Shown: positions 1 through 64,000, numbered from the stretch's first letter. The stretch: 64,000 nucleotides of DNA from Candidatus Multivoradales bacterium (GCA_965223325.1 CBDCWI010000001.1:1600001-1664000), one strand, 5' to 3'. Numbers and translations: made by a program. The notes: generated from the sequence alone by a model not told the origin.

Positions 1-55
1 CAAGAAGTCGGTCATGTCATCGAGCCACGATTCAAGAAATGGCGGCCAAAAGGAT

Positions 56-81
56 AGGCCCGGCGGAAAACCACCGGGCCT
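56..81 (-). terminator. Probable intrinsic terminator downstream of the minus-strand lipoprotein gene
   Basis: Hairpin AGGCCCGGTGG-TTTT-CCGCCGGGCCT (one G-U pair) on the minus strand, followed by ATCCTTTT, about 45 nt after the stop at 126. Confidence 0.5.
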
Positions 82-125
82 CGCGTTTCGTTGGCCAGAC
101 TGCGAGGTCCAGCACCCGCAAAAGA

Positions 126-956
126 CTACTCCTCGAGCAGCGCCTTGATCTCGGCAGGCGGCTCGAAGGCGCCTTCGGGAGCCGACTCGTAGTTGATTTC
201 GGTGATGGTGTTCTTGATCTCCATTCCCATCATTTTCATCGTCTGGCCCATCGGCACCATGATGCCGTCGTGCTCCTCGTAGGGGTTGTTGATGATCGTG
301 ACTTCGGCCTCGCCCATTTCGCTCACCTGGGTGGTGACCGTGCCCAGCACGAGAGACGATTCCTTGTCGTAGTAGCGCGTCTGCTTGGTGCCACCGGCAC
401 CGACCAGGTTCACTTCGTAGGCCGCTTTGCCTTCCCATTCGGTCTCACCGACTGTCTCGCTCTCGGGATACGCGGTATCGAACTCGAGCTCAGCCCAATA
501 GTTGGCTTCATCGGCGGCCTGGGCGAGCATGGTGCCCTCGAGCAGGGAGGCGCCCGTCATCGGGTTGACGCTCCAGCCAATCTCGCCGTTGTAGCCGTTG
601 CTCATCGAGCCCATGCCGCCCATCTCGATGTTGGTCACGACGAGGTTGGGAGCCTGGGCGTGGATGACGAGATCGCCTGAAACACCCATCGCTGGCAACT
701 CGAAGGTTCCCTTCATGTTGGTGCTGGGCTTGGCGCGCAGAGCGGCGGCACCGCCGACGGCCTCGACGTAGCGAGCGTTGAGCGCGCGCGGCGTGGGTAG
801 GCCGTTGTCGCCCATCTCCTGGGTGTAGTCGGGGGCCTTGGCAACGTCGCCACCGCCACCGCCACCACCGCCTGTCGATGCGCAGCCAACGGTAAAGGTG
901 AGAAGGGTGATCGATGCGAGGAGCACCAACAGCCTCGTTGCGGAAACTTTCTTCAT
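126..956 (-). CDS. Lipoprotein, probably LolA-like / outer-membrane lipoprotein-sorting fold
   Basis: ATG at 956 with AGGAG RBS; basic N-terminus, hydrophobic stretch and lipobox-like TVGC; Gly linker; 'YVEAVGG..', 'GYNGEIGW' and 'YYDKESSLV' motifs are typical of this family. Confidence 0.6.
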   Translation of the reverse strand: MKKVSATRLLVLLASITLLTFTVGCASTGGGGGGGGDVAKAPDYTQEMGDNGLPTPRALNARYVEAVGGAAALRAKPSTNMKGTFELPAMGVSGDLVIHAQAPNLVVTNIEMGGMGSMSNGYNGEIGWSVNPMTGASLLEGTMLAQAADEANYWAELEFDTAYPESETVGETEWEGKAAYEVNLVGAGGTKQTRYYDKESSLVLGTVTTQVSEMGEAEVTIINNPYEEHDGIMVPMGQTMKMMGMEIKNTITEINYESAPEGAFEPPAEIKALLEE

Positions 957-1192
957 GATTTTCTCCTGATCACCGAGAGGCGGCAACCGCAAAGGGCTGG
1001 CGCGTCGCGATGCTGCAGTTTGTCGAACGGAAAACAAGCTCGAAGTGACTCCCTGCGTACGCAGGGGCGGCCCGGTTCATTCGCCGAGGTTTCCCAGAGA
1101 AAGCGAGCCCGCGAGTCATCGTTACGGGGAGCTGGAGCTACAGCCTACTGCAAGGGGCGGTACGGGGCCCAAAGTGGTCCCTGGTGCCGCTT

Positions 1193-2572
1193 TCAGGGGC
1201 TACTGTCAGGGCGGTTGAGAGCCGACTCGAGCCAGGCGAAGGCAGCGTCCAGGACCTCATCGCGGCCTCCCTCTAGACCTCGACGGGTGACCGGCACGAC
1301 ATCATCGGGCTCGACACCTAGACCCTCGACCCGTTGCCCGCTGGGGCGCTCGAAGTCAGCCATGGCATGGACCAGGACGTCGCCATTGGGCAGCCGTTCC
1401 ATGGTGGCGGGGAGGGCCGCGCCGGCCGTTCGAGTACCGATGATTCTGGCCCGCCCGAGATCCTGCATTCCAGCGGCGAAGATCTCTGACGTACTCGCGC
1501 TGGCCGCGTCGACGAGCACTGCGACCGGACCGTCGAACACTTCAATGCGCTCGCCGCTGGTCGTCACGAGGCGCGGGTTGACGTTGTACTCGAGGGTGTT
1601 CGTTCGCGCCAGCATGCTGCCCATCGAGATCTTCTCGTCGATGAAGTAGCCGGCAACGCCCATCACCAGGCCGGCGACTCCGCCGGGATTGCCGCGCAGG
1701 TCGATGACGACGGCAGAAGCCTCGGCTAGCCGCGGCGCATTCTCATCCAACAGGGTCGAAACCGGCATCATCCAGGTGTTGAAGCGCACCAGGGCCACTT
1801 TGGTCGGCTGCCCATCATCACCCACCGGACCATCGACGACCTCGAAGCGACGTCTGACCGGCTGCGGCGGCAGGTTGCCGAACCGCACCACTTCGAGGTC
1901 GGCAGGCAGTGACCGTGCGATCGAAAGGCTCTGGGTCTCACCGTCCTCTCCCGCTCTTTCGATCACCAGATCCAGAGTGCTGCCCTCCTCGCCGGCCATG
2001 AGCGCAGTGAGAACCTGGCGGGCGAACACGTCGATCGATCGCCCGCCGAGATGATCGTCGGTGCACTGCCACGCCAGTAGGGGGTCGAAACCCGAAAGGC
2101 CGACGAGGCGATCGCCCACTGTGAGACCCGCCTCTTCTGCGCCACCTCCGGGATCGAGGTGCGAGACCAGGACCTCGCCCTCGACGTTCAGGGCCTCGAA
2201 CCCGGGTGTTGCATGACCGGAGCTGACACCGGCCAGAAGCTCGTCCCAGGCGTTCTGGTCGCAGCTCTCCGGAAGCGGCGTCGCGCCGTCGTCGGCACTG
2301 GCAGGAATGATCGCGAAGTGCGACTGCCCAAGGCGTTCGATCATCGATTGCATCACCCGTCGGAGGGCGGCATCCGATTCGGCCGCACGCGCGAGTGGTC
2401 GCAGCTCATCCTTGATCGCCGGCCAATCGACGCCCCCGAAGTCGGGATCCCAATAGCGCTGGTCGACCAGCGACCAGGCGCGATCGAAAGTCTCGAGATT
2501 GCGCATCTCCCGCGCCTCGATGTCCTCGTCGGATAGCGCTTCTTCAGCTGCCTCCGACGCCGTGCTCACCAC
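1193..2572 (-). CDS. S41 family (tail-specific/C-terminal processing) peptidase with PDZ domain
   Basis: IDLRGNPGG, SASTSEIFA catalytic Ser region, IIGTRTAG, EGLGVEPD; start uncertain. Confidence 0.9.
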   Translation of the reverse strand: MVSTASEAAEEALSDEDIEAREMRNLETFDRAWSLVDQRYWDPDFGGVDWPAIKDELRPLARAAESDAALRRVMQSMIERLGQSHFAIIPASADDGATPLPESCDQNAWDELLAGVSSGHATPGFEALNVEGEVLVSHLDPGGGAEEAGLTVGDRLVGLSGFDPLLAWQCTDDHLGGRSIDVFARQVLTALMAGEEGSTLDLVIERAGEDGETQSLSIARSLPADLEVVRFGNLPPQPVRRRFEVVDGPVGDDGQPTKVALVRFNTWMMPVSTLLDENAPRLAEASAVVIDLRGNPGGVAGLVMGVAGYFIDEKISMGSMLARTNTLEYNVNPRLVTTSGERIEVFDGPVAVLVDAASASTSEIFAAGMQDLGRARIIGTRTAGAALPATMERLPNGDVLVHAMADFERPSGQRVEGLGVEPDDVVPVTRRGLEGGRDEVLDAAFAWLESALNRPDSSP

Positions 2573-2639
2573 CTGCGGCAGCGCAACGGAAGCGCAGGCG
2601 GCGAGGAGCAGGAGCGCGCTGAGGCTCTGACGGAGCGGT

Positions 2640-3533
2640 TCAGCGATCGTTGCGATAGCTGTCGAGCCCTATGGCGCTGCCAGGTTGACGAATGGCCAGT
2701 GCGCGCCACGCCTCTTGGTCGACCGGGCGCCCGTAACCGAAGCCGCTCGCCCTGAAACCGCCGTACCAGAGGCCGGGAGTGGGAAGTCGCGGCACCGGTT
2801 CTTCCCGCTCGACTTCAGCCTGCTGTTCGAGAACATCGCGGATCAACTCGACCTGGGCGACTGCCACGTCAGCGGCGGTCGCTTGACCTCTATCGTTCGC
2901 CGCTCCGCCAGCCACCAAAGCGGGCTCGGGGGTGGCGGACTGTATGGACCGCTCGGCTTCGGCGACGCGCCGCCGCGCCTCGCTCCTGTCGAGCCATTCG
3001 CCGTCGTAGTGCACGAGCCCCTGGAGCCGCATCAGCACATCGTGGGCTACCCACTGGCCGCTTTCATGATCGCGCAGGTAATCGATTTTGGCCATCGCCG
3101 GCACCAGTGCCGGTGCACCGGGGTCGACCGCCGCCGCCCCGAGCACGCAGGCCCGTGCCTGCTCGGGGAGCTCGGCCTGCCAGGCCCAGTCGGCAAGTTC
3201 GAGCCAGGCCCCGGCGGTCGCCGACGTACGCGCTGCCAAAGCCGCGCGGCGGGTCTCGAACTCAGCCCGTGGGGTGGTCTTTCGCTCGACCCGCTCAATC
3301 CGCGACCAGGGAAGGGCGATCTCACCGATCTCGAGCTGGACGACCAGCCGATCGCCGCGCTCTTCGGTCAACACGTCCTCGAAGACCTGACCGTTGTTGA
3401 GGTAGACGTCGTCACCTGAGGCGGCACCCGCCAACAGAAAGGCCGGCGCGACCAGCCCCAGGAGCACCTTCACAGGAAGAGCCTTCACTGGAAGAACCTT
3501 CGCGGAGTTTGTCGACAATGGTGGGCGTGTCAT
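2640..3533 (-). CDS. Secreted hypothetical protein
   Basis: Signal peptide then 'DDVYLNNGQVFE..' beta-domain, helical 'AWLELADWA' segment and 'YDGEWL' motif; co-oriented with the operon. Confidence 0.65.
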   Translation of the reverse strand: MTRPPLSTNSAKVLPVKALPVKVLLGLVAPAFLLAGAASGDDVYLNNGQVFEDVLTEERGDRLVVQLEIGEIALPWSRIERVERKTTPRAEFETRRAALAARTSATAGAWLELADWAWQAELPEQARACVLGAAAVDPGAPALVPAMAKIDYLRDHESGQWVAHDVLMRLQGLVHYDGEWLDRSEARRRVAEAERSIQSATPEPALVAGGAANDRGQATAADVAVAQVELIRDVLEQQAEVEREEPVPRLPTPGLWYGGFRASGFGYGRPVDQEAWRALAIRQPGSAIGLDSYRNDR

Positions 3534-3575
3534 GGAAACACCTTGCCTTCGAAGGGTGGACTCTTCGCAACACAC

Positions 3576-4859
3576 TCAGAACGAGTTCGATTCCGACGAG
3601 TCTACCCCGCCGGGTGGCCCAACCGGCGACACCCAGGGCGGTGGCAAGACGGCATCTGGATCGAGCCCCTGCCGGACCCGGCGAAGCAGCTCGGTATCAG
3701 AAGCAGCAGAATCCCCAGAAGCAGCAAAGCGTTCGGCACTTGATCCTTCCCCTTCACCGTGAATCAACAACCCCGAAACGCCGAGGCGCTCCAGGCAACC
3801 GAGGAGCTCGCCAGCTCGCGCAGCCGAAACCGAAAGCCACCCGCGACGCGCGGCTCCCTCCCACCGTCGGGTGGTCGCGATCGAACGGACCGCCTCATCG
3901 ATCTCGGGTTGACGAGCAACCGGTGCCACGACCCGAACGGTCGTGCGCCCGGTGCTGCGATCGACTGGTTGGGCATGACCACCAGCTCCCTCGAGTGAAA
4001 GGTTAGAAGCGCCCGCCCAGACCGCCGCCTCTTCTCGAGCCTCGAGGGCGCGCAGCTCGATCGAAGCGCCTTCTTCCCTGGCGTACTGCAAAACGGAATC
4101 GGCGAGGCGGTCGAGCCGCGGCCCGACTGCCGCCTCGAAGCCGCCAAGACGCGCGATCACCACGCCCGCTCCAGAAACACCATCAGATGCTGCATTGGAG
4201 GCAGGAAGCCACGCGAGGCCGTGCAGCTCGTGCGCCGACGAACCAACCGCACCGGTCGCCAACCCATCATGGATGATCGCACAGTGCGCGTCACTGGCCC
4301 TGATCTCGAGCGACGCCCACGCCCGCGGGCATGGGAACACCTTGAAGGTGGCCTCGGTCAAGACCGCTAGCGAGCCCACCGCACCGACCAACAGCTTGGG
4401 CAGGTCAAAGCCCGCCGCGTTCTTGACCACTCGACTCCCCGCGCGCGCCAGGCTGCCGGTGCCATCGACGAAGCCGATGCCGAGCAGAAAGTCGCGCATT
4501 CCGCCATAACGAATCGACCCTGGACCATCGGCCGCAGCGGCGATCGTGCCGCCAAGCGTTGCCCCCGAAGACACCAGGATCGGGTCGAAGGGCATGTACT
4601 GACCGTGCTCGGCGAGGGCATGCTGCAGCTGCCAGAGAGGCGTCGCCGCCCGTGCCGTGACCGTGTACTCCTCGGGGCGATACTCGAGAATGCCGGCCAG
4701 GTGCGAAAGATCGAGCGCCACTTCGTCAGCGCGAGCATGAGAAAGAGGTCGTTTCGAACCGCCCGCGCAGGGCCGCAAGTTCTGGCCCAGGCTCACCGCC
4801 TGTTGCACGGCCTCAACCAGAGTCGCGGCATCTTCAACTACCAGCGTCTCAGCGCTCAT
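3576..4859 (-). CDS. glcE: Glycolate oxidase FAD-binding subunit GlcE-like
   Basis: GGSK, YRPEEYTVTARA, GSRVVKNAAGFDLPKL motifs; directly follows glcD. Confidence 0.85.
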   Translation of the reverse strand: MSAETLVVEDAATLVEAVQQAVSLGQNLRPCAGGSKRPLSHARADEVALDLSHLAGILEYRPEEYTVTARAATPLWQLQHALAEHGQYMPFDPILVSSGATLGGTIAAAADGPGSIRYGGMRDFLLGIGFVDGTGSLARAGSRVVKNAAGFDLPKLLVGAVGSLAVLTEATFKVFPCPRAWASLEIRASDAHCAIIHDGLATGAVGSSAHELHGLAWLPASNAASDGVSGAGVVIARLGGFEAAVGPRLDRLADSVLQYAREEGASIELRALEAREEAAVWAGASNLSLEGAGGHAQPVDRSTGRTTVRVVAPVARQPEIDEAVRSIATTRRWEGAARRGWLSVSAARAGELLGCLERLGVSGLLIHGEGEGSSAERFAASGDSAASDTELLRRVRQGLDPDAVLPPPWVSPVGPPGGVDSSESNSF

Positions 4860-4877
4860 CGGACGACGACCCTCCGG

Positions 4878-6317
4878 TTACTCACGCGAGATCACGCCAG
4901 CGCGCTCGAGCGGATGGGGCGAAACCGAAGTGAGCGCCGGCGCTTCGGACCCAGGCAGCATCTTGCCGCGGTTGGCCACACCCAGGGGGTCGATGGCATC
5001 GCGCAAGCGGAACATGACGTCGAGATCGGACTGTTCGAACATGTCTCCCATGTAGGGACGCTTCTCCACCCCCACTCCGTGCTCGCCAGTGATCGATCCA
5101 CCCAGGCGCACACACATCTTGAGAATCTCGCCGGCGAGTACCTCGGCGCGTTCGAGTTGGTCTCGCTGCGAGCCGTCGTAGAGGATCAGTGGGTGGAGGT
5201 TGCCATCCCCAGCGTGGAAGACATTCGCCACCCGGAGATCGTGCTCGCGCGACAGCCGTTCGACTTCCTCGAGCGCTTCACCCAGGCGACTGCGTGGCAC
5301 CACGCCGTCTTGCACGAGATAGTCGGGCGAAATGCGGCCGACGGCCGAGAACGCTCCCTTGCGCCCCTTCCAGATGCGCGCGCGCTCCGAAGCTGAGGTC
5401 GCCAGTCGCCATTCGACCGGGCCCGTTCTTCGGATCACTCGGTCGAGCTCGGCCGCTTCGGCCGCGACCTCTTCACGGGCGCCCTCGAGTTCGACCAGCA
5501 GAAGTGCGGCGCAATCGGGGTAGCCCGCATCGACAGCAGCCTCTGCGGCCTCGATGGCGAGCCGATCCATGATCTCCATCGCCGCCGGCAGAAGGCCGCT
5601 TCCGACGACCGCCGAAACGGCATCACCGGCGGCGGAGAGTGACCCGTACGCCGCCAGGACCGTGTGCACCGCCTCCGGACGAGGCAAAAGGCGGAGGGTG
5701 ATCTCGAGGGCGATGCCGAAGAGGCCCTCGCTCCCAACGAACAACCCGGGCAGATCGGGCCCCGGGCGCTGGCCGTCGGCTGACCCGATGTCGACCAGGG
5801 TGCCATCGGGGAGCACGACTTTCATCGCCAGCACGTGGTTACTGGTCATGCCATAGCGCAGACAGTGCGCGCCGCCGGAGTTGAAGGCGACATTGCCGCC
5901 AATCGTGCACACCGACTGCGACGACGGGTCGGGCGAGTAGTACAGTCCATGCGGCTCGGCACGCTCGCTCACTGCCAGGTTGACGACTCCCGGTTCCACC
6001 ACCGCGATCCTGCGACTGGGATCGAGCTCGAGAATGCGGTCGAGCTGGTTGAGCGCGATCACGACTCCGTCGGCCACCGGCAGTGAGCCTCCCGAGAGGC
6101 TCGTTCCCGCCCCACGTGCGACGAAGGGCATGCCCCGGCGATGGCAGAGGCGTACGGTTTCGATGACGTCCTGGGCAGTGCCTGCCATCACCACCACCCG
6201 GGGCTGCTCGCGAAAGGCGGTCAAGCCATCTGAGACGAAGGGCAGAAGCTGACCGCGTTGGGTCAGCACACGCGCTTTCGGGATCCGCTCGGCAAGCTCG
6301 CTCGAGAAGTCGGTCAC
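4878..6317 (-). CDS. glcD: Glycolate oxidase subunit GlcD-like FAD-linked oxidase
   Basis: [31 protein letters not shown] motifs. Confidence 0.9.
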
Positions 6318-6767
6318 GTCGTCCTGGCTCGGAGATGTAGCTCGAAGATGGAAAGAGATTGAGGCCTCGTAAGCCCGCCGACCCTACCTGAAGGGCTTCA
6401 GCTGGAGCCGCCCAACAGGGCTGCCTTGTTTCTTTGGCTCTTTAACCATTTTTCAGAGAAAAACGAGTCAACAAGCTCTACGATTCCTGCGCTCGCGATC
6501 GAGCAGCAAGAACATGAACTAGACTCTGCGCATCCCTTTTCTTGATTTGCCTTGGCTTGTTTGGGTTCGCGTGAACGTTCCCTTTGGCTTCCCGTCGGGG
6601 AGTCGGCCCTTCTCCAGAAGGCCTGAGCCGTTACCTGAACGCCCTATCGCGCCTTAGTCCCTGTGCCCGATCCTTTTTCGGGGCACCCCATCGTTGCAGG
6701 ATCTCGCGTGGGACCGGAAGTCGGAAGTCTTCCGGTGACCGCGGAACCTCAGGAGGGTTTTTGCCCA

Positions 6768-9700
6768 ATGAAACATTCAAGTCTTCGATCGATCCGTTTC
6801 TCCGCCGCGCTTTCTGTCGGAGTCGCGCTCCTCGCCGCTCTCGCCTTGCCGCGCAGCACAGAGGCCGACGATCGCGATCTGCTTCGCAGTCGCAACAGTC
6901 GACCCTACGTCTTCGCGATCATCGACACCTCGTCGTCGATGAACCGTCGACCCATCGGCCCAACGGCAATCGCCAGCATCGACGACCCTCAGTCTCGCCT
7001 GTACCTGGCGAAGTCGGCGCTCTACGAAGTGGTCTCCGATGAAGAGCTTCAGCGCAACGCCATCTTCGGCTGGGCGCACTTCAACTACGAGAACTACTTC
7101 GCCAAACGCAAGCATTTCGTCTACACCCGCACCAGCGATTCGGCCGCGCCAGCCTGGTTCTCCGAGTTGCCCTGGCCGGTCCCGGGCGAACCGCTCTTCT
7201 TTGGCGATCCGGTTTCAATCGACGGCGGCGACGCCAACTACCGCAGTTGTTCGCTGCCCGACAACAACCAGAACGATAGCGATCGCCTGCGGCGTCTCAA
7301 CTACTTCCCGAAGCTGGGTTCAAGCTTCAACCAGCCGATGCAGATGGTTAGCTTCATCAACGGCAACGATTGGCAGATCAACCTCGGCGTTCCAACGTCG
7401 GGAACGATTGGCGCGCCCTCGGCAGACGGCCGGGTGAGTATTCCGGTCACGGTGATCAAAGGCTGCGCTGGAAGCCCCACCCCAGACCGCATCTTCACCG
7501 ACACCCTTGTCGTCGAACCACTCTTTGTCGACGCCGACGGTGACGGCAATCTGATTCCGGGTTTCGAAGCGCCGGGCGCTGGCGGGCCACTGCAGCTGCC
7601 AAGCAGCTTCGTCGCCAACCGTTTCAGCGGCCAGAACTTCGGCCTTGGCGGCCTCGATGATCGCTCTTCGATCAGCGCCTGCTCGTCGACGACCCAGCTT
7701 GATGTAACCGACGCGGCTGGTGTCCTGAGCTCCGATCTCTCCTATCCACGCTACGACGACCCACTCAACCGCGGCAATGCCTTCGCACGTGGCGACCTGA
7801 TCCCGTGGGACTGGGTCAACTACCAGAATCGCTTCGACGCCGACGGCGTCAAGATTCCGCCGCCGCCAGGGTTCGAGCGCACGGCCGCCGAAGAGATTCT
7901 GGCGCGCCTGGCTCCCAACACGGTGGTCGATGGTGAAGCGGTCCTCGACGCGGACGGCAAGAAGATTCCGGACTTCCGCGTCGCGCGCTACTTCGATCAC
8001 GACGCGCCGCTGATCGGGAACTACAAGATGCCGCTCAGATCCCAGTTCGCGAACAATCCACCGATTGCCGCCGGAGGCGGTACCCCGCTGGCCGGCGTGC
8101 TCGAGGACTTCGGCGAGTGGTTCGACGCATGGGAAGCGGTCGCCGAGCTCCCCGCCGCCGATGGCGGTGACCCGAACTACGAATGTCGCCAACGTTTTGT
8201 GATTCTGCTCACCGACGGCCAGGAGAGTTGCGGTGGCGACCCGGCAGCCGCCGCGTCTGCCCTGCTCGGGAAAAAGGTCAAGACCTTTGTCATCGGTTTC
8301 GGTGATGGCCTGACCGGTCGCCTCGACGACATCGCCGATGCAGGTGGCACGGGCTCCCATGACACCAACGGAAACGGTATTCCTGACTGCGCCGAGTACT
8401 TCCCCGAAGACGACGACAACAACGGTGTCGTCGACTGCGTCGAAGAGGGCGCTCCGGTTGCCGAAGACCGCGACGAACTGGTGCGGGTTCTCAAGCGGCT
8501 GGTCGGAGCGACCGGCGAACAGACCGGCGCAGCGACTTTCAGTGCCGGTGGCGTCCCAGCTCAGAACTCGTTCTCACCGTTCTCGGCCTACTTCGGAAAC
8601 TTCTTTCCCATCCAGGGGTCCTCGACCTGGCACGGCCGCGTCAGTCACTTCGTCAGGCCACTCTCCCAAGCCTTCCAGGCAGTCATCGATCCGTTGGCCG
8701 CCGATCGCTGCGAGGAGCGCAATGAACTCTTCTGCCTGGCCTGGGAGGCCAATTCGGTGATGCTCGGGCTCGACTCGGGCAACGATCAGGTACCCAGCCA
8801 GGCCGAGATCGACGCCGGTGACCTCCGCCTCGGTCTTCTCCCCAGCCAGCGCCGAGTCCTCTACACCATCGAGCCGGGTGTGGACGGTCGTGTTGGGCTG
8901 GCATCGCGGATGTTCGAACCTGCGACGGGTGCGGCCCTCCGCCTCGACCTGATCGACGGTCTGGGTTACCCGCTCAACGAGCCAGACGTCGACAGCAAGA
9001 TCGACAACGTAGTTGCCAGAACACTGGTCGAAAAGGCCTCACCGAACAGCTTCGTGGGTTCTCGAATCCTCGGTGACTCTCTGCACGCGCAATCGACTCT
9101 GGTCGGCGGTCCGTCGCGCACGTTGTACCTGCGCGACGAGGTACGAGACGAGGATCGCAGCGACGGGTACAAGGAGTTTTTCGACAAGCACCGCACCCGC
9201 CGCCGGATGCTCTACGTTCCAGCCAACGACGGCCAGATCCACGCCATCGATGCCGGTAACTTCTCAGAGGAACAAGCACCGCCCGACGAACCGCCGTACC
9301 GCACTCCGTTCGACCTCGGTACCGGACAGGAGGTCTTCTCCTACATTCCGCGCTTGATGCTGCCGCACGTGAGGCGACTCACCGAAACCACGGATCATGA
9401 GCTGGGAATCGACGACACGCCCGTGCGCGATGACTTCTTCATCGATCCCCGGCACGACGGCATTCCCACGGTAACCGAGCGCGAGTGGCGCACCGTTCTG
9501 GTGGGAGGCCTTCGCGAAGGCGGCTCGGGCTACTACGCGCTCGATGTCACCCAACCCGACAAGCTCGTTGAATCGAGCGAGAACCCGGACCTGCTGATCC
9601 CGCAGACCACCGCCAGCTACGTGCCGACCTGCATCACCAGCTACAACGAGGCCGACTGCGGCCCCGTCGAGTTCCCGAAGATGCTGTGGGAGTTCCAGGA

Positions 9701-10913
9701 TCTCGATGGCAATGGGGTACCCCGCGATGACGACGCCAACCAGGGCAACGATCTGGGCTTCACCTGGTCAACGCCCAACACCGGCCGTATTCGCGTCAAC
9801 ACCGGCACGGTAGCCGACCCGGTCATCGAGTCGCGCTACGTGGCGATCTTCGGTGGCGGCATGGATCCCCAGGACCCGCGAGTCGGGAACTTCATCTACA
9901 TCGTCGATATCGAAACCGGCAAGGCAATCTACAAACGCCCCGTCCTCGGTGCGGTCCCGAGCGCACCTGCCGCTGTCGACGCCGACCTCGACACCTATAT
10001 CGATACCGTCTACGTCGGAACTCTCGCCGGCTACATGTACAAGATCGATCTCTCCCGCCCGCAGCAGCTGCTCGCCGACGTGGGGGCTCCGATCATCAGC
10101 TCGCCGGCCTGGGATCCCTTCCCGATCTACGACACGACCGGCAAACAGGTCTTCATCCCGCCGGCAGTCGTCTATTCACGAGATCACAACGCCTATCTCT
10201 TGTCGTTTGGCACCGGGGATCGCGAGAACATTTTCGCGCGTGAGGAGCCTGGCATCGAGGGGCGCTACGTGACGCTTCTCGATACCTACACTCGACCGAT
10301 TGTCGGCGTACCCGCCGGCCAGAACGGCCCCGAGCACGACGACAAAGCCACTGACACGATGGTCCCGATCACCAACGAGACCAACCTGGTGTCCTTCAGC
10401 TCGACCGGCGGGGCGTCGTTGTCGCCCGACCTGATCTCAGGGGGCGGCTACGTCATCACTCTGGCCCAGCACGAGCGCCTCATCTCACGACCGTTCGCCC
10501 TTTCGGGGCTCCTGGTCTTCAGCACGTTCATTCCCGACACGACCGGCCCGGCTGGAGACAGCTGTGCGGGCGCCGGGTCGTCGAACGTCTACTCACTCTT
10601 GATCACCAACGGCAACGCGATCTCGGGCACCGACCGCTTTCGCACCGTCGACGGTTTCGTCTCGGCACCCTTCGGGTCACCTTCCAGTCGCCCCACCACC
10701 GACAAAGACCTCGGCGGAGAAGGTGCGGGAACGGCGGCCGAGCGAGCACGCATTGCCGACATACGCTCGACTCTGATGAGCCTGATGCCGGCGACATGTC
10801 GGTTCAACAACCTCAACATCGAGCTGCGGGCGGTGCGTTCGGACACCGGGTTCGAGTACGTTGCTGAGGTTCCGGTGTGCACGCAGGTGCGGAACTGGAA
10901 GGACGTGCTCTAG
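6768..10913 (+). CDS. pilY1: PilY1/PilC-like type IV pilus adhesin with vWA domain and C-terminal beta-propeller
   Basis: AGGAGG RBS; signal peptide; MIDAS DTSSS..LTDG; propeller motifs ANDGQIHAID, YIPR, WRTVLVGGLREGG, YALDVT, FGTGD; several DxDxDG Ca-binding loops. Confidence 0.85.
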   Translation: MKHSSLRSIRFSAALSVGVALLAALALPRSTEADDRDLLRSRNSRPYVFAIIDTSSSMNRRPIGPTAIASIDDPQSRLYLAKSALYEVVSDEELQRNAIFGWAHFNYENYFAKRKHFVYTRTSDSAAPAWFSELPWPVPGEPLFFGDPVSIDGGDANYRSCSLPDNNQNDSDRLRRLNYFPKLGSSFNQPMQMVSFINGNDWQINLGVPTSGTIGAPSADGRVSIPVTVIKGCAGSPTPDRIFTDTLVVEPLFVDADGDGNLIPGFEAPGAGGPLQLPSSFVANRFSGQNFGLGGLDDRSSISACSSTTQLDVTDAAGVLSSDLSYPRYDDPLNRGNAFARGDLIPWDWVNYQNRFDADGVKIPPPPGFERTAAEEILARLAPNTVVDGEAVLDADGKKIPDFRVARYFDHDAPLIGNYKMPLRSQFANNPPIAAGGGTPLAGVLEDFGEWFDAWEAVAELPAADGGDPNYECRQRFVILLTDGQESCGGDPAAAASALLGKKVKTFVIGFGDGLTGRLDDIADAGGTGSHDTNGNGIPDCAEYFPEDDDNNGVVDCVEEGAPVAEDRDELVRVLKRLVGATGEQTGAATFSAGGVPAQNSFSPFSAYFGNFFPIQGSSTWHGRVSHFVRPLSQAFQAVIDPLAADRCEERNELFCLAWEANSVMLGLDSGNDQVPSQAEIDAGDLRLGLLPSQRRVLYTIEPGVDGRVGLASRMFEPATGAALRLDLIDGLGYPLNEPDVDSKIDNVVARTLVEKASPNSFVGSRILGDSLHAQSTLVGGPSRTLYLRDEVRDEDRSDGYKEFFDKHRTRRRMLYVPANDGQIHAIDAGNFSEEQAPPDEPPYRTPFDLGTGQEVFSYIPRLMLPHVRRLTETTDHELGIDDTPVRDDFFIDPRHDGIPTVTEREWRTVLVGGLREGGSGYYALDVTQPDKLVESSENPDLLIPQTTASYVPTCITSYNEADCGPVEFPKMLWEFQDLDGNGVPRDDDANQGNDLGFTWSTPNTGRIRVNTGTVADPVIESRYVAIFGGGMDPQDPRVGNFIYIVDIETGKAIYKRPVLGAVPSAPAAVDADLDTYIDTVYVGTLAGYMYKIDLSRPQQLLADVGAPIISSPAWDPFPIYDTTGKQVFIPPAVVYSRDHNAYLLSFGTGDRENIFAREEPGIEGRYVTLLDTYTRPIVGVPAGQNGPEHDDKATDTMVPITNETNLVSFSSTGGASLSPDLISGGGYVITLAQHERLISRPFALSGLLVFSTFIPDTTGPAGDSCAGAGSSNVYSLLITNGNAISGTDRFRTVDGFVSAPFGSPSSRPTTDKDLGGEGAGTAAERARIADIRSTLMSLMPATCRFNNLNIELRAVRSDTGFEYVAEVPVCTQVRNWKDVL

Positions 10914-10947
10914 AAAACCCATGGTTCATACCATGGGTTTTCTAGAG
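10908..10947. repeat. Perfect palindrome (17-bp arms, 6-nt loop) overlapping the pilY1 stop; head of repeat copy 1
   Basis: CTCTAGAAAACCCATGG-TTCATA-CCATGGGTTTTCTAGAG read directly from the sequence. Confidence 0.95.
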
Positions 10948-10962
10948 ATCACTCCTGCGGTG

Positions 10963-12872
10963 ATCGCGGTAGGAGCGCCGGTTGCCCGGCGCCCCCCGCA
11001 CAGATCCCAGCGTGCACTGCTAATGCACTGGGCTCCTGCCTCAGGTATTGACGACAAGTCGCTCATCAGGCCAGGGATGTTGGACTCGGGCTTTGGGTAG
11101 GTAGTGGGCCACCAGGGCCCACATCCGTTTCCAGGACGTGCGGTCTTTGTCACTGCGTCGGCGCAGAGCGCGCATCCAGTGCCGAATGACCTCCTGTCGA
11201 AAGGCGTTCAACGCCGCTGAGTTGCCGGGTACGCCGTAGTAGGCATTGAAGCCTCGCACCACGGATCCCAGCCAGAGACCTTGCTCTGGTAGCGGCGAGT
11301 GTCGGTGTCCCAGAAGGGCCGTACCGACAGCCTTCAGTGTCCTGCGGATTCGGTGGCGGCTCGTGATGCGCTTCAGCAAGAACCTCCCTCGACTAGACTG
11401 CGCACAGCAGTGCGTAAAGCCTAGAAACTCGAAGGTCTCCGGCCGCCCGAGACCTCGCGCGCGTCGGTTGTAGGCCGCAAAGCGGCCAAACTCCAGCAGG
11501 CGCGTCTTCTCGGGTTGGATCTCCAACGAGAAGTCACGGAGTCGCAGGTTCAGTTCCTCGAGGAATCGTTCTGCCTCCTCCTGCCTCTCAAATCCAACGA
11601 TGAAGTCATCCGCGTAGCGCACGAAGATCATGTCCCCAAGCGCGTTGCGTTTCCTCCACTGCTGGACCCAGAGATCGAGCACGTAGTGCAGGTACACGTT
11701 CCCGAGGAGAGGCGAAATCGTCGCCCCCTGAGGAGTCCCCCGCGTGCTCGCGTGCCACTTACCGTCTTCCATCACTCCGGACCTCAGCCATTTCTGGATG
11801 AGGCGAAGGATCCTACGGTCTCCGATACGGTGCTCGAGAAACTTCACCAGCCACTCGTGGTCCAGGGCATCGAAGAACCCACGAATGTCTGCGTCGAGCA
11901 CCCAGTTCACCTTCCGCTTTGTGATTCCAACGAATAGCGCATCCAAAGCATCGTGCTGGCTGCGGCCTCGCCTGAATCCGTATGAGTACCCGAGAAAGTC
12001 TTCCTCGTAGATCGCATCCAACACCGAGACGACGGCGCGCTGAAGGATCTTGTCCTCCAACGTGGCGATGCCAAGCGGTCGGAACCGCCCATCCGATTTC
12101 TCGATGTAGACGCGACGAGTCGCACTCGCCCGGTAGCTCCCACGGTGGACACGAGAGTGCAGGTCCTCGAGATTGCTCAGCAAAGATTCTGCGTACTCGC
12201 TCCATGACACTCCGTCCACTCCTGCCGCTGCGTCTCGGTGCAACACGTCAAATGCGCTCCGGAGTCGCTCGACCGTGATGTGGTGAAGAAGCGCTGTGAA
12301 CTTCACTTCCTTGCCCCTGCGGGCGGCTTCTCGTACACGGCCCAGCGCATTGCTCGCACTCTCCATCCGGCTCTGTGTCCGGGGTGCGTTTTGCTTGCCC
12401 GTGTTCCCCTTGGCCAGGCCCCTTCCCTCCACCGCCTCCGCCGCTGGTCTCCCACCGTTGTTCGACGACTTCGCAGGTACTACGGGCCTGTCTGACTTCC
12501 GCCATCCGTGCGTCATCGGCTTACGGCCTCTAGCCTTCCCGATGCGGACCAGATACCCAACTGGCCAGATCGCGGATCTCCCGGTTCTCGCGCATGGAGA
12601 TTCCACACATGCACAGGGTCTACGACCGCGGGGAGTCGCCGCAGAGCTCGCGATAGCGCGCTACGGAGTCTCGCCTTCCGCTTCGCTTGACAGCGTCGGC
12701 ACTCCCAAATTCTTATTTCGCGGCTCAATACCCGGCCTGTGTGTGCCCCTGTCAACGCTTCACCGCTCCCTCGCGGGAGCCGGCGCATGACTCGGGGACC
12801 CTCTGGGTCGCTACCCCTTCGAGGGTGGGACTCTCTCATTCCTTTCTCCATGCCGGTTTATCCCGGCGTATC
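10963..12872 (-). mobile_element. Group II intron (bacterial class E/F-like, IIB-type, lacking endonuclease domain), 1910 nt
   Basis: Boundaries fixed by comparison with the empty repeat copy at 13065/13066; domain I closing stem GCATGGAGA/TCTCCATGC; EBS1 loop at 12684-12689; DV GAGCCCAGTGCA..TGCACGCTGGGATCT at ~11002-11035; DVI ending CCTACCGCGAT with bulged A at -8. Confidence 0.92.
11041..12516 (-). CDS. ltrA: Group II intron reverse transcriptase/maturase
   Basis: FTALLHH, AAGVDG, RPLGI, GFRRGRSQHDAL, DADIRGFFD, GTPQG..SPLL, RYADD, FEFLGF and domain X; no C-terminal HNH endonuclease; start could be 12606 or 12516. Confidence 0.95.
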   Translation of the reverse strand: MTHGWRKSDRPVVPAKSSNNGGRPAAEAVEGRGLAKGNTGKQNAPRTQSRMESASNALGRVREAARRGKEVKFTALLHHITVERLRSAFDVLHRDAAAGVDGVSWSEYAESLLSNLEDLHSRVHRGSYRASATRRVYIEKSDGRFRPLGIATLEDKILQRAVVSVLDAIYEEDFLGYSYGFRRGRSQHDALDALFVGITKRKVNWVLDADIRGFFDALDHEWLVKFLEHRIGDRRILRLIQKWLRSGVMEDGKWHASTRGTPQGATISPLLGNVYLHYVLDLWVQQWRKRNALGDMIFVRYADDFIVGFERQEEAERFLEELNLRLRDFSLEIQPEKTRLLEFGRFAAYNRRARGLGRPETFEFLGFTHCCAQSSRGRFLLKRITSRHRIRRTLKAVGTALLGHRHSPLPEQGLWLGSVVRGFNAYYGVPGNSAALNAFRQEVIRHWMRALRRRSDKDRTSWKRMWALVAHYLPKARVQHPWPDERLVVNT

Positions 12873-13273
12873 CAAGCGGGCCATCGCCTGGGCCGCGTGC
12901 GGCAGCGACCGCCCTGCTCATGCGATCGAGAACTGCCACGGATCGGGCGCGCACCGCGGATCCCGGGCTTCGATGAAGCGAGGTGGATGGGCGCGCCCGG
13001 CATCCTTAGCCTGACCGAAACCCATGCTGCATACCATGGGTTTTCTAGAGATCACTCCTGCGGTGCAAGCGGGCCATCGCCTGGGCCGCGTGCGGCAGCG
13101 ACCGCCCTGCTCATGCGATCGAGAACTGCCACGGATCGGGCGCGCACCGCGGATCCCGGGCTTCGATGAAGCGAGGTGGATGGGCGCGCCCGGCATCCTT
13201 AGCCTGACCGAAACCCATGGTGCATACCATGGGTTTCTCAAGATCACTCCTGCGGTGCCAGCGGGCCGTCGCC
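12873..13273. repeat. Tandem ~193-bp palindromic intergenic repeat: remainder of copy 1 (12873-13016), full copy 2 (13017-13209), truncated copy 3 (13210-13273)
   Basis: 12873-13026 is identical to 13066-13219 by hand alignment; each unit starts with the AAACCCATG(G/C)-N6-CCATGGGTTT hairpin. Confidence 0.95.
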
Positions 13274-13292
13274 GTGCTCTCCGATTGAGCGC

Positions 13293-14426
13293 TCAGCCTA
13301 TGGCTGCCTTGAGTAGGTAGGCCACGGCCAGGCCGGCGTAGGTGCCTACTGCGTAGCCCAGGATTCCTACTGCCAGACCTGGTACGACCAGGTCGCGCCA
13401 GCCGCGGCTGCTGGCTAGGGCCATGGCGGTGGGGGGGCCGCCAATGGCTGCTTGTGAGGCCACTGAGAGGGTCTCTACGTCTAGCTTCATCACGCGGCCT
13501 AGTAGGTAGAGCACCAGGCCGTGGATGGCTACGACGGTCAGGGTGAACCACAGGATCGACCAGCCGACGACTCTGATCTCGGAGAGCCTCGACGAGATCC
13601 CGATGACTACGAAGAACAGGTGGAGAGCGATGTAGCCGAGGGCGAAGCCACCGTTCAGGTTTCTCGCCCATGGCAGGAAGCCCACGCACAGTGCCAGCGT
13701 GGTCAGGAACAGGACCTCGGGAACCGCGGGAAAGAGCGAGCCGAGCCAGGAGGCTGCGAGGACTACGGCCAGGCCCACGAGCAACAGGCTGAGAGCGTCC
13801 ATTGGTGACAGCCTGCCGAGCATCATCTCCGACTCGGGCGGTCGTTCGTTCGCGGAGGCTCCCGGTGCTTCGAGCTTTCTTTTTGGATAGTAGGCCGCCA
13901 GCCAGACAGGCAGTACGAGCGACATGCCAACCCACAGGCCAGTGGCTACGTTGTCGGCGGCGGTGGCGGCTGCGAACATGGACGGTGACAACTCGACGGC
14001 TCGCTCGACTGCCACGAAATTGAGGCTTCCACCACTGTAGGTACCGGTCATCACTCCGCCGAGTTTCCAGGTCTCGGCACCGAGCTCCCGGCCGAACGCG
14101 ACGACGGCGACGACCGCACCGACTGCGGTGGCGAAGACCGCCAGGCCAAACGCCTGGAGCATGCGCGGCCCCGTCGCGCGAAGGCGATCCAGCCGCAGCG
14201 ACAACAACAACCATACGATCGCAAGCGACACCAGCGGCCCTGAGATCACTTGATAGACCTTCGACTCGGCGGGTACCAGGCCGGCGTTCGAGAGCAACGC
14301 ACCGAAAACGATCGCCAAGAGCGGAGCACCCAACACGCGCAGACCCGCAAATCGCCCTTCGAGCCAGAACGACAAGGCGACAATGGCGACGATGAGCGCG
14401 AGGAGTGCTGTTGGATGGTCGAGCAT
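13293..14426 (-). CDS. DUF819 family membrane protein
   Basis: About 11 TM segments; GTYSGGSLNF, ASQAAIGGPPTA, GILGYAVGTY motifs. Confidence 0.85.
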   Translation of the reverse strand: MLDHPTALLALIVAIVALSFWLEGRFAGLRVLGAPLLAIVFGALLSNAGLVPAESKVYQVISGPLVSLAIVWLLLSLRLDRLRATGPRMLQAFGLAVFATAVGAVVAVVAFGRELGAETWKLGGVMTGTYSGGSLNFVAVERAVELSPSMFAAATAADNVATGLWVGMSLVLPVWLAAYYPKRKLEAPGASANERPPESEMMLGRLSPMDALSLLLVGLAVVLAASWLGSLFPAVPEVLFLTTLALCVGFLPWARNLNGGFALGYIALHLFFVVIGISSRLSEIRVVGWSILWFTLTVVAIHGLVLYLLGRVMKLDVETLSVASQAAIGGPPTAMALASSRGWRDLVVPGLAVGILGYAVGTYAGLAVAYLLKAAIG

Positions 14427-14595
14427 TGGCGGAGGTCTTCTGAGCGAGCCGTTCCCGGAACCGCGCCCATCGAGGGTGCAGGTGCAATGAAATGTTCACA
14501 GCGGCGGGCAGAAACCATGCACCCACCGGGACCGGGCCCGGCCCATGGGATGCACGGAGCGCGCTCTCCCGCCGTAGAACCCGCGAGTTGTCGGG

Positions 14596-15510
14596 ATGAA
14601 AGTGGTACCAATCTACCCCAAGGTCTCACTTCAACCGCGCATTGCCGTTCCTCGGCCTTCTATGCCAGCATCCATCGCCTGGCCTCAGGCCATCTCCCAG
14701 GCACTGCCGCCCATGACAGCCCCCGACAACGACACACCCCCGGCGCCAGCTGGCGCCCTGCCCACGGAAGTGGAGATAGCGGGTACGCCTGCGCCTCAAA
14801 CATCGGATTCAACGGAGCAGGAGGTCTCGCGCGGTGGCCGCCTGTGGGCCGACTGGGGGCGACCCTTCCTGATCATTGTGATCGTCATGAGCACCCTTCG
14901 CTCGACGGTGGCCGACTGGAATCACGTGCCAACGGGCTCGATGGAGCCGACGATCCTGGTTGGCGACCGCATCTTCGTCAACAAACTCGCCTACGACCTC
15001 AGGCTGCCATTCACGATGGTCCGCTTGACGCGCTGGCACTCACCGCAGCCTGGTGACCTGATCGTCTTTCGTTCGCCCAAGGACGGCCGGCGCGTGGTCA
15101 AGCGGGTCATCGGTCTGCCCGGCGATACCGTGAGCCTGCGATCCAACCGCCTTTCGGTCAACGACGAAGAGGCGCGCTACCAGCCGCTCGATGCCTCGAC
15201 GCTGCCCTACGTGGCCTCGGCATCACTCGACTTCTACGACTTCCAGACCGAGTCCTCGCGCGCTCTCGCGTCTCACCCGATCATGACCTCGCCACGGTTA
15301 CCGTCACAGGCGACCTTCGGGCCTGTCAAGGTGCCCGACGGTCACCTCTTTGTCCTCGGCGATAGCCGCGACGACAGTTTTGACTCGCGCTTCTTCGGCT
15401 TCGTCGAGAAGGATCGTGTGTTCGGCCGCGCACACGCCATCGCCCTCTCGGTTGATCCAACCGAAGGCTACAAGCCGCGTTGGGGGCGCTTCTTCCAGAC
15501 GCTCGACTAG
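14596..15510 (+). CDS. lepB: Signal peptidase I
   Basis: PTGSMEPT (catalytic Ser), VKRVIGLPGD (catalytic Lys), GDSRDDSFDSR; true start may be further downstream. Confidence 0.93.
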   Translation: MKVVPIYPKVSLQPRIAVPRPSMPASIAWPQAISQALPPMTAPDNDTPPAPAGALPTEVEIAGTPAPQTSDSTEQEVSRGGRLWADWGRPFLIIVIVMSTLRSTVADWNHVPTGSMEPTILVGDRIFVNKLAYDLRLPFTMVRLTRWHSPQPGDLIVFRSPKDGRRVVKRVIGLPGDTVSLRSNRLSVNDEEARYQPLDASTLPYVASASLDFYDFQTESSRALASHPIMTSPRLPSQATFGPVKVPDGHLFVLGDSRDDSFDSRFFGFVEKDRVFGRAHAIALSVDPTEGYKPRWGRFFQTLD

Positions 15511-15548
15511 ACCCTCGCTCGACGAGACCCAAAGGGTCCGAGCAGGTT

Positions 15549-15743
15549 TCAGCGGGCAGCTTTGGGCATCACGATCCAGAGCAGCAGGTAGGCGAGCATG
15601 CCGGGAAACGCAGCCGACAGAACCGAGATGACAACGTAGAGCACTCGCACCCAGGTCGGGCTCCAGCCCAGCCATTCGGCCAGGCCACCACAAACGCCAC
15701 CCAGTAGGGCGTGCTTACGTGATCGGTGTAGTGGTCTATTCAT
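15549..15743 (-). CDS. pspC: PspC domain protein
   Basis: LHRSR..LGGVCGGLAEWLG..VR..YLLLWIVMP. Confidence 0.9.
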   Translation of the reverse strand: MNRPLHRSRKHALLGGVCGGLAEWLGWSPTWVRVLYVVISVLSAAFPGMLAYLLLWIVMPKAAR

Positions 15744-15821
15744 CGTGGTCTCGCTCAAGGACTCCTACCTCGCTTCTGGTCTCCGTTTTGGGTGCAGGCC
15801 GACCTACCCTGTGCCGGCCGG

Positions 15822-17525
15822 TCACTCATCCCTACGTTGCGCTTGACGATTCTGTTTCAGGTTCGCCCCGGTGGCATCTCGAGGGTCTTCTTCCGTGGAG
15901 TCATCGAGCCCGGGGGAACGGCGAGCGACCATTGACGCGGTGATCAGGAGCCCCAGGCAGAGGCCAACCGCCAGCAGACTCGCGATCCGAATCCATCCAA
16001 CCAGATCGGCGGGTTGAAGTATTCCCTCCAGGGCGAGGGCGAAGTCGAAGCCGGTTCCGGCGTCGCTTCGCATCGCTTTGAGCGCCTGGAGAGCCGCGGT
16101 AACGAGAGTGGCGAACACCGTTGCCGCCACTCCGATCGCACCGCCACGCAAGAGCAACTGTTCCCGGGTGAGAGGCACAAGCGGCTCTGGCTCTCGCACC
16201 TCGAAGTGTGGTTCGCGCGTCCCCCAGGGCACGAAGCGGTGCAGCATGACGAGGCCTGGGATTCCGAGCACCATCGAAGCGATGAAGAACCAGGACCAGC
16301 CCGCCGCGTCGACGGTAAAGCCCGCGATCGGGCCCGAGAAGATGCGCCCCATACCGAAGAGCGTCGAAAACAGCGCGTACTGCGTCGCCGAGAAGCGTTT
16401 CTGGGTCATGCGCAGCAAGAGCACCGAGAAGGCTCCTGTCCCCATCCCCTGGCACAGAGTCTCGAAGCCCATTGCAATGACCATGGCGACGGTCGAATGC
16501 TCGGTATGCGCCAGGTACAGATACCCGACGTTGGAGAAGATCTGGAGGAGGCCGAACACCCAGAGGGCGCGACCCAGGCCCAGAAAGTTCGTACAAACGC
16601 CACCTAGAATCGCCCCTCCGATCTGGGTGAGCAACCCCACGGAGGAGAGCGCCACGCCACGTTCGGCAGCGGTGTAGCCCATGTCGACCAGGAACGGCCG
16701 CAGAAGCGACTGGGCGAAGTTGTCGGCGAACTTGAACAGTAGAACGAAGGCCAGAATCTCGAGCGCTCGGTCGCGCGACAGGAAGCCCACAAAGGGCTTC
16801 CAGATCGCCTCCGCCAGAGATGTCGGTTCGGGGTAGTCGATCTGTGGTTCGGGTGCGAAGGCGGTGATCATCAGCATCGGCACGTACAAAAGGCCGAGGC
16901 CAATGCAGACCGCTGACCATCCGAAGCGATCGGCAAGCGTAATCGCCGAGCCACCGGCGACGAACATCGCCACCCGGTACAGGCCGATGCGCGCGCCAAC
17001 CGCTACCCCCTGCTCTTCGCGCCGCAGGACATCCACCGCGTAACCGTCGATCGCAATGTCCTGAGAGGCCGCCGCAATACCGATCGCGAGAGCGAACGCA
17101 AAAACGACCAGTGGGGCGTTGGGGTCGTTGGCAACTCCTCCAAGGCCGATGGTGGCGAGCATCAAGCAAACCTGGGCCACCGCCGCCCAGCCACGCCGAC
17201 GGCCGAAGAAGGGCGGCCGCCACCTCTCCATGAGCGGCGCCCAGAGTACGTTGAACGTCCAGGGCACCTGGGCCAGGGTAAAGAGCCCGACGATCCTGAT
17301 ATCGACACCGGAGTCGGCAAGCCAGTCCGGTATCGCGATCCAGACGAAGCCGAGCGGCAAACCAGAGGAGAACGACAACAGAACCACAGCTGCCGTTCGC
17401 CATGACAAGAGGGCGTAGTAGAGGCTGGCGAGCGTTCCGGGACGCTTCTCCGTGGCTGCCTGGGACGGAACCGAGGACTGGTCTGGCGGCCCGGGATGAC
17501 CGTCGCGCTCTGGGTGGTCCGTCAT
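15822..17525 (-). CDS. ampG: AmpG family muropeptide MFS transporter with C-terminal membrane extension
   Basis: FSSGLPL, GRRRGW, ASQDIAIDGY, FSATQYALFS; start set at ATG 17525 to avoid overlap with the divergent gene. Confidence 0.88.
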   Translation of the reverse strand: MTDHPERDGHPGPPDQSSVPSQAATEKRPGTLASLYYALLSWRTAAVVLLSFSSGLPLGFVWIAIPDWLADSGVDIRIVGLFTLAQVPWTFNVLWAPLMERWRPPFFGRRRGWAAVAQVCLMLATIGLGGVANDPNAPLVVFAFALAIGIAAASQDIAIDGYAVDVLRREEQGVAVGARIGLYRVAMFVAGGSAITLADRFGWSAVCIGLGLLYVPMLMITAFAPEPQIDYPEPTSLAEAIWKPFVGFLSRDRALEILAFVLLFKFADNFAQSLLRPFLVDMGYTAAERGVALSSVGLLTQIGGAILGGVCTNFLGLGRALWVFGLLQIFSNVGYLYLAHTEHSTVAMVIAMGFETLCQGMGTGAFSVLLLRMTQKRFSATQYALFSTLFGMGRIFSGPIAGFTVDAAGWSWFFIASMVLGIPGLVMLHRFVPWGTREPHFEVREPEPLVPLTREQLLLRGGAIGVAATVFATLVTAALQALKAMRSDAGTGFDFALALEGILQPADLVGWIRIASLLAVGLCLGLLITASMVARRSPGLDDSTEEDPRDATGANLKQNRQAQRRDE

Positions 17526-17570
17526 CGCCCCGGATGGTACCCCGTGCGCGCGAGGTGAAGGTCGGGGATA

Positions 17571-18920
17571 ATGCCTCCGACCATGGAAATCCCGAGTATT
17601 CAGGACCTCGTCGGCCTGCCCGAAGCGGAGGCACGACGACAACGCTTCCTCGCCGAGAGCAGCCGTAGCTTGCGCTACATGGTGTTGGCGATCAGCATGG
17701 TTGGGCTCTTGTTCATCGTTCTGGGGCTGATGGAGGGGAGCTATACCAGGCTCATCGGTCCGGGCCTGGCGCTCGTTCTGGCGCGCTGGGTGTGGGTGTA
17801 CTGCGAGAGACCGTGGTTCCGCCGCTATTTCATGGTCATTGCGCCGCTCGTCATTCTCGCCGCCCTCGGCCTGGTGGTGGCGATGGTGCCCGATACCGAC
17901 ATGGGGCTTCGCCTCATCGGCCTGCTCGGGGTGATCCTGCTGGCGACGGGCTTTCGCCTGCCGTGGCAGGTTCACGTCCTGATTTTCGGCGTGCTGTGGG
18001 TAGGAACGCTCGGGCCGCCGACCTGGCAGGCCTATCGTGCCGGCGAACCGATCCTCGGCATGCGCGCGCTCATTCAGACCGCCGCCACCATCGCGGGCGC
18101 GTACTTCGCCCTGACCGCTACCGCCCGTGACACGGCGAGCTTCGTGCGCCGCTACCGGATCGAGAGTTCGCGCAACCGCGAGCGCTTGCGCATGCGCGAG
18201 GAGCTCGACTCAGCCCGTCAGATTCAACTGAGCATGTTGCCCCGGCGAGACCCCAAGCTCGAGGGCTTAACGCTCGCAGCGGTCTCGCTTCCCGCAACGG
18301 AAGTCGGGGGCGACTATTACGAGTACTTCCTGCACGATAAGCGGCACTTCACTCTGGTCGTGGGTGACGTCGCCGGACATGGGGTCGCCAGTGGCTTGAT
18401 GTTGTCGGGTCTACGGAGCTGCCTCCACTTGATGCAGAGCGATCTGCCAACGCCCGCCGACTCACTCGAAAAACTGCACTACATGGTCCGCCAGACAACC
18501 GACCCGCGGATGTTCATCACCCTCCTGTTTGCAGCCGTCGACACCGAGGAACGTGTTGCGACGGTCGCCACTGGCGGGCACCCTCCCCTCCTTCACTACG
18601 ACCGCGCCGCCAACGAGGTCCGCGAAATCGGAATTCATGCGCCACCGCTCGGCACCGTCCTGGAGAGCCGCTTCTTCGAACAAGAGGTCCGTTGGAACAG
18701 CGGCGACGTGCTGATCGCCTACACAGACGGCGTCACCGAAACGGCCAATTCCCGGGGCGAGCTCTACGGCGATGAACGCCTGCAGGAGCGCCTCTCGCGA
18801 GTCGGCCAACAGAAGTCGGCCCGCGAGATCCGCGAGGCGCTGCTCTCGGATGTCTGGACCTGGAAGGGCGATGCCGAGCAGCTCGACGACATCACCCTGG
18901 TCGTCTTGCGCGCCGACTGA
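17571..18920 (+). CDS. Membrane-anchored PP2C/SpoIIE (RsbU-like) phosphatase
   Basis: About 6 TM segments, then ARQIQ, VGGDYY, GDVAGHG, YTDGVTE, DDITL. Confidence 0.92.
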   Translation: MPPTMEIPSIQDLVGLPEAEARRQRFLAESSRSLRYMVLAISMVGLLFIVLGLMEGSYTRLIGPGLALVLARWVWVYCERPWFRRYFMVIAPLVILAALGLVVAMVPDTDMGLRLIGLLGVILLATGFRLPWQVHVLIFGVLWVGTLGPPTWQAYRAGEPILGMRALIQTAATIAGAYFALTATARDTASFVRRYRIESSRNRERLRMREELDSARQIQLSMLPRRDPKLEGLTLAAVSLPATEVGGDYYEYFLHDKRHFTLVVGDVAGHGVASGLMLSGLRSCLHLMQSDLPTPADSLEKLHYMVRQTTDPRMFITLLFAAVDTEERVATVATGGHPPLLHYDRAANEVREIGIHAPPLGTVLESRFFEQEVRWNSGDVLIAYTDGVTETANSRGELYGDERLQERLSRVGQQKSAREIREALLSDVWTWKGDAEQLDDITLVVLRAD

Positions 18921-18953
18921 GGCGGCCCGTCGCTGGAGCCGAGAACCTGCCCC

Positions 18954-19814
18954 GTGACCCACTCCTCCTCGAGAAGGCTACGAAGCGGCTTCGCCACGGC
19001 CGAAGCTTCGGGGCAGGTACTACAGCTGGCGACCCGCCGCGCCCCAGACACCGAAAGCGCCGGGCCCAGAGAGCCGACGCTCCTCTGGGTCCACGGGCTG
19101 GGAGAGTCGGTCCTGGGTTTCGAACCACTTCTCGCTTCGCCAGCGCTCTCCCATCGCCGGCAGGTCGCCATCGACCTGCCGGGCTATGGCAGGAGTCCCT
19201 GGCTGGAGACTCCCCTCGGCCTCGATGAGCACGCCCAGGTGGTCGCACAGGTCATTCAACAGGAAACTGTGCGACACGCGGCGGGGGTGATCGTCATCGG
19301 GCATTCGATGGGCGGCGTCATCGGCACACTGCTCGCCGAGTCGCAATGCCCGGGACTGGTAGGACTGGTCAATCTGGAGGGCAACATCTCGGCTGGTGAC
19401 TGCGTCCAGAGTCGTCGGGCGGTGGAGTGGAGCGCTCCTGACTTCGAGCACCACGGCCACGGCGCTCTGCTCAACGAGTTCTTCGACGCGGCGCGCGAAG
19501 ACCCTTCCCATCGCAGCTACTGGCCGAGTGCGCGCCTGGCTGACCCGCGCGCTTTCTATCGCAACGCTTCTGAACTCGTCGAGCTCTCCGACGGCGAAGG
19601 CCTGGCGGCGCGGTTTGCCGCACTGGCTGTTCCGACCGCATTCATTCACGGCTATCCAGAGGGCCTGGCACCGCGTTCGATCGAGCTCTTGCAGGCCGTT
19701 GGCGTTCGGCCGTTGGTCGTCGAGCCAGCTGGGCACTGGCCCTGGATCGACCGACCTCGAGACTTTCTCGCGGTGCTCGAAAGGGCTCTCGATGCGGTCT
19801 CGGCGGGCGGCTGA
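18954..19814 (+). CDS. Alpha/beta hydrolase
   Basis: VHGLG, DLPGYGRS, GHSMGG nucleophile elbow, AGHWP. Confidence 0.9.
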   Translation: MTHSSSRRLRSGFATAEASGQVLQLATRRAPDTESAGPREPTLLWVHGLGESVLGFEPLLASPALSHRRQVAIDLPGYGRSPWLETPLGLDEHAQVVAQVIQQETVRHAAGVIVIGHSMGGVIGTLLAESQCPGLVGLVNLEGNISAGDCVQSRRAVEWSAPDFEHHGHGALLNEFFDAAREDPSHRSYWPSARLADPRAFYRNASELVELSDGEGLAARFAALAVPTAFIHGYPEGLAPRSIELLQAVGVRPLVVEPAGHWPWIDRPRDFLAVLERALDAVSAGG

Positions 19815-19909
19815 GCTGCAACGAGTAATTCTGTTATATATTCAAAAACTCTTAGGTGCTCGTCGCCTCGCTCTTCCCGCTCCTCGAATTGACCCGTTGA
19901 GACCGCCTC

Positions 19910-20341
19910 ATGCCCGCGCCCACGACCGACGACACACTCGCCCCGAAGACACTCGAGCCCTCGACCCTGACCGTCCTGGTCGTCGATGACGAAGAGCCCA
20001 TCCTCCAGTTTGCCGAAGCGGCGCTCGAGCTGCGGGGTTTCTCGGTGCTCACGGCATCGTGCGGGCGGGAGGCCATTGAAAGAAGCCGGAGCTTCGACGG
20101 TGAGATTGCGCTCTTTCTGATCGACGTGGTGATGCCCGACTGCAACGGTCCCGAACTCGCCGAGGAACTCCGCCAGACGCGACCCGACGCGCGAGTGATC
20201 TTCACTTCAGGCTACGGGCTCGGGGCAGAGAAGGCTCTCGAGCAGCGCGCCAAGAACGCGATCTATCTGCGCAAGCCGTTCGGCATCAACCAACTGGACC
20301 AGCACATCCAAAAGGCGATGGCACCCGAGCCAGAGGCCTAG
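19910..20341 (+). CDS. Single-domain response regulator receiver
   Basis: VLVVDD, IDVVMP (phospho-Asp), TSGY, KPF. Confidence 0.92.
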   Translation: MPAPTTDDTLAPKTLEPSTLTVLVVDDEEPILQFAEAALELRGFSVLTASCGREAIERSRSFDGEIALFLIDVVMPDCNGPELAEELRQTRPDARVIFTSGYGLGAEKALEQRAKNAIYLRKPFGINQLDQHIQKAMAPEPEA

Positions 20342-20350
20342 GAACCAGGC

Positions 20351-21385
20351 CTAGCGCGCGACCTGTCCTGGTTCGAGAGCCTTCTGGGGAGTCTTGGGTT
20401 CGTCTGGATAGAGGCCGGCAAGGTACGCGCCGTAACCGTTGAAAAGCGGTGTCTTGAAGGGTTCCTGGGTCTCGAGCCAGAAGGACTCAGCCTGGCTCCA
20501 GCGAGGGTGGGGAATGTTGGGATTGATGTTCGACAGGAAGCCGTACTCGTGGGCCTGCATCTGCCAGAAGAACGGTGGCTGCTCGGCCGTCAGCTCGATC
20601 TTCACGATCGACTTCGGGTTCTTGTAGCCGTACTTCCAGGGCACCACGATCCTCACCGGCGCACCATGTTGGCGCGGCAGCGGTTCACCGTAGATGCCGG
20701 TAGCCACCAGAGCGAGCTCGTTCATTGCCTCGTCGAGCCGGAGAGCCTCGTGGTACGGCCAGGGGTAGTAGTCGGCCTGCTTCAAGCCGGGCATCTGCTT
20801 GGGGCGTTCGGCAGACACGAAGCGCACGAACTTCGCCTCGGCTTTGGGTTCGGCCCTGGCAATGAGGCTGGCCAACGGGAAACCGCTCCAGGGTACGTTC
20901 ATCGCCCAGCGCTCAACACAGCGAAAGTGGTAGAGGCGCTCTTCGTGCGGAAAGCTGAAGATGTCGTCGAGGTCGAGCGTCAACGGTTTGTTGACGAGGC
21001 CGGTGACTTCGAGCTTCCAGGGTTCGACCTCGTACTTGTCGGTGAACTGCCACACCGGCCCGCCGCGGCCGGGAAGGAACTCGTAGAAGTTGTTGTGCTG
21101 CGCGGCGACCAGGCGATCGGTCACCTGGCTGGGCACTCCCTCGGGGAGGGTGTACTTTTCGTTTCGTTGGGCCGGAAAGACCTTTTCCCGCGCAAAGGGG
21201 ATGGAGAGAATCTTATTGGCTTGTGCCTCGCTGATCGCCGGCGGCTGTTGCCGTGGAAGCGCGATCGACGCGCCCGCCGCTGCGGTCCCGACAGCCATGC
21301 CGGCGAGAACCTGACGACGGTTGTAGAAGACCTCGGGGGCGGTGGGCTCGAGGTGGGGCAACCCGATGGGGGAGAAGCTCTTCAT
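20351..21385 (-). CDS. msrP: Protein-methionine-sulfoxide reductase catalytic subunit MsrP
   Basis: Tat-like NRRQVL, NNFYEF, FRCVERW, HGAPVRIVVPWKYGYK, HPRWSQ. Confidence 0.92.
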   Translation of the reverse strand: MKSFSPIGLPHLEPTAPEVFYNRRQVLAGMAVGTAAAGASIALPRQQPPAISEAQANKILSIPFAREKVFPAQRNEKYTLPEGVPSQVTDRLVAAQHNNFYEFLPGRGGPVWQFTDKYEVEPWKLEVTGLVNKPLTLDLDDIFSFPHEERLYHFRCVERWAMNVPWSGFPLASLIARAEPKAEAKFVRFVSAERPKQMPGLKQADYYPWPYHEALRLDEAMNELALVATGIYGEPLPRQHGAPVRIVVPWKYGYKNPKSIVKIELTAEQPPFFWQMQAHEYGFLSNINPNIPHPRWSQAESFWLETQEPFKTPLFNGYGAYLAGLYPDEPKTPQKALEPGQVAR

Positions 21386-21426
21386 GTCGCGGATTCCTCT
21401 CGTAGCGGAAACGTTCACTCAGCGGA

Positions 21427-22280
21427 TCAGCTCGCCGCTTGCAGTGCCTTTGCATGGTATTCGAGATGCTCGTCGATGAACGTCGACACGTAGTAGTAGC
21501 CATGGTCGTAGCCCGGCCGTATGCGCAGGTCGAGGTCGTGACCGTGCTCCCGGCAGACCTGCTCGAGGGTGTCGATACCGAGCTGTTCCTCGAGGAAAGA
21601 GTCGGCACCACCCTGGTCGACAAGGAGGGTTTGAGGCTCGGCAGCTGTTCGGAGCAACTCGCAGGCATCCCAGGCCGCCCAGGTCGAGCGGTCTTCGCCC
21701 AGGTAGCCGGAGAAGGCTTTTTGGCCCCAGGGGCATTCGCTGGGAGCTGAGATCGGCGCAAAGGCGGACACTGCGCGGTAGCGGCCCGGATTGCGCAGTG
21801 CTACCACCAGTGCCCCGTGTCCGCCCATCGAGTGACCGCTGACCGAGGTCCGTCGGTGATCGAGGGCGAGGTCTGAGGTGGCGAGCACACTGGGCAGTTC
21901 TTGGGTCACGTAGTCGAACATGCGGTAGTGGCGGTCGAAGGGCGACTCGGTCGCGTTGACGTAGAACCCCGCGCCGGTGCCGAAATCCCAATCCAGGTCT
22001 TCTCCCGGGGTTTCGGTTCCACGGGGCGAGGTGTCAGGCGCGACGAGAGCAAGACCCAGGCGAGCCGCCATTCGCTGCGCGCCTGCCTTCACCATGAAGT
22101 TCTCATCGGTACAGGTGAGTCCCGAGAGCCAAAGAAGCATCGGCACCGCATGCTCTTCGGCGGCCGGTGGCAAGTAGACCCCGAACGTCATGTCGCAACC
22201 GACGGTCTCGGCAGTGTGCTTGAAGCGCAGGTAGCGCCCGTCGAACGAACGGCTCTCGTTGATCGTCTCGAGTGCTGGCA

Positions 22281-22281
<1 letters not shown>
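21427..22281 (-). CDS. fghA: S-formylglutathione hydrolase
   Basis: WLSGLTC, APDTSPRG, GAGFYVNAT, GHSMGGHG, GYDHGYY. Confidence 0.95.
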
Positions 22282-23399
<1,118 letters not shown>

Positions 23400-23565
23400 T
23401 CATCGGTCGACTCCCGGCCAGATCCTCGTTGAACAGACATGAGGACCAGCAGGAAGTTGCTGTTCTTGCTCCTAGGGGTTCCGCTGCAGTGTCCCACAAA
23501 CACTGGCATGAGCGACCGTTCGCAGGCCCTTGCCCCTCACCGCGGGCGATAGCGAACTCGCAATA

Positions 23566-23578
23566 TGCTAAAATAGCA
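23566..23578 (+). promoter_or_regulatory. Candidate extended -10 promoter (TGcTAAAAT) inside a short inverted repeat TGCTA-N3-TAGCA
   Basis: AT-rich patch in the divergent frmA / PKD-gene intergenic region. Confidence 0.35.
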
Positions 23579-23630
23579 ATTCAATCTGGCGCCCTCAGCG
23601 CCCGGAGGTTTCCCAGAATCACCCCAGTCA

Positions 23631-23674
23631 ATTGCCCGGGCATTGCCCGGGAGTTGCCCGGGAGCTGCCCGGGA
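23631..23674. repeat. Four tandem 11-bp repeats with TGCCCGGG core
   Basis: ATTGCCCGGGC ATTGCCCGGGA GTTGCCCGGGA GCTGCCCGGGA. Confidence 0.9.
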
Positions 23675-23777
23675 GTGGGCCGCCTTGCTTTCCCTTCCCC
23701 CCTGCCCCTACATTCTCCTCCCTCGTTCCTCGTTTTCTCGCTGACGGCCGCTGGTCGTTTGGCACAGGAGACTCTGC

Positions 23778-25766
23778 TTGAAAGTGTGTCCTCAGAACTC
23801 CGTCCGCCGGGCGCACCGGGCGTTCCCCCGCCGCCGGCTCCTCGTCTGCCTTCTCGTCGTGAGCGGCACCCTCGTGGCGTCCTACACCGGTGCACAGTGC
23901 ACCAACTGCACGCCGGCCACCCCGGTTCCACCGGATCGCTGGGGTGAGCTCGAGCCGCGCGATATCACCATCGATACGACGTTCTTCAACTTCCAGAGTG
24001 AACCGGGCTGCGCCGAACCGATGCCGCATGACGTCGAGGTCGAAGGCGGCAGGATGTTCGTTGCCGCCGGCAATAGCGTCCTGGCCTACAAGCTCAATCC
24101 AACCCCCGGAACTCCGCGGCCCATCGGCGATGGCCTCTGTCGTCCGGTCCTCGGTACGTGGAAGCACACCGATCAGGACTTCTACATCAACGAGGTAGAG
24201 GCTGCTCCAGGTCGCGGTGACTGGGTCGTTGCAGGGATCGACGGCGGCATGGGGGTGATCATGGCCAAGGTCACCAACAGCAGCATGACCTTGATGTACC
24301 AGGACGAGGGCCGCATCGGCGTTGGCAGCGGCGAGGTACTGAGCGTCGTCGACCTGCACGCCACCAGCGTCGGCGGCCGTGACATCGCCTATGCATCGGC
24401 GTCATCGAGCCAACGCATTCTGGCCTACGACATCACTGCGGCCCGGTCTCTCGAGCGCACCTGCCACGAGGGGTCGCAAAACAACAACATCCGCTGCGCC
24501 GGCGTCTACCGCGGCGTCGTCAGATCTTCTGGCAACAACGTACTGAGCCGGCGCAAGATCGCCGGCACGGGGCGTTTCCTGCTGACGGTCAATTCGGGCA
24601 TCGTCACTGTATACGAGTTCCGCACCAACAATCCGACGAACGCAACGCTCCTCGGCAACGGTGGAAGCGCACCGCTCGACTTCGACATGTGGGAGCACGG
24701 CGGCCGTGTCTTCTACGCTCTCGCCCACGGTCAAGAAGTCTCTATCTGGGAGGTCCCCTGCCCCGGCGGAACCTGCGGTGCTCCGGTTCTCCTCAGCACC
24801 ATCGACACGCCGGGCGGCCTGAACGCCGTCAACTCGCGCACGCCGACCAACAAGGTCCGTGCGTCGATCGGCAACGGCTCACCGTTCTTGTTCGCGGGTT
24901 CGAACCAGCGCCTCGGCAGAGGACCCCAGCGGGAGTACCTCTTCGACATGAGTGATGTCGAAGAACCCCGCGAGATCACGCCCCAGACCAGTGAAGACGG
25001 CTACTGGGGGTGGTACTACCAGGACAACGCGACCGGCTTTCACAACGTCGCTCCGCGTGCCGGCGTCGTGTGGAGCAACCACTTCTATCGTGCCGCCTGG
25101 TCGATTCTCGATGTTCACGAGATTCTCGGCCCGGTGCCGCCCGAGACCCGGATTGGACTGCCCTCCGGCCTGGTCTACGGCGGCGACACCGTCGAACTGC
25201 AAGACCTCTCGAGCGGGTCGCCGACCTCGTGGGCCTGGGACTTCAAGGACAACGGCACCGTCGACAGCACCGAGCAGCATCCAACGTGGACGGTTCCCGA
25301 AAGCAGCACCTACCCTCGTGGCTGGCCGATTCGTCTGACCGCCTGCAACCAGTACGGCTGCGCCGATTCGCTCGTCAATCTGGTCGCTCACGATCCGGCG
25401 GTACCCGAGATCTCCATCGATGAGTTTCGCGCCATCGCGTTTTGCAGCGTTGGTCGATGCTTTGTCGACCAGGGCGCAGAAATCGAGTTCCGCCAGCAGT
25501 TCACCGGCAGCCCAACGCGTTACGACTACGACTGGGACGGCGACGGTCACTTCGAAGACGCCGGGAACCCGGTCCCCAAGACGCATCACACCTACTACAC
25601 AGCCGGCAGCTTCACCCCGCGCATGCGTGCCCGGCGGAGTACCGTCGAGGTCGAGCGTGGGCACGCCGGGACGATGGAAGTCGCATCCGTACAGGGCGCA
25701 CCAATCTTTGCCGACGGCTTCGAATCGAGCGGCTTGAGCGAGTGGACAACCTCGCAACCAGAGTAG
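23778..25766 (+). CDS. Secreted beta-rich protein with PKD domains and C-terminal IFADGFES motif
   Basis: Signal peptide; DLSSGSPTSWAWDF and YDWDGDG..HTY..G.F.P PKD motifs; many paired Cys. Confidence 0.8.
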   Translation: MKVCPQNSVRRAHRAFPRRRLLVCLLVVSGTLVASYTGAQCTNCTPATPVPPDRWGELEPRDITIDTTFFNFQSEPGCAEPMPHDVEVEGGRMFVAAGNSVLAYKLNPTPGTPRPIGDGLCRPVLGTWKHTDQDFYINEVEAAPGRGDWVVAGIDGGMGVIMAKVTNSSMTLMYQDEGRIGVGSGEVLSVVDLHATSVGGRDIAYASASSSQRILAYDITAARSLERTCHEGSQNNNIRCAGVYRGVVRSSGNNVLSRRKIAGTGRFLLTVNSGIVTVYEFRTNNPTNATLLGNGGSAPLDFDMWEHGGRVFYALAHGQEVSIWEVPCPGGTCGAPVLLSTIDTPGGLNAVNSRTPTNKVRASIGNGSPFLFAGSNQRLGRGPQREYLFDMSDVEEPREITPQTSEDGYWGWYYQDNATGFHNVAPRAGVVWSNHFYRAAWSILDVHEILGPVPPETRIGLPSGLVYGGDTVELQDLSSGSPTSWAWDFKDNGTVDSTEQHPTWTVPESSTYPRGWPIRLTACNQYGCADSLVNLVAHDPAVPEISIDEFRAIAFCSVGRCFVDQGAEIEFRQQFTGSPTRYDYDWDGDGHFEDAGNPVPKTHHTYYTAGSFTPRMRARRSTVEVERGHAGTMEVASVQGAPIFADGFESSGLSEWTTSQPE

Positions 25767-25782
25767 GCCGCCAGCCGGAGAC

Positions 25783-27321
25783 TCAGAGCAGAGGTGCGAA
25801 GAGCCCGGCGGTGTTCTCGATCAGGCGCGCCCAGAGCGGTCGCTGGATAAACGAATCACCATCGACGCGCGTGCTGTTCTCGAGATAGGAAAGCTGAACG
25901 TCGCGCAGTCTAGCGGTGAAGTCCGGGTCTGCGACCACCATCGAAACCTCGTAGTTCAGTTCATAGCTGCGGCGATCGAGGTTGGCCGTCGCGACCACAG
26001 AAATGAGACCGTCAAAGCAGAAGGTCTTGGCGTGCAGTAACCCATCGGTGTACTCGAAGATCTCGACACCGGCCTCGAGCAGGTCCTCGTAGTACGAACG
26101 ACTGGCCGCAGAAACCAGGCGCGAGTCGTTGACTCGCGGCACGACGAGCAGGGTGCGCACGCCACCGCGCGCCACCGCCGCGAGCGCGGTGGCCGTAGCA
26201 TCGTCGGGAACGAAGTAGGGCGTCGTGAGAATCAGCTCGTGGTCGGTTTCGAGAAAGCCCATGAGGGTGACCTCCTTCATCGCCTTGCTCTCGACACTCG
26301 GACCGGAAGGCAGAATCTGAACCACGACTCCGTCCTCGCTTGGTGCGGGCCGCTCCGTCATCAGATCTTCGGGAGTTCCGCCGCATTCGAACATCCAGTC
26401 TTCGACGAAAATGCGCTGCAGGTCATGGACCGCCGGTCCGTCGACACGCACCATGATGTCGATCCACGGCGCAAAGCGCGCTTTGACCGCAAACGACGGG
26501 TCGGCGAGGTTCTGGCTCCCCGTCCACGCGACCTTGCCGTCGAGAACCGCGATCTTGCGGTGGTTGCGGAAGTCGAAGCGGCTGAAAAGAGCCGCCAGCG
26601 GGTTGACCGGCAGGGCGGCACTCACCTCGACACCCGCTTCGACCATCCGGCGACGAAGCGAAGAGCGCAGGAAGGGTCGCGAACCGATCCAGTCGACGAG
26701 AACCCGGCAAGCCACACCGCGGGCCGCCGCCCGCATCAACGCCTCGCCCACCAACGTTCCTGTCGTATCGTCGAGATAGATGTAGAACAACAGGTGACAG
26801 CTGGCCGAGGCGTCGTCGATGTCGTCGATGAGTCGGCGCAAGGCGGCGGTGATGTCAGCCTCTCGGGCTCCATCGGCGTAGAGCTCGAGACGGTTGCCGC
26901 CGCACGGTCGCATACCTCCCAGCGCCTCGATCAGCCGCGCGCCTTTTCGCAGCTCGGCAGCCTCGATTTCGACCCGGTCACCCAGCGGGCGAGGTGCCTG
27001 CTCAGCGTATTGATCGACCTGTTCGACCAGGCCGCGGTGGGCGCGCGACCGTCGACGATCGCGCACTCGCCCGAACCGTAGGTACAGAATCCCGCCCACG
27101 AAGGGGAGCAACACGATCAACAGCAACCAGGCAATGCGCGTCGGTCCGGTCATCGAGCGCCGCGAGAGAAGGTAGCCGGCGACTCCCGCGATGAACAACG
27201 CGTGGCCAACAACGGCCAGGACACCGCCGGCGGCAGCCCAGAAGGTCCCAGAGCTCGCGGTCAGGAGGCCGAACGGCGCTGGCAACGCGATGGAGAGGAG
27301 GAGCAACACCGAAGTGGTCAC
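25783..27321 (-). CDS. cls: Cardiolipin synthase
   Basis: N-terminal TM/PLDc_N; two HKD motifs (HRKIAVLD, HAKTFCFD). Confidence 0.93.
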   Translation of the reverse strand: MTTSVLLLLSIALPAPFGLLTASSGTFWAAAGGVLAVVGHALFIAGVAGYLLSRRSMTGPTRIAWLLLIVLLPFVGGILYLRFGRVRDRRRSRAHRGLVEQVDQYAEQAPRPLGDRVEIEAAELRKGARLIEALGGMRPCGGNRLELYADGAREADITAALRRLIDDIDDASASCHLLFYIYLDDTTGTLVGEALMRAAARGVACRVLVDWIGSRPFLRSSLRRRMVEAGVEVSAALPVNPLAALFSRFDFRNHRKIAVLDGKVAWTGSQNLADPSFAVKARFAPWIDIMVRVDGPAVHDLQRIFVEDWMFECGGTPEDLMTERPAPSEDGVVVQILPSGPSVESKAMKEVTLMGFLETDHELILTTPYFVPDDATATALAAVARGGVRTLLVVPRVNDSRLVSAASRSYYEDLLEAGVEIFEYTDGLLHAKTFCFDGLISVVATANLDRRSYELNYEVSMVVADPDFTARLRDVQLSYLENSTRVDGDSFIQRPLWARLIENTAGLFAPLL

Positions 27322-27346
27322 TAGTTTGCTGTCGCCCTACTTCGAC

Positions 27347-30300
27347 CTACATATTGCGCCGATACTCGCCACCCACGTCGTAGAGCGACCCCGAGATCTG
27401 CCCCAACGAACAGCTCTTGACGGTTTCGACCAGCTCCTCGAAGACGTTGTCCCGAGCGCGTGCCTTTTCCTGAAGGCGCACGAGCGCTGCCGGCGCCCCC
27501 GATTCATGGCGAGCGTGAAACGCCGCCAGGTTGTCGATCTGAGCGTTCTTCTCCTCGTCGCTCGAACGAATGAGCTCGATCGCCGTCTCGGTCACCGCTT
27601 CCTTGTCGGCCAGGAAGGTGTTGACGCCAACCACCGGCAACGTGCCGTCGTGTTTCTTGGACTCGTACTCGAGGCTTTCGTCCTGGATCTTGCTGCGCTG
27701 GTACATCGTATCCATCGCTCCGAGAACGCCGCCGCGCTCCGAAAGGCGCTCGAACTCCAGGTAGACCGCCTCTTCGACCAGGTCGGTGAGCTCGTCGAGA
27801 ATGAAGGACCCCTGCCACGGATTCTCGTTCTTGTTGAGCCCAAGCTCCTTGTTGATGATGTGCTGGATCGCCAGCGCGCGCCGAACGGACTCTTCGGTTG
27901 GCGTAGTGATCGCCTCGTCGTAAGCGTTGGTGTGCAGGCTGTTGCAGCGATCGAAGATCGCGTAGAGCGCCTGGAGGGTCGTTCGGATGTCGTTGAACTG
28001 GATCTCCTGCGCGTGCAGGCTGCGACCCGAAGTCTGGATGTGGTACTTCAGCATCTGACTGCGCGGCGATGCGCCATAGCATCCACGCATGGCACGCGCC
28101 CAGATGCGACGGGCAACCCGCCCGATGACCGCATACTCAGGGTCCATGCCATTCGAAAAGAAGAAGCTCAGGTTGGGCGCGAAGTCGTCGATCGCCATGC
28201 CACGCGCCAGGTAGTACTCGACGATGGTGAAACCGTTGGCGAGGGTGAAGGCCAGCTGCGAGATCGGGTTCGCCCCGGCCTCGGCGATGTGGTACCCGCT
28301 GACCGAAACGCTGTAGTAGTTACGCACCCCGTGGTCGATGAAGTACTGCTGCACGTCACCCATCACTTTGAGGGCGAACTCGGTCGAAAAGATGCAGGTG
28401 TTCTGTGCCTGATCCTCCTTGAGGATGTCGGCCTGCACCGTGCCGCGAACAACCTTCAGGGTCTCGGTCTTGATCTTGTTGTAGGTCTCGGCATCGACCA
28501 GCTGGTCGCCCGAAACCCCGAGCAAGCGCAGGCCGAGCCCATCGTTACCTGGCGGTAGCTCGCCTTGGTATCGCGGGCGATCTCGATCGCCCCAATGATC
28601 CGCCAACTTCTTCTCGAGCCCATCCTCGCCGAGTCCATCGAGCAGATGACATTCGACCTGTTGATCGATCGCAGCGTTCATGAAGAAGGCCAGGATGGTG
28701 GGCGCCGGACCATTGATGGTCATGGAAACCGAGGTCGTTGGCGCGGTGAGGTCGAAGCCCGAGTAGAGCTTCTTCATGTCATCGACCGTAGCGATCGACA
28801 CTCCGGAGTTGCCGACCTTGCCGAAGATGTCGGGCCGCAGAGCGGGGTCTTCGCCGTAGAGGGTGACGGAGTCGAAGGCGGTCGAGAGACGTTGCGCCGG
28901 CTGGCCCGCCGAAACGTAGTGGAAGCGACGGTTGGTGCGCTCCGGCGTTCCTTCGCCAGCAAACATGCGGGTGGGGTCTTCGCCGGTGCGCTTGTAGGGG
29001 TAGACCCCTGCGGTGTAGGGGTAGGCGCCCGGAAGGTTCTCCTTCATCAAGAAGCGCAGCAGGTCGCCCGGGTCGCTATAGCCCGGTGGAGCGATTTTGG
29101 GAATCTCGAGATGGCTCAGCGTCTCGACCCAGTTGCTACCGGTCACCTCACGCCCACGAACGGTATAAGAGTACTTCTCTCTTCGCACTCCCTCGAGGCG
29201 CTTCGGCCACTTCTCGAGCAACTCGAGCGCCTCCCTGCTGAGCCCGGCGAGAGCTTCCTGATAGCGCTGCCGCAGAAGGTAGCGGGCATCGGGTGAGTCC
29301 CCGGTGAGTTCGGCGCTCGGGTACGAATCGAGCCACTCGGGACGATCCGTGTCTTCGATTTCACCCAGCGCGCGCCACACGGCCCACGCCCGACTCGCGG
29401 CTTCAGCCTGCTTCTCGATCGCCTCTCGCTCCTGGCGTCCGCTGGCCACCAGTTCCGACAGATAGCGCACCCGTTGCGGAGGGATCAGAACTGTGGCCCG
29501 CGGTTCTCGTTCCTCGGCCGCCCCGAGCGATGAACCCACGTCCCACTCGCTTTCCGGCGCACCGACCTTTGAAGCCATCATCCGACACATCTCGCGGAAG
29601 GCATGGTTCAAGCCAGGGTCATGAAACTGACTGGCGATGGTGGGCAGGACGGGAAGCTGGTCGTCGCCGGCGTCGAACTCGTTGTGATTGCGCCGCCACT
29701 GCTTACGCACATCGCGCAGAGCATCTTCCGAACCGCGGCGGTCGAACTTGTTGACCAGCACCATGTCGGCGAGATCGAGCATGTCGATCTTCTCGAGCTG
29801 GCTGGCCGCACCGTACTCGGAAGTCATCACGTAGACCGAGAAGTCGACCAGGTCGACGATCGAACTGTCGCTTTGACCAATGCCGGCCGTCTCGACGACC
29901 ACCAGGTCGTACCCGGCCTGGCGCAGAAAAGCGATCGAGTCGTCGAGTACCGGCGACGTGGCCAGGTTCTGGCGGCGGGTCGCCATCGAACGCATGAACG
30001 TGTCCGGGCTTCTGAGGCTGTTCATGCGAATGCGGTCGCCGAGCAGCGCACCGCCCGTACGCCGGCGCGTGGGGTCGACCGCCAGGACTGCGATGCGTCG
30101 GTCGGGAAACGCCACCAGGAAGCGGTTGAGTATCTCGTCTGTGACACTCGACTTGCCAGCACCCCCCGTACCGGTTATTCCCACGACCGGCGCGACGTCG
30201 CTCTTCTTCCAGCGCTTGCGAAGTTCTTCGAGCCGCTCGGCAGGAACCCTGCCGACTTCGAGCGCGGTCAGGAACGCGGCCACCGCACCAGCGTCTTCGG

Positions 30301-30826
30301 CGGTGGGCACATCTACTGTGGCGCTCTCCGCCGCGGCGCCGCGTTCGTCGCGCGCCCGCCGGGTCCGGTCGACGACATCGACGATCATCTCCACCAGGCC
30401 CATACGCAGACCGTCGTTGGGGTGGTAGAGCCGTTCAACGCCGTAGCCCTCGAGTTCCTTGATCTCCTCCGGCGTGATGGTACCGCCGCCTCCCCCGAAC
30501 ACCCGCACATGCCCAGCTCCTCGCTCACGCAACATGTCGACCATGTAGCGGAAGAACTCGAGATGGCCCCCCTGGTAGGAACTCACCGCAATGGCGTCGG
30601 CATCTTCCTGGATCGCAGCGCGCACAATGTCCTCGACACTGCGGTTGTGGCCGAGATGCACCACCTCTGCACCCTGCTCCTGGATCAACCGGCGCATGAT
30701 GTTGATCGCCGCGTCATGACCGTCGAACAGCGAGGCCGCGGTCACAAAGCGAAGCGGCTGCGCACCCGGATTCTCCCTCGATGACCGATCGGATTGGGCG
30801 GCTGGGCGAGGGCTGGTGGTGGTCAT
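27347..30826 (-). CDS. icmF: Fused isobutyryl-CoA mutase / MeaI GTPase
   Basis: N-terminal B12-binding [10 protein letters not shown]-loop [20 protein letters not shown], mutase domain [22 protein letters not shown]. Confidence 0.95.
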
Positions 30827-31063
30827 CGGGACTCCATTGCGGCCTCGGCTGAGCGCGGCAGCGCAGAGAATGTGGGCGGGCACCCGGCTCCGGCCCTGGC
30901 GGGTACGGGAGCAGGCGTCGTCTCACCCATGATAACGCTCACGCGCTGGCCGCCGAGGCGTTTCCTGAATCTGAGAGATCGTAGACTCTCGGCCGAAGCT
31001 TCGGCCTCGAACCGCGATCATGAACCACCACCGACCCGACTCATCTCACCCTGGGGCTAGCGC

Positions 31064-32467
31064 TTGAGCCTCGTTCTATCCGCCGGCGCCGCCGCCTGGT
31101 CGCAGGTTCTGCGGGTTACCGTCACGCTGGGGACTTACGTTGTCCTGAGAAGGTACATCGCACCTTCAGAGCTGGGCGTGTGGAACTGGGCAGAGGCGAT
31201 CTTTCTGCTCATCGGCCAGGTGCGCGACCTCGGTCTGCCGGCTGAGATCGCCCGGCGACACAACCCGAAGTACGGCAACTACCTGTTGGTGCTCCTGGTC
31301 TGGAGCACGGTCCTGGCGCTCTCGATCCTTCTCGCGGCACCGCTCCTCGCCATGGCGTTTCGCGAACACGGCCCGGAAACGGTTCGGGTGCTGCGCTTCA
31401 TGTGCATCTTCCTCGTCGTCCAGGGGCTCGGCGTGCTGCCAACCACCTTTCTCGACGTCGAGATGCTGACGATCAGGACGGTGCCGCCCGAGCTGGCGCG
31501 CAACGCCTTCTTCGCCGTCACCTCGATCTATCTTGCCGTCCAGGGCTACGGAGTGTGGAGCATCATCTACGCCCACGTCGGCGCGGCAACCCTCTACACC
31601 CTGGGCGTCTGGTACGCGGCGCGGCGTAACCTGCGTCTTGAAACCGAAACCAGCGAGGTTCCCGGCTTCGTGTGGGCCGGCCTACCGTTGATGGTGCTCT
31701 CCTTCATGGAGCTCGGCGTCGTGAGCGTCGAGGTGCTGGTGCTGGGGCGCCGGTTCCCCGAGGAGGTGGTCGGCTTTGCCGGCCTCGCTCTCCTGGCGAC
31801 GTTCTTCCTCGGGCGACAGATCGCCGACGCCTGCGGGCGACCGCTCTATCCGGCAATGCTTCATGCGGGGGCGCCAGACAAAGCCTTCAGCCTCTACCGG
31901 TCGGCAACGGTGCTGTTTGCCGGCCTCATCGCACCGGCGGCCTTCGGTGTCTACCTGAACGCCGAATTGATCGTCGAAATCCTGGGCGGCGAACGTTGGC
32001 GCGGCGCCGTCCCCTACATGCACTGGTTCGCCTTCGTGCCGCTCCTTAGACCGCTGTCGCTCTTCGGGCGCGAGTTGCTCCTGATCCTCAAACGTGACCG
32101 GCTTCTTCTGGTCTACTCCGCCGCCAGTTTCCTGGGCATCGGCGGATTGGGGCTGCTCTTCACCCGGACCTCGCTCGGCCCCTTCGGCATGGCGGTGGCG
32201 TCGTTCTTCCCCGTTGGTCAACTCGTCTTGATGAGCGGCCTCCACGACGTCAACGCCCAGGCGTTGCGCGAACTGCTGCGCGAGATCGCCATCGTCTACG
32301 TAGTCAACGTGCTGGTTTTCGCACCGCTCGTCTTCGCCCGCGACCACCTCGGGATCTACACGCGTTTCGCCGTCTCCCTGGTGCTCGCCCTCCTGGCCGT
32401 CGCCTGGATCGTGCGACTCCACAAAAACAAACTCACGTTGCTCCTGGGAGTGGCGAAGCCGCACTGA
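31064..32467 (+). CDS. Oligosaccharide flippase (Wzx/MOP family)
   Basis: About 12 TM segments; 'RDLGL', 'GYGVWSII' and 'LGGERW' motifs; TTG start uncertain. Confidence 0.75.
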   Translation: MSLVLSAGAAAWSQVLRVTVTLGTYVVLRRYIAPSELGVWNWAEAIFLLIGQVRDLGLPAEIARRHNPKYGNYLLVLLVWSTVLALSILLAAPLLAMAFREHGPETVRVLRFMCIFLVVQGLGVLPTTFLDVEMLTIRTVPPELARNAFFAVTSIYLAVQGYGVWSIIYAHVGAATLYTLGVWYAARRNLRLETETSEVPGFVWAGLPLMVLSFMELGVVSVEVLVLGRRFPEEVVGFAGLALLATFFLGRQIADACGRPLYPAMLHAGAPDKAFSLYRSATVLFAGLIAPAAFGVYLNAELIVEILGGERWRGAVPYMHWFAFVPLLRPLSLFGRELLLILKRDRLLLVYSAASFLGIGGLGLLFTRTSLGPFGMAVASFFPVGQLVLMSGLHDVNAQALRELLREIAIVYVVNVLVFAPLVFARDHLGIYTRFAVSLVLALLAVAWIVRLHKNKLTLLLGVAKPH

Positions 32468-32474
32468 GCAATCG

Positions 32475-33263
32475 TCAGGAAGCTCCCAGGAGGCTGGCTA
32501 CCCGGTGACGCATCTTTGCCCGCGCGACCCGACGTTCGATGGCGGCCTGGTGCTTCTCCCAGAACGCCTCGGCAACGAAGATCACGTTGCCCGAAGCTTC
32601 TTCGACGTACTCTTCGAGCCGGCCACCTTCGCGGGCGCTCTCGGCGAGCTGTTCTTCCCAGCCCGGAGCCCCGGGACCGTCAGGGTAGAAGACGCTCGCC
32701 ACCTCACGGAAACCGAGGCCGTCGATCAGGGCGCGGGTCTGGTCGCCCGGCACCTCGCCGGGCCAGTAGGCAATCAGGTCGAGCTCGATATGAATCAAAC
32801 GGACCTTGCCGGCCACGCCACGCGTCCCTTCGATGACCTGGTGCGCCGCGCCCTCGACGTCGACCCAGAGCGCGATGGGTGCCGGAGCGTCTGCCAGGAC
32901 CTCGTCCAGGCGCACTGCCTCCACCTGGTCGACGCGCTTGGTCTTCGCGTACCCGGCGAGCAGTGAGCTCTCGCCGCGGTTAGCACTCGCTTCGTCATAG
33001 TCGACATCTGCGATGTGAAAGTCGACCAGGCCCGCTTCATCACTCGCGGCCTGGTGAAGTATCTCGACTCCCTGAGCGCGCAGCCGCGGGTCTTGGAGCA
33101 TGCGCTCGTAGTTCTCTCGGTTGGCCTCGAAGGCCACCACTCGCGCGTCTGGAAGCGCCTGTTTGAAAGACAACGCCTCGGCGCCATCCATCGAACCGAC
33201 GTCACACACGGTGCGACTGCCAGACAGGGAGAGGAGCTGAATGAAGAGACGCTTGGTGTTCAT
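32475..33263 (-). CDS. FkbM family methyltransferase
   Basis: DVGSMDG, VAFEAN, VRLDE, VDVEGA. Confidence 0.88.
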   Translation of the reverse strand: MNTKRLFIQLLSLSGSRTVCDVGSMDGAEALSFKQALPDARVVAFEANRENYERMLQDPRLRAQGVEILHQAASDEAGLVDFHIADVDYDEASANRGESSLLAGYAKTKRVDQVEAVRLDEVLADAPAPIALWVDVEGAAHQVIEGTRGVAGKVRLIHIELDLIAYWPGEVPGDQTRALIDGLGFREVASVFYPDGPGAPGWEEQLAESAREGGRLEEYVEEASGNVIFVAEAFWEKHQAAIERRVARAKMRHRVASLLGAS

Positions 33264-33344
33264 ACCACTCGACACCATACCGCTCGAGACCACGCCGCTC
33301 GTTGCCCGGCGCGGACCCGCTACCCTTTGCGGAAAACCAAGCGC

Positions 33345-34532
33345 CTAGGCCAGGGCTTCGGCCTGGCGGCACGCGAGCTTCCAGGCGTAGAGGTGCTGGC
33401 GCAGTTCGCGCCGGACCTCTTTGAGTTCGGCTTCGAGCTCGTTCATTCGATCCTGTGCGTCTGCCAATCGCTTGCCGGCAAGGGCACGACGTTCGGCGAG
33501 CAGGGTGCGAAAGCGGAGGTGCTTCTCGTCGGCCTTCGCCTCGAGTTCTTCGAGCCAACCTGCCAGGGTTTCACTGAAACGCACCTCGCCGCGCCGTGCC
33601 AACCGACGCTGCCGTTCGCGCACCCGTGCCAAGCGAATCGTCTCTGACGGGATGCGCCGCAGATCCCTTGCCAGGCCGCACCGCGCCAGCGTCCAGATCA
33701 CCCACTTGCTCGGGTCCCACTGCCAGGCACGAACACCGTTGCGATAGTCGGTCTGAAAGGCGTGGTGGTAGTTGTGGTAGCCCTCGCCAAAGGTGAAGAA
33801 GGCAAGCAGCCCATTGTCACGTGCCGACACCTCGCCGTCGTACGGCTGGCTACCGAGAGTGTGCGCCAGCGAGTTGATCAGGAAAGTCGAATGGTGGACG
33901 GCGACGATGCGCGCCGTGGCTCCGAACAGAAAACCCGCCAGAAGCCCCTCGAGCCAGCCTTCGCCAGAGCGCAGGGTGTAGAGCGCACCGAGAGTCATGG
34001 GCAGGAAGAACCCCATCAGAATCGCGAGAGGAATGTAGAAGCGCTCTTGAAACGCAACGATCGGATCGCGGCGCAGGTCGGCGACATTGTCGGTCGCGAG
34101 AGGCGGATCCTGATGCACCAGGAGCCAGCCCATGTGCGCCCAGAAGAAGCCGTGGCGAATGCTGTGCGGATCGTGTAGATCGCCGTCCTGATCGGTGAAC
34201 TTGTGGTGATAGCGATGCTCGGACGCCCACTGCAGAACGGGCTCCTGGAATGCGGCCGCACCGAACAAGGTGACCCAGAGGCGCACCGGCCAACTGGCCC
34301 GAAATGCACAGTGAGCGAACAGTCGGTGATAGCCGACCGTGATGCTGAGCCCCGTGCACGCGAACATCAGAAGGAACAGCCCCACTTCGAGGCGTCCCAG
34401 GCCTCGAGACCAGACCCATGCCGGCACGCCGACGAGAGTGACCAGGAGGGTCGAGATCAGGAAGATCGAGGTCTTCCAGTTGATTCCGGAGATCTTGAGG
34501 GGTTGAACGTCGGGCACAGTGGGCTCCAGCAA
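33345..34532 (-). CDS. Acyl-CoA (delta-9) fatty acid desaturase with C-terminal coiled coil
   Basis: His boxes GYHRLFAH, EHRYHH, GEGYHNYHH; DYRNG..WDPSKW. Confidence 0.93.
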   Translation of the reverse strand: MLEPTVPDVQPLKISGINWKTSIFLISTLLVTLVGVPAWVWSRGLGRLEVGLFLLMFACTGLSITVGYHRLFAHCAFRASWPVRLWVTLFGAAAFQEPVLQWASEHRYHHKFTDQDGDLHDPHSIRHGFFWAHMGWLLVHQDPPLATDNVADLRRDPIVAFQERFYIPLAILMGFFLPMTLGALYTLRSGEGWLEGLLAGFLFGATARIVAVHHSTFLINSLAHTLGSQPYDGEVSARDNGLLAFFTFGEGYHNYHHAFQTDYRNGVRAWQWDPSKWVIWTLARCGLARDLRRIPSETIRLARVRERQRRLARRGEVRFSETLAGWLEELEAKADEKHLRFRTLLAERRALAGKRLADAQDRMNELEAELKEVRRELRQHLYAWKLACRQAEALA

Positions 34533-34680
34533 AGAGGGGGGAGGTGGGAAGGCGGGATCGCTACGCTCAGGGGCTTGACTCCCTCGCGAGGCGCACCGGC
34601 CATTCTATCTCCTGCGGTCGCTGGGAGTGTTCCTGGGAGCCAAGAAAGTCTCCACCCGCCCGCGGGCCGGAACGACGCGC

Positions 34681-34719
34681 AACAAAAAGAAACAGCCGGC
34701 CCACGGGCCGGCTGTTTCT
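34681..34719 (-). terminator. Intrinsic terminator of the DinB gene
   Basis: Perfect 15-bp inverted repeat AGAAACAGCCGGCCC-AC-GGGCCGGCTGTTTCT followed by a T-run on the minus strand. Confidence 0.85.
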
Positions 34720-34758
34720 GGTTCACCAGGGGGCAAATCTCGCCCCGCTCCCGGAAGC

Positions 34759-35307
34759 CTACTGGCTCCAGGGAGGGGTCACGCCGACCGAGCGCGCGTA
34801 GGCGATCAACTGGCCGAGGTGCTCGTGGGTGTGGGAGATGGCGGCGTGTAGCACGCCTGCCTTGGTGAACTCCTGTCCGAACATCTGCTGCGTTTCACCG
34901 AGCTGGTCTGCCGGAACCGACTCCACCAGCTTGCGCATCTGCTCGAACGACGTCTTCATGGTCGCGATCACCTGGTCTTTGTCGGTGATTTCCTCGAGCT
35001 TGCCCATCTCGATGCCTTCGGGGGGTTGGATCCCTGCCTGCATCGGGAAGAAGAACTGTGCCTGCGCCATGTGCATGAATGCACCGGAAACGCCACGCAC
35101 ACCTTCGGCCGGAGCCCAGGAGTACTTCTCGGCCGGAATGGCTTCGGCGAGACCAACGAGCTTCTCTTCGAGGCTCGCGAGGTCTTTGATCAGGTCGCTG
35201 TTGTAGCCCGCGTCGGCATCTGCCGCGGTCGCTGGCGCAGCGAGACCCGCCACGAGAAGAAGTGCTACGGCTGCTAGAGACACCTGCTTGAGAGTGAACC
35301 GCGGCAT
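34759..35307 (-). CDS. DinB family protein with signal peptide
   Basis: AAGGAGGT RBS; LAEAIPAEKYSW.P, H..EHLGQLIAYAR. Confidence 0.85.
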   Translation of the reverse strand: MPRFTLKQVSLAAVALLLVAGLAAPATAADADAGYNSDLIKDLASLEEKLVGLAEAIPAEKYSWAPAEGVRGVSGAFMHMAQAQFFFPMQAGIQPPEGIEMGKLEEITDKDQVIATMKTSFEQMRKLVESVPADQLGETQQMFGQEFTKAGVLHAAISHTHEHLGQLIAYARSVGVTPPWSQ

Positions 35308-35472
35308 GCGATACCTCCTTAGGAACTTTGACTGTAGGCGAGTACCACGAAAGGCACCCGAGCGAAGAATGGAGGTCAATATAACAACGCACCAGCGGGC
35401 AATGGAGGCCGCTTGGGACCAATGGATCCACTCTTTTGATCCTCGGGAGCAGGAGCGATTCGACCGGCCGGC

Positions 35473-36291
35473 CTACCAGCCGCCAGAGGCGCCGCCACCC
35501 CCGAAGCTCCCACCGCCGCCGGAAAAGCCGCCAAAACCGCCGCCGCCGAAGCCGCCCCCGCCGAAACCGCCACCCCGGCGACCACTCGAGCGACCCGATC
35601 GACTACCAGGCAACAGGATGATTGGGCCGTCTCCCCAACCGTCGCGGGAGCTCCACTCGGCTCGACCCCGGCGCCGCCGACTGCTCAAGATGATGAAGAT
35701 GATCAGGATGACGATGAACAAGATCAGGTCGAGCGGGATCCCACTCGGGACCGCGCGCGGGCCGGTGGGTGCCGGAAGTTCCTGACCGTCGAGGCTGGCG
35801 AGGATCGCGCTCACCCCAGCTTCAAAGCCACCGCCCATGTCGCCGGCGCGAAACCGCGGCTGCACCACGTCGTTGATGATCCGCCTCGCGCGCAGGTCGG
35901 TCAGGGTGGCCTCGAGACCGTAGCCGGTGTCGATGCGCATGCGCCGCTCTTCCTTGGCAACCAGAAAGAGAACTCCATCATCCTGCTCGCCGCGGCCGAG
36001 CTTCCAGGCTTCAGCCACCCGGTGCGAGTAGGCCTCGAGCGCTTCGCCCTCGAGGCTCCAGATCGTCAGCACCACCACCTGGTTGCCGGTGCGTTCTTCG
36101 TGGGCGGCAAGCAGCGCTTCGAGACGATGTTCGACGTCGTCGGGAATCATGCCTGCCAAGTCCACGACCCTGCCGGTCAGAAACGGGACGTCGTCACTCA
36201 GAAGCACTGAGGAGGGCGCGAGGACGACGACCAGAGCCACGAACAGAAAGAGCCGTCCTGCCGAGAACCGGTTGCCGACGCGCCGACTCAT
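35473..36291 (-). CDS. TPM domain protein (YgcG-like) with Gly-rich tail
   Basis: VVDLAG, WKLG..DDGVLFLVA, GYGLE, GGGGSFGGGGASGGW. Confidence 0.92.
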   Translation of the reverse strand: MSRRVGNRFSAGRLFLFVALVVVLAPSSVLLSDDVPFLTGRVVDLAGMIPDDVEHRLEALLAAHEERTGNQVVVLTIWSLEGEALEAYSHRVAEAWKLGRGEQDDGVLFLVAKEERRMRIDTGYGLEATLTDLRARRIINDVVQPRFRAGDMGGGFEAGVSAILASLDGQELPAPTGPRAVPSGIPLDLILFIVILIIFIILSSRRRRGRAEWSSRDGWGDGPIILLPGSRSGRSSGRRGGGFGGGGFGGGGFGGFSGGGGSFGGGGASGGW

Positions 36292-37010
36292 CGCCGTCTC
36301 ACCCGCGGCGAATCAGAGAGCTCGTCTCTGTCGTCGGTCCGGCGCGTCACCTCGTGCGCTTCGAGTAGTGCACCGCAGCGTTCGACCGCCTCGATGATTG
36401 CCGACACCGGGTCCCCACTGTCCATGCCGTCGACGAGACGTTCCGTCACCAGGATCCACTCCTGGTCGTCGACGACCCGATGGATTCCTTCGTCGGCGAG
36501 CACCACAGCTCGACGCTCGAAGAGCGCCACAAAGAGCAGAATGCCGGTGCGGTCCTGGGTCTGGAAGACTTCTTCCTCGAGGAACGCCGATTCGGCCCGC
36601 AGACCGACCCGGCGCAGCAGGTCGTCGCCCCTGATCAGGGCGCGGCCCAGTCCATCGATCGAACTCGCCGCCAGGTAGCCGAGCAACCCGCCGATGAGCG
36701 TTGGCACCAGGGCCCAGAGCCCGACGTCGCCGCCCCACCACCCGAGCACGTCGTGCACAAGGGTGGCACCGACGAGTGCGATGACGCCACCCCAGAGCGC
36801 ACCGCGCCACCCGCGTTCGGGATACTCGTCACAACGGTCGACGAGATAGGTCACGATCTCACCACCCGAGCGCCTCTCGGCCTCGCTGACGGCAACACGG
36901 ATGCGCTCGAGTTGGGATTCGGGGAACCCCTCGAGCACAGTCGGTGGCGACAGAGGCTCCGCGGGCGGCACCGCCTCAGGAGGCACAGCCCCGCTGGCAG
37001 TTTCGTTCAT
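36288..37010 (-). CDS. TPM domain membrane protein
   Basis: AERRSGGEI, TQDRTGILLFV, DELSD; lies between lemA and the YgcG-like gene. Confidence 0.88.
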   Translation of the reverse strand: MNETASGAVPPEAVPPAEPLSPPTVLEGFPESQLERIRVAVSEAERRSGGEIVTYLVDRCDEYPERGWRGALWGGVIALVGATLVHDVLGWWGGDVGLWALVPTLIGGLLGYLAASSIDGLGRALIRGDDLLRRVGLRAESAFLEEEVFQTQDRTGILLFVALFERRAVVLADEGIHRVVDDQEWILVTERLVDGMDSGDPVSAIIEAVERCGALLEAHEVTRRTDDRDELSDSPRVRRR

Positions 37011-37066
37011 CGCGCCAGCGCGCCAGGCGCCGCCCACAACACCAGGAAGGGTCCGAACAAGAGTGC

Positions 37067-37657
37067 CTACCCGAAGTCGACTCGGGGCACCGTCTCGGCA
37101 CCCGGCTCTGACTCGAAGTACGGCTTTCCTGTAAAGCCAAACAGACTCGCGACCAGGTTCATCGGCACTTTGCGCATCGCGGTGTTGTACCGCTGCGCGC
37201 TCTCGTTGTACTTGCTGCGCTCGACGGTGATTCGGTTCTCGGTTCCTTCGAGCTGCGACTGGAGATCGCGAAAAGCCTCCGTCGCGCGCAGGTCCGGATA
37301 CTTCTCGACCACCACCATCAAACGCGACAGGGCTTGCGTGAGATCTCCCTGGGCCGCCTGAAACTGCGCCAGCTGTTCGGCCGAGGGGGCGCCTTCGATG
37401 TTGATCTGGCCCGCGCTGGCGCGCGCCTGGGCAACCGACTCGAAGGTCTCGCGCTCGAACTCGCTGGCACCCTTGACAGTCTCGACCAGGTTGGGAATCA
37501 AGTCGGCACGGCGCTGGTACACGTTCTCGACCTGCGACCAGCTACGGGTCACATCCTCTTCCAGTTCGACGAGGCGGTTGCGCTGGCCGAAGACGATCAC
37601 CGCCAGCAGCGCGATCAACGCGAGGGCGCCGCAGCCTAGTGCTAGACCTTTGTTCAT
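37067..37657 (-). CDS. lemA: LemA family protein
   Basis: GAAGGAG RBS; QRRADLIPNLVETVKG, YPDL, LEGTENRI. Confidence 0.95.
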   Translation of the reverse strand: MNKGLALGCGALALIALLAVIVFGQRNRLVELEEDVTRSWSQVENVYQRRADLIPNLVETVKGASEFERETFESVAQARASAGQINIEGAPSAEQLAQFQAAQGDLTQALSRLMVVVEKYPDLRATEAFRDLQSQLEGTENRITVERSKYNESAQRYNTAMRKVPMNLVASLFGFTGKPYFESEPGAETVPRVDFG

Positions 37658-37903
37658 TCTCGTTACTCCTTCGGCCCACTGGCACGCACAAACGTGAGCC
37701 TCCAGGCGATTCTGGAGCAGCTCGGGGAGCAACTCGGCGCGCCGTTGAGGGCTTCGCTGCGGCGGTACTGGCCGACCTTCTGTTCGGGGTTGTTGACCTC
37801 CAATGATACGCCGCCGCTACCCGCGGCGGTGTGGCCAATGGAGCATTCGAGCCCCGACCGCACGCGGAATCCTCCGGAAGCTCCGCCCAGGGTGCGACTG
37901 GGA

Positions 37904-38788
37904 TCAGCAGTAGCGGTTGATTGTGTCCCGGCCCACGAAGCCCCAGACCGACATGCCCCCCAGGCGAGCGACGTCGAGTGCCAACGACGACGCCGCACCG
38001 ACCGCGGCCAACACCGGTACCGAAGCAGCCAGCGCCTTCTGAGCGATCTCGTAGCCGGCGCGCCCGCTGGTGACCAGGATCGTCTGGTGCAGCGGCAGCT
38101 TTCGCGCCAGCAACTGCTGGCCGATGATCTTGTCGACCGCATTGTGGCGCCCCACATCCTCGGCAACAGAGAGGCAGGTTCCAGAGAGGTCGAAGAGTGC
38201 CGCTCCATGCGCTCCGCCGGTGGCATCGAAGAGCGGCTGGCGCTCTTGCATCTGCTGGACCAGAGAGCCGAGGCTCTTTGCCAGATCGCGCTCCGAACAC
38301 TCCAGCGGTTCGAGCTCCGGTACCCGCTGCCAGAGGTCCTCGAGGGAACGCTTGCCGCAAACGCCGCAGGCGCTGCTGGCCGGGAACAGGCGGGCCTCGG
38401 CCGCGCGCACACCGAGCCGGTCGCGGGCAGCCTCGGCGAGAGACACGACGATTCGGGATGGAACGGCGCTCCCGTCGCGAGGGGTGGCCCCCTCGGCCGC
38501 GGTCTCGTCCACCAAAACCGGCTCGGCTTCGATCCCGACGATGTCCTCGGGACCGGAAACCAACCCTTCGCCGTGCAGAAACCCGACCGCCAGATCGCGA
38601 TCGCGGCCGGGAGTGCGCATGGTGATCGAAAGCGGCTGCCCGTCGAGGAAGATTTCGAGGGGTTCCTCGCGCACGACGAGATCGCCGCGGCGTTGGCCGC
38701 CTTGGGCACCCGTCGGCCACGAGGTCACATCTCGAGACCGGGTGGCAATCGCGTTCGCTGGATCCTGTTCGCTCAAGACACCCATCAT
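37904..38788 (-). CDS. fdhD: Formate dehydrogenase accessory sulfurtransferase FdhD
   Basis: EEPL, TMRTPG, SACGVCG, TGGAH, EDVGRHNAVDK, SGR. Confidence 0.95.
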   Translation of the reverse strand: MMGVLSEQDPANAIATRSRDVTSWPTGAQGGQRRGDLVVREEPLEIFLDGQPLSITMRTPGRDRDLAVGFLHGEGLVSGPEDIVGIEAEPVLVDETAAEGATPRDGSAVPSRIVVSLAEAARDRLGVRAAEARLFPASSACGVCGKRSLEDLWQRVPELEPLECSERDLAKSLGSLVQQMQERQPLFDATGGAHGAALFDLSGTCLSVAEDVGRHNAVDKIIGQQLLARKLPLHQTILVTSGRAGYEIAQKALAASVPVLAAVGAASSLALDVARLGGMSVWGFVGRDTINRYC

Positions 38789-38966
38789 AGGAGGCCTGTA
38801 ATGAGCGATGACAAATCAGGAGAATTTTCTTCTATCAATTCGCCTCAATCCTTCGATCTTCGGTGCAGTTCCCGGTTTTCGGAACCGTCTGATAAATTGA
38901 AATCCGCCAATGAACCTTCCCTCTCACCGCCCCGGGTGACGCCTTTGAGACCTCTCTGGCCAGATC

Positions 38967-39758
38967 GTGACTGACACTCCCCCTCTCTACCGCGAACGCC
39001 GCGCCAACCCGCGGTTTCGCGTCGAAAGGCTCGTCCAGGGCAGCCTGGCGTTGCGGCGTAAGGCCAGCGTCGCCAACCTGAGCATGTCGGGGGTGGCGCT
39101 CGAGTTCCCCCGCCGCCTCGACCCGGGTCGCCTGCATGCGCTACGGCTGCTCAATGTCCACGGGCGCGAGATCGAACTCGGCGCGCGCGTCGTCTGGTGC
39201 CACCTGACTGGGGCAATGCGGGACAGCCCGCCCGACCCAACCTTCCGGGCGGGTCTCGAGTTCGAAGACGTTCTAACGCCCGAGGCGCGTAAGCTGCAGA
39301 TCCTGCTCGAGAGCCGCGCCGACATGACCTTCGACCAGCGGGTTTTCGGTCGCTTCTCGCTCGCCGGCGACCGCGACTGCGAAATCGAAACCATCTACGA
39401 CTTCGAAGTACGCACTGTGAGCGCCGGCGGCATGTGCCTCGAGACGGAAGCGCAGCCCGAGGAGGGCGATATCGTGCCGCTCGAGATCAGTCTGCCGGCC
39501 CAGATCGTACGGCTCGAGGGTCGCGTTACCTATGTGACTCCGCCGAACCGGGTGCGCGAACGCCACGGTCTGCGCGAGGTCGGAATCGCCTACACCCAGC
39601 TACCGCTCGACGACTTCGACCCGCTGATCGAGCTTCTCGAGCACGGCGCGCTCGAAGCCGACCCCAGGACCGAAGCACCTTCCACGCTCGCCGCCGAACC
39701 CGTCGCGGCAAACACTCCTCGCTTCAGCGGGGAGCCGAAGGGCGAGCGGATCACCTAG
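38967..39758 (+). CDS. Tandem PilZ domain protein
   Basis: RRANPR (RxxxR) with NLSMSG, and a second degenerate copy (QRVFGR..TVSAGG). Confidence 0.8.
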   Translation: MTDTPPLYRERRANPRFRVERLVQGSLALRRKASVANLSMSGVALEFPRRLDPGRLHALRLLNVHGREIELGARVVWCHLTGAMRDSPPDPTFRAGLEFEDVLTPEARKLQILLESRADMTFDQRVFGRFSLAGDRDCEIETIYDFEVRTVSAGGMCLETEAQPEEGDIVPLEISLPAQIVRLEGRVTYVTPPNRVRERHGLREVGIAYTQLPLDDFDPLIELLEHGALEADPRTEAPSTLAAEPVAANTPRFSGEPKGERIT

Positions 39759-41008
39759 CCGGGCGCCCCCGCGTCGTGCGCGGCCTCTTCGCCCCTCACA
39801 GAAGCGCCGTCGAGGGCGGAGCGCAGCGCAGCGATCTCCTCCGTTCTAGCGCTTCGCCACTTGCCGACGCGCGACCGGCGGTCGACGGCATCGGGCTCGA
39901 CATGCAGGGAGGTGACGTGTTTCCCGGCCTGGCTGAAAACGTGCACTCGGCCGCGGCCACCTAGAACGACCAGCGTGTCTTCGCGGGTGTCGTAGAGGAT
40001 CTTGCTGTCGGCAGCCTGCGCCAGGTCGGCCAGTGCTTTGTCGGTTGGACGCTCCGGCTGTCGCCGGCGCCTCTCGGCGTGCCGCGTCCGCCGACCACTC
40101 GAGCGCTCGCGCTTGCCGAGCCGCCGCGCCAACCCTTCGAGAAGACCGCCGATGCGGACCGGGGCCTGAACCTGCGCCTTCTCGTTGCCACCGCGAGTGC
40201 TGAGCTCGATCTGGGCGAGCACCGAACGCGCCCAGTCGACTTGTTCCTGCCACGGCGGCAACCCGTCACCCTTCCTGGTCCGACGCACTCCTCCTCCAGT
40301 TTCCCACTGCTCGGCCAGCCGTCGACCTTCTAGCCCCACGCCAACGACGTTCAGGTCGTAGCGTCGCGCACCTCCGCGACGCCCACTCGAAATCACTTGA
40401 AAGGTGACGGCGAGGGACTCACCGCCGGGGAGTTGGTACCAACCGGCCGCCACCTGACCTTCGAGGTGATAGTCGATCTCATCGTCGCGGTAGGCATCGA
40501 GTAGTTCCGCCGTCAGGTGCTCACCGCTCTGCACCGTCACCACCAGCCGTGGTTTGCGCAGAAAGAGTGGGTTGGGATCTTCCCCCTGCTCGAGCAGGTA
40601 TTGCGGCCACTCGACGAACTCGGGGACCCCGGTCGGACCGTAGTGTGAAAAGACCTGCTGAGGCGTCCTGGGCTCCGAGTGTTCGCAGGTCGAGCTCCCG
40701 CAGCGCAGGCAACGAACCCGACCGGGAACGGAGAGCGAGCCTCGAGCCAACAGGTTCTCGACCTCAGCCTGGAGGTCTTCGGCGAGCCGAGCCGACAGGC
40801 GCAAAAGATCTTCACTGCTCGCGCCAACCGGCAGTCGCAGAGTGAGCTGCACCTCTTCGGCATCGGCCGGCGAGGGACGGCGGCCCGATGGGTGCCGCCG
40901 GATACGTTCGTCGAGCTCGGCGACGAGCGCATCGAGGGCCTTCCCCAGCCGGTTCTCGGAGGGCGCTTCAGGACGCTTCTCTGGTCGCTTCTTTGGGCGC
41001 TTCTTCAC
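39755..41008 (-). CDS. Hypothetical protein with CxxC-x4-CxH motif
   Basis: 417-aa ORF fills the gap; CLRCGSSTCEH; no family recognised. Confidence 0.7.
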   Translation of the reverse strand: MKKRPKKRPEKRPEAPSENRLGKALDALVAELDERIRRHPSGRRPSPADAEEVQLTLRLPVGASSEDLLRLSARLAEDLQAEVENLLARGSLSVPGRVRCLRCGSSTCEHSEPRTPQQVFSHYGPTGVPEFVEWPQYLLEQGEDPNPLFLRKPRLVVTVQSGEHLTAELLDAYRDDEIDYHLEGQVAAGWYQLPGGESLAVTFQVISSGRRGGARRYDLNVVGVGLEGRRLAEQWETGGGVRRTRKGDGLPPWQEQVDWARSVLAQIELSTRGGNEKAQVQAPVRIGGLLEGLARRLGKRERSSGRRTRHAERRRRQPERPTDKALADLAQAADSKILYDTREDTLVVLGGRGRVHVFSQAGKHVTSLHVEPDAVDRRSRVGKWRSARTEEIAALRSALDGASVRGEEAAHDAGAPG

Positions 41009-41471
41009 GATTCTTTACGTTCCTAGGAGCCGTCGACAACGGAAGGCAAAGGAGATGTAGGGCCAGACGACCCGTGCCAGCGCCACACGCGGCTTCGCCA
41101 GGAGCCCAAGGCGGGAGGCGGGCCCAGGTGGAGCCCTTCTCGCGCCGCGACTCCCCGATGCAACATAGGCTCAGGCCGCTGAAGGCGAGCGCGATCATCT
41201 TAGGCGTTTCTGTCTCCTGGAGGGGCACTCTCCCCATCGGCTCGATAGACTGTCGCCTGTTCCAGCGCCCGGCTCGAGAGAAAGGACCGCTGGGCAGCTC
41301 TCCAACCGCTTTCCCTCCTCAACATCTGAGGCCACATCCCTGGCCAGGCCAGGTACCTGAAGTCTCGCCGGCAAATGCCAGCCAGCCCGATTCGCGTGCA
41401 GCAACGGCCCGAATCGAGGCGCTCCACCCATCACACCACGATCGACAAACTGTCGACTGCGGACTCCTGCT

Positions 41472-42887
41472 ATGACCACAACGATCTCCTTCTACGCCCA
41501 GGTGAACAAGATGTTCGACCGGGCCGCCAAGCACACCGACTACGACCCCGGCATCCTCGCTCAGATTCGGTCCGTCAACAGCAACTATCGGATGGCCTTC
41601 CCGATTCGCCGCGACGACGGGAGCGTCGAGGTCATCGTCGGCTGGCGCGCGGAACACAGCCATCACCGGCTCCCCACCAAAGGTGGTATCCGCTACGCCG
41701 CCAACGTCAATGCCGACGAGGTGCGCGCCCTTTCCGCACTGATGACCTACAAGTGCGCCATCGTCGACGTCCCTTTCGGCGGCGCCAAAGGCGGGATTCG
41801 CATCTCACGGCACAAGTACTCGACCGCCGAACTCCAGCGCATCACCCGCCGCTTCACGGCCGAGCTGATCGCCAAACGCTTCATCGGGCCCGGCATCGAC
41901 GTTCCCGCCCCCGACTACGGAACCGGCGAGCAGGAGATGTCGTGGATCGCCGACACCTACATGAGTCTCACCCAGGGCGAGCTCAACTCGCTGGCCTGCG
42001 TCACCGGCAAACCCCTCGAGCAGGGCGGCATTCGCGGCCGGCGCGAGGCCACCGGTATGGGTGTCTTCTTCGGGCTCCGCGAAGCCTGCACCGACGAGAC
42101 CGTGATGAGAGAACTCAAAATGCCCCTCGGTCTCGAAGGCAAGACCGTCGTGGTCCAGGGGCTCGGCAACGTCGGTTTCGCGGCCGCCAAGTTCCTCTCC
42201 GAGGCAGGCGCTGTGATCGTTGGCCTGGCGGAGTACGAAGGCGCGGTTCACAACCCGAACGGTCTCGACCTGGAAGCGGTGGTGAGCCACCGCCAGGAAA
42301 CCAAGTCGATTCTCGGCTTCCCCGATGCCCAGGACCTGCCCGAGACCCACGCCGCGCTGGAGCTCGAGTGCGACATTCTGATCCCCGCTGCGCTCGAGAA
42401 CCAGATCACCATCGAGAATGTCGACAACATCAAGGCCCGCATCGTCGGCGAGGCGGCCAACGGCCCAACCACCGCAGACGCCGCACAGCGGCTTCATGAT
42501 CGCGGGGTTCTGGTCATCCCGGACCTCTATCTCAACTGCGGCGGGGTGACGGTGTCGTACTTCGAATGGCTCAAGAACCTCTCGCATGTTCGCTTCGGCC
42601 GTCTGCAAAAGCGCTACGACTCGGCCGCCTATCGGCGCCTCATGGACACCATCGGTTCGGCCACCGGCAAAGTCTTCAGCGAGGAAGAAATCGAAGCCGT
42701 TGCCCAGGGCGCCGGCGAACAGGACCTGGTGCTCTCGGGCCTCGAGGAAACCATGGTCGACGCATACCAGCAAATCCGCACTCGGCAACTCAGCATTGGT
42801 GAAGACTGCGACCTGCGAACCGCCGCCTTTGCGGTCGCGATCGACAAAGTGGCACGCACCTATCAATCGATGGGGATCTTCCCCTAG
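41472..42887 (+). CDS. gdhA: Glutamate dehydrogenase (Glu/Leu/Phe/Val family)
   Basis: PTKGGIRY, FGGAKGG, DVPAPD, QGLGNVG, EAANGP, GGVTVSYFEW. Confidence 0.95.
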   Translation: MTTTISFYAQVNKMFDRAAKHTDYDPGILAQIRSVNSNYRMAFPIRRDDGSVEVIVGWRAEHSHHRLPTKGGIRYAANVNADEVRALSALMTYKCAIVDVPFGGAKGGIRISRHKYSTAELQRITRRFTAELIAKRFIGPGIDVPAPDYGTGEQEMSWIADTYMSLTQGELNSLACVTGKPLEQGGIRGRREATGMGVFFGLREACTDETVMRELKMPLGLEGKTVVVQGLGNVGFAAAKFLSEAGAVIVGLAEYEGAVHNPNGLDLEAVVSHRQETKSILGFPDAQDLPETHAALELECDILIPAALENQITIENVDNIKARIVGEAANGPTTADAAQRLHDRGVLVIPDLYLNCGGVTVSYFEWLKNLSHVRFGRLQKRYDSAAYRRLMDTIGSATGKVFSEEEIEAVAQGAGEQDLVLSGLEETMVDAYQQIRTRQLSIGEDCDLRTAAFAVAIDKVARTYQSMGIFP

Positions 42888-43004
42888 CAGGCCCCGCCTC
42901 GACGCCTAGGACATCCTGAGGTGGGACGCCCAGCGTGCGACCCGGCCCTGGTTGGGGTCGAACCCTCTCGAAACGCTCGCCGCTTACCCTTCGGGCCCTT
43001 CACT

Positions 43005-43946
43005 ATGTTGATCAACATCGCCTTTGTCGTCGTCGGCATCGCTCTCCTCTACTACGGGGGCGAGTGGTTGGTGCGCTCGTCGACCGCGATGGCGGCGGCA
43101 CTCGGCGTCACCCCGTTCGTGATCGCCTGCACCGTCGTCGCCTTCGGTACCTCGGCTCCGGAACTGGCGACCTCGGTGGTGGCGGCATTGCGCGACCAGC
43201 CGGACATCGCGCTCGGTAACGTCATCGGTTCAAACACCGCCAACATCGGCCTGATTCTAGGCGTCGCGGCGTTGATCGCACCGCTGTCTGTCGACCGCCG
43301 GTTGCTGCGACGCGAAGTGCCGTTCATGATCGCCACCGCGTTCCTGTTGACGGGGTTCTGTTTGACCGGCCAGCTCAGCTACCTGCACGCCTTGATCCTG
43401 ACGGCACTTCTAGCTGCCTTTCTGTTCGTGATCATCAAGAGCGGTGAACCGCCGCCGGCAGGCGAAGGGCTCGAAATCCCCGAGCGAGTCTCGCTGGTCC
43501 CCTCGGCCGTTGGCACGGTCGGCGGCACCATCATGCTGGTCTCCGGAGCCTGGTTCCTGGTGCGCGGGGCGAGCGCCATCGCCGCAGCGATCGGCATTCC
43601 CGATGCGGTGGTCTCGCTCACTCTGGTCGCCTTCGGCACCTCGCTGCCCGAGTTGGCCAGCTGTGCAATCGCGGTTCGGCACGGAGACAGCGACTTCGTG
43701 CTCGGCAATGTCATTGGCTCGAACGTCTTCAACACCCTCTTGATCGTGCCTTCGACGGTGGCGCTCAAGCCCTTCGCCACCCCGCCTGCCCTGTGGACTC
43801 CGCACCTCATCGTCATGGTGGCGTTCTCGCTTCTCTTGCTGGTGATCTTCACCCGGCCGAAGATGGGTCGAGCATTCGGGACTGCCTTCCTGGTCGCCTA
43901 TCTCGGCTATGTCATCTGGATCGGAGCGTCGACCCACCTGATCTAG
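43005..43946 (+). CDS. Calcium/sodium antiporter (YrbG-like)
   Basis: Two alpha-repeats: GTSAPEL..GNVIGSN and GTSLPEL..GNVIGSN. Confidence 0.92.
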   Translation: MLINIAFVVVGIALLYYGGEWLVRSSTAMAAALGVTPFVIACTVVAFGTSAPELATSVVAALRDQPDIALGNVIGSNTANIGLILGVAALIAPLSVDRRLLRREVPFMIATAFLLTGFCLTGQLSYLHALILTALLAAFLFVIIKSGEPPPAGEGLEIPERVSLVPSAVGTVGGTIMLVSGAWFLVRGASAIAAAIGIPDAVVSLTLVAFGTSLPELASCAIAVRHGDSDFVLGNVIGSNVFNTLLIVPSTVALKPFATPPALWTPHLIVMVAFSLLLLVIFTRPKMGRAFGTAFLVAYLGYVIWIGASTHLI

Positions 43947-44051
43947 GAGTGGCTCCTGCCACCTCGCGGCGGTTGAACCTGGAGCCCCTCCCCACCGACC
44001 AGGTCCGATATCCTCGCGCTCGAACAAGCGACCAATGGAGAACGCTGCGAA

Positions 44052-46949
44052 ATGAGTGCCCCAGTTCGATCCATGCCATCGTCTGCTAGCGAGATTTCGG
44101 CCTACAGCCCGGGTCGGTTTGCCGGTCGTCACCTCGGGCCGCGCCCTCCCGAGATCGTCGACATGTTGTCGCGGGTGGGCGCCGAGGACCTGAGCGAGCT
44201 CATCGACCAGACGATCCCCGAGGCCATTCGCTTCGCCGGCGCGATCGATCTCCCGGCGCCGCTCGGCGAGCGCCAGGCTCTCGAACGCATGCAGGAGATC
44301 GCCGACCGCAACCAGGTCAAGCGTTCGTTGATCGGCCTCGGCTACCGGCGCGCGATCATGCCGGGCGTCATCCAGCGCAACATTCTCGAGAACCCCGGCT
44401 GGTACACCGCCTACACCCCGTACCAGGCTGAAATCGCCCAGGGACGCCTCGAAGCGCTGCTCAACTTCCAGACCCTGATTCTCGACCTCACCGGCCTCGA
44501 AATCGCCAACGCGTCACTGCTCGACGAGGCCACCGCGGTCGCCGAGGCGATGGCACTGGCGCTAGCGGCCCATCGCGGCAAGCGCACCCGCTTTCTGGTC
44601 GACTCGGGCTGTCATCCGCAGACGATCGAGGTCGTGCGCTCGCGCGCCAGGCCGCTGGGAATCGAAGTCGTCGTGGCCTCACCGGCAGAGCTTCCCATCA
44701 ACGATCAGGCGTGCGGTCTGGTCCTGCAACTACCCACCTCCGACGGTCAGATCGTCGATCCACGCATGATTCTGAAAGCGGCCGGCGAGGCCGGGATCAT
44801 CGGCGTCATCGCCGCCGACCCGATGGCCCTCTGCCTGCTCGAGGCTCCCGGGACCTGGGGCGCCGACGTCGTGGTCGGCAGCACCCAGCGCTTCGGTTTG
44901 CCAATGGGCTTCGGCGGTCCGCACGCCGCCTACTTCGCCACTCGCGACAAGTACCGCCGGCAGGTTCCGGGGCGCATCGTCGGTGTTTCCCAAGATCGAG
45001 ACGGCAACCCCGGGCTGCGCCTCGCCCTGCAGACTCGCGAACAACACATCCGCCGCGACCGTGCAACCAGCAACATCTGTACGGCCCAGGTCCTCCCGGC
45101 GGTCCTTGCGTCGATGTACGCCGTCTACCACGGTCCCGAAGGTCTTCAGCACATCGCCAGCGAACTGCACCGCCTGGCCTGCCGCGTCGCCGATGGCGCG
45201 CAGGCTCTGGGCGTCGCCAGCCGGCACGACACGTTCTTCGACCTGGTACGGCTCGAAACCGGCCCCGCAACCGATGGGTTCCTCGATGAAGCGCTGGCGG
45301 GCGGCTTCAACCTCCGTCGCTTCGATGACTCTTCGGTGGGCATCGCGATGGACGAAGCGAGCACCGACGAAGAGGTCGACCTGCTGCTCGAAACCCTGGC
45401 CACGGCGACCGAACAGAAGGCCGGCAAGGTCAAAGACGGCGGTTCCCGCCTGGCAGCGGAGCTGCTGCGCCAGGGCGCATTCCTCGAGCACGAGGTCTTC
45501 TCGGCCTACCGCTCCGAGACCGACATGCTGCGCTATCTGCATCGTCTCCAGACCCGCGACCTGGCACTCGACACCTCGATGATCCCGCTGGGTTCCTGCA
45601 CGATGAAGCTCAACGCAACAACCGAGATGGCGCCGGTGACCTGGCCGGGGTTTGCTGAGATCCACCCGTTCGCCCCCGCCGACCAGACCGCGGGCTACGG
45701 CGAGTTGATCGACGACCTCGAAACCTGGCTGGCTGAAATCACCGGCTTCGACGCAATCTCTCTGCAACCCAACGCCGGCTCGCAGGGTGAGTACGCCGGG
45801 CTCCTGGTCATTCGCGCGTACCACGAGAGCCGCGGCGAAGGGCAACGCAACGTCTGCCTTATCCCGACCTCAGCCCATGGCACGAACCCCGCGAGCGCCG
45901 TGATGGCCGGCCTCGAGGTCGTGCCCGTAGCTTGCGACGAGAACGGCAACATCGATGTCGACGATCTCGATAGGCGGGCCAAGGAACACGCGGCGAAGCT
46001 CTGTGCATTGATGGTCACCTACCCTTCGACGCATGGCGTCTTCGAGGAGGCCATCCGCGACATCTGCCGAATCGTCCATGACAACGGCGGCCAGGTCTAC
46101 ATGGACGGCGCCAATATGAACGCCCAGGTCGGGCTGTGCCGACCGGGTGACTTTGGAGCCGACGTCTGCCATCTCAATCTGCACAAGACGTTCTGCATTC
46201 CGCACGGCGGCGGCGGGCCGGGCATGGGTCCCATCGGCACCGCGTCTCACCTGACGCCGTTCCTACCGGGTCATCCGCTGCGTGAGACCGGTGGTGAGAA
46301 GGCCATTGGCCCGATCAGCGCCGCACCATGGGGAAGCGGCACCATCCTACCGATTTCGTGGGCTTACATCGCAATGATGGGAAGCGCTGGCCTCACCGAC
46401 GCCTCGCGTATTGCGATCCTGAACGCCAACTACATCGCCAAGCGGCTCGAAGGGCACTATCCGGTGCTCTACCGCGGCCATAACGGCCGGGTCGCCCACG
46501 AGTGCATCCTCGATCTGCGCCCGCTCAAGAAAGCCGGGGTGGAGGTAGAGGACGTCGCAAAACGGTTGATCGACTACGGGTTTCACGCCCCCACCGTCTC
46601 CTGGCCGGTGGCCGGCACCGTCATGGTCGAACCGACCGAGTCGGAGTCGCAGGCCGAACTCGACCGCTTCTGTGACGCGATGATCGCCATCGGCGAGGAA
46701 GCGGCAGCCATCGAGCGTGGAGACGTCGCGCTCGAGCGCAGCGCCCTTCGCAATGCCCCTCATACCGCAGGCTGTCTCCTCGAAGACGAATGGGATGCCG
46801 ACTACACGCGCGAGCAGGCCGCCTTCCCTGCTCCCTGGACCCGCGAGTACAAGTACTGGCCGCCGGTACGACGCGTCGACAACGCCTACGGCGACCGCCA
46901 CCTGGTGTGTTCGTGCGTGGGAATGGAAGCCTTCAGGACCTCCGAGTAG
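44052..46949 (+). CDS. gcvP: Glycine dehydrogenase (decarboxylating), P protein
   Basis: [38 protein letters not shown] (PLP Lys). Confidence 0.97.
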
Positions 46950-46965
46950 AGGCCGCGGAGGCCTC

Positions 46966-48036
46966 GTGAGACCCGTCTGGTGCAGATCGAGGGCAGGTCG
47001 CCCAACCCTCATCCTGGCTTCGGCAGTCATCTTCGCGGTTTCCGCCCTGGGCTCTGAGACCGAGTGCCTCGTCGACCCGAGAGCTGCCGTCGACTCGCTG
47101 GGTAATCCAGGTCGAGCACTCGACTTTCGCCTCGGCGAGGCCAGCGACCCGAGCCGCGCCCAACACTGGCAAGGCATCCAGCGCCTCGACCAGGACGAGC
47201 ACAGCTTTCTCGTGCTCTCACGTAACGGCATCCCGTGCGCGAACGAACGCGGCTGCGGAGGCTTCGTCGTCGTTCCCATGGGCGACAGAGCCGAGCGCGA
47301 AGTCGTTCTCGAATTCGCCATCGAAGAACCGGAATTCGACCACGCCGGCGGTTTCCAGATCACCGGCGACCTGCTGGCGATAGGGCTCGAACACCGCAAT
47401 CTCCTCTCCCAGGTTCTGCTCTTCGACGTTTCTGACCCACTCGAGCCGCGACGCATCGGCGCGACTCCCAGGCGCCCAGACCAGGGCGCCGGAGCGGTGG
47501 GCCTCCTAAGCCTCCCCTCCGGCTACCTTTCCTTGGCGGTCGGCGGCTGGGACTCGGACCGCATCGACTACTATCGCTCGCGCACCCCTGGCGAGACCGG
47601 CCAGGGCATCGAGTTCGAGCTCGAAGACAGCTGGACCAAAGATGAGCTCGAGATGCCAGAAGGCATCGAAGCGATCGCCTACCAGAACACCAACCTCCTG
47701 AGCGACTGCTCCGGCACCACGTTCCTCGTCGCCACCGGCCGAACCGAAGCCTCAGCGTCCCCTCCCGAAGACCGCATCGACCTGTTCCGCATCGACCAAC
47801 ACGACCAGGACCGCGTACTGACCTGGGTGACCTCACAGGAAGTCCGCTGTCAGGAGGGTGAGCTGGAAGTCTGCAACCTGCGCGCGGCCGCTGGCATCCA
47901 CCTCGAAACCGACGGCACTCTGAGGCTCTATGCCGCCGAACACGAAAACACCGGCGCAGCCACGAGAGGGCAGGGAGAGGTGCGTGTACGCTCCTTCGCA
48001 CCTCAACCTCAGAAGGTAGCCTCCGGAGCAAGTTGA
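46966..48036 (+). CDS. Secreted hypothetical protein, probable beta-propeller
   Basis: Signal-like segment, then HWQGIQRL, HAGGFQ and YQNTNL beta-rich repeats; start adjusted to GTG after gcvP. Confidence 0.6.
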   Translation: MRPVWCRSRAGRPTLILASAVIFAVSALGSETECLVDPRAAVDSLGNPGRALDFRLGEASDPSRAQHWQGIQRLDQDEHSFLVLSRNGIPCANERGCGGFVVVPMGDRAEREVVLEFAIEEPEFDHAGGFQITGDLLAIGLEHRNLLSQVLLFDVSDPLEPRRIGATPRRPDQGAGAVGLLSLPSGYLSLAVGGWDSDRIDYYRSRTPGETGQGIEFELEDSWTKDELEMPEGIEAIAYQNTNLLSDCSGTTFLVATGRTEASASPPEDRIDLFRIDQHDQDRVLTWVTSQEVRCQEGELEVCNLRAAAGIHLETDGTLRLYAAEHENTGAATRGQGEVRVRSFAPQPQKVASGAS

Positions 48037-49235
48037 AGACCCCCGCCTCGGTCTGGGGTGTCGAGTCGGAAGTATGGCGCCGTGAGAGAGTCGACGGCAT
48101 GAGTCACAATCGACCCGAGGACATGACAGAGCGCGAATCATCGGTCGACAGCTGGAAGACCCTCCATCAGATCGTCGCCGCCGCAGAGCGCGATCTCTCT
48201 CCAGAAGCCTGGAACTACCTCGCAGGCGCCAGCGAAACCGAGACTTCTGCGCGCCGCAATCGACTGGCGCTCGACGCCCTCGCGTTTCGCCCGCGCGTGC
48301 TGTGCGATGTTTCATCGATCGACACGACTGGCAAGCTGCTCGGCCACTCGCTGCGGCTTCCGGTAGTGCTCGCACCGATCGGTTCGAGCCAGCTGTTCCA
48401 CCCAGGCGGTGGCAGTGCCGCAGCGGCCGGCGCATCTGACTTCGGAACCCTGTCGTTCGTGAGCTCGCACAGCGAACCGGACTTCGAAGAGGTCGCCGGA
48501 TCGGCGGACGGGCCGAAGGTCTTCCAGCTCTACCTGCTCGGTCCCGAGGAGTGGATGAACGAACGCATCGAGCGTGCGATCGCGGCGGGTTACTGCGGCT
48601 TCTGCCTGACCGTCGACACGCCGGTCCTCAGTCGGCGCGAACGGGACTGGTTGACCAACTGGTCGATTCCCTCGGGGACCGAGGCGGGTGACTTCGGCTA
48701 CCAGGCCCGGATGACCTGGGATCTCGTCGAGCGATACAAGACGCGCTTCGACCTGCCGCTGGTGCTCAAGGGCATTGCCACCGCCGAAGACGCCCGTCGC
48801 GCCTGTGACCTCGGCGTCGACGTCGTCTACGTCTCCAACCACGGCGGGCGGCAACTCGACCATGCTCTGGGCGGCGCCGAGATGCTCCCGGAGATCGTCG
48901 AGGCCGTCGCCGGTCGCGCCGAGGTGGTGGTGGACGGCGGAGTCTTGCGCGGCTCCGACGTCGTCAAGTTGCTCGCCCTCGGTGCCGACGCAGTGGGCTG
49001 CGGGCGGCTCTACTGCTTCGGCCTGGCGGCGGCAGGTGCCGCCGGAGTTCTCCGCACGCTCGAGATTCTGCGCTTTGAAGTCAAAACCACCCTCGCCCTT
49101 CTCGGCGTCAGCTCCCCTGGCCAGCTCAATGCAAGTCACTTGACGCACGCGGCGCTCGCACCGGTGCGCGGCGCCGAGCCCCACATCTCGCGGGCGTTCC
49201 CATTTCTCGAGTTCAGCCGCACGCGCTTCGACTGA
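48033..49235 (+). CDS. FMN-dependent alpha-hydroxy acid oxidase/dehydrogenase
   Basis: FRPRVL, TVD, LKGI, SNHGGRQLD, DGGVLRGSD. Confidence 0.93.
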   Translation: MKTPASVWGVESEVWRRERVDGMSHNRPEDMTERESSVDSWKTLHQIVAAAERDLSPEAWNYLAGASETETSARRNRLALDALAFRPRVLCDVSSIDTTGKLLGHSLRLPVVLAPIGSSQLFHPGGGSAAAAGASDFGTLSFVSSHSEPDFEEVAGSADGPKVFQLYLLGPEEWMNERIERAIAAGYCGFCLTVDTPVLSRRERDWLTNWSIPSGTEAGDFGYQARMTWDLVERYKTRFDLPLVLKGIATAEDARRACDLGVDVVYVSNHGGRQLDHALGGAEMLPEIVEAVAGRAEVVVDGGVLRGSDVVKLLALGADAVGCGRLYCFGLAAAGAAGVLRTLEILRFEVKTTLALLGVSSPGQLNASHLTHAALAPVRGAEPHISRAFPFLEFSRTRFD

Positions 49236-49242
49236 CCAGGGT

Positions 49243-49863
49243 TCAAAGAGCCGGGCGGATCTCGACCGGAACCCTTCTCGACTCCTCCCAGGCCTCGACC
49301 GCGGGAACCTGCTCGAGCAGGAAACCGAACGGGTCGATGCCTTCGAGCAGGCAGTGGCGCGCGAAGGGATCGATCTCGAAGCTCGTCGTCTCACCGCCCG
49401 GCAGTTCGACTCGAGAAGTCTCGAGATCGATCGCCACCCGTACCGCCGGATCGTTCTCGACCGCCTCGAGAAGCGCCTGCCACACTGCCGGCTCGAGAGT
49501 CACGACCAGCAGACCGTTCTTGAGGGCATTGTTGCGGAAGATGTCGGCAAAGCGCGTCGACAAAACCGCCTTGAACCCACCGGCCAAAAGCGCCCAGGGC
49601 GCATGCTCACGTGATGACCCGCAACCAAAGTTGTCGCCAGCGAGCAGAATCTCGGCTCCCTGGTACTCCGGACGGGCTAGCGGAAAGTCCGGCTGGTCGC
49701 GCCAGTTCGAAAACAGCCCTTCGGCCAGACCCGACTTGTCGACGATCTTGAGGTAACGCGCCGGGATGATCTGGTCGGTGTCGATGTCCTGGATCGGCAA
49801 CGGCACGACCGTCGACTCGACCCGGCGCACCTGACTGCTGGCAGTTTCCCGGTCGCTCGTCAT
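49243..49863 (-). CDS. leuD: 3-isopropylmalate dehydratase small subunit
   Basis: DIDTDQIIPARYL, NFGCGSSREHAPW, FADIFRNN; start overlaps the leuC stop. Confidence 0.96.
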   Translation of the reverse strand: MTSDRETASSQVRRVESTVVPLPIQDIDTDQIIPARYLKIVDKSGLAEGLFSNWRDQPDFPLARPEYQGAEILLAGDNFGCGSSREHAPWALLAGGFKAVLSTRFADIFRNNALKNGLLVVTLEPAVWQALLEAVENDPAVRVAIDLETSRVELPGGETTSFEIDPFARHCLLEGIDPFGFLLEQVPAVEAWEESRRVPVEIRPAL

Positions 49864-51305
49864 CAGGTGATCTCCCGCGCGTCGGCGATGCGCCCGGCGA
49901 CGGCCGAGGCGGCGGCAGTCAGGGGACTGGCCAGAAAGGTCCGACCACCCGGCCCCTGGCGGCCTTCGAAGTTGCGATTGCTGGTCGAGACGGCGTACTG
50001 CCCTGACACCAGGCGATCGGAGTTCATCGCCAGGCACATCGAGCAGCCCGCATCGCGCCATTCCGCCCCGGCACTCTCGAAGACCTCATGCAGCCCGGCG
50101 GCCTCGGCCCGCCGTTTGACATGTTGCGAACCGGGCACGACCAACATGCGCACTCCGGAGGCCACCTTGCGGCCGTCGAGTACCTTCGCGGCCGCCTCGA
50201 GATCGCCGAAGCGCGAATTCGTACAGCTGCCGACAAAAACCACGTCAATGGCCTTGCCGAGCAGCTTCTGGCCGGGGTCGAGCGCCATGTACTCGAGCGC
50301 CTTGTCGAACGAGGGTCGCGCGATGTCTTCGATGACCGCGGTCTCGGGCACCCGCCCGGTGATCGGAATCGCCATGCCGGGGTTGGTTCCCCAGGTGATC
50401 ATGGGCTCGAGCGCACCAGCGTCGATCTCGAGGAAACGGTCGTAGGAAGCACCTGGATCGGTGGGCAGTGTCTTCCAGTCGGCGACCGCCCGCTCCCACT
50501 CCTCACCCGAAGGTGCGTAGGGCCGGCCGAGAAGCCAGTCGAAAGTCGTTTGATCAGGCGCCACCATGCCGGCGCGCGCGCCCCCTTCGATCGACATGTT
50601 GCACACCGTCATCCGGCCCTCCATGTCGAGCGCTTGGATCGCCTCGCCGGTGTACTCGAAGACATGACCCGTGCCGCCGTCGATGCCGTTCTCGGCGATC
50701 ACCGCCAGGATGATGTCTTTGGCCACAACCCCCGGCTGGCAGGCACCCGAGACGCGCACCTCGAAACTCTTCGGTTTATGTTGGAGGAGGGTCTGCGTTG
50801 CCAGGACGTGGCCCACTTCGCTGGTGCCAATGCCAAAGGCCAGCGCTCCAAAGGCGCCGTGCGTCGAAGTGTGGCTATCACCGCAGACGATGGTCATGCC
50901 GGGCTGCGAGCACCCGAGCTCGGGCCCCATCACATGCACGATGCCCTGATCGTCGCTGCCCAGACCATAGAGGGTAATGCCGAAGCGGGCGCAGTTCTCT
51001 TCGAGCCGATCGAGCTGGGTGGCGGCGACCTCATCGAGCACCCGCAGCTGCTTGCGGGTGATCTGCGGATCGGTCGGCGTCGAATGATCCATCGTCGCCA
51101 GGGTCTGCCGCGGGCGACGAACGGGGAGCCCTCGACGTTCGAGCTCGGAGAACGCTTGCGGCGAGGTCACCTCATGGATGAGGTGCAGGTCGATGTAGAG
51201 CACGGCTGGCATTCCCGCCGACCCGGCCCGGCCGGGGGTTTCAGGCGGCGCAACGGCAACGTGCCGGTCCCAGACCTTCTCGAACAGCGTGCGGGGATTG
51301 TCCAA
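49863..51305 (-). CDS. leuC: 3-isopropylmalate dehydratase large subunit
   Basis: [41 protein letters not shown]; TTG start with purine-rich RBS. Confidence 0.96.
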
Positions 51306-51447
51306 ACCCTGGTTCCCTTCCTGGCGGGCGATGTTCTCTGAACGCGAGTGAAGCGCCGAGTCTAGCTGCCCGATCCGGTCGGGATGAGACGCCACCACCC
51401 CGGGTTCAGGCCCTCGCCGTCCCGCGACTGACGGATACGATGCCGAC

Positions 51448-52293
51448 ATGAGCGACTTTCGTGTTCTCCTCGAGGGCCTGAGCTTTCCAGAGGGCCCGCG
51501 CTGGCACCAGGGCTGCCTGTGGTTCTCGGATTTCTACCGCCACCAGGTGGTGGCCGTCGACCTCGAAGGCCAGCGTGAAACGATCCTCGAGGTTCCGGGC
51601 CAGCCGTCGGGTCTCGGCTTCGATCCCGACGGCAACCTGCTGGTGGTTTCGATGACCGACCGGCGGCTCCTTCGACATGACCTGGCAAGCCGAGAAACCG
51701 TCGAGGTGGCTGATCTCTCACAGCTCGCCCCCAGTCTCTGCAACGACATGGTCGTCGACGAGCTCGGCCGCGCGTACATCGGGAACTTCGGTTTCGAACG
51801 CCACCGCGGTGAAGAACCGCGGACGACGAACCTGGTGTTGGTCAACGAGCGCGGCGAAGCGCAAGAGGTCGCCGACGATCTCTTCTTTCCCAATGGCACA
51901 GTCATCACTCCGAACGATGAGCTGGTGATCGCCGAAACCTGGCGCGGCTGCCTGACCGCTTTCACTCGCGCCGCCGACGGCACCCTCGACCATCGCAGGG
52001 TCTGGGCCGATCTCGGCGGTACTGTGCCCGACGGCATTTGCCTCGATACGGACGGGGCAATCTGGGTCGCCGACCCGCGCAACAACGAGGTCATCCGCTT
52101 TCGAGAGGGCGGCACCGTCCTCGATCGATTGTCGACCGGCGATCGGGGTGCCTTCGCCTGCATGCTGGGCGGATCCGACCGCCGCACCCTCTTCGTCTGC
52201 ACCTGCTCAGGCTCGGGCCCCGAGATCACGAGCCGTCGCGATGGCCGTATCGAGATCTGCCCGGTCGGAACCCCGGGCGCCGGCCTCCCCTAG
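51448..52293 (+). CDS. SMP-30/gluconolactonase/LRE family protein
   Basis: FPEGPRW, PSGLG, CNDMVVD, FPNG, PDGICLD. Confidence 0.92.
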
Positions 52294-52350
52294 GGGCTTG
52301 CTCAAGGTGCGACTTCCACGCGACCCGCCCACTCCGATAGCGTCGGACCT

Positions 52351-53244
<894 letters not shown>

Positions 53245-53591
53245 GCGCGCGTGCGATGCGGACGCCAGGCTCAGAATCCTGGAGGCTCCAGCAAGGTTTC
53301 GGCGCCGTTTTGCGTCTCAGGGTACTGAGAGCCCAATGCAGGGAATCTCAGTACCGGAGACACAAGATGGGTAGATCACGGGGATTCAGAGCACAACGGT
53401 CACCAGCCTGGCGGCGGCGACGGAGCATCACGTCACCCACGACACCTGCCAGCGCCAACGCACCAGCCGACACAGCCGCCAGCATCAGACTGATGAGACA
53501 GTTGACCAGGGCATTGTCCGAGGAGCGCACCCGGCAGGGTGAAACCGCTGCTCAAATCAGAGCCGAACGGCGCCGCCCAAAGTTCCCCGAT

Positions 53592-53810
53592 ATGCCACCG
53601 TTCTATACCGTCACCGCGGTTCACGACGGAGCCGGCCTTACGGTCGAACCCATGAACGACGACCCGCCTGGGCGGTCCTACTTCGTGGGTGTCCCAGAGG
53701 CGGCCGAGATCTACGTCGAGGGGACCATCGTGACGATCCACGACAACGAGGAGGACGTGGACGAGATCGAACGCCTCTTTGCCGGCGGCGCCAGGCACCT
53801 GGTGTCCTAG
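53592..53810 (+). CDS. Small acidic hypothetical protein (72 aa)
   Basis: Host-like codon usage from ATG 53592; the longer upstream ORF portion looks non-coding. Confidence 0.5.
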   Translation: MPPFYTVTAVHDGAGLTVEPMNDDPPGRSYFVGVPEAAEIYVEGTIVTIHDNEEDVDEIERLFAGGARHLVS

Positions 53811-53853
53811 GACGGTTCGGCGGCACAGCGCGCCATCCGGCCAGCTGGCGAAC

Positions 53854-54375
53854 TCAGTCTTTTGGCGGTTCAGCCCGCAGCGGGCGTTGTAACCAGGCGA
53901 CGTCGTGCCAGCTACCGAACTTCCGCCCCACTGCCTTGAACGTGCCGATGGGCTCGAACCCCATTCGGCGATGAAAGGCAACGCTCGCCTCGTTGGGCAG
54001 GGTCACTCCAGCAAACGCGTTGCAGAAGCCTTTTCCGGCGAGTACCTCGAAGAGGTCTTCGTAAAGACGCGCTGCTATACCGCGCCGACGGTAGTCACTG
54101 TGAATGTAGACCGAGGTCTCCACCGACCATTGATACGCGGCGCGGGCCCGGTGCTCCGAGCCATAGGCATAACCAACACACTCGTCGCCATCGGTGGCGA
54201 CCAACCAGGCCCAGCCTTCGAGGCTCTTGGTGATGCGGCGGCGGAACTCTTCCACCGACGGTACGTCGTACTCGAACGAGGTCGTCGACTGCTCGATGTG
54301 GGGTCGATAGATCTCGAGCAGGCTGGCGGCGTCGCCTGGCCGCGCCGTGCGGACCTGGAAACCTGAAGCACTCAC
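53854..54375 (-). CDS. GNAT N-acetyltransferase, phosphinothricin acetyltransferase-like
   Basis: SFEYD.P, GYAY, RAAYQWSVETSVY, RRRGIA, PNEAS..FH..GF, GRKFGSWHD. Confidence 0.92.
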   Translation of the reverse strand: MSASGFQVRTARPGDAASLLEIYRPHIEQSTTSFEYDVPSVEEFRRRITKSLEGWAWLVATDGDECVGYAYGSEHRARAAYQWSVETSVYIHSDYRRRGIAARLYEDLFEVLAGKGFCNAFAGVTLPNEASVAFHRRMGFEPIGTFKAVGRKFGSWHDVAWLQRPLRAEPPKD

Positions 54376-54388
54376 CGCTCGGGCCGGC

Positions 54389-54994
54389 TCAGCAGTTGCG
54401 GTAGCGATCGTTGAGGCCGGCGCCCGACTCGATCATTGGAACGATCTTAGCGATCCGCCGCTCTCGAGTCGCCTCACGCTTGGCTCCGGCAATGTACTCG
54501 GCGTACTCACGCTGCTGGCCGGGCCGGAGGGATTCGAAGGCACGCTTCGTTTTGGCCTTCTTGGCCAGGGCGGCGGTGAGCTCGGCTGGCATGGCGAGTG
54601 CCTTCTTGCGCGCCGGTCTTACTCCCTCTCCAAGCTCGGCCAACGCGTAGGCCTCCTTGACGTAGGCCTTGATCTTTCTCACTGGGATTGGATCGCCCTT
54701 CCGGAAACGCCATTGCCTGAGAGCCTTTGTTTTGCCTTCCTGGGCGTTGATCAGCACGCCGTCGGGATCACTGAGCAGTGCCCCCTGGTGAAACCAGAGG
54801 GCAGCCCACTCTTTGAAACCTCCCAGACCAACCACGTTCTTGCCCTGGTGCGTGTAGCACGGCCCGCCCCATTTGACAGTTTCCTCGAGACCGCTACTGG
54901 TCAGGATCTTGCGCAGTTTGCGCAGTTCTTCAGACCATTGCCCATGGTTGTCGATGTACTCCGCCACGCTCGCCACCTTCTTCATCGCCGCCAT
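54389..54994 (-). CDS. YdeI/OmpD-associated (DUF1801) family protein
   Basis: ETVKWGGPCY, WFHQGALL, F.SL.PG..REY..YI..AKR..TR..RI. Confidence 0.9.
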   Translation of the reverse strand: MAAMKKVASVAEYIDNHGQWSEELRKLRKILTSSGLEETVKWGGPCYTHQGKNVVGLGGFKEWAALWFHQGALLSDPDGVLINAQEGKTKALRQWRFRKGDPIPVRKIKAYVKEAYALAELGEGVRPARKKALAMPAELTAALAKKAKTKRAFESLRPGQQREYAEYIAGAKREATRERRIAKIVPMIESGAGLNDRYRNC

Positions 54995-55005
54995 CGCTTC
55001 TCGCC

Positions 55006-56160
55006 TCACTCGGTTTGGGGCGCCGCCGCCGAGAGGAGCGCCCAGAATTCGTTTTGAAAGCCAGGTGCCGGTTGGTCGCCGAGACGGACCACGACCAGCT
55101 CCATGCTCGGGACGACAAAGAGCTTGCGACCGAGCGCTCCGAGAGCCGCAACCAGGTCGCCCGGCGCCTGTGGAATGAGCGGCCCGTCGATCTTTCTGCC
55201 CTGGCGGAGCAGGCTCTCCTGACCGTTCAGCCACCAGAGCAGCCCGAAGGCGGGATTGAGCTCTTGCGAAGGCGACAGCGACTCGCCCAGCCAGGTCGAC
55301 TCGCCCAACACATCGTGGCCGGCCCAGATTCCGTTCGCCAGGACCAGGAGCCCCAGCCGAGAAAGGTCGCGCGCTGTCGTGGTGAAACCGAGCGAGTTGG
55401 CGTCGACCGCCCTTGTGACCCACGGCCTCGGCTTCCAGCCGCTGTCGTCCATAGCGATGGTGTTGGTGAGCCAGCCCCTAGACAGAGCACCGATGTCTTG
55501 ACCCGTTGCCTTCTCGAGCACTGGCACCAACAAAGAGTAGCTGCTGGTGTTGTACTGCCAGCGCTCGCCAGCGGGAACCTCGAATGCGAGGTCGGTCCCC
55601 AGGCCGGTCGTCATCGACATCAGATGGCGAACTGTAATCGCAGCCTCCCGCTCGGGAGACGCCTTGGACCACCCCACTCCGAGGAACTTGTGAACTGGAT
55701 GGCCGAGGTCGATGAGGCCTTTGCCGCGCGCCATGCCAACCAGGAGTGATACCAGGCTCTTCTGCACCGAGGCGACGTCTTCTTTGGGTCGGCCGTCGAC
55801 CGTTCCAACGACCATGCGACGGTAGCGCGGACTGGTTTTGGCGGGCTCGAAGGTACGCTCCGCCAGAATGCGGCCCTGATAGAGGATCACGACGTCGCTC
55901 GAGGCGTTTTCGCCAGCCAGGTCCAGCGCGGCGTCGAGGCCCTCGGCACTCCACCCCACTGCCGCGGGCGCTACGGTCTCCCATTCGCCTTCGATGGGCG
56001 GAAAGTAGAGGTTCGGATCGGTTTCTGCCTGGGCTGCAAACGAGGAAGCCGGCAAGGGGAGGACCAGAGCCGCGAGGGTCAGGACAAGGCGCGCGATCGC
56101 ACCCCACGAAGACCGCAAGCTCCTCTTCGCCCTGTCAGGGTGGCGTTCGGTTGTCGTCAT
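55006..56160 (-). CDS. Serine hydrolase, beta-lactamase class C-like
   Basis: SVQK (SxxK), HLMSMTTG, YNT; signal peptide. Confidence 0.88.
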   Translation of the reverse strand: MTTTERHPDRAKRSLRSSWGAIARLVLTLAALVLPLPASSFAAQAETDPNLYFPPIEGEWETVAPAAVGWSAEGLDAALDLAGENASSDVVILYQGRILAERTFEPAKTSPRYRRMVVGTVDGRPKEDVASVQKSLVSLLVGMARGKGLIDLGHPVHKFLGVGWSKASPEREAAITVRHLMSMTTGLGTDLAFEVPAGERWQYNTSSYSLLVPVLEKATGQDIGALSRGWLTNTIAMDDSGWKPRPWVTRAVDANSLGFTTTARDLSRLGLLVLANGIWAGHDVLGESTWLGESLSPSQELNPAFGLLWWLNGQESLLRQGRKIDGPLIPQAPGDLVAALGALGRKLFVVPSMELVVVRLGDQPAPGFQNEFWALLSAAAPQTE

Positions 56161-56289
56161 TGGCGAACCCTTTCAAAGAAGGCGAATCCATCATGCCACG
56201 CCGCGCCAATCACCGGCCGTGCCTCGACCTCCGGCGCTGGAGGTGGCGGTACAGTGCAAGGCTCCCCTGACCAAAAAGGAGGCTCGCTC

Positions 56290-57165
56290 ATGCCCTACGC
56301 CTACGATCTCATTCACACCCACCTCGAAGACGGAGTCCTGGTGGCGACCATCGACAACCCGCCGATGAACATCTTTACCGTCGAGCTCTGGCAAGAGATG
56401 GTCGCTTTGACGGAACAGGTCGCGATAGACGACCAGGTGCGGGTACTGGTCGTCGACAGTGCCGACCCCGACTTCTGGATCGCGCACTTCGACGCCCAGG
56501 CCCTGATCGACTGGCCGAAGCCTGCGGGTCCACCAGAGAGCGCTTCGGATGCAGCGAAGAAGGGAGCTGATGAACTCAACGACTTCCACAAGATGTGCGA
56601 GCGAGTGCGCACCATGCCGAAGGCGACGATCGCCAAGCTCGCTGGGCGCGCCGGCGGCGGCGGAGCCGAGTTCGCCGCCTCGTTCGACATGCGGTTCGGA
56701 GCGCTCGGGAAGACCGTCATCAATCAGATGGAAGTGGCGCTCGGGATTCTCCCGGGCGGCAGCGGTACCCAGCGTCTGCCCCGCCTGATCGGGCCGGGCC
56801 GTGCCCTTGAGCTCGTCCTCTCGAGCGACGACCTCGATGCGGAGACTGCAGAACGCTGGGGCTACCTCAACCGCGCCCTACCGGCGGCCGAACTCGACAC
56901 CTTCGTAGACCGCCTCGCACACAGAATCGCGCGCTTCCCCGCTCAGGCGATCGCCAACGCCAAGCGTTCAACCCTGAACGCGCTCGAGATGGATGTCACC
57001 GCCGGTCTGCACGAGGAGGCTCGTCTGTTCCAGCAGTTGTTGTCGAGGCCGGAGTCGCGTGACACCATGCGCGTTTTCATGGAGCGCGGCGGGCAGACTC
57101 GAGAAGGCGAATTGCGCATGGGCGAGCTCTGCGGTTCCATCCCTCAGGCGGCGGGCGATCTCTGA
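56290..57165 (+). CDS. Enoyl-CoA hydratase/isomerase family protein
   Basis: AGGAGG RBS; DNPPMN, AHFD, GGGAE, E..LGILPGGSGTQRL. Confidence 0.9.
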   Translation: MPYAYDLIHTHLEDGVLVATIDNPPMNIFTVELWQEMVALTEQVAIDDQVRVLVVDSADPDFWIAHFDAQALIDWPKPAGPPESASDAAKKGADELNDFHKMCERVRTMPKATIAKLAGRAGGGGAEFAASFDMRFGALGKTVINQMEVALGILPGGSGTQRLPRLIGPGRALELVLSSDDLDAETAERWGYLNRALPAAELDTFVDRLAHRIARFPAQAIANAKRSTLNALEMDVTAGLHEEARLFQQLLSRPESRDTMRVFMERGGQTREGELRMGELCGSIPQAAGDL

Positions 57166-57178
57166 AGAGCGCCGGCCC

Positions 57179-57526
57179 TCACGTTTCGAGTACCTCGGCA
57201 AACGCCAGGCAGTAGCCGTTCGGATCTCTGATCCCGAACTCGCGCGTGCCGTAGCTCATCTCCTGAAGCGGCCATTCAACCGTCACCTGCTCGCGCAGGC
57301 TCTCCCAGAGTTCCACGACGTCCTCGGGATAGAAGTAGAAGGTGCCGGAGAATCCCGGCGTGGCGCCCAGGTTGGCGCCGGTCGAGAGCATCACCGCTGC
57401 GTCGCCATGTTCGAGAGAAGCCGTATCACCCTCTTGCCAGCACAGCCGGAAGCCCAGGAGGTCGCGGTAAAAGCCCAGCGACTCGTCGAGGTCGAGAACG
57501 CGCATGAGAGGGACGACTTCCTTCAT
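57179..57526 (-). CDS. VOC/glyoxalase-bleomycin resistance family protein
   Basis: SLGFYRDLLGF, YGTREFGIRDPNG. Confidence 0.9.
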   Translation of the reverse strand: MKEVVPLMRVLDLDESLGFYRDLLGFRLCWQEGDTASLEHGDAAVMLSTGANLGATPGFSGTFYFYPEDVVELWESLREQVTVEWPLQEMSYGTREFGIRDPNGYCLAFAEVLET

Positions 57527-57540
57527 CGCAGCCTGAGCCC

Positions 57541-58203
57541 CTACGGCTTGCGCCCCACATAGATCGCATAGCGCTGCCCGCGGTTGCGGTGCTCGCGCGC
57601 CGTCACGCAACGGGTATCGAACCCGGCCGTCATCATGGTCTTGACGAACGAACGCTGGATGTCAGCCGCCCAGACCAGGAGGGTGCCACCGGGAGCGAGA
57701 CCGTCGTGGAGGCGCGCTAGACCACGATCGCTGTAGAGACGGTTGTTGTGCTCGAGACAAAACGCCTCGGGACCGTTGTCCGTATCGAGCAAGATGGCAT
57801 CCCAGGGCCCTTTGGGTATCTCGTCCCAGACGTCCCTGACCCTGATCTCGAGCCGCCGATCTTTCTCGCTTCCAGCCGAGAGGTGCGCCAGGTAGGTGTA
57901 GTTCCACCGGACGACACGGGGAAACAGCTCGGCGACTACCAGACGGCTCTTCGCCGGTAGACCAGCGAGGGCCGCGCGCAAAGTGAACCCCAGGCCGAGG
58001 CCGCCGATCAACATCGCGGGCCGCGTGACACCACGCACCGCCTCACAGCCCATCTCGGCAAGTGCGATCTCCGACCCGGTGCGCCGGGTCGACATGAGCT
58101 CCTGCCGGTCGAGGTCAATGAAGAAGTCGGTTCCCCGTTGGACCAGTGCGAGCTCATGGCCCTCGGGAGTCGTGAAGCTGTCGAGGACGGTACGCGGCTG
58201 CAC
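57541..58203 (-). CDS. Spermidine-synthase-like SAM-dependent methyltransferase
   Basis: ELMSTR..SE, IGGLGLGFTL, DAILLDTDNGP. Confidence 0.85.
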   Translation of the reverse strand: MQPRTVLDSFTTPEGHELALVQRGTDFFIDLDRQELMSTRRTGSEIALAEMGCEAVRGVTRPAMLIGGLGLGFTLRAALAGLPAKSRLVVAELFPRVVRWNYTYLAHLSAGSEKDRRLEIRVRDVWDEIPKGPWDAILLDTDNGPEAFCLEHNNRLYSDRGLARLHDGLAPGGTLLVWAADIQRSFVKTMMTAGFDTRCVTAREHRNRGQRYAIYVGRKP

Positions 58204-58213
58204 TCGGGTGCGC

Positions 58214-59533
58214 TCAAGGGCCTTCGAACCTGCGACCCTCTGACATGCCAGTCGAGTGGGTGTCGCCGGTCGCGGCGTAGCGGCGCAACTCGTTGCGCGC
58301 CACGACATGGTGGTGAACCTCGTCCGGCCCGTCGGCAAGCCGCAGGGTGCGCTGGCTCTTGTACATGGCGGCCAGCGGCGTCCACTGCGACACGCCGGTC
58401 GCGCCGTGGATCTGAATCGCCTCGTCGATGATCTGGCAGACACGCTCGGGAACCAGCGCCTTGATCCCACTGACCCAGACCCGCGCCTCGGAGTTGCCGA
58501 GCAGGTCCATCGCCTTGGCAGCGCGCAGCACCATCAGGCGCATGCTTTCGATCTCGAGGCGCATGCGCGACAGCGTCTCCATGTTCTTGCCCAGCGCCAT
58601 GATCTGCTTGCCGAAGGCTTCGCGCGAGGTGCCGCGTTTGATGAACAGGTCGAGCGCCTTCTCGGCCGAGCCGATCGAGCGCATGCAGTGATGGATGCGA
58701 CCCGGGCCGAGACGAAGCTGCGAGATCTCGAAGCCCCGGCCTTCACCGAGCAGGATGTTCTCCTTCGGCACGCGCGCATTGTCGAACTTGATGTGCATGT
58801 GCCCGTGCGGCGCGTCGTCGTCACCGAAGACGTGCATGCCGCCCAGGATCTCGACGCCGGGAGTGTCGATCGGCACCAGGATCTGCGACTGCTGCTGGTG
58901 CGCCGGAGCCTCGGGGTTGGTGCGCACCATGGTGATCATGATCTTGCAGCGTGGGTCGCCGGCACCTGAGATGTAGTACTTCTCGCCGTTGATCACCCAC
59001 TCGTCACCGTCGAGCCGCGCTTCGGTACAGATGTTGCGCGCATCGGAAGAGGCAACATGCGGCTCAGTCATCGCGAAAGCCGAACGGATCTCGCCGTTGA
59101 GAAGCGGCTCGAGCCACTGCTTCTTCTGCTCGGGCGTGCCGACACGCTCGAGCACCTCCATGTTGCCCGTGTCGGGCGCCGAGCAGTTCAAGCACTGTGA
59201 GGCGAGTGGGTTCTTGCCAAGCTCCTGTGCAATGTAGGCGTAGTCGAGGTTGGAGAGACCTTCACCGGTTTCGGCGTCGGGCAAGAAGAAGTTCCACAGA
59301 CCCTGCTTGCGCGCCTTGGCCTTGGCACCATCGAGCAACTCGAGCTGCCCCGGCGCCCAGCTCCATCGATCTGCGCGCCCCTCGCCGAGGCGATAGAACT
59401 CCTCGGTAATCGGGTCGACCTCCATGCGGATGAAGTCCTTGACCTTGGCAAGCAGAGGCCGCGCCTCCTGCGACATACGGAGGTCGAAGAGATCGTGGCT
59501 GGGATCACTGGGATTCATGGTGCGGTCGGACAT
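58214..59533 (-). CDS. Acyl-CoA dehydrogenase
   Basis: NCSAPDTGNME, FAMTEP, RLGPGRIHHCMR, IQIHG, RLADGPDEVH. Confidence 0.95.
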   Translation of the reverse strand: MSDRTMNPSDPSHDLFDLRMSQEARPLLAKVKDFIRMEVDPITEEFYRLGEGRADRWSWAPGQLELLDGAKAKARKQGLWNFFLPDAETGEGLSNLDYAYIAQELGKNPLASQCLNCSAPDTGNMEVLERVGTPEQKKQWLEPLLNGEIRSAFAMTEPHVASSDARNICTEARLDGDEWVINGEKYYISGAGDPRCKIMITMVRTNPEAPAHQQQSQILVPIDTPGVEILGGMHVFGDDDAPHGHMHIKFDNARVPKENILLGEGRGFEISQLRLGPGRIHHCMRSIGSAEKALDLFIKRGTSREAFGKQIMALGKNMETLSRMRLEIESMRLMVLRAAKAMDLLGNSEARVWVSGIKALVPERVCQIIDEAIQIHGATGVSQWTPLAAMYKSQRTLRLADGPDEVHHHVVARNELRRYAATGDTHSTGMSEGRRFEGP

Positions 59534-59808
59534 GGCTGTCTCCTCGCCTCGTCTTGGAGGCCGGTTTCTCTCTGGCTGCTGAGCGATGGCTCGCTTACCC
59601 TCTGCGATCGTCCGACAGAGGTGAGAAAGCTTTGGGGAAGACCACAAAGTAGCACGCCGAACGGCCGGCACAGACGGCCATGACGGGTATCCGCAGGGGT
59701 CGGCCGGCCTGGGCTTGCCCGAGGCTGTCGAACGGCGCGGGTCATGGCCGGGCGCCCCGACCACCTCCCCTGGTCGATCCTCGAGGCGTGTGACAACGTA
59801 ACCAGACC

Positions 59809-62649
59809 ATGCAGTGTCCTCGGTGTGCCAAAGAGACTCCGGAAGGGAGCATCGTCTGCCCGTTCTGCGCATCGCCGCTCGGCGACGAGGACACGCCCAC
59901 TCCGGCTTCGGGCGAGGCGGCGACGCCCCTCAAGGCGACGAGTGCTGGCTCGGCGCTCGAGGATGCGCCTACGCTGATAGACGACGATCCCGGGAAATCG
60001 CCGGTTCGGGAGCCGGAGCCGCGCTCTACAAGCAGAACGCCGGCCGAAGCCGCCAGGTCGCTCCCCGACTCGAACCCGCATGGTCGCTTTCTCCCCGGCA
60101 CCATGGTTGCGGAACGCTATCGGATCGTCGGCCTGCTCGGCCGCGGCGGCATGGGTGAGGTCTACCGCGCTGACGATCTGAAGCTGGGCCAGCAGGTGGC
60201 GCTCAAGTTCCTGTCGCGCAAGATCGCGGCCGATCCCGCTCAGGTCGAGCTGCTCTTCGACGAGGTGCGAATGGCCCGCAAGGTCTCGCACCCGAACGTG
60301 TGCCGGGTCTGGGATGTCGGCGAGACCGACGGGCACCACTACGTCTCGATGGAGTACGTCGACGGTGAGGACCTGGCTTCGCTCCTGCGCCGCATTGGCC
60401 GCTTACCCGAAGACAAGGCAAGCGAGATCTCGCGCCAACTGTGCGCAGCCCTTGCCGCGGCGCACGACGAAGGAGTGCTCCATCGCGATCTGAAGCCAGC
60501 CAACATCATGCTCGACGGCCGCGGAAGGGTGAAGCTCACCGATTTCGGCCTCGCTGGGGTCGCCGAGGTTCGGGCTGGTACACCGATGTACATGGCACCG
60601 GAACAGATCGCGGGCGAGGGAGTCTCGGTCAAGAGCGACCTCTACTCACTTGGTCTCGTTCTGTACGAGCTCTTCACGGGAAAGAAGGTGTTCGAAGCCG
60701 CCAGTTTCGAGGAGCTGGCGCAAAAGCAGGCGAGCGACATCACGACCTCGCTCACCAATACGGGTCGCCTTGATCCAGCGATCGAGCGGCTCTTCCATCG
60801 CTGTCTCGAGAGGGATCCCGCCAAGCGCCCCGCTTCGGCTCTCGCGGTCGCTGCGGCCTTGCCAGGCGCCGATCCGCTGGCGGCTGCGTTGGCCGCCGGG
60901 GAAACGCCGTCTCCCGAGATGGTGGCCGAAGCCGGCGGCGAAGGGACCCTACCGCTCCGGATTGCGGTGCCGCTTCTCCTTCTGGCGATTCTGGGTGCCA
61001 TCGCCGTCGGGGTCCTGCAAGCCAACCGCAGTCTCATCAGCTGGGTGCCGTTTGACGCCTCGCCAACCGCTCTCGACATCCGCGCGGAGCAGATCCTCAG
61101 CGAGCTCGAGTACTCGACCGAACACCGCGATGTCGCCTCGTCGTTCACGACCGATCTCGCCTACATCCATTGGCTGCGCTCAGAAGACGCGCCCCCTGAG
61201 CGCTGGGAGACGGTCGCTCTCGGCCGACCGGCGTCGGTCGTGTTCTGGTGGCGGAGTTCGCCTGAGGTTCTCGTCCCCTTTGCCGGCGCCACCTCGGCCG
61301 GGCAGCCAGTCTCCTTGACCAACCCTCCGCTGACCACCCCCGGCATGATCGGAATGCAACTCGACACTCTGGGGAACCTGCTCTGGCTCGAGGTCGTACC
61401 CGAACGAGTCGCCGAGATCACCGCCGCCGATGCCACAGGCCAGGATGATGCCGTCGATTGGAGCGGCTTCTTCGATCTCATGGGTCTCGACATCGAAGCC
61501 TTCGTTCCGGTCGCGCCGCGCCTTTACCCCGATCACTTCGTCGACGCACGAGCCGCCTGGGAAGGAGCGCACCCTGGCGATCCAGAGGTCGCCCTCCGCA
61601 TCGAGGCAGCTTCCCTGGCGGGTCGACCCACCTCGCTGCGGATGTTCACCCCCTACAACCCATTCGAAAAGCCAACTACGGCAGCGGCCAACTCAGGGCT
61701 CAGCTTCGCAGCCGGGCTGGCGATCGCCGTTCTCCTCATCATCATCCTGTCGGCACTCACGGCGATCTTCGGGGGCCTCTATGTTGCGCAGCGCAATTGG
61801 CGAGCCGGCCGGGGTGATGTACGCGGTGCGCGACGGTTGGGGTTCGCGATGGCGAGTGCGTTGGCGGCGAGCTGGCTGTTCGGCAGCCACACCTACTCGC
61901 TGGCCGACATCAACGACTTCATCAAGATGCTGATGCTGGTCTGCGCCATGGCTGGGATCACCTGGGCTTTGTACCTCGCGGTCGAGCCGTTCATGCGCCG
62001 CCACGCACCCGAAGCGCTGATCGGCTGGACCCGCTTCCTCGACGGCCGCTTCGCCGACTCGTTGGTCGGGCGCGACCTCCTGATCGGATGTGCGACCGGG
62101 GCCCTGAGCCGGCTGCTCACCCTCGTGCCCATGGCAGCAGCCGAACGCAGCACGACGGCGGGTGCCTACATCGGCCTACCGCACGCTTCGGTTCTCGAGT
62201 TGGCGGAGCGAATGATCAACGACGTGGGATCGAGCCTCCTCCTCGCCCTGGGCCTCCTGTTTCTCTACAGCATCACCTTTCTCGCCCTCGGTCGCCGGCC
62301 CTGGGCGGCACTGCTGGTCTGGTTGGTGATCTTCGGCGCCCTCGGATTCCTGCCTGGCATCCGGGTGAACGGCGTGAGCATCGCCACCACTCCTCTCACC
62401 TCGGTTTTCTGGACCATCAACTGGGCCCTGTGGCTGTACGTTTTGTTTCGACGCGGCATCCTCGCCTTCCTGGTGATGGCAACCACCAGCTGGCTGCTCG
62501 CCGAAAGCCTCCCGACCCTCGACTTCTCTTCCTGGTACGGATCATCGATGACCGCCGGCTTGACGCTCTTCCTCGCCCTCACCGCCTACGCGTTCTATCG
62601 CTGCGTGGCCCTCCGCGGCGGACTCGCCGATGCGCTGGTGGGAGAGTGA
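59809..62649 (+). CDS. Membrane Ser/Thr protein kinase (Zn ribbon - kinase - TM - extracytoplasmic domain - multi-TM C-terminus)
   Basis: CPRC..CPFC, GRGGMG, VALK, HRDLKPAN, DFG, YMAPE; about 9 TM segments. Confidence 0.93.
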   Translation: MQCPRCAKETPEGSIVCPFCASPLGDEDTPTPASGEAATPLKATSAGSALEDAPTLIDDDPGKSPVREPEPRSTSRTPAEAARSLPDSNPHGRFLPGTMVAERYRIVGLLGRGGMGEVYRADDLKLGQQVALKFLSRKIAADPAQVELLFDEVRMARKVSHPNVCRVWDVGETDGHHYVSMEYVDGEDLASLLRRIGRLPEDKASEISRQLCAALAAAHDEGVLHRDLKPANIMLDGRGRVKLTDFGLAGVAEVRAGTPMYMAPEQIAGEGVSVKSDLYSLGLVLYELFTGKKVFEAASFEELAQKQASDITTSLTNTGRLDPAIERLFHRCLERDPAKRPASALAVAAALPGADPLAAALAAGETPSPEMVAEAGGEGTLPLRIAVPLLLLAILGAIAVGVLQANRSLISWVPFDASPTALDIRAEQILSELEYSTEHRDVASSFTTDLAYIHWLRSEDAPPERWETVALGRPASVVFWWRSSPEVLVPFAGATSAGQPVSLTNPPLTTPGMIGMQLDTLGNLLWLEVVPERVAEITAADATGQDDAVDWSGFFDLMGLDIEAFVPVAPRLYPDHFVDARAAWEGAHPGDPEVALRIEAASLAGRPTSLRMFTPYNPFEKPTTAAANSGLSFAAGLAIAVLLIIILSALTAIFGGLYVAQRNWRAGRGDVRGARRLGFAMASALAASWLFGSHTYSLADINDFIKMLMLVCAMAGITWALYLAVEPFMRRHAPEALIGWTRFLDGRFADSLVGRDLLIGCATGALSRLLTLVPMAAAERSTTAGAYIGLPHASVLELAERMINDVGSSLLLALGLLFLYSITFLALGRRPWAALLVWLVIFGALGFLPGIRVNGVSIATTPLTSVFWTINWALWLYVLFRRGILAFLVMATTSWLLAESLPTLDFSSWYGSSMTAGLTLFLALTAYAFYRCVALRGGLADALVGE

Positions 62650-62678
62650 CCCAGGCTGATCGCACCTTTAGGCCCGCC

Positions 62679-64000
62679 TCAGGGAACACTCTTCGACCAT
62701 CGGTCGACGCCGCCATCCTCAAAACTCCCGCTCCGGAAGACGCCGCCCCACTCGTGTGCCCCGGCGTCGAAGGCCGTGCCCATCGGGCGGTCCCAGAGAT
62801 GAAGATCGTCGCCACCGGAACCTGAAGGGCTGTCACAAAGATCGATCGCTGGAGAGTCGGCTGCAAGACGCTCGTCGCCGACACCTTGGAACCGCGGGTC
62901 GGCTACCAGAGTTTCGACGTGACCCGCCGGCAGTGCCGAGCCGTCACTCACAACATTGCACGCGATCACCGACGAGCCTGAAGGCGACCCGGAGATCAGA
63001 TCTCCCGAGTTGTCCCATTCGATCGAATTCCGCAAGTCGAGGCGACTGCCGTCGCTCACCGAGATGATCTCATCGCCGTTGCGGTGGCCGGTAAGGGTGG
63101 AGCCATCGATGGCGAGTCGGCCTGCCCCTGCGTTCGAGAAGCGAATGACGGGGCCCGAGACTGACTCTGGAGTGTCAGCAACAACCGAGGACGAGAGCGT
63201 CGTGACGGAAGAGCCGATCGCGTAGAGAAAGGCGACGCCTCCTTGCAGCGAGGCTGTGTTCCCGCGCGCCAGGATCCGGCCCAGATACGCCGGCGACTCA
63301 GTCGTATGAATGGCGCCGCCCGAAAGCGCGCTGTTCGAGAACATTTCGACGCACGGACCCACCACAAATCGACAGCCGAAACCGGTGCGGCCCAGTTCGA
63401 CGAGCGCCAGTTCGCCGTAGACCGCACCGCCGTTCGTGGCACCGTTGTTCTCGAAACGCACGCCGTCGAGACTGAGCTCAGCTTCAGTGCCCGAGACCCA
63501 AACGCCGCCGCCGAAGATTTCCGCCGTGTTGGCCGAGAACAAATGGAGCCCGGCAGCTGCCGTCGAAGTCACTCTCGAGGTACCGTGCGCTGCGATGGCA
63601 CCGCCGTCGGTATCCGCCTCATTAGCCATCCATACGTTGGTTCCATCGCCGCTCAGGCCGGTTCCAGGATCGCCATGGTAGATGCGAACATCACAGTCCC
63701 TTGCCAAGATCGCACCACCCCTGTCGGCACTGGTGTTGGATTCGAAGGTCGCACCCTCTAGTTGTAGCGTGCCGCCGCCCGTGCACAGAATGGCTCCACC
63801 CCCGAGACCCATACCGTCCGTGGCGTGGTTGTTGAAGAACCACGAGTCGCGGATTGTAAGGAAGGACTCCTCAGCAGCCACCGCCCCGCCTTCGAGCGAC
63901 TGGTTGTCGACAACCTGCACTCTCTCGAGCAACAGATGGGCTCCCCGGGTCCAGATCGCGGCGCCGGAAGTCGGCAGGCCAGGAACGCCCCGGCCAGAGC
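62679..64000 (-). CDS. Secreted right-handed beta-helix (polymorphic membrane protein-like GGAI/FxxN repeats); 5' end beyond the window
   Basis: Repeated FxxN.A..GGAI; C-terminal SPAID..DAGAHE and VFRSGSFEDG..W tail. Confidence 0.75.
   Translation of the reverse strand, partial: SGRGVPGLPTSGAAIWTRGAHLLLERVQVVDNQSLEGGAVAAEESFLTIRDSWFFNNHATDGMGLGGGAILCTGGGTLQLEGATFESNTSADRGGAILARDCDVRIYHGDPGTGLSGDGTNVWMANEADTDGGAIAAHGTSRVTSTAAAGLHLFSANTAEIFGGGVWVSGTEAELSLDGVRFENNGATNGGAVYGELALVELGRTGFGCRFVVGPCVEMFSNSALSGGAIHTTESPAYLGRILARGNTASLQGGVAFLYAIGSSVTTLSSSVVADTPESVSGPVIRFSNAGAGRLAIDGSTLTGHRNGDEIISVSDGSRLDLRNSIEWDNSGDLISGSPSGSSVIACNVVSDGSALPAGHVETLVADPRFQGVGDERLAADSPAIDLCDSPSGSGGDDLHLWDRPMGTAFDAGAHEWGGVFRSGSFEDGGVDRWSKSVP

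Follow-up and report, generated by a model that had tools for sequence, protein, structure and literature searches.

How does a group II intron without a detectable endonuclease domain come to occupy a tandem repeat between two genes, and is that repeat its target? The window, by which we mean the whole 64,000-nucleotide stretch analysed here (Candidatus Multivoradales bacterium, GCA_965223325.1, CBDCWI010000001.1:1600001-1664000), contains a complete group II intron of 1910 nt on the minus strand at 10963-12872, with GAUACG at its 5' end and CCGCGAU at its 3' end. The initial annotation of this DNA had proposed that the intron homes into the repeat through an EBS1 matched to it. To the left, the host sequence runs up to ...CTCCTGCGGTG at 10962, and to the right it resumes with CAAGCGGGCC at 12873; joined, they give the uninterrupted copy ...CTCCTGCGGTG/CAAGCGGGCC found at junction 13065/13066 (here and below, the slash marks the insertion point), and excision of the intron thus recreates the neighbouring 193-bp repeat unit exactly, as had been claimed. 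Because the bases flanking each end differ, the intron boundary cannot be shifted.

Features of the intron-bearing repeat array and its flanking genes (positions in the window)
Feature	Coordinates	Strand	Evidence or detail
PilY1-like gene (VWA + PilY1 beta-propeller)	6663..10913	+	ORF; Pfam PF05567 1e-16, PF00092 3.7e-5
Terminal palindrome of repeat array	10908..10947	.	inverted repeat, 100% complementary
15-nt 3'-exon spacer, insertion site to hairpin foot	10948..10962	-	intron sense CACCGCAGGAGTGAT
Intron 3' terminus GAU	10963-10965	-	window sequence
Domain VI hairpin, 2-nt UA bulge (candidate branch-point A)	10966..10999	-	RNA fold
Domain V region GAGCCCAG...CUGGGAUC	11000..11039	-	RNA fold
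RT/maturase ORF, intron-encoded, 491 aa	11041..12516	-	TIGR04416, RVT_1
Ribozyme domains, Rfam group-II-D1D4-6	12616..12834	-	covariance-model match, 182.6 bits
EBS1, terminal loop, intron nt 184-189, sense CAAGCG	12684..12689	-	Rfam alignment; complementarity scan; six-intron alignment
IBS1, final six 5'-exon bases, intron sense CGCUUG	12873..12878	-	window sequence
2.1 head-to-tail repeat units, 193 bp each	12873..13273	.	TRF; repeat search; nhmmer matches C1:1612873-1613210
Intact empty target, next unit	13060..13071	-	junction 13065/13066; intron sense CGCTTG/CACCGC
Degenerate third target copy	13253..13264	-	intron sense CGCTGG/C, one IBS1 mismatch
DUF819 membrane-protein gene	13293..14426	-	ORF; PF05684 at 9.9e-59

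The repeat sequence at 12873-13273 together with 10908-10962 occupies the whole gap between two convergent genes. Across the former interval TRF reports a period of 193 bp in 2.1 copies with 97% matches, and a repeat search aligns 12873-13043 with 13066-13236 at 99% identity. The array ends in a palindrome with 18-bp perfect arms (10908-10925 and 10930-10947; CTCTAG...CATGGT and ACCATG...CTAGAG) around a 4-nt loop, and the segment 10900-10965, folded as single-stranded DNA, reaches -23 kcal/mol (z = -9.2). The window sequence confirms a distance of 15 nt between the foot of this hairpin and the insertion site. The TAG within the hairpin arm is the stop codon of the PilY1-like gene (10911-10913). 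On the other side of the array, the DUF819 gene lies upstream of the intron on the same strand, and transcription reading through from it may enter array and intron.

The intron scores 182.6 bits against RF02005 (group-II-D1D4-6; gathering score 49) with E = 2.6e-54, and the alignment spans the full model, positions 1-225 of 225. Its last 80 nt fold into domain V and domain VI hairpins (z = -3.96), and the predicted domain V carries an AGC triad, a 2-nt bulge and a pentaloop, with the triad G opposite A; the Rfam D5/D6 model RF00029, run on the stretch, gave no match at E<=1. The G.A of domain V and the layout of domain VI recur in a homologue from Burkholderia cenocepacia, which matches RF02005 at 188.7 bits. 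The 3' terminal AU agrees with the AY consensus, and the 5' consensus GUGYG is absent from all 14 full copies in the genome, which begin with GAUACG, whereas relatives start with GUGCG (B. cenocepacia, Pandoraea, P. coronafaciens) or GAGCG (Pseudomonas putida, Skermanella). The intron-encoded RT/maturase scores 342.6 bits against TIGR04416 (cut-off 300) and 8e-39 against RVT_1, stops immediately ahead of domain V and has an open frame in 14/14 copies. No endonuclease domain (D/En, HNH) was detected in it, RVT_1 being the sole Pfam family at E<=0.01. Intron-encoded proteins (IEPs) without D/En occur in classes A, C, D, E and F. The ribozyme outside the ORF measures ~434 nt (1910 minus 1476 nt), near the 450-700 nt quoted for IIE and IIF introns in the available part of PMC3753933, and the E/F membership suggested initially is a guess. 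Sequence features point to a IIB-like intron of the RF02005 clade without an endonuclease domain.

The genome contains 14 full intron copies at 99.9-100% identity, 12 of them identical and the remaining two differing by 1 nt. In contig depth from an independent sample, the intron reaches 217.7 versus 15.5 for its flank, a ratio of 14. Thirteen of the full copies, together with a 5'-truncated fifteenth (C2:4242250-4242488) that keeps the junction, lie at one position, CGCTTG/C, of one repeat family, which argues against a scatter of copies through unrelated sequences. The remaining full copy is ectopic, inside a GNAT gene in sense orientation; it has the same IBS1 and +1 C, and the repeat hairpin was not seen within its 60-nt flanks.

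This distribution bears on whether a single insertion could have spread passively, with intron-bearing units multiplying along with the repeats. Near-identical units within arrays make local repeat multiplication clear. However, pairwise identity among the 13 repeat-borne copies is no more than 42-63% in their 300-nt flanks (mean 50%). Near-identical introns in such surroundings indicate that the insertions were recent and separate events, in units already old and diverged. Each occupied unit resembles the empty neighbours of its own array, the 13 occupied arrays hold one intron each alongside 17 perfect empty sites in total, and the GNAT copy lies outside the repeat family altogether. Passive spread is therefore close to refuted, and we give it hardly any weight. 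The 12 identical copies in diverged flanks are indirect evidence for splicing and retromobility.

The repeat family itself comprises 191 profile matches at 62 loci, mostly in head-to-tail arrays, which excludes a single local duplication. The profile was first built from the flanks of occupied sites, and BLAST with unoccupied units retrieves the same family. The exact target site is present, unoccupied, in at least 111 units. Among the genomes searched, the repeat is multicopy in the source genome only. Each unit has a stem of the form xTAG-N7-CGTGGT...ACCACG-N7'-CTAx, whose arms differ between loci while complementarity is retained; of the 47 different stems listed, almost every one has arms that end in xTAG. 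Genome-wide, 84/93 matches to the stem motif fall within arrays. The stem interior spans 70-89 nt in 77 of the 93, and under 10 nt in six, the type seen in the window, where the units represent a short-hairpin variant of the family. The outer arm was found in 44 of the 62 arrays examined, and in 35 of these the abutting gene uses the TAG or TAA of that arm as its stop codon. The intron sits in the linker, 15-16 nt 5' of the xTAG-tagged long palindrome, and is antisense to the gene abutting the array.

These properties (an extragenic, tandem, xTAG-bearing palindrome whose TAG is the stop of the neighbouring ORF) bear out the REP/BIME-like label proposed initially. Descent from a known insertion sequence finds no support: the arrays neither contain nor adjoin a transposase, the one exception being a RAYT-like gene at 315 bp from one array. 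PF01797 (RAYT-like) has 28 matches in the genome, 25 of them above the cut-off; the closest NCBIfam model, REP-associated tyrosine transposase, is matched below threshold (37 and 66.8 bits versus a cut-off of 80). Repeats flanking the RAYT-like genes were not found, and just the one gene among the 28 comes as close as 315 bp to an array.

We then consider what directs the intron to this position. In the Rfam alignment, EBS1 forms the terminal hairpin loop G-UCAAGCG-A, closed by CGCU/AGCG. The plus strand at 12684-12689 reads CGCTTG, and the intron sense is therefore CAAGCG, which pairs without mismatch with the CGCUUG that closes the 5' exon, so that the match of EBS1 to the repeat holds at 6/6 positions. 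All six pairs are Watson-Crick in 14/14 copies, and the 3'-exon +1 base, the IBS3 candidate, is C in every full copy. A complementarity scan shows that the loop at intron nt 184-189 of the homologue on a B. cenocepacia plasmid likewise fits the exon of its own intron, which places the match above chance. In an alignment of six introns, the corresponding loops of the homologues from P. putida, Skermanella and Pandoraea can be read as pairing with their respective exons over 5-6 bp each. A candidate EBS2 at intron nt 205-213, in which UCCGU (205-209) faces ACGGA at -12 to -8, falls in a predicted stem, and the B. cenocepacia intron has no equivalent match at that position.

Pairing at the junction does not by itself account for the choice of site. 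The genome has 1797 occurrences of the heptamer CGCTTGC, ~124 of them within repeats, and 13/14 insertions in repeats would have P = 1e-14 if the choice were random among these sites. Only one of the ~1670 sites outside repeats is occupied; the near-complete vacancy of these sites means that EBS1 and IBS3 are not the whole specificity, and upstream contacts around CGGA (-11 to -8) probably add to it. The shortfall could also reflect targeting guided by structure, as in IIC introns, with the hairpin or a single-stranded palindrome as the main determinant and EBS1-IBS1 merely fine-tuning the position. The fixed 15-16 nt between site and long palindrome, and the location of the site inside a 13-bp palindrome, CTTGCGCCGCAAG, are in keeping with this. 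However, the hairpin here is in the 3' exon, while the IIC hairpin is in the 5' exon (available portions of PMC4424553 and PMC1702495), EBS1 pairs over a full 6 bp, and the GNAT copy shares IBS1 and the +1 C with no repeat hairpin seen in its 60-nt flanks. Effects of distance and of sequence are confounded because both are part of one repeat unit. We consider guidance chiefly by structure unlikely.

Another possibility is that the repeats are structured-RNA genes transcribed in the intron sense, of which the element is a true intron rather than a lodger in junk DNA. The long stems are compatible with this idea in that they contain 19 G.T wobbles on the intron-sense strand versus six A.C cells, the would-be wobbles of the opposite strand (a count that includes related copies), and 9/13 occupied arrays have a co-oriented upstream gene. 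In contrast, neither strand of the units has an Rfam match, covariation in RNAalifold is confined to the long stem, and the anchoring to TAG stop codons (35/44) points to a logic at the level of DNA or of the gene sense. We judge this reading improbable, to about the same degree as structural guidance.

Taken together, these results make it very probable that an active D/En-less group II intron retrohomes into a conserved box of genome-specific, REP/BIME-like tandem repeats. Under this model, the excised intron RNA with its RT/maturase would reverse-splice into the DNA strand reading ...ACGGACCGCTTG/CGCCGCAAG, the target CGCTTG pairing with EBS1 CAAGCG, and reverse transcription would complete the spread. 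Relative to the gene that ends in the TAG at the start of the array, the target strand is the antisense one, and insertion in the linker disrupts no gene, with more than 100 further sites on offer. An intron lying antisense behind genes would thus have a landing site that is present in many copies and spares genes. The proposal of a neutral multicopy landing pad stands as to copy number, with 62 loci and 13/14 full copies there. Intron anatomy, copy number, the shared insertion point and the EBS1-IBS1 match are read directly from the sequence; the selective neutrality of the site is something we infer.

Reliance on replication forks, which the initial annotation had considered, is not borne out, since 7/13 occupied arrays are co-directional with replication versus 22/49 empty ones (Fisher P = 0.76). 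A fork-primed model would predict a strand bias; the number of arrays is small. Endonuclease-bearing introns cut at +9/+10 to prime reverse transcription. HUH enzymes, of the RAYT-like type, nick REP DNA in its single-stranded form close to tags of this kind, leaving a free 3'-OH. The partnership could conceivably be mechanistic, with the RAYT-like paralogues (~25) or hairpin-prone single-stranded arrays replacing the missing En domain. A gene-sense nick just after CTAG would then leave a 3'-OH downstream of the insertion site and facing it, the same arrangement as after a +9/+10 cut, and such priming, if true, would explain the absence of replication-strand bias. We assign this extension a slim chance, slightly below that of the structural and RNA-gene readings.

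Retrohoming into a multicopy site has a precedent in RmInt1 of Sinorhizobium meliloti, a multicopy intron with an endonuclease-less IEP that homes by EBS-IBS pairing into the dispensable ISRm2011-2 (available parts of PMC1802570 and PMC5010178). The present intron is like RmInt1 in its D/En-less IEP, its many copies, its multicopy dispensable target and its EBS-IBS pairing. Unlike in RmInt1, no replication-strand bias is seen, and the target would be a non-coding tandem repeat without a transposase rather than an insertion sequence. With class C, whose introns have a short IBS1 and sit at terminator or attC hairpins, it shares a widespread, non-coding palindromic target at gene ends and a compact ribozyme. 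However, IIC introns are described as lacking EBS2 and part of EBS1 (excerpts of PMC3753933) and as inserting downstream of a hairpin (excerpts of PMC4424553), whereas in the present case RF02005 is matched, EBS1 pairs over 6 bp and insertion is on the upstream side of the hairpin, at a distance of 15 nt. Membership of class C was rejected on the position of the hairpin, 15 nt away in the 3' exon, and on the 6-bp EBS1.

Landing on REP sequences is a habit of several mobile elements, namely ISPpu9, ISPpu10, ISPa11, IS1397 and the group II intron of P. putida KT2440. The last, REP-associated in 2/9 copies according to the table of PMC1525189, is the closest published case found in our literature search, and the partnership described here is possibly undescribed. 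Compared with the KT2440 intron, 13/14 full copies here share one fixed nucleotide of the repeat linker and a matching EBS1. GTAG REPs are high-copy extragenic palindromes with a (G/C)TAG tag at the foot. The repeats resemble these REPs and BIMEs in the xTAG at the palindrome foot, extragenic location, reiteration in tandem that takes in neighbouring DNA, and a TAG that adjacent ORFs use as their stop codon (as given in the available part of PMC3733652), and the genome likewise has RAYT-like genes. They differ from GTAG REPs, whose palindromes measure 20-40 bp with a short loop, in that most stems enclose ~80 nt and the xTAG is itself base-paired; from BIMEs, which alternate in orientation, in that units run head-to-tail; and from RAYT systems in that the RAYT-like genes are without flanking repeats.

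Homologous introns, with RT identities of 57-59% and EBS1 at the same position, occur on plasmids of P. putida, B. cenocepacia (pBCJ2315) and Pandoraea (pPV15). The P. putida exon, ...CCGGACGCTTA/, resembles ...ACGGACCGCTTG/ here. The surroundings of these introns differ from those seen here: either a transposase gene is their neighbour, or they occupy a palindrome that precedes imuA on its upstream side. A relic intron in a genome of the same genus (G001) differs in both its EBS1 loop and its flank.

Between the convergent PilY1-like and DUF819 genes of the window lies a head-to-tail repeat with a period of 193 bp, and one of its units is split by a 1910-bp insert. Excision of this insert in silico gives ...CTCCTGCGGTG|CAAGCGGGCC..., which is identical to the next unit at 13065/13066, so that the initial annotation was exact in claiming that removal restores the uninterrupted copy. 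The boundary of the insert is fixed, with no sliding possible. The same annotation had placed the insertion 15 nt from a hairpin, and a perfect 18-bp hairpin was found at that distance; the TAG stop codon of the PilY1-like gene (10911-10913) lies inside it.

Features of the insertion locus in the window
Feature	Position	Strand	Remark
PilY1-like gene	6663-10913	+	convergent toward the DUF819 gene, with the repeat between
Perfect 18-bp hairpin	10908-10947		15 nt from the insertion point
Group II intron	10963-12872	-	splits one repeat unit
491-aa ORF	11041-12516		RT/maturase
Rfam RF02005 match	12616-12834		whole model
EBS1 (CAAGCG)	12689-12684		intron nt 184-189
DUF819 gene	13293-14426	-	co-oriented with the intron, upstream of the array

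The insert proved to be an intact group II intron, encoded on the minus strand. It matches Rfam model RF02005 (group-II-D1D4-6) over the whole model length at 182.6 bits, and its last 80 nt fold into two hairpins: domain V, with the AGC triad and a 2-nt bulge, and domain VI, whose bulged UA lies seven to eight bases from the 3' end. The ORF matches the group II intron RT/maturase family TIGR04416 at 342.6 bits (cut-off 300), and RVT_1 is its sole Pfam domain, which indicates that an endonuclease domain is absent. Three features are unusual: the intron begins with GAUACG, versus GUGYG, its domain V triad places a G opposite an A, and the Rfam D5/D6 model had no match to the intron at E<=1. The same G.A occurs in the closest plasmid homologue inspected, the intron of Burkholderia cenocepacia pBCJ2315 (188.7 bits with RF02005), and two other relatives start with GAGCG, which suggests that these departures look like clade traits rather than decay. 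Identity of the RT to the nearest plasmid RTs is 57-59%.

Pairing between the intron and its target was examined at the loop UCAAGCG, which is closed by CGCU/AGCG and forms a terminal hairpin in the Rfam alignment. Six bases of this loop, CAAGCG, are the complement of the 5'-exon end CGCUUG, which confirms the earlier identification of EBS1. The corresponding six bases of the B. cenocepacia intron are GCUGUA, facing its own exon end UACAGU, and our reading of the intron alignment gives UAAGCG against exon CGCUUA for the Pseudomonas putida homologue, CCGUCC against GGACGG for that of Skermanella and ACUGU against ACAGU for that of Pandoraea. Because each loop matches its own exon, the EBS1 position covaries with the exon. 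A candidate EBS2 at intron nt 205-209 falls within a predicted stem, and the B. cenocepacia intron shows no counterpart at that position; neither a complementarity scan nor the intron alignment placed EBS2 or EBS3.

The 6.69-Mb assembly (64% G+C, two contigs, C1 and C2) was searched by BLAST, which returned 14 full-length copies of the intron along with two partial matches, a 3' fragment of 239 nt and a scrap of 36 nt. Of the full copies, twelve are identical, while a single base sets the window copy apart at intron nt 106 and one further copy at nt 533. The RT frame is open in all 14; no other group II RT was found in the genome. The difference in the window copy (plus-strand T at 12767, versus A in the 13 other copies) recurs in contigs from three runs. 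Contig depth in an independent sample of this organism was 217.7 for the intron and 15.5 for the flank, a ratio of 14. Coverage of the intron by contigs of runs X5, X6 and X7 is low; their loose ends match other intron flanks of this genome and are uninformative on the flanks of the window.

Tabulating the flanks genome-wide bore out the claim of a shared target, since 13 of the 14 full copies lie in one repeat family. The flanks of these 13 can be aligned over ~250 nt and have the junction ...(A)CGGACCGCTTG|CGCCGCAAGAGTGA... in common, and the same 3' exon and hairpin follow the 3' fragment at C2:4242250-4242488. Mutual identity of the 13 flanks is 42-63%, which indicates that each insertion arose independently and recently, rather than by copying together with the repeats. 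The fourteenth copy (C2:2349730-2351639) has only GCGCTTG|C in common with the other sites and interrupts, in sense orientation, the beginning of a GNAT acetyltransferase domain (PF13302, 7.9e-28), which identifies it as an ectopic insertion. Expression of that GNAT gene would depend on splicing.

A profile built from the 13 reconstructed empty sites matched 191 stretches of the genome at 62 loci, and 146 of these matches span the junction. The repeat is therefore multicopy throughout the genome, as the first reading held, and not a single local duplication. Most loci are head-to-tail arrays of 2-7 matches with periods of ~130-310 bp, and BLAST from unoccupied units returns the same family. 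At C1:819947-823037(-) and C1:823234-824154(+), two arrays of opposite orientation lie ~200 bp apart, one of them with an intron. In the sense of the intron, a full unit ends in a long stem, xTAG-N7-CGTGGT ... ACCACG-N7'-CTAx, with an interior that is usually ~80 nt, sometimes 60 nt, and 3-4 nt in a few arrays including that of the window. N7 (7-8 nt) changes from array to array, yet the two arms of a unit remain almost perfectly complementary: among 47 distinct arm pairs, 805 stem cells are Watson-Crick, 19 G.T, 6 A.C and 16 other. This complementarity despite variation could reflect selection on structure or conversion between arms. Examples of the stem are found at C2:1156895, C2:919806 and C1:2006487. 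RNAalifold on both strands found no covariation for helices beyond the long stem, and the pairing that it proposed between two boxes carries no evidential weight because the boxes are invariant. A search of Rfam at E<=1 with window positions 8000-16000 and five other array loci returned no family for the units, and a mir-145 match on the hairpin (22 bits, E = 0.24) was dismissed as noise. The hairpin motif occurs 93 times, 84 of them in profile arrays, and the remaining nine mark three more arrays, in which this hairpin module is joined to different linkers. The profile missed these arrays (C2:90915-91700, C2:1640850-1641500 and C2:952726), and the linker of one contains GCGCTTG|G, which is IBS1 without the +1 C. 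The architecture of the repeats thus looks mosaic, as in BIMEs.

The arrays stand in a fixed relation to neighboring genes. At 56 of 62 loci, the gene that flanks the array on its 3' side (intron sense) runs in the opposite direction and terminates no more than a few bases away, which places the intron antisense to the abutting gene. The outer arm could be located in 44 of 62 arrays, and in 35 of these the arm TAG (33) or TAA (2), located 10 nt ahead of CGTGGT, serves the abutting gene as its stop codon, which indicates that the repeats begin at stop codons; a further four arrays have the stop 3-8 nt upstream.

We also considered what determines the choice of target. CGCTTGC occurs 1797 times in the genome, and ~124 of these occurrences are repeat-borne. 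That 13 of 14 insertions fall in the repeat-borne sites (P = 1e-14) suggests that something beyond IBS1 and the +1 C guides the choice. A strict scan found 126 empty units, of which 111 carry exact CGCTTG|C and 56 also have ACGGA at -12 to -8, making a full match from -12 to +1; others are one or two changes from that match. None of the 13 occupied arrays holds two introns, but a rule of one intron per array is not significant, as random placement would give no double occupancy with P = 0.20.

The intron-repeat match appears to be specific to this lineage among those searched, judging from several comparisons. A 19-nt core, which has 80 matches at <=2 mismatches in the genome itself, was matched 0-3 times per genome in 150 others of the order (two in the unpublished genome G158), no more often than a reversed control. 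BLAST of the full unit against 40 relatives, the same-genus genome G001 among them, found two short chance matches only, a motif scan of a genome contig collection gave 23 single chance matches in unrelated taxa, and two metagenome scans for the repeat gave none. G001 carries an intron relative (locus L035, C2:1352289-1353064) that is 5'-truncated and internally deleted, with 77-85% identity; it has a different EBS1 loop and a different flank and lies outside any such repeat. The homologous introns at L057 (B. cenocepacia pBCJ2315, 1119-1137) and L089 (Pandoraea pPV15) lie within a palindrome, TACTGT-N8-ACAGT, that is located shortly upstream of imuA and resembles a LexA box.

These insertions are best explained by ordinary retrohoming through reverse splicing, in which EBS1 would pair with the invariant CGCTTG box. 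Because the intron-encoded protein lacks an endonuclease, priming of cDNA synthesis would have to be supplied by the host. Priming at replication forks is expected to leave a replication-strand bias. None was found, with arrays co-directional with replication making up 7/13 of the occupied and 22/49 of the empty ones, although these numbers are small. The two contigs can be read as one chromosome because of GC skew, which is negative along all of C1 and switches on C2 at ~0.36 Mb and 3.52 Mb; this pattern is consistent with a single circular chromosome in which C1 is inverted relative to C2, the origin lies near C2:3.52 Mb and the terminus near C2:0.36 Mb. By our own reading, a co-oriented gene lies upstream in 9 of 13 occupied arrays, which suggests that read-through from such a gene (DUF819 in the window) could supply intron RNA.

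Apart from its class label, the initial annotation's reading of an intron homing into a repeat is supported. A 2015 review distinguishes three target specificities among group II introns of bacteria, for ordinary homing sites, for terminator motifs and for attC sites (PMC4424553). Insertion sequences are known to target REPs, and a published table associates a group II intron of P. putida KT2440 with REPs in 2 of 9 copies (PMC1525189). Our literature search found no published group II intron with a fixed home position in REP/BIME-like tandem repeats. RmInt1 in ISRm2011-2 is closest in logic to homing of this multicopy kind. What is new is the fixed position in a REP/BIME-like repeat as a home; the kind of element itself is not. 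The intron combines ordinary EBS-IBS homing with a home that is non-coding, structured and genome-specific and that offers more than 100 spare target sites behind stop codons. This is a route by which an endonuclease-less intron can reach high copy number without gene damage, riding another repeat population, and the graded, near-identical targets make a natural system for finding the positions beyond IBS1 that matter.

The repeat family is of interest for REP and RAYT biology in its own right, as its stems vary between loci yet remain paired and are anchored on TAG stop codons. GTAG-tagged REPs are described as palindromes with an xTAG tag that are reiterated in tandem together with flanking DNA and whose TAG provides stop codons (PMC3733652). 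The xTAG palindrome, tandem units and TAG stop codons of the present family match these traits, which upholds the REP/BIME-like label given at the outset. Its long interiors, head-to-tail order and paired tag set the family apart from classical BIMEs. The Y1 transposase domain PF01797 has 28 matches in the genome, 25 of them above cut-off, and the best NCBIfam match of these genes is the REP-associated tyrosine transposase, below cut-off. The hairpin motif was not found near the RAYT-like genes, and a linkage between these genes and the arrays was rejected, as the genes cluster in other parts of the genome, with a single one within 315 bp of an array. The RAYT-like paralogue family is unusually large, and together with the repeat family it may merit separate study. 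Its open frames are mostly ~320-350 aa, and many of the genes lie in two dense clusters outside the window, at C2:4455510-4486968 and C1:2126128-2143849.
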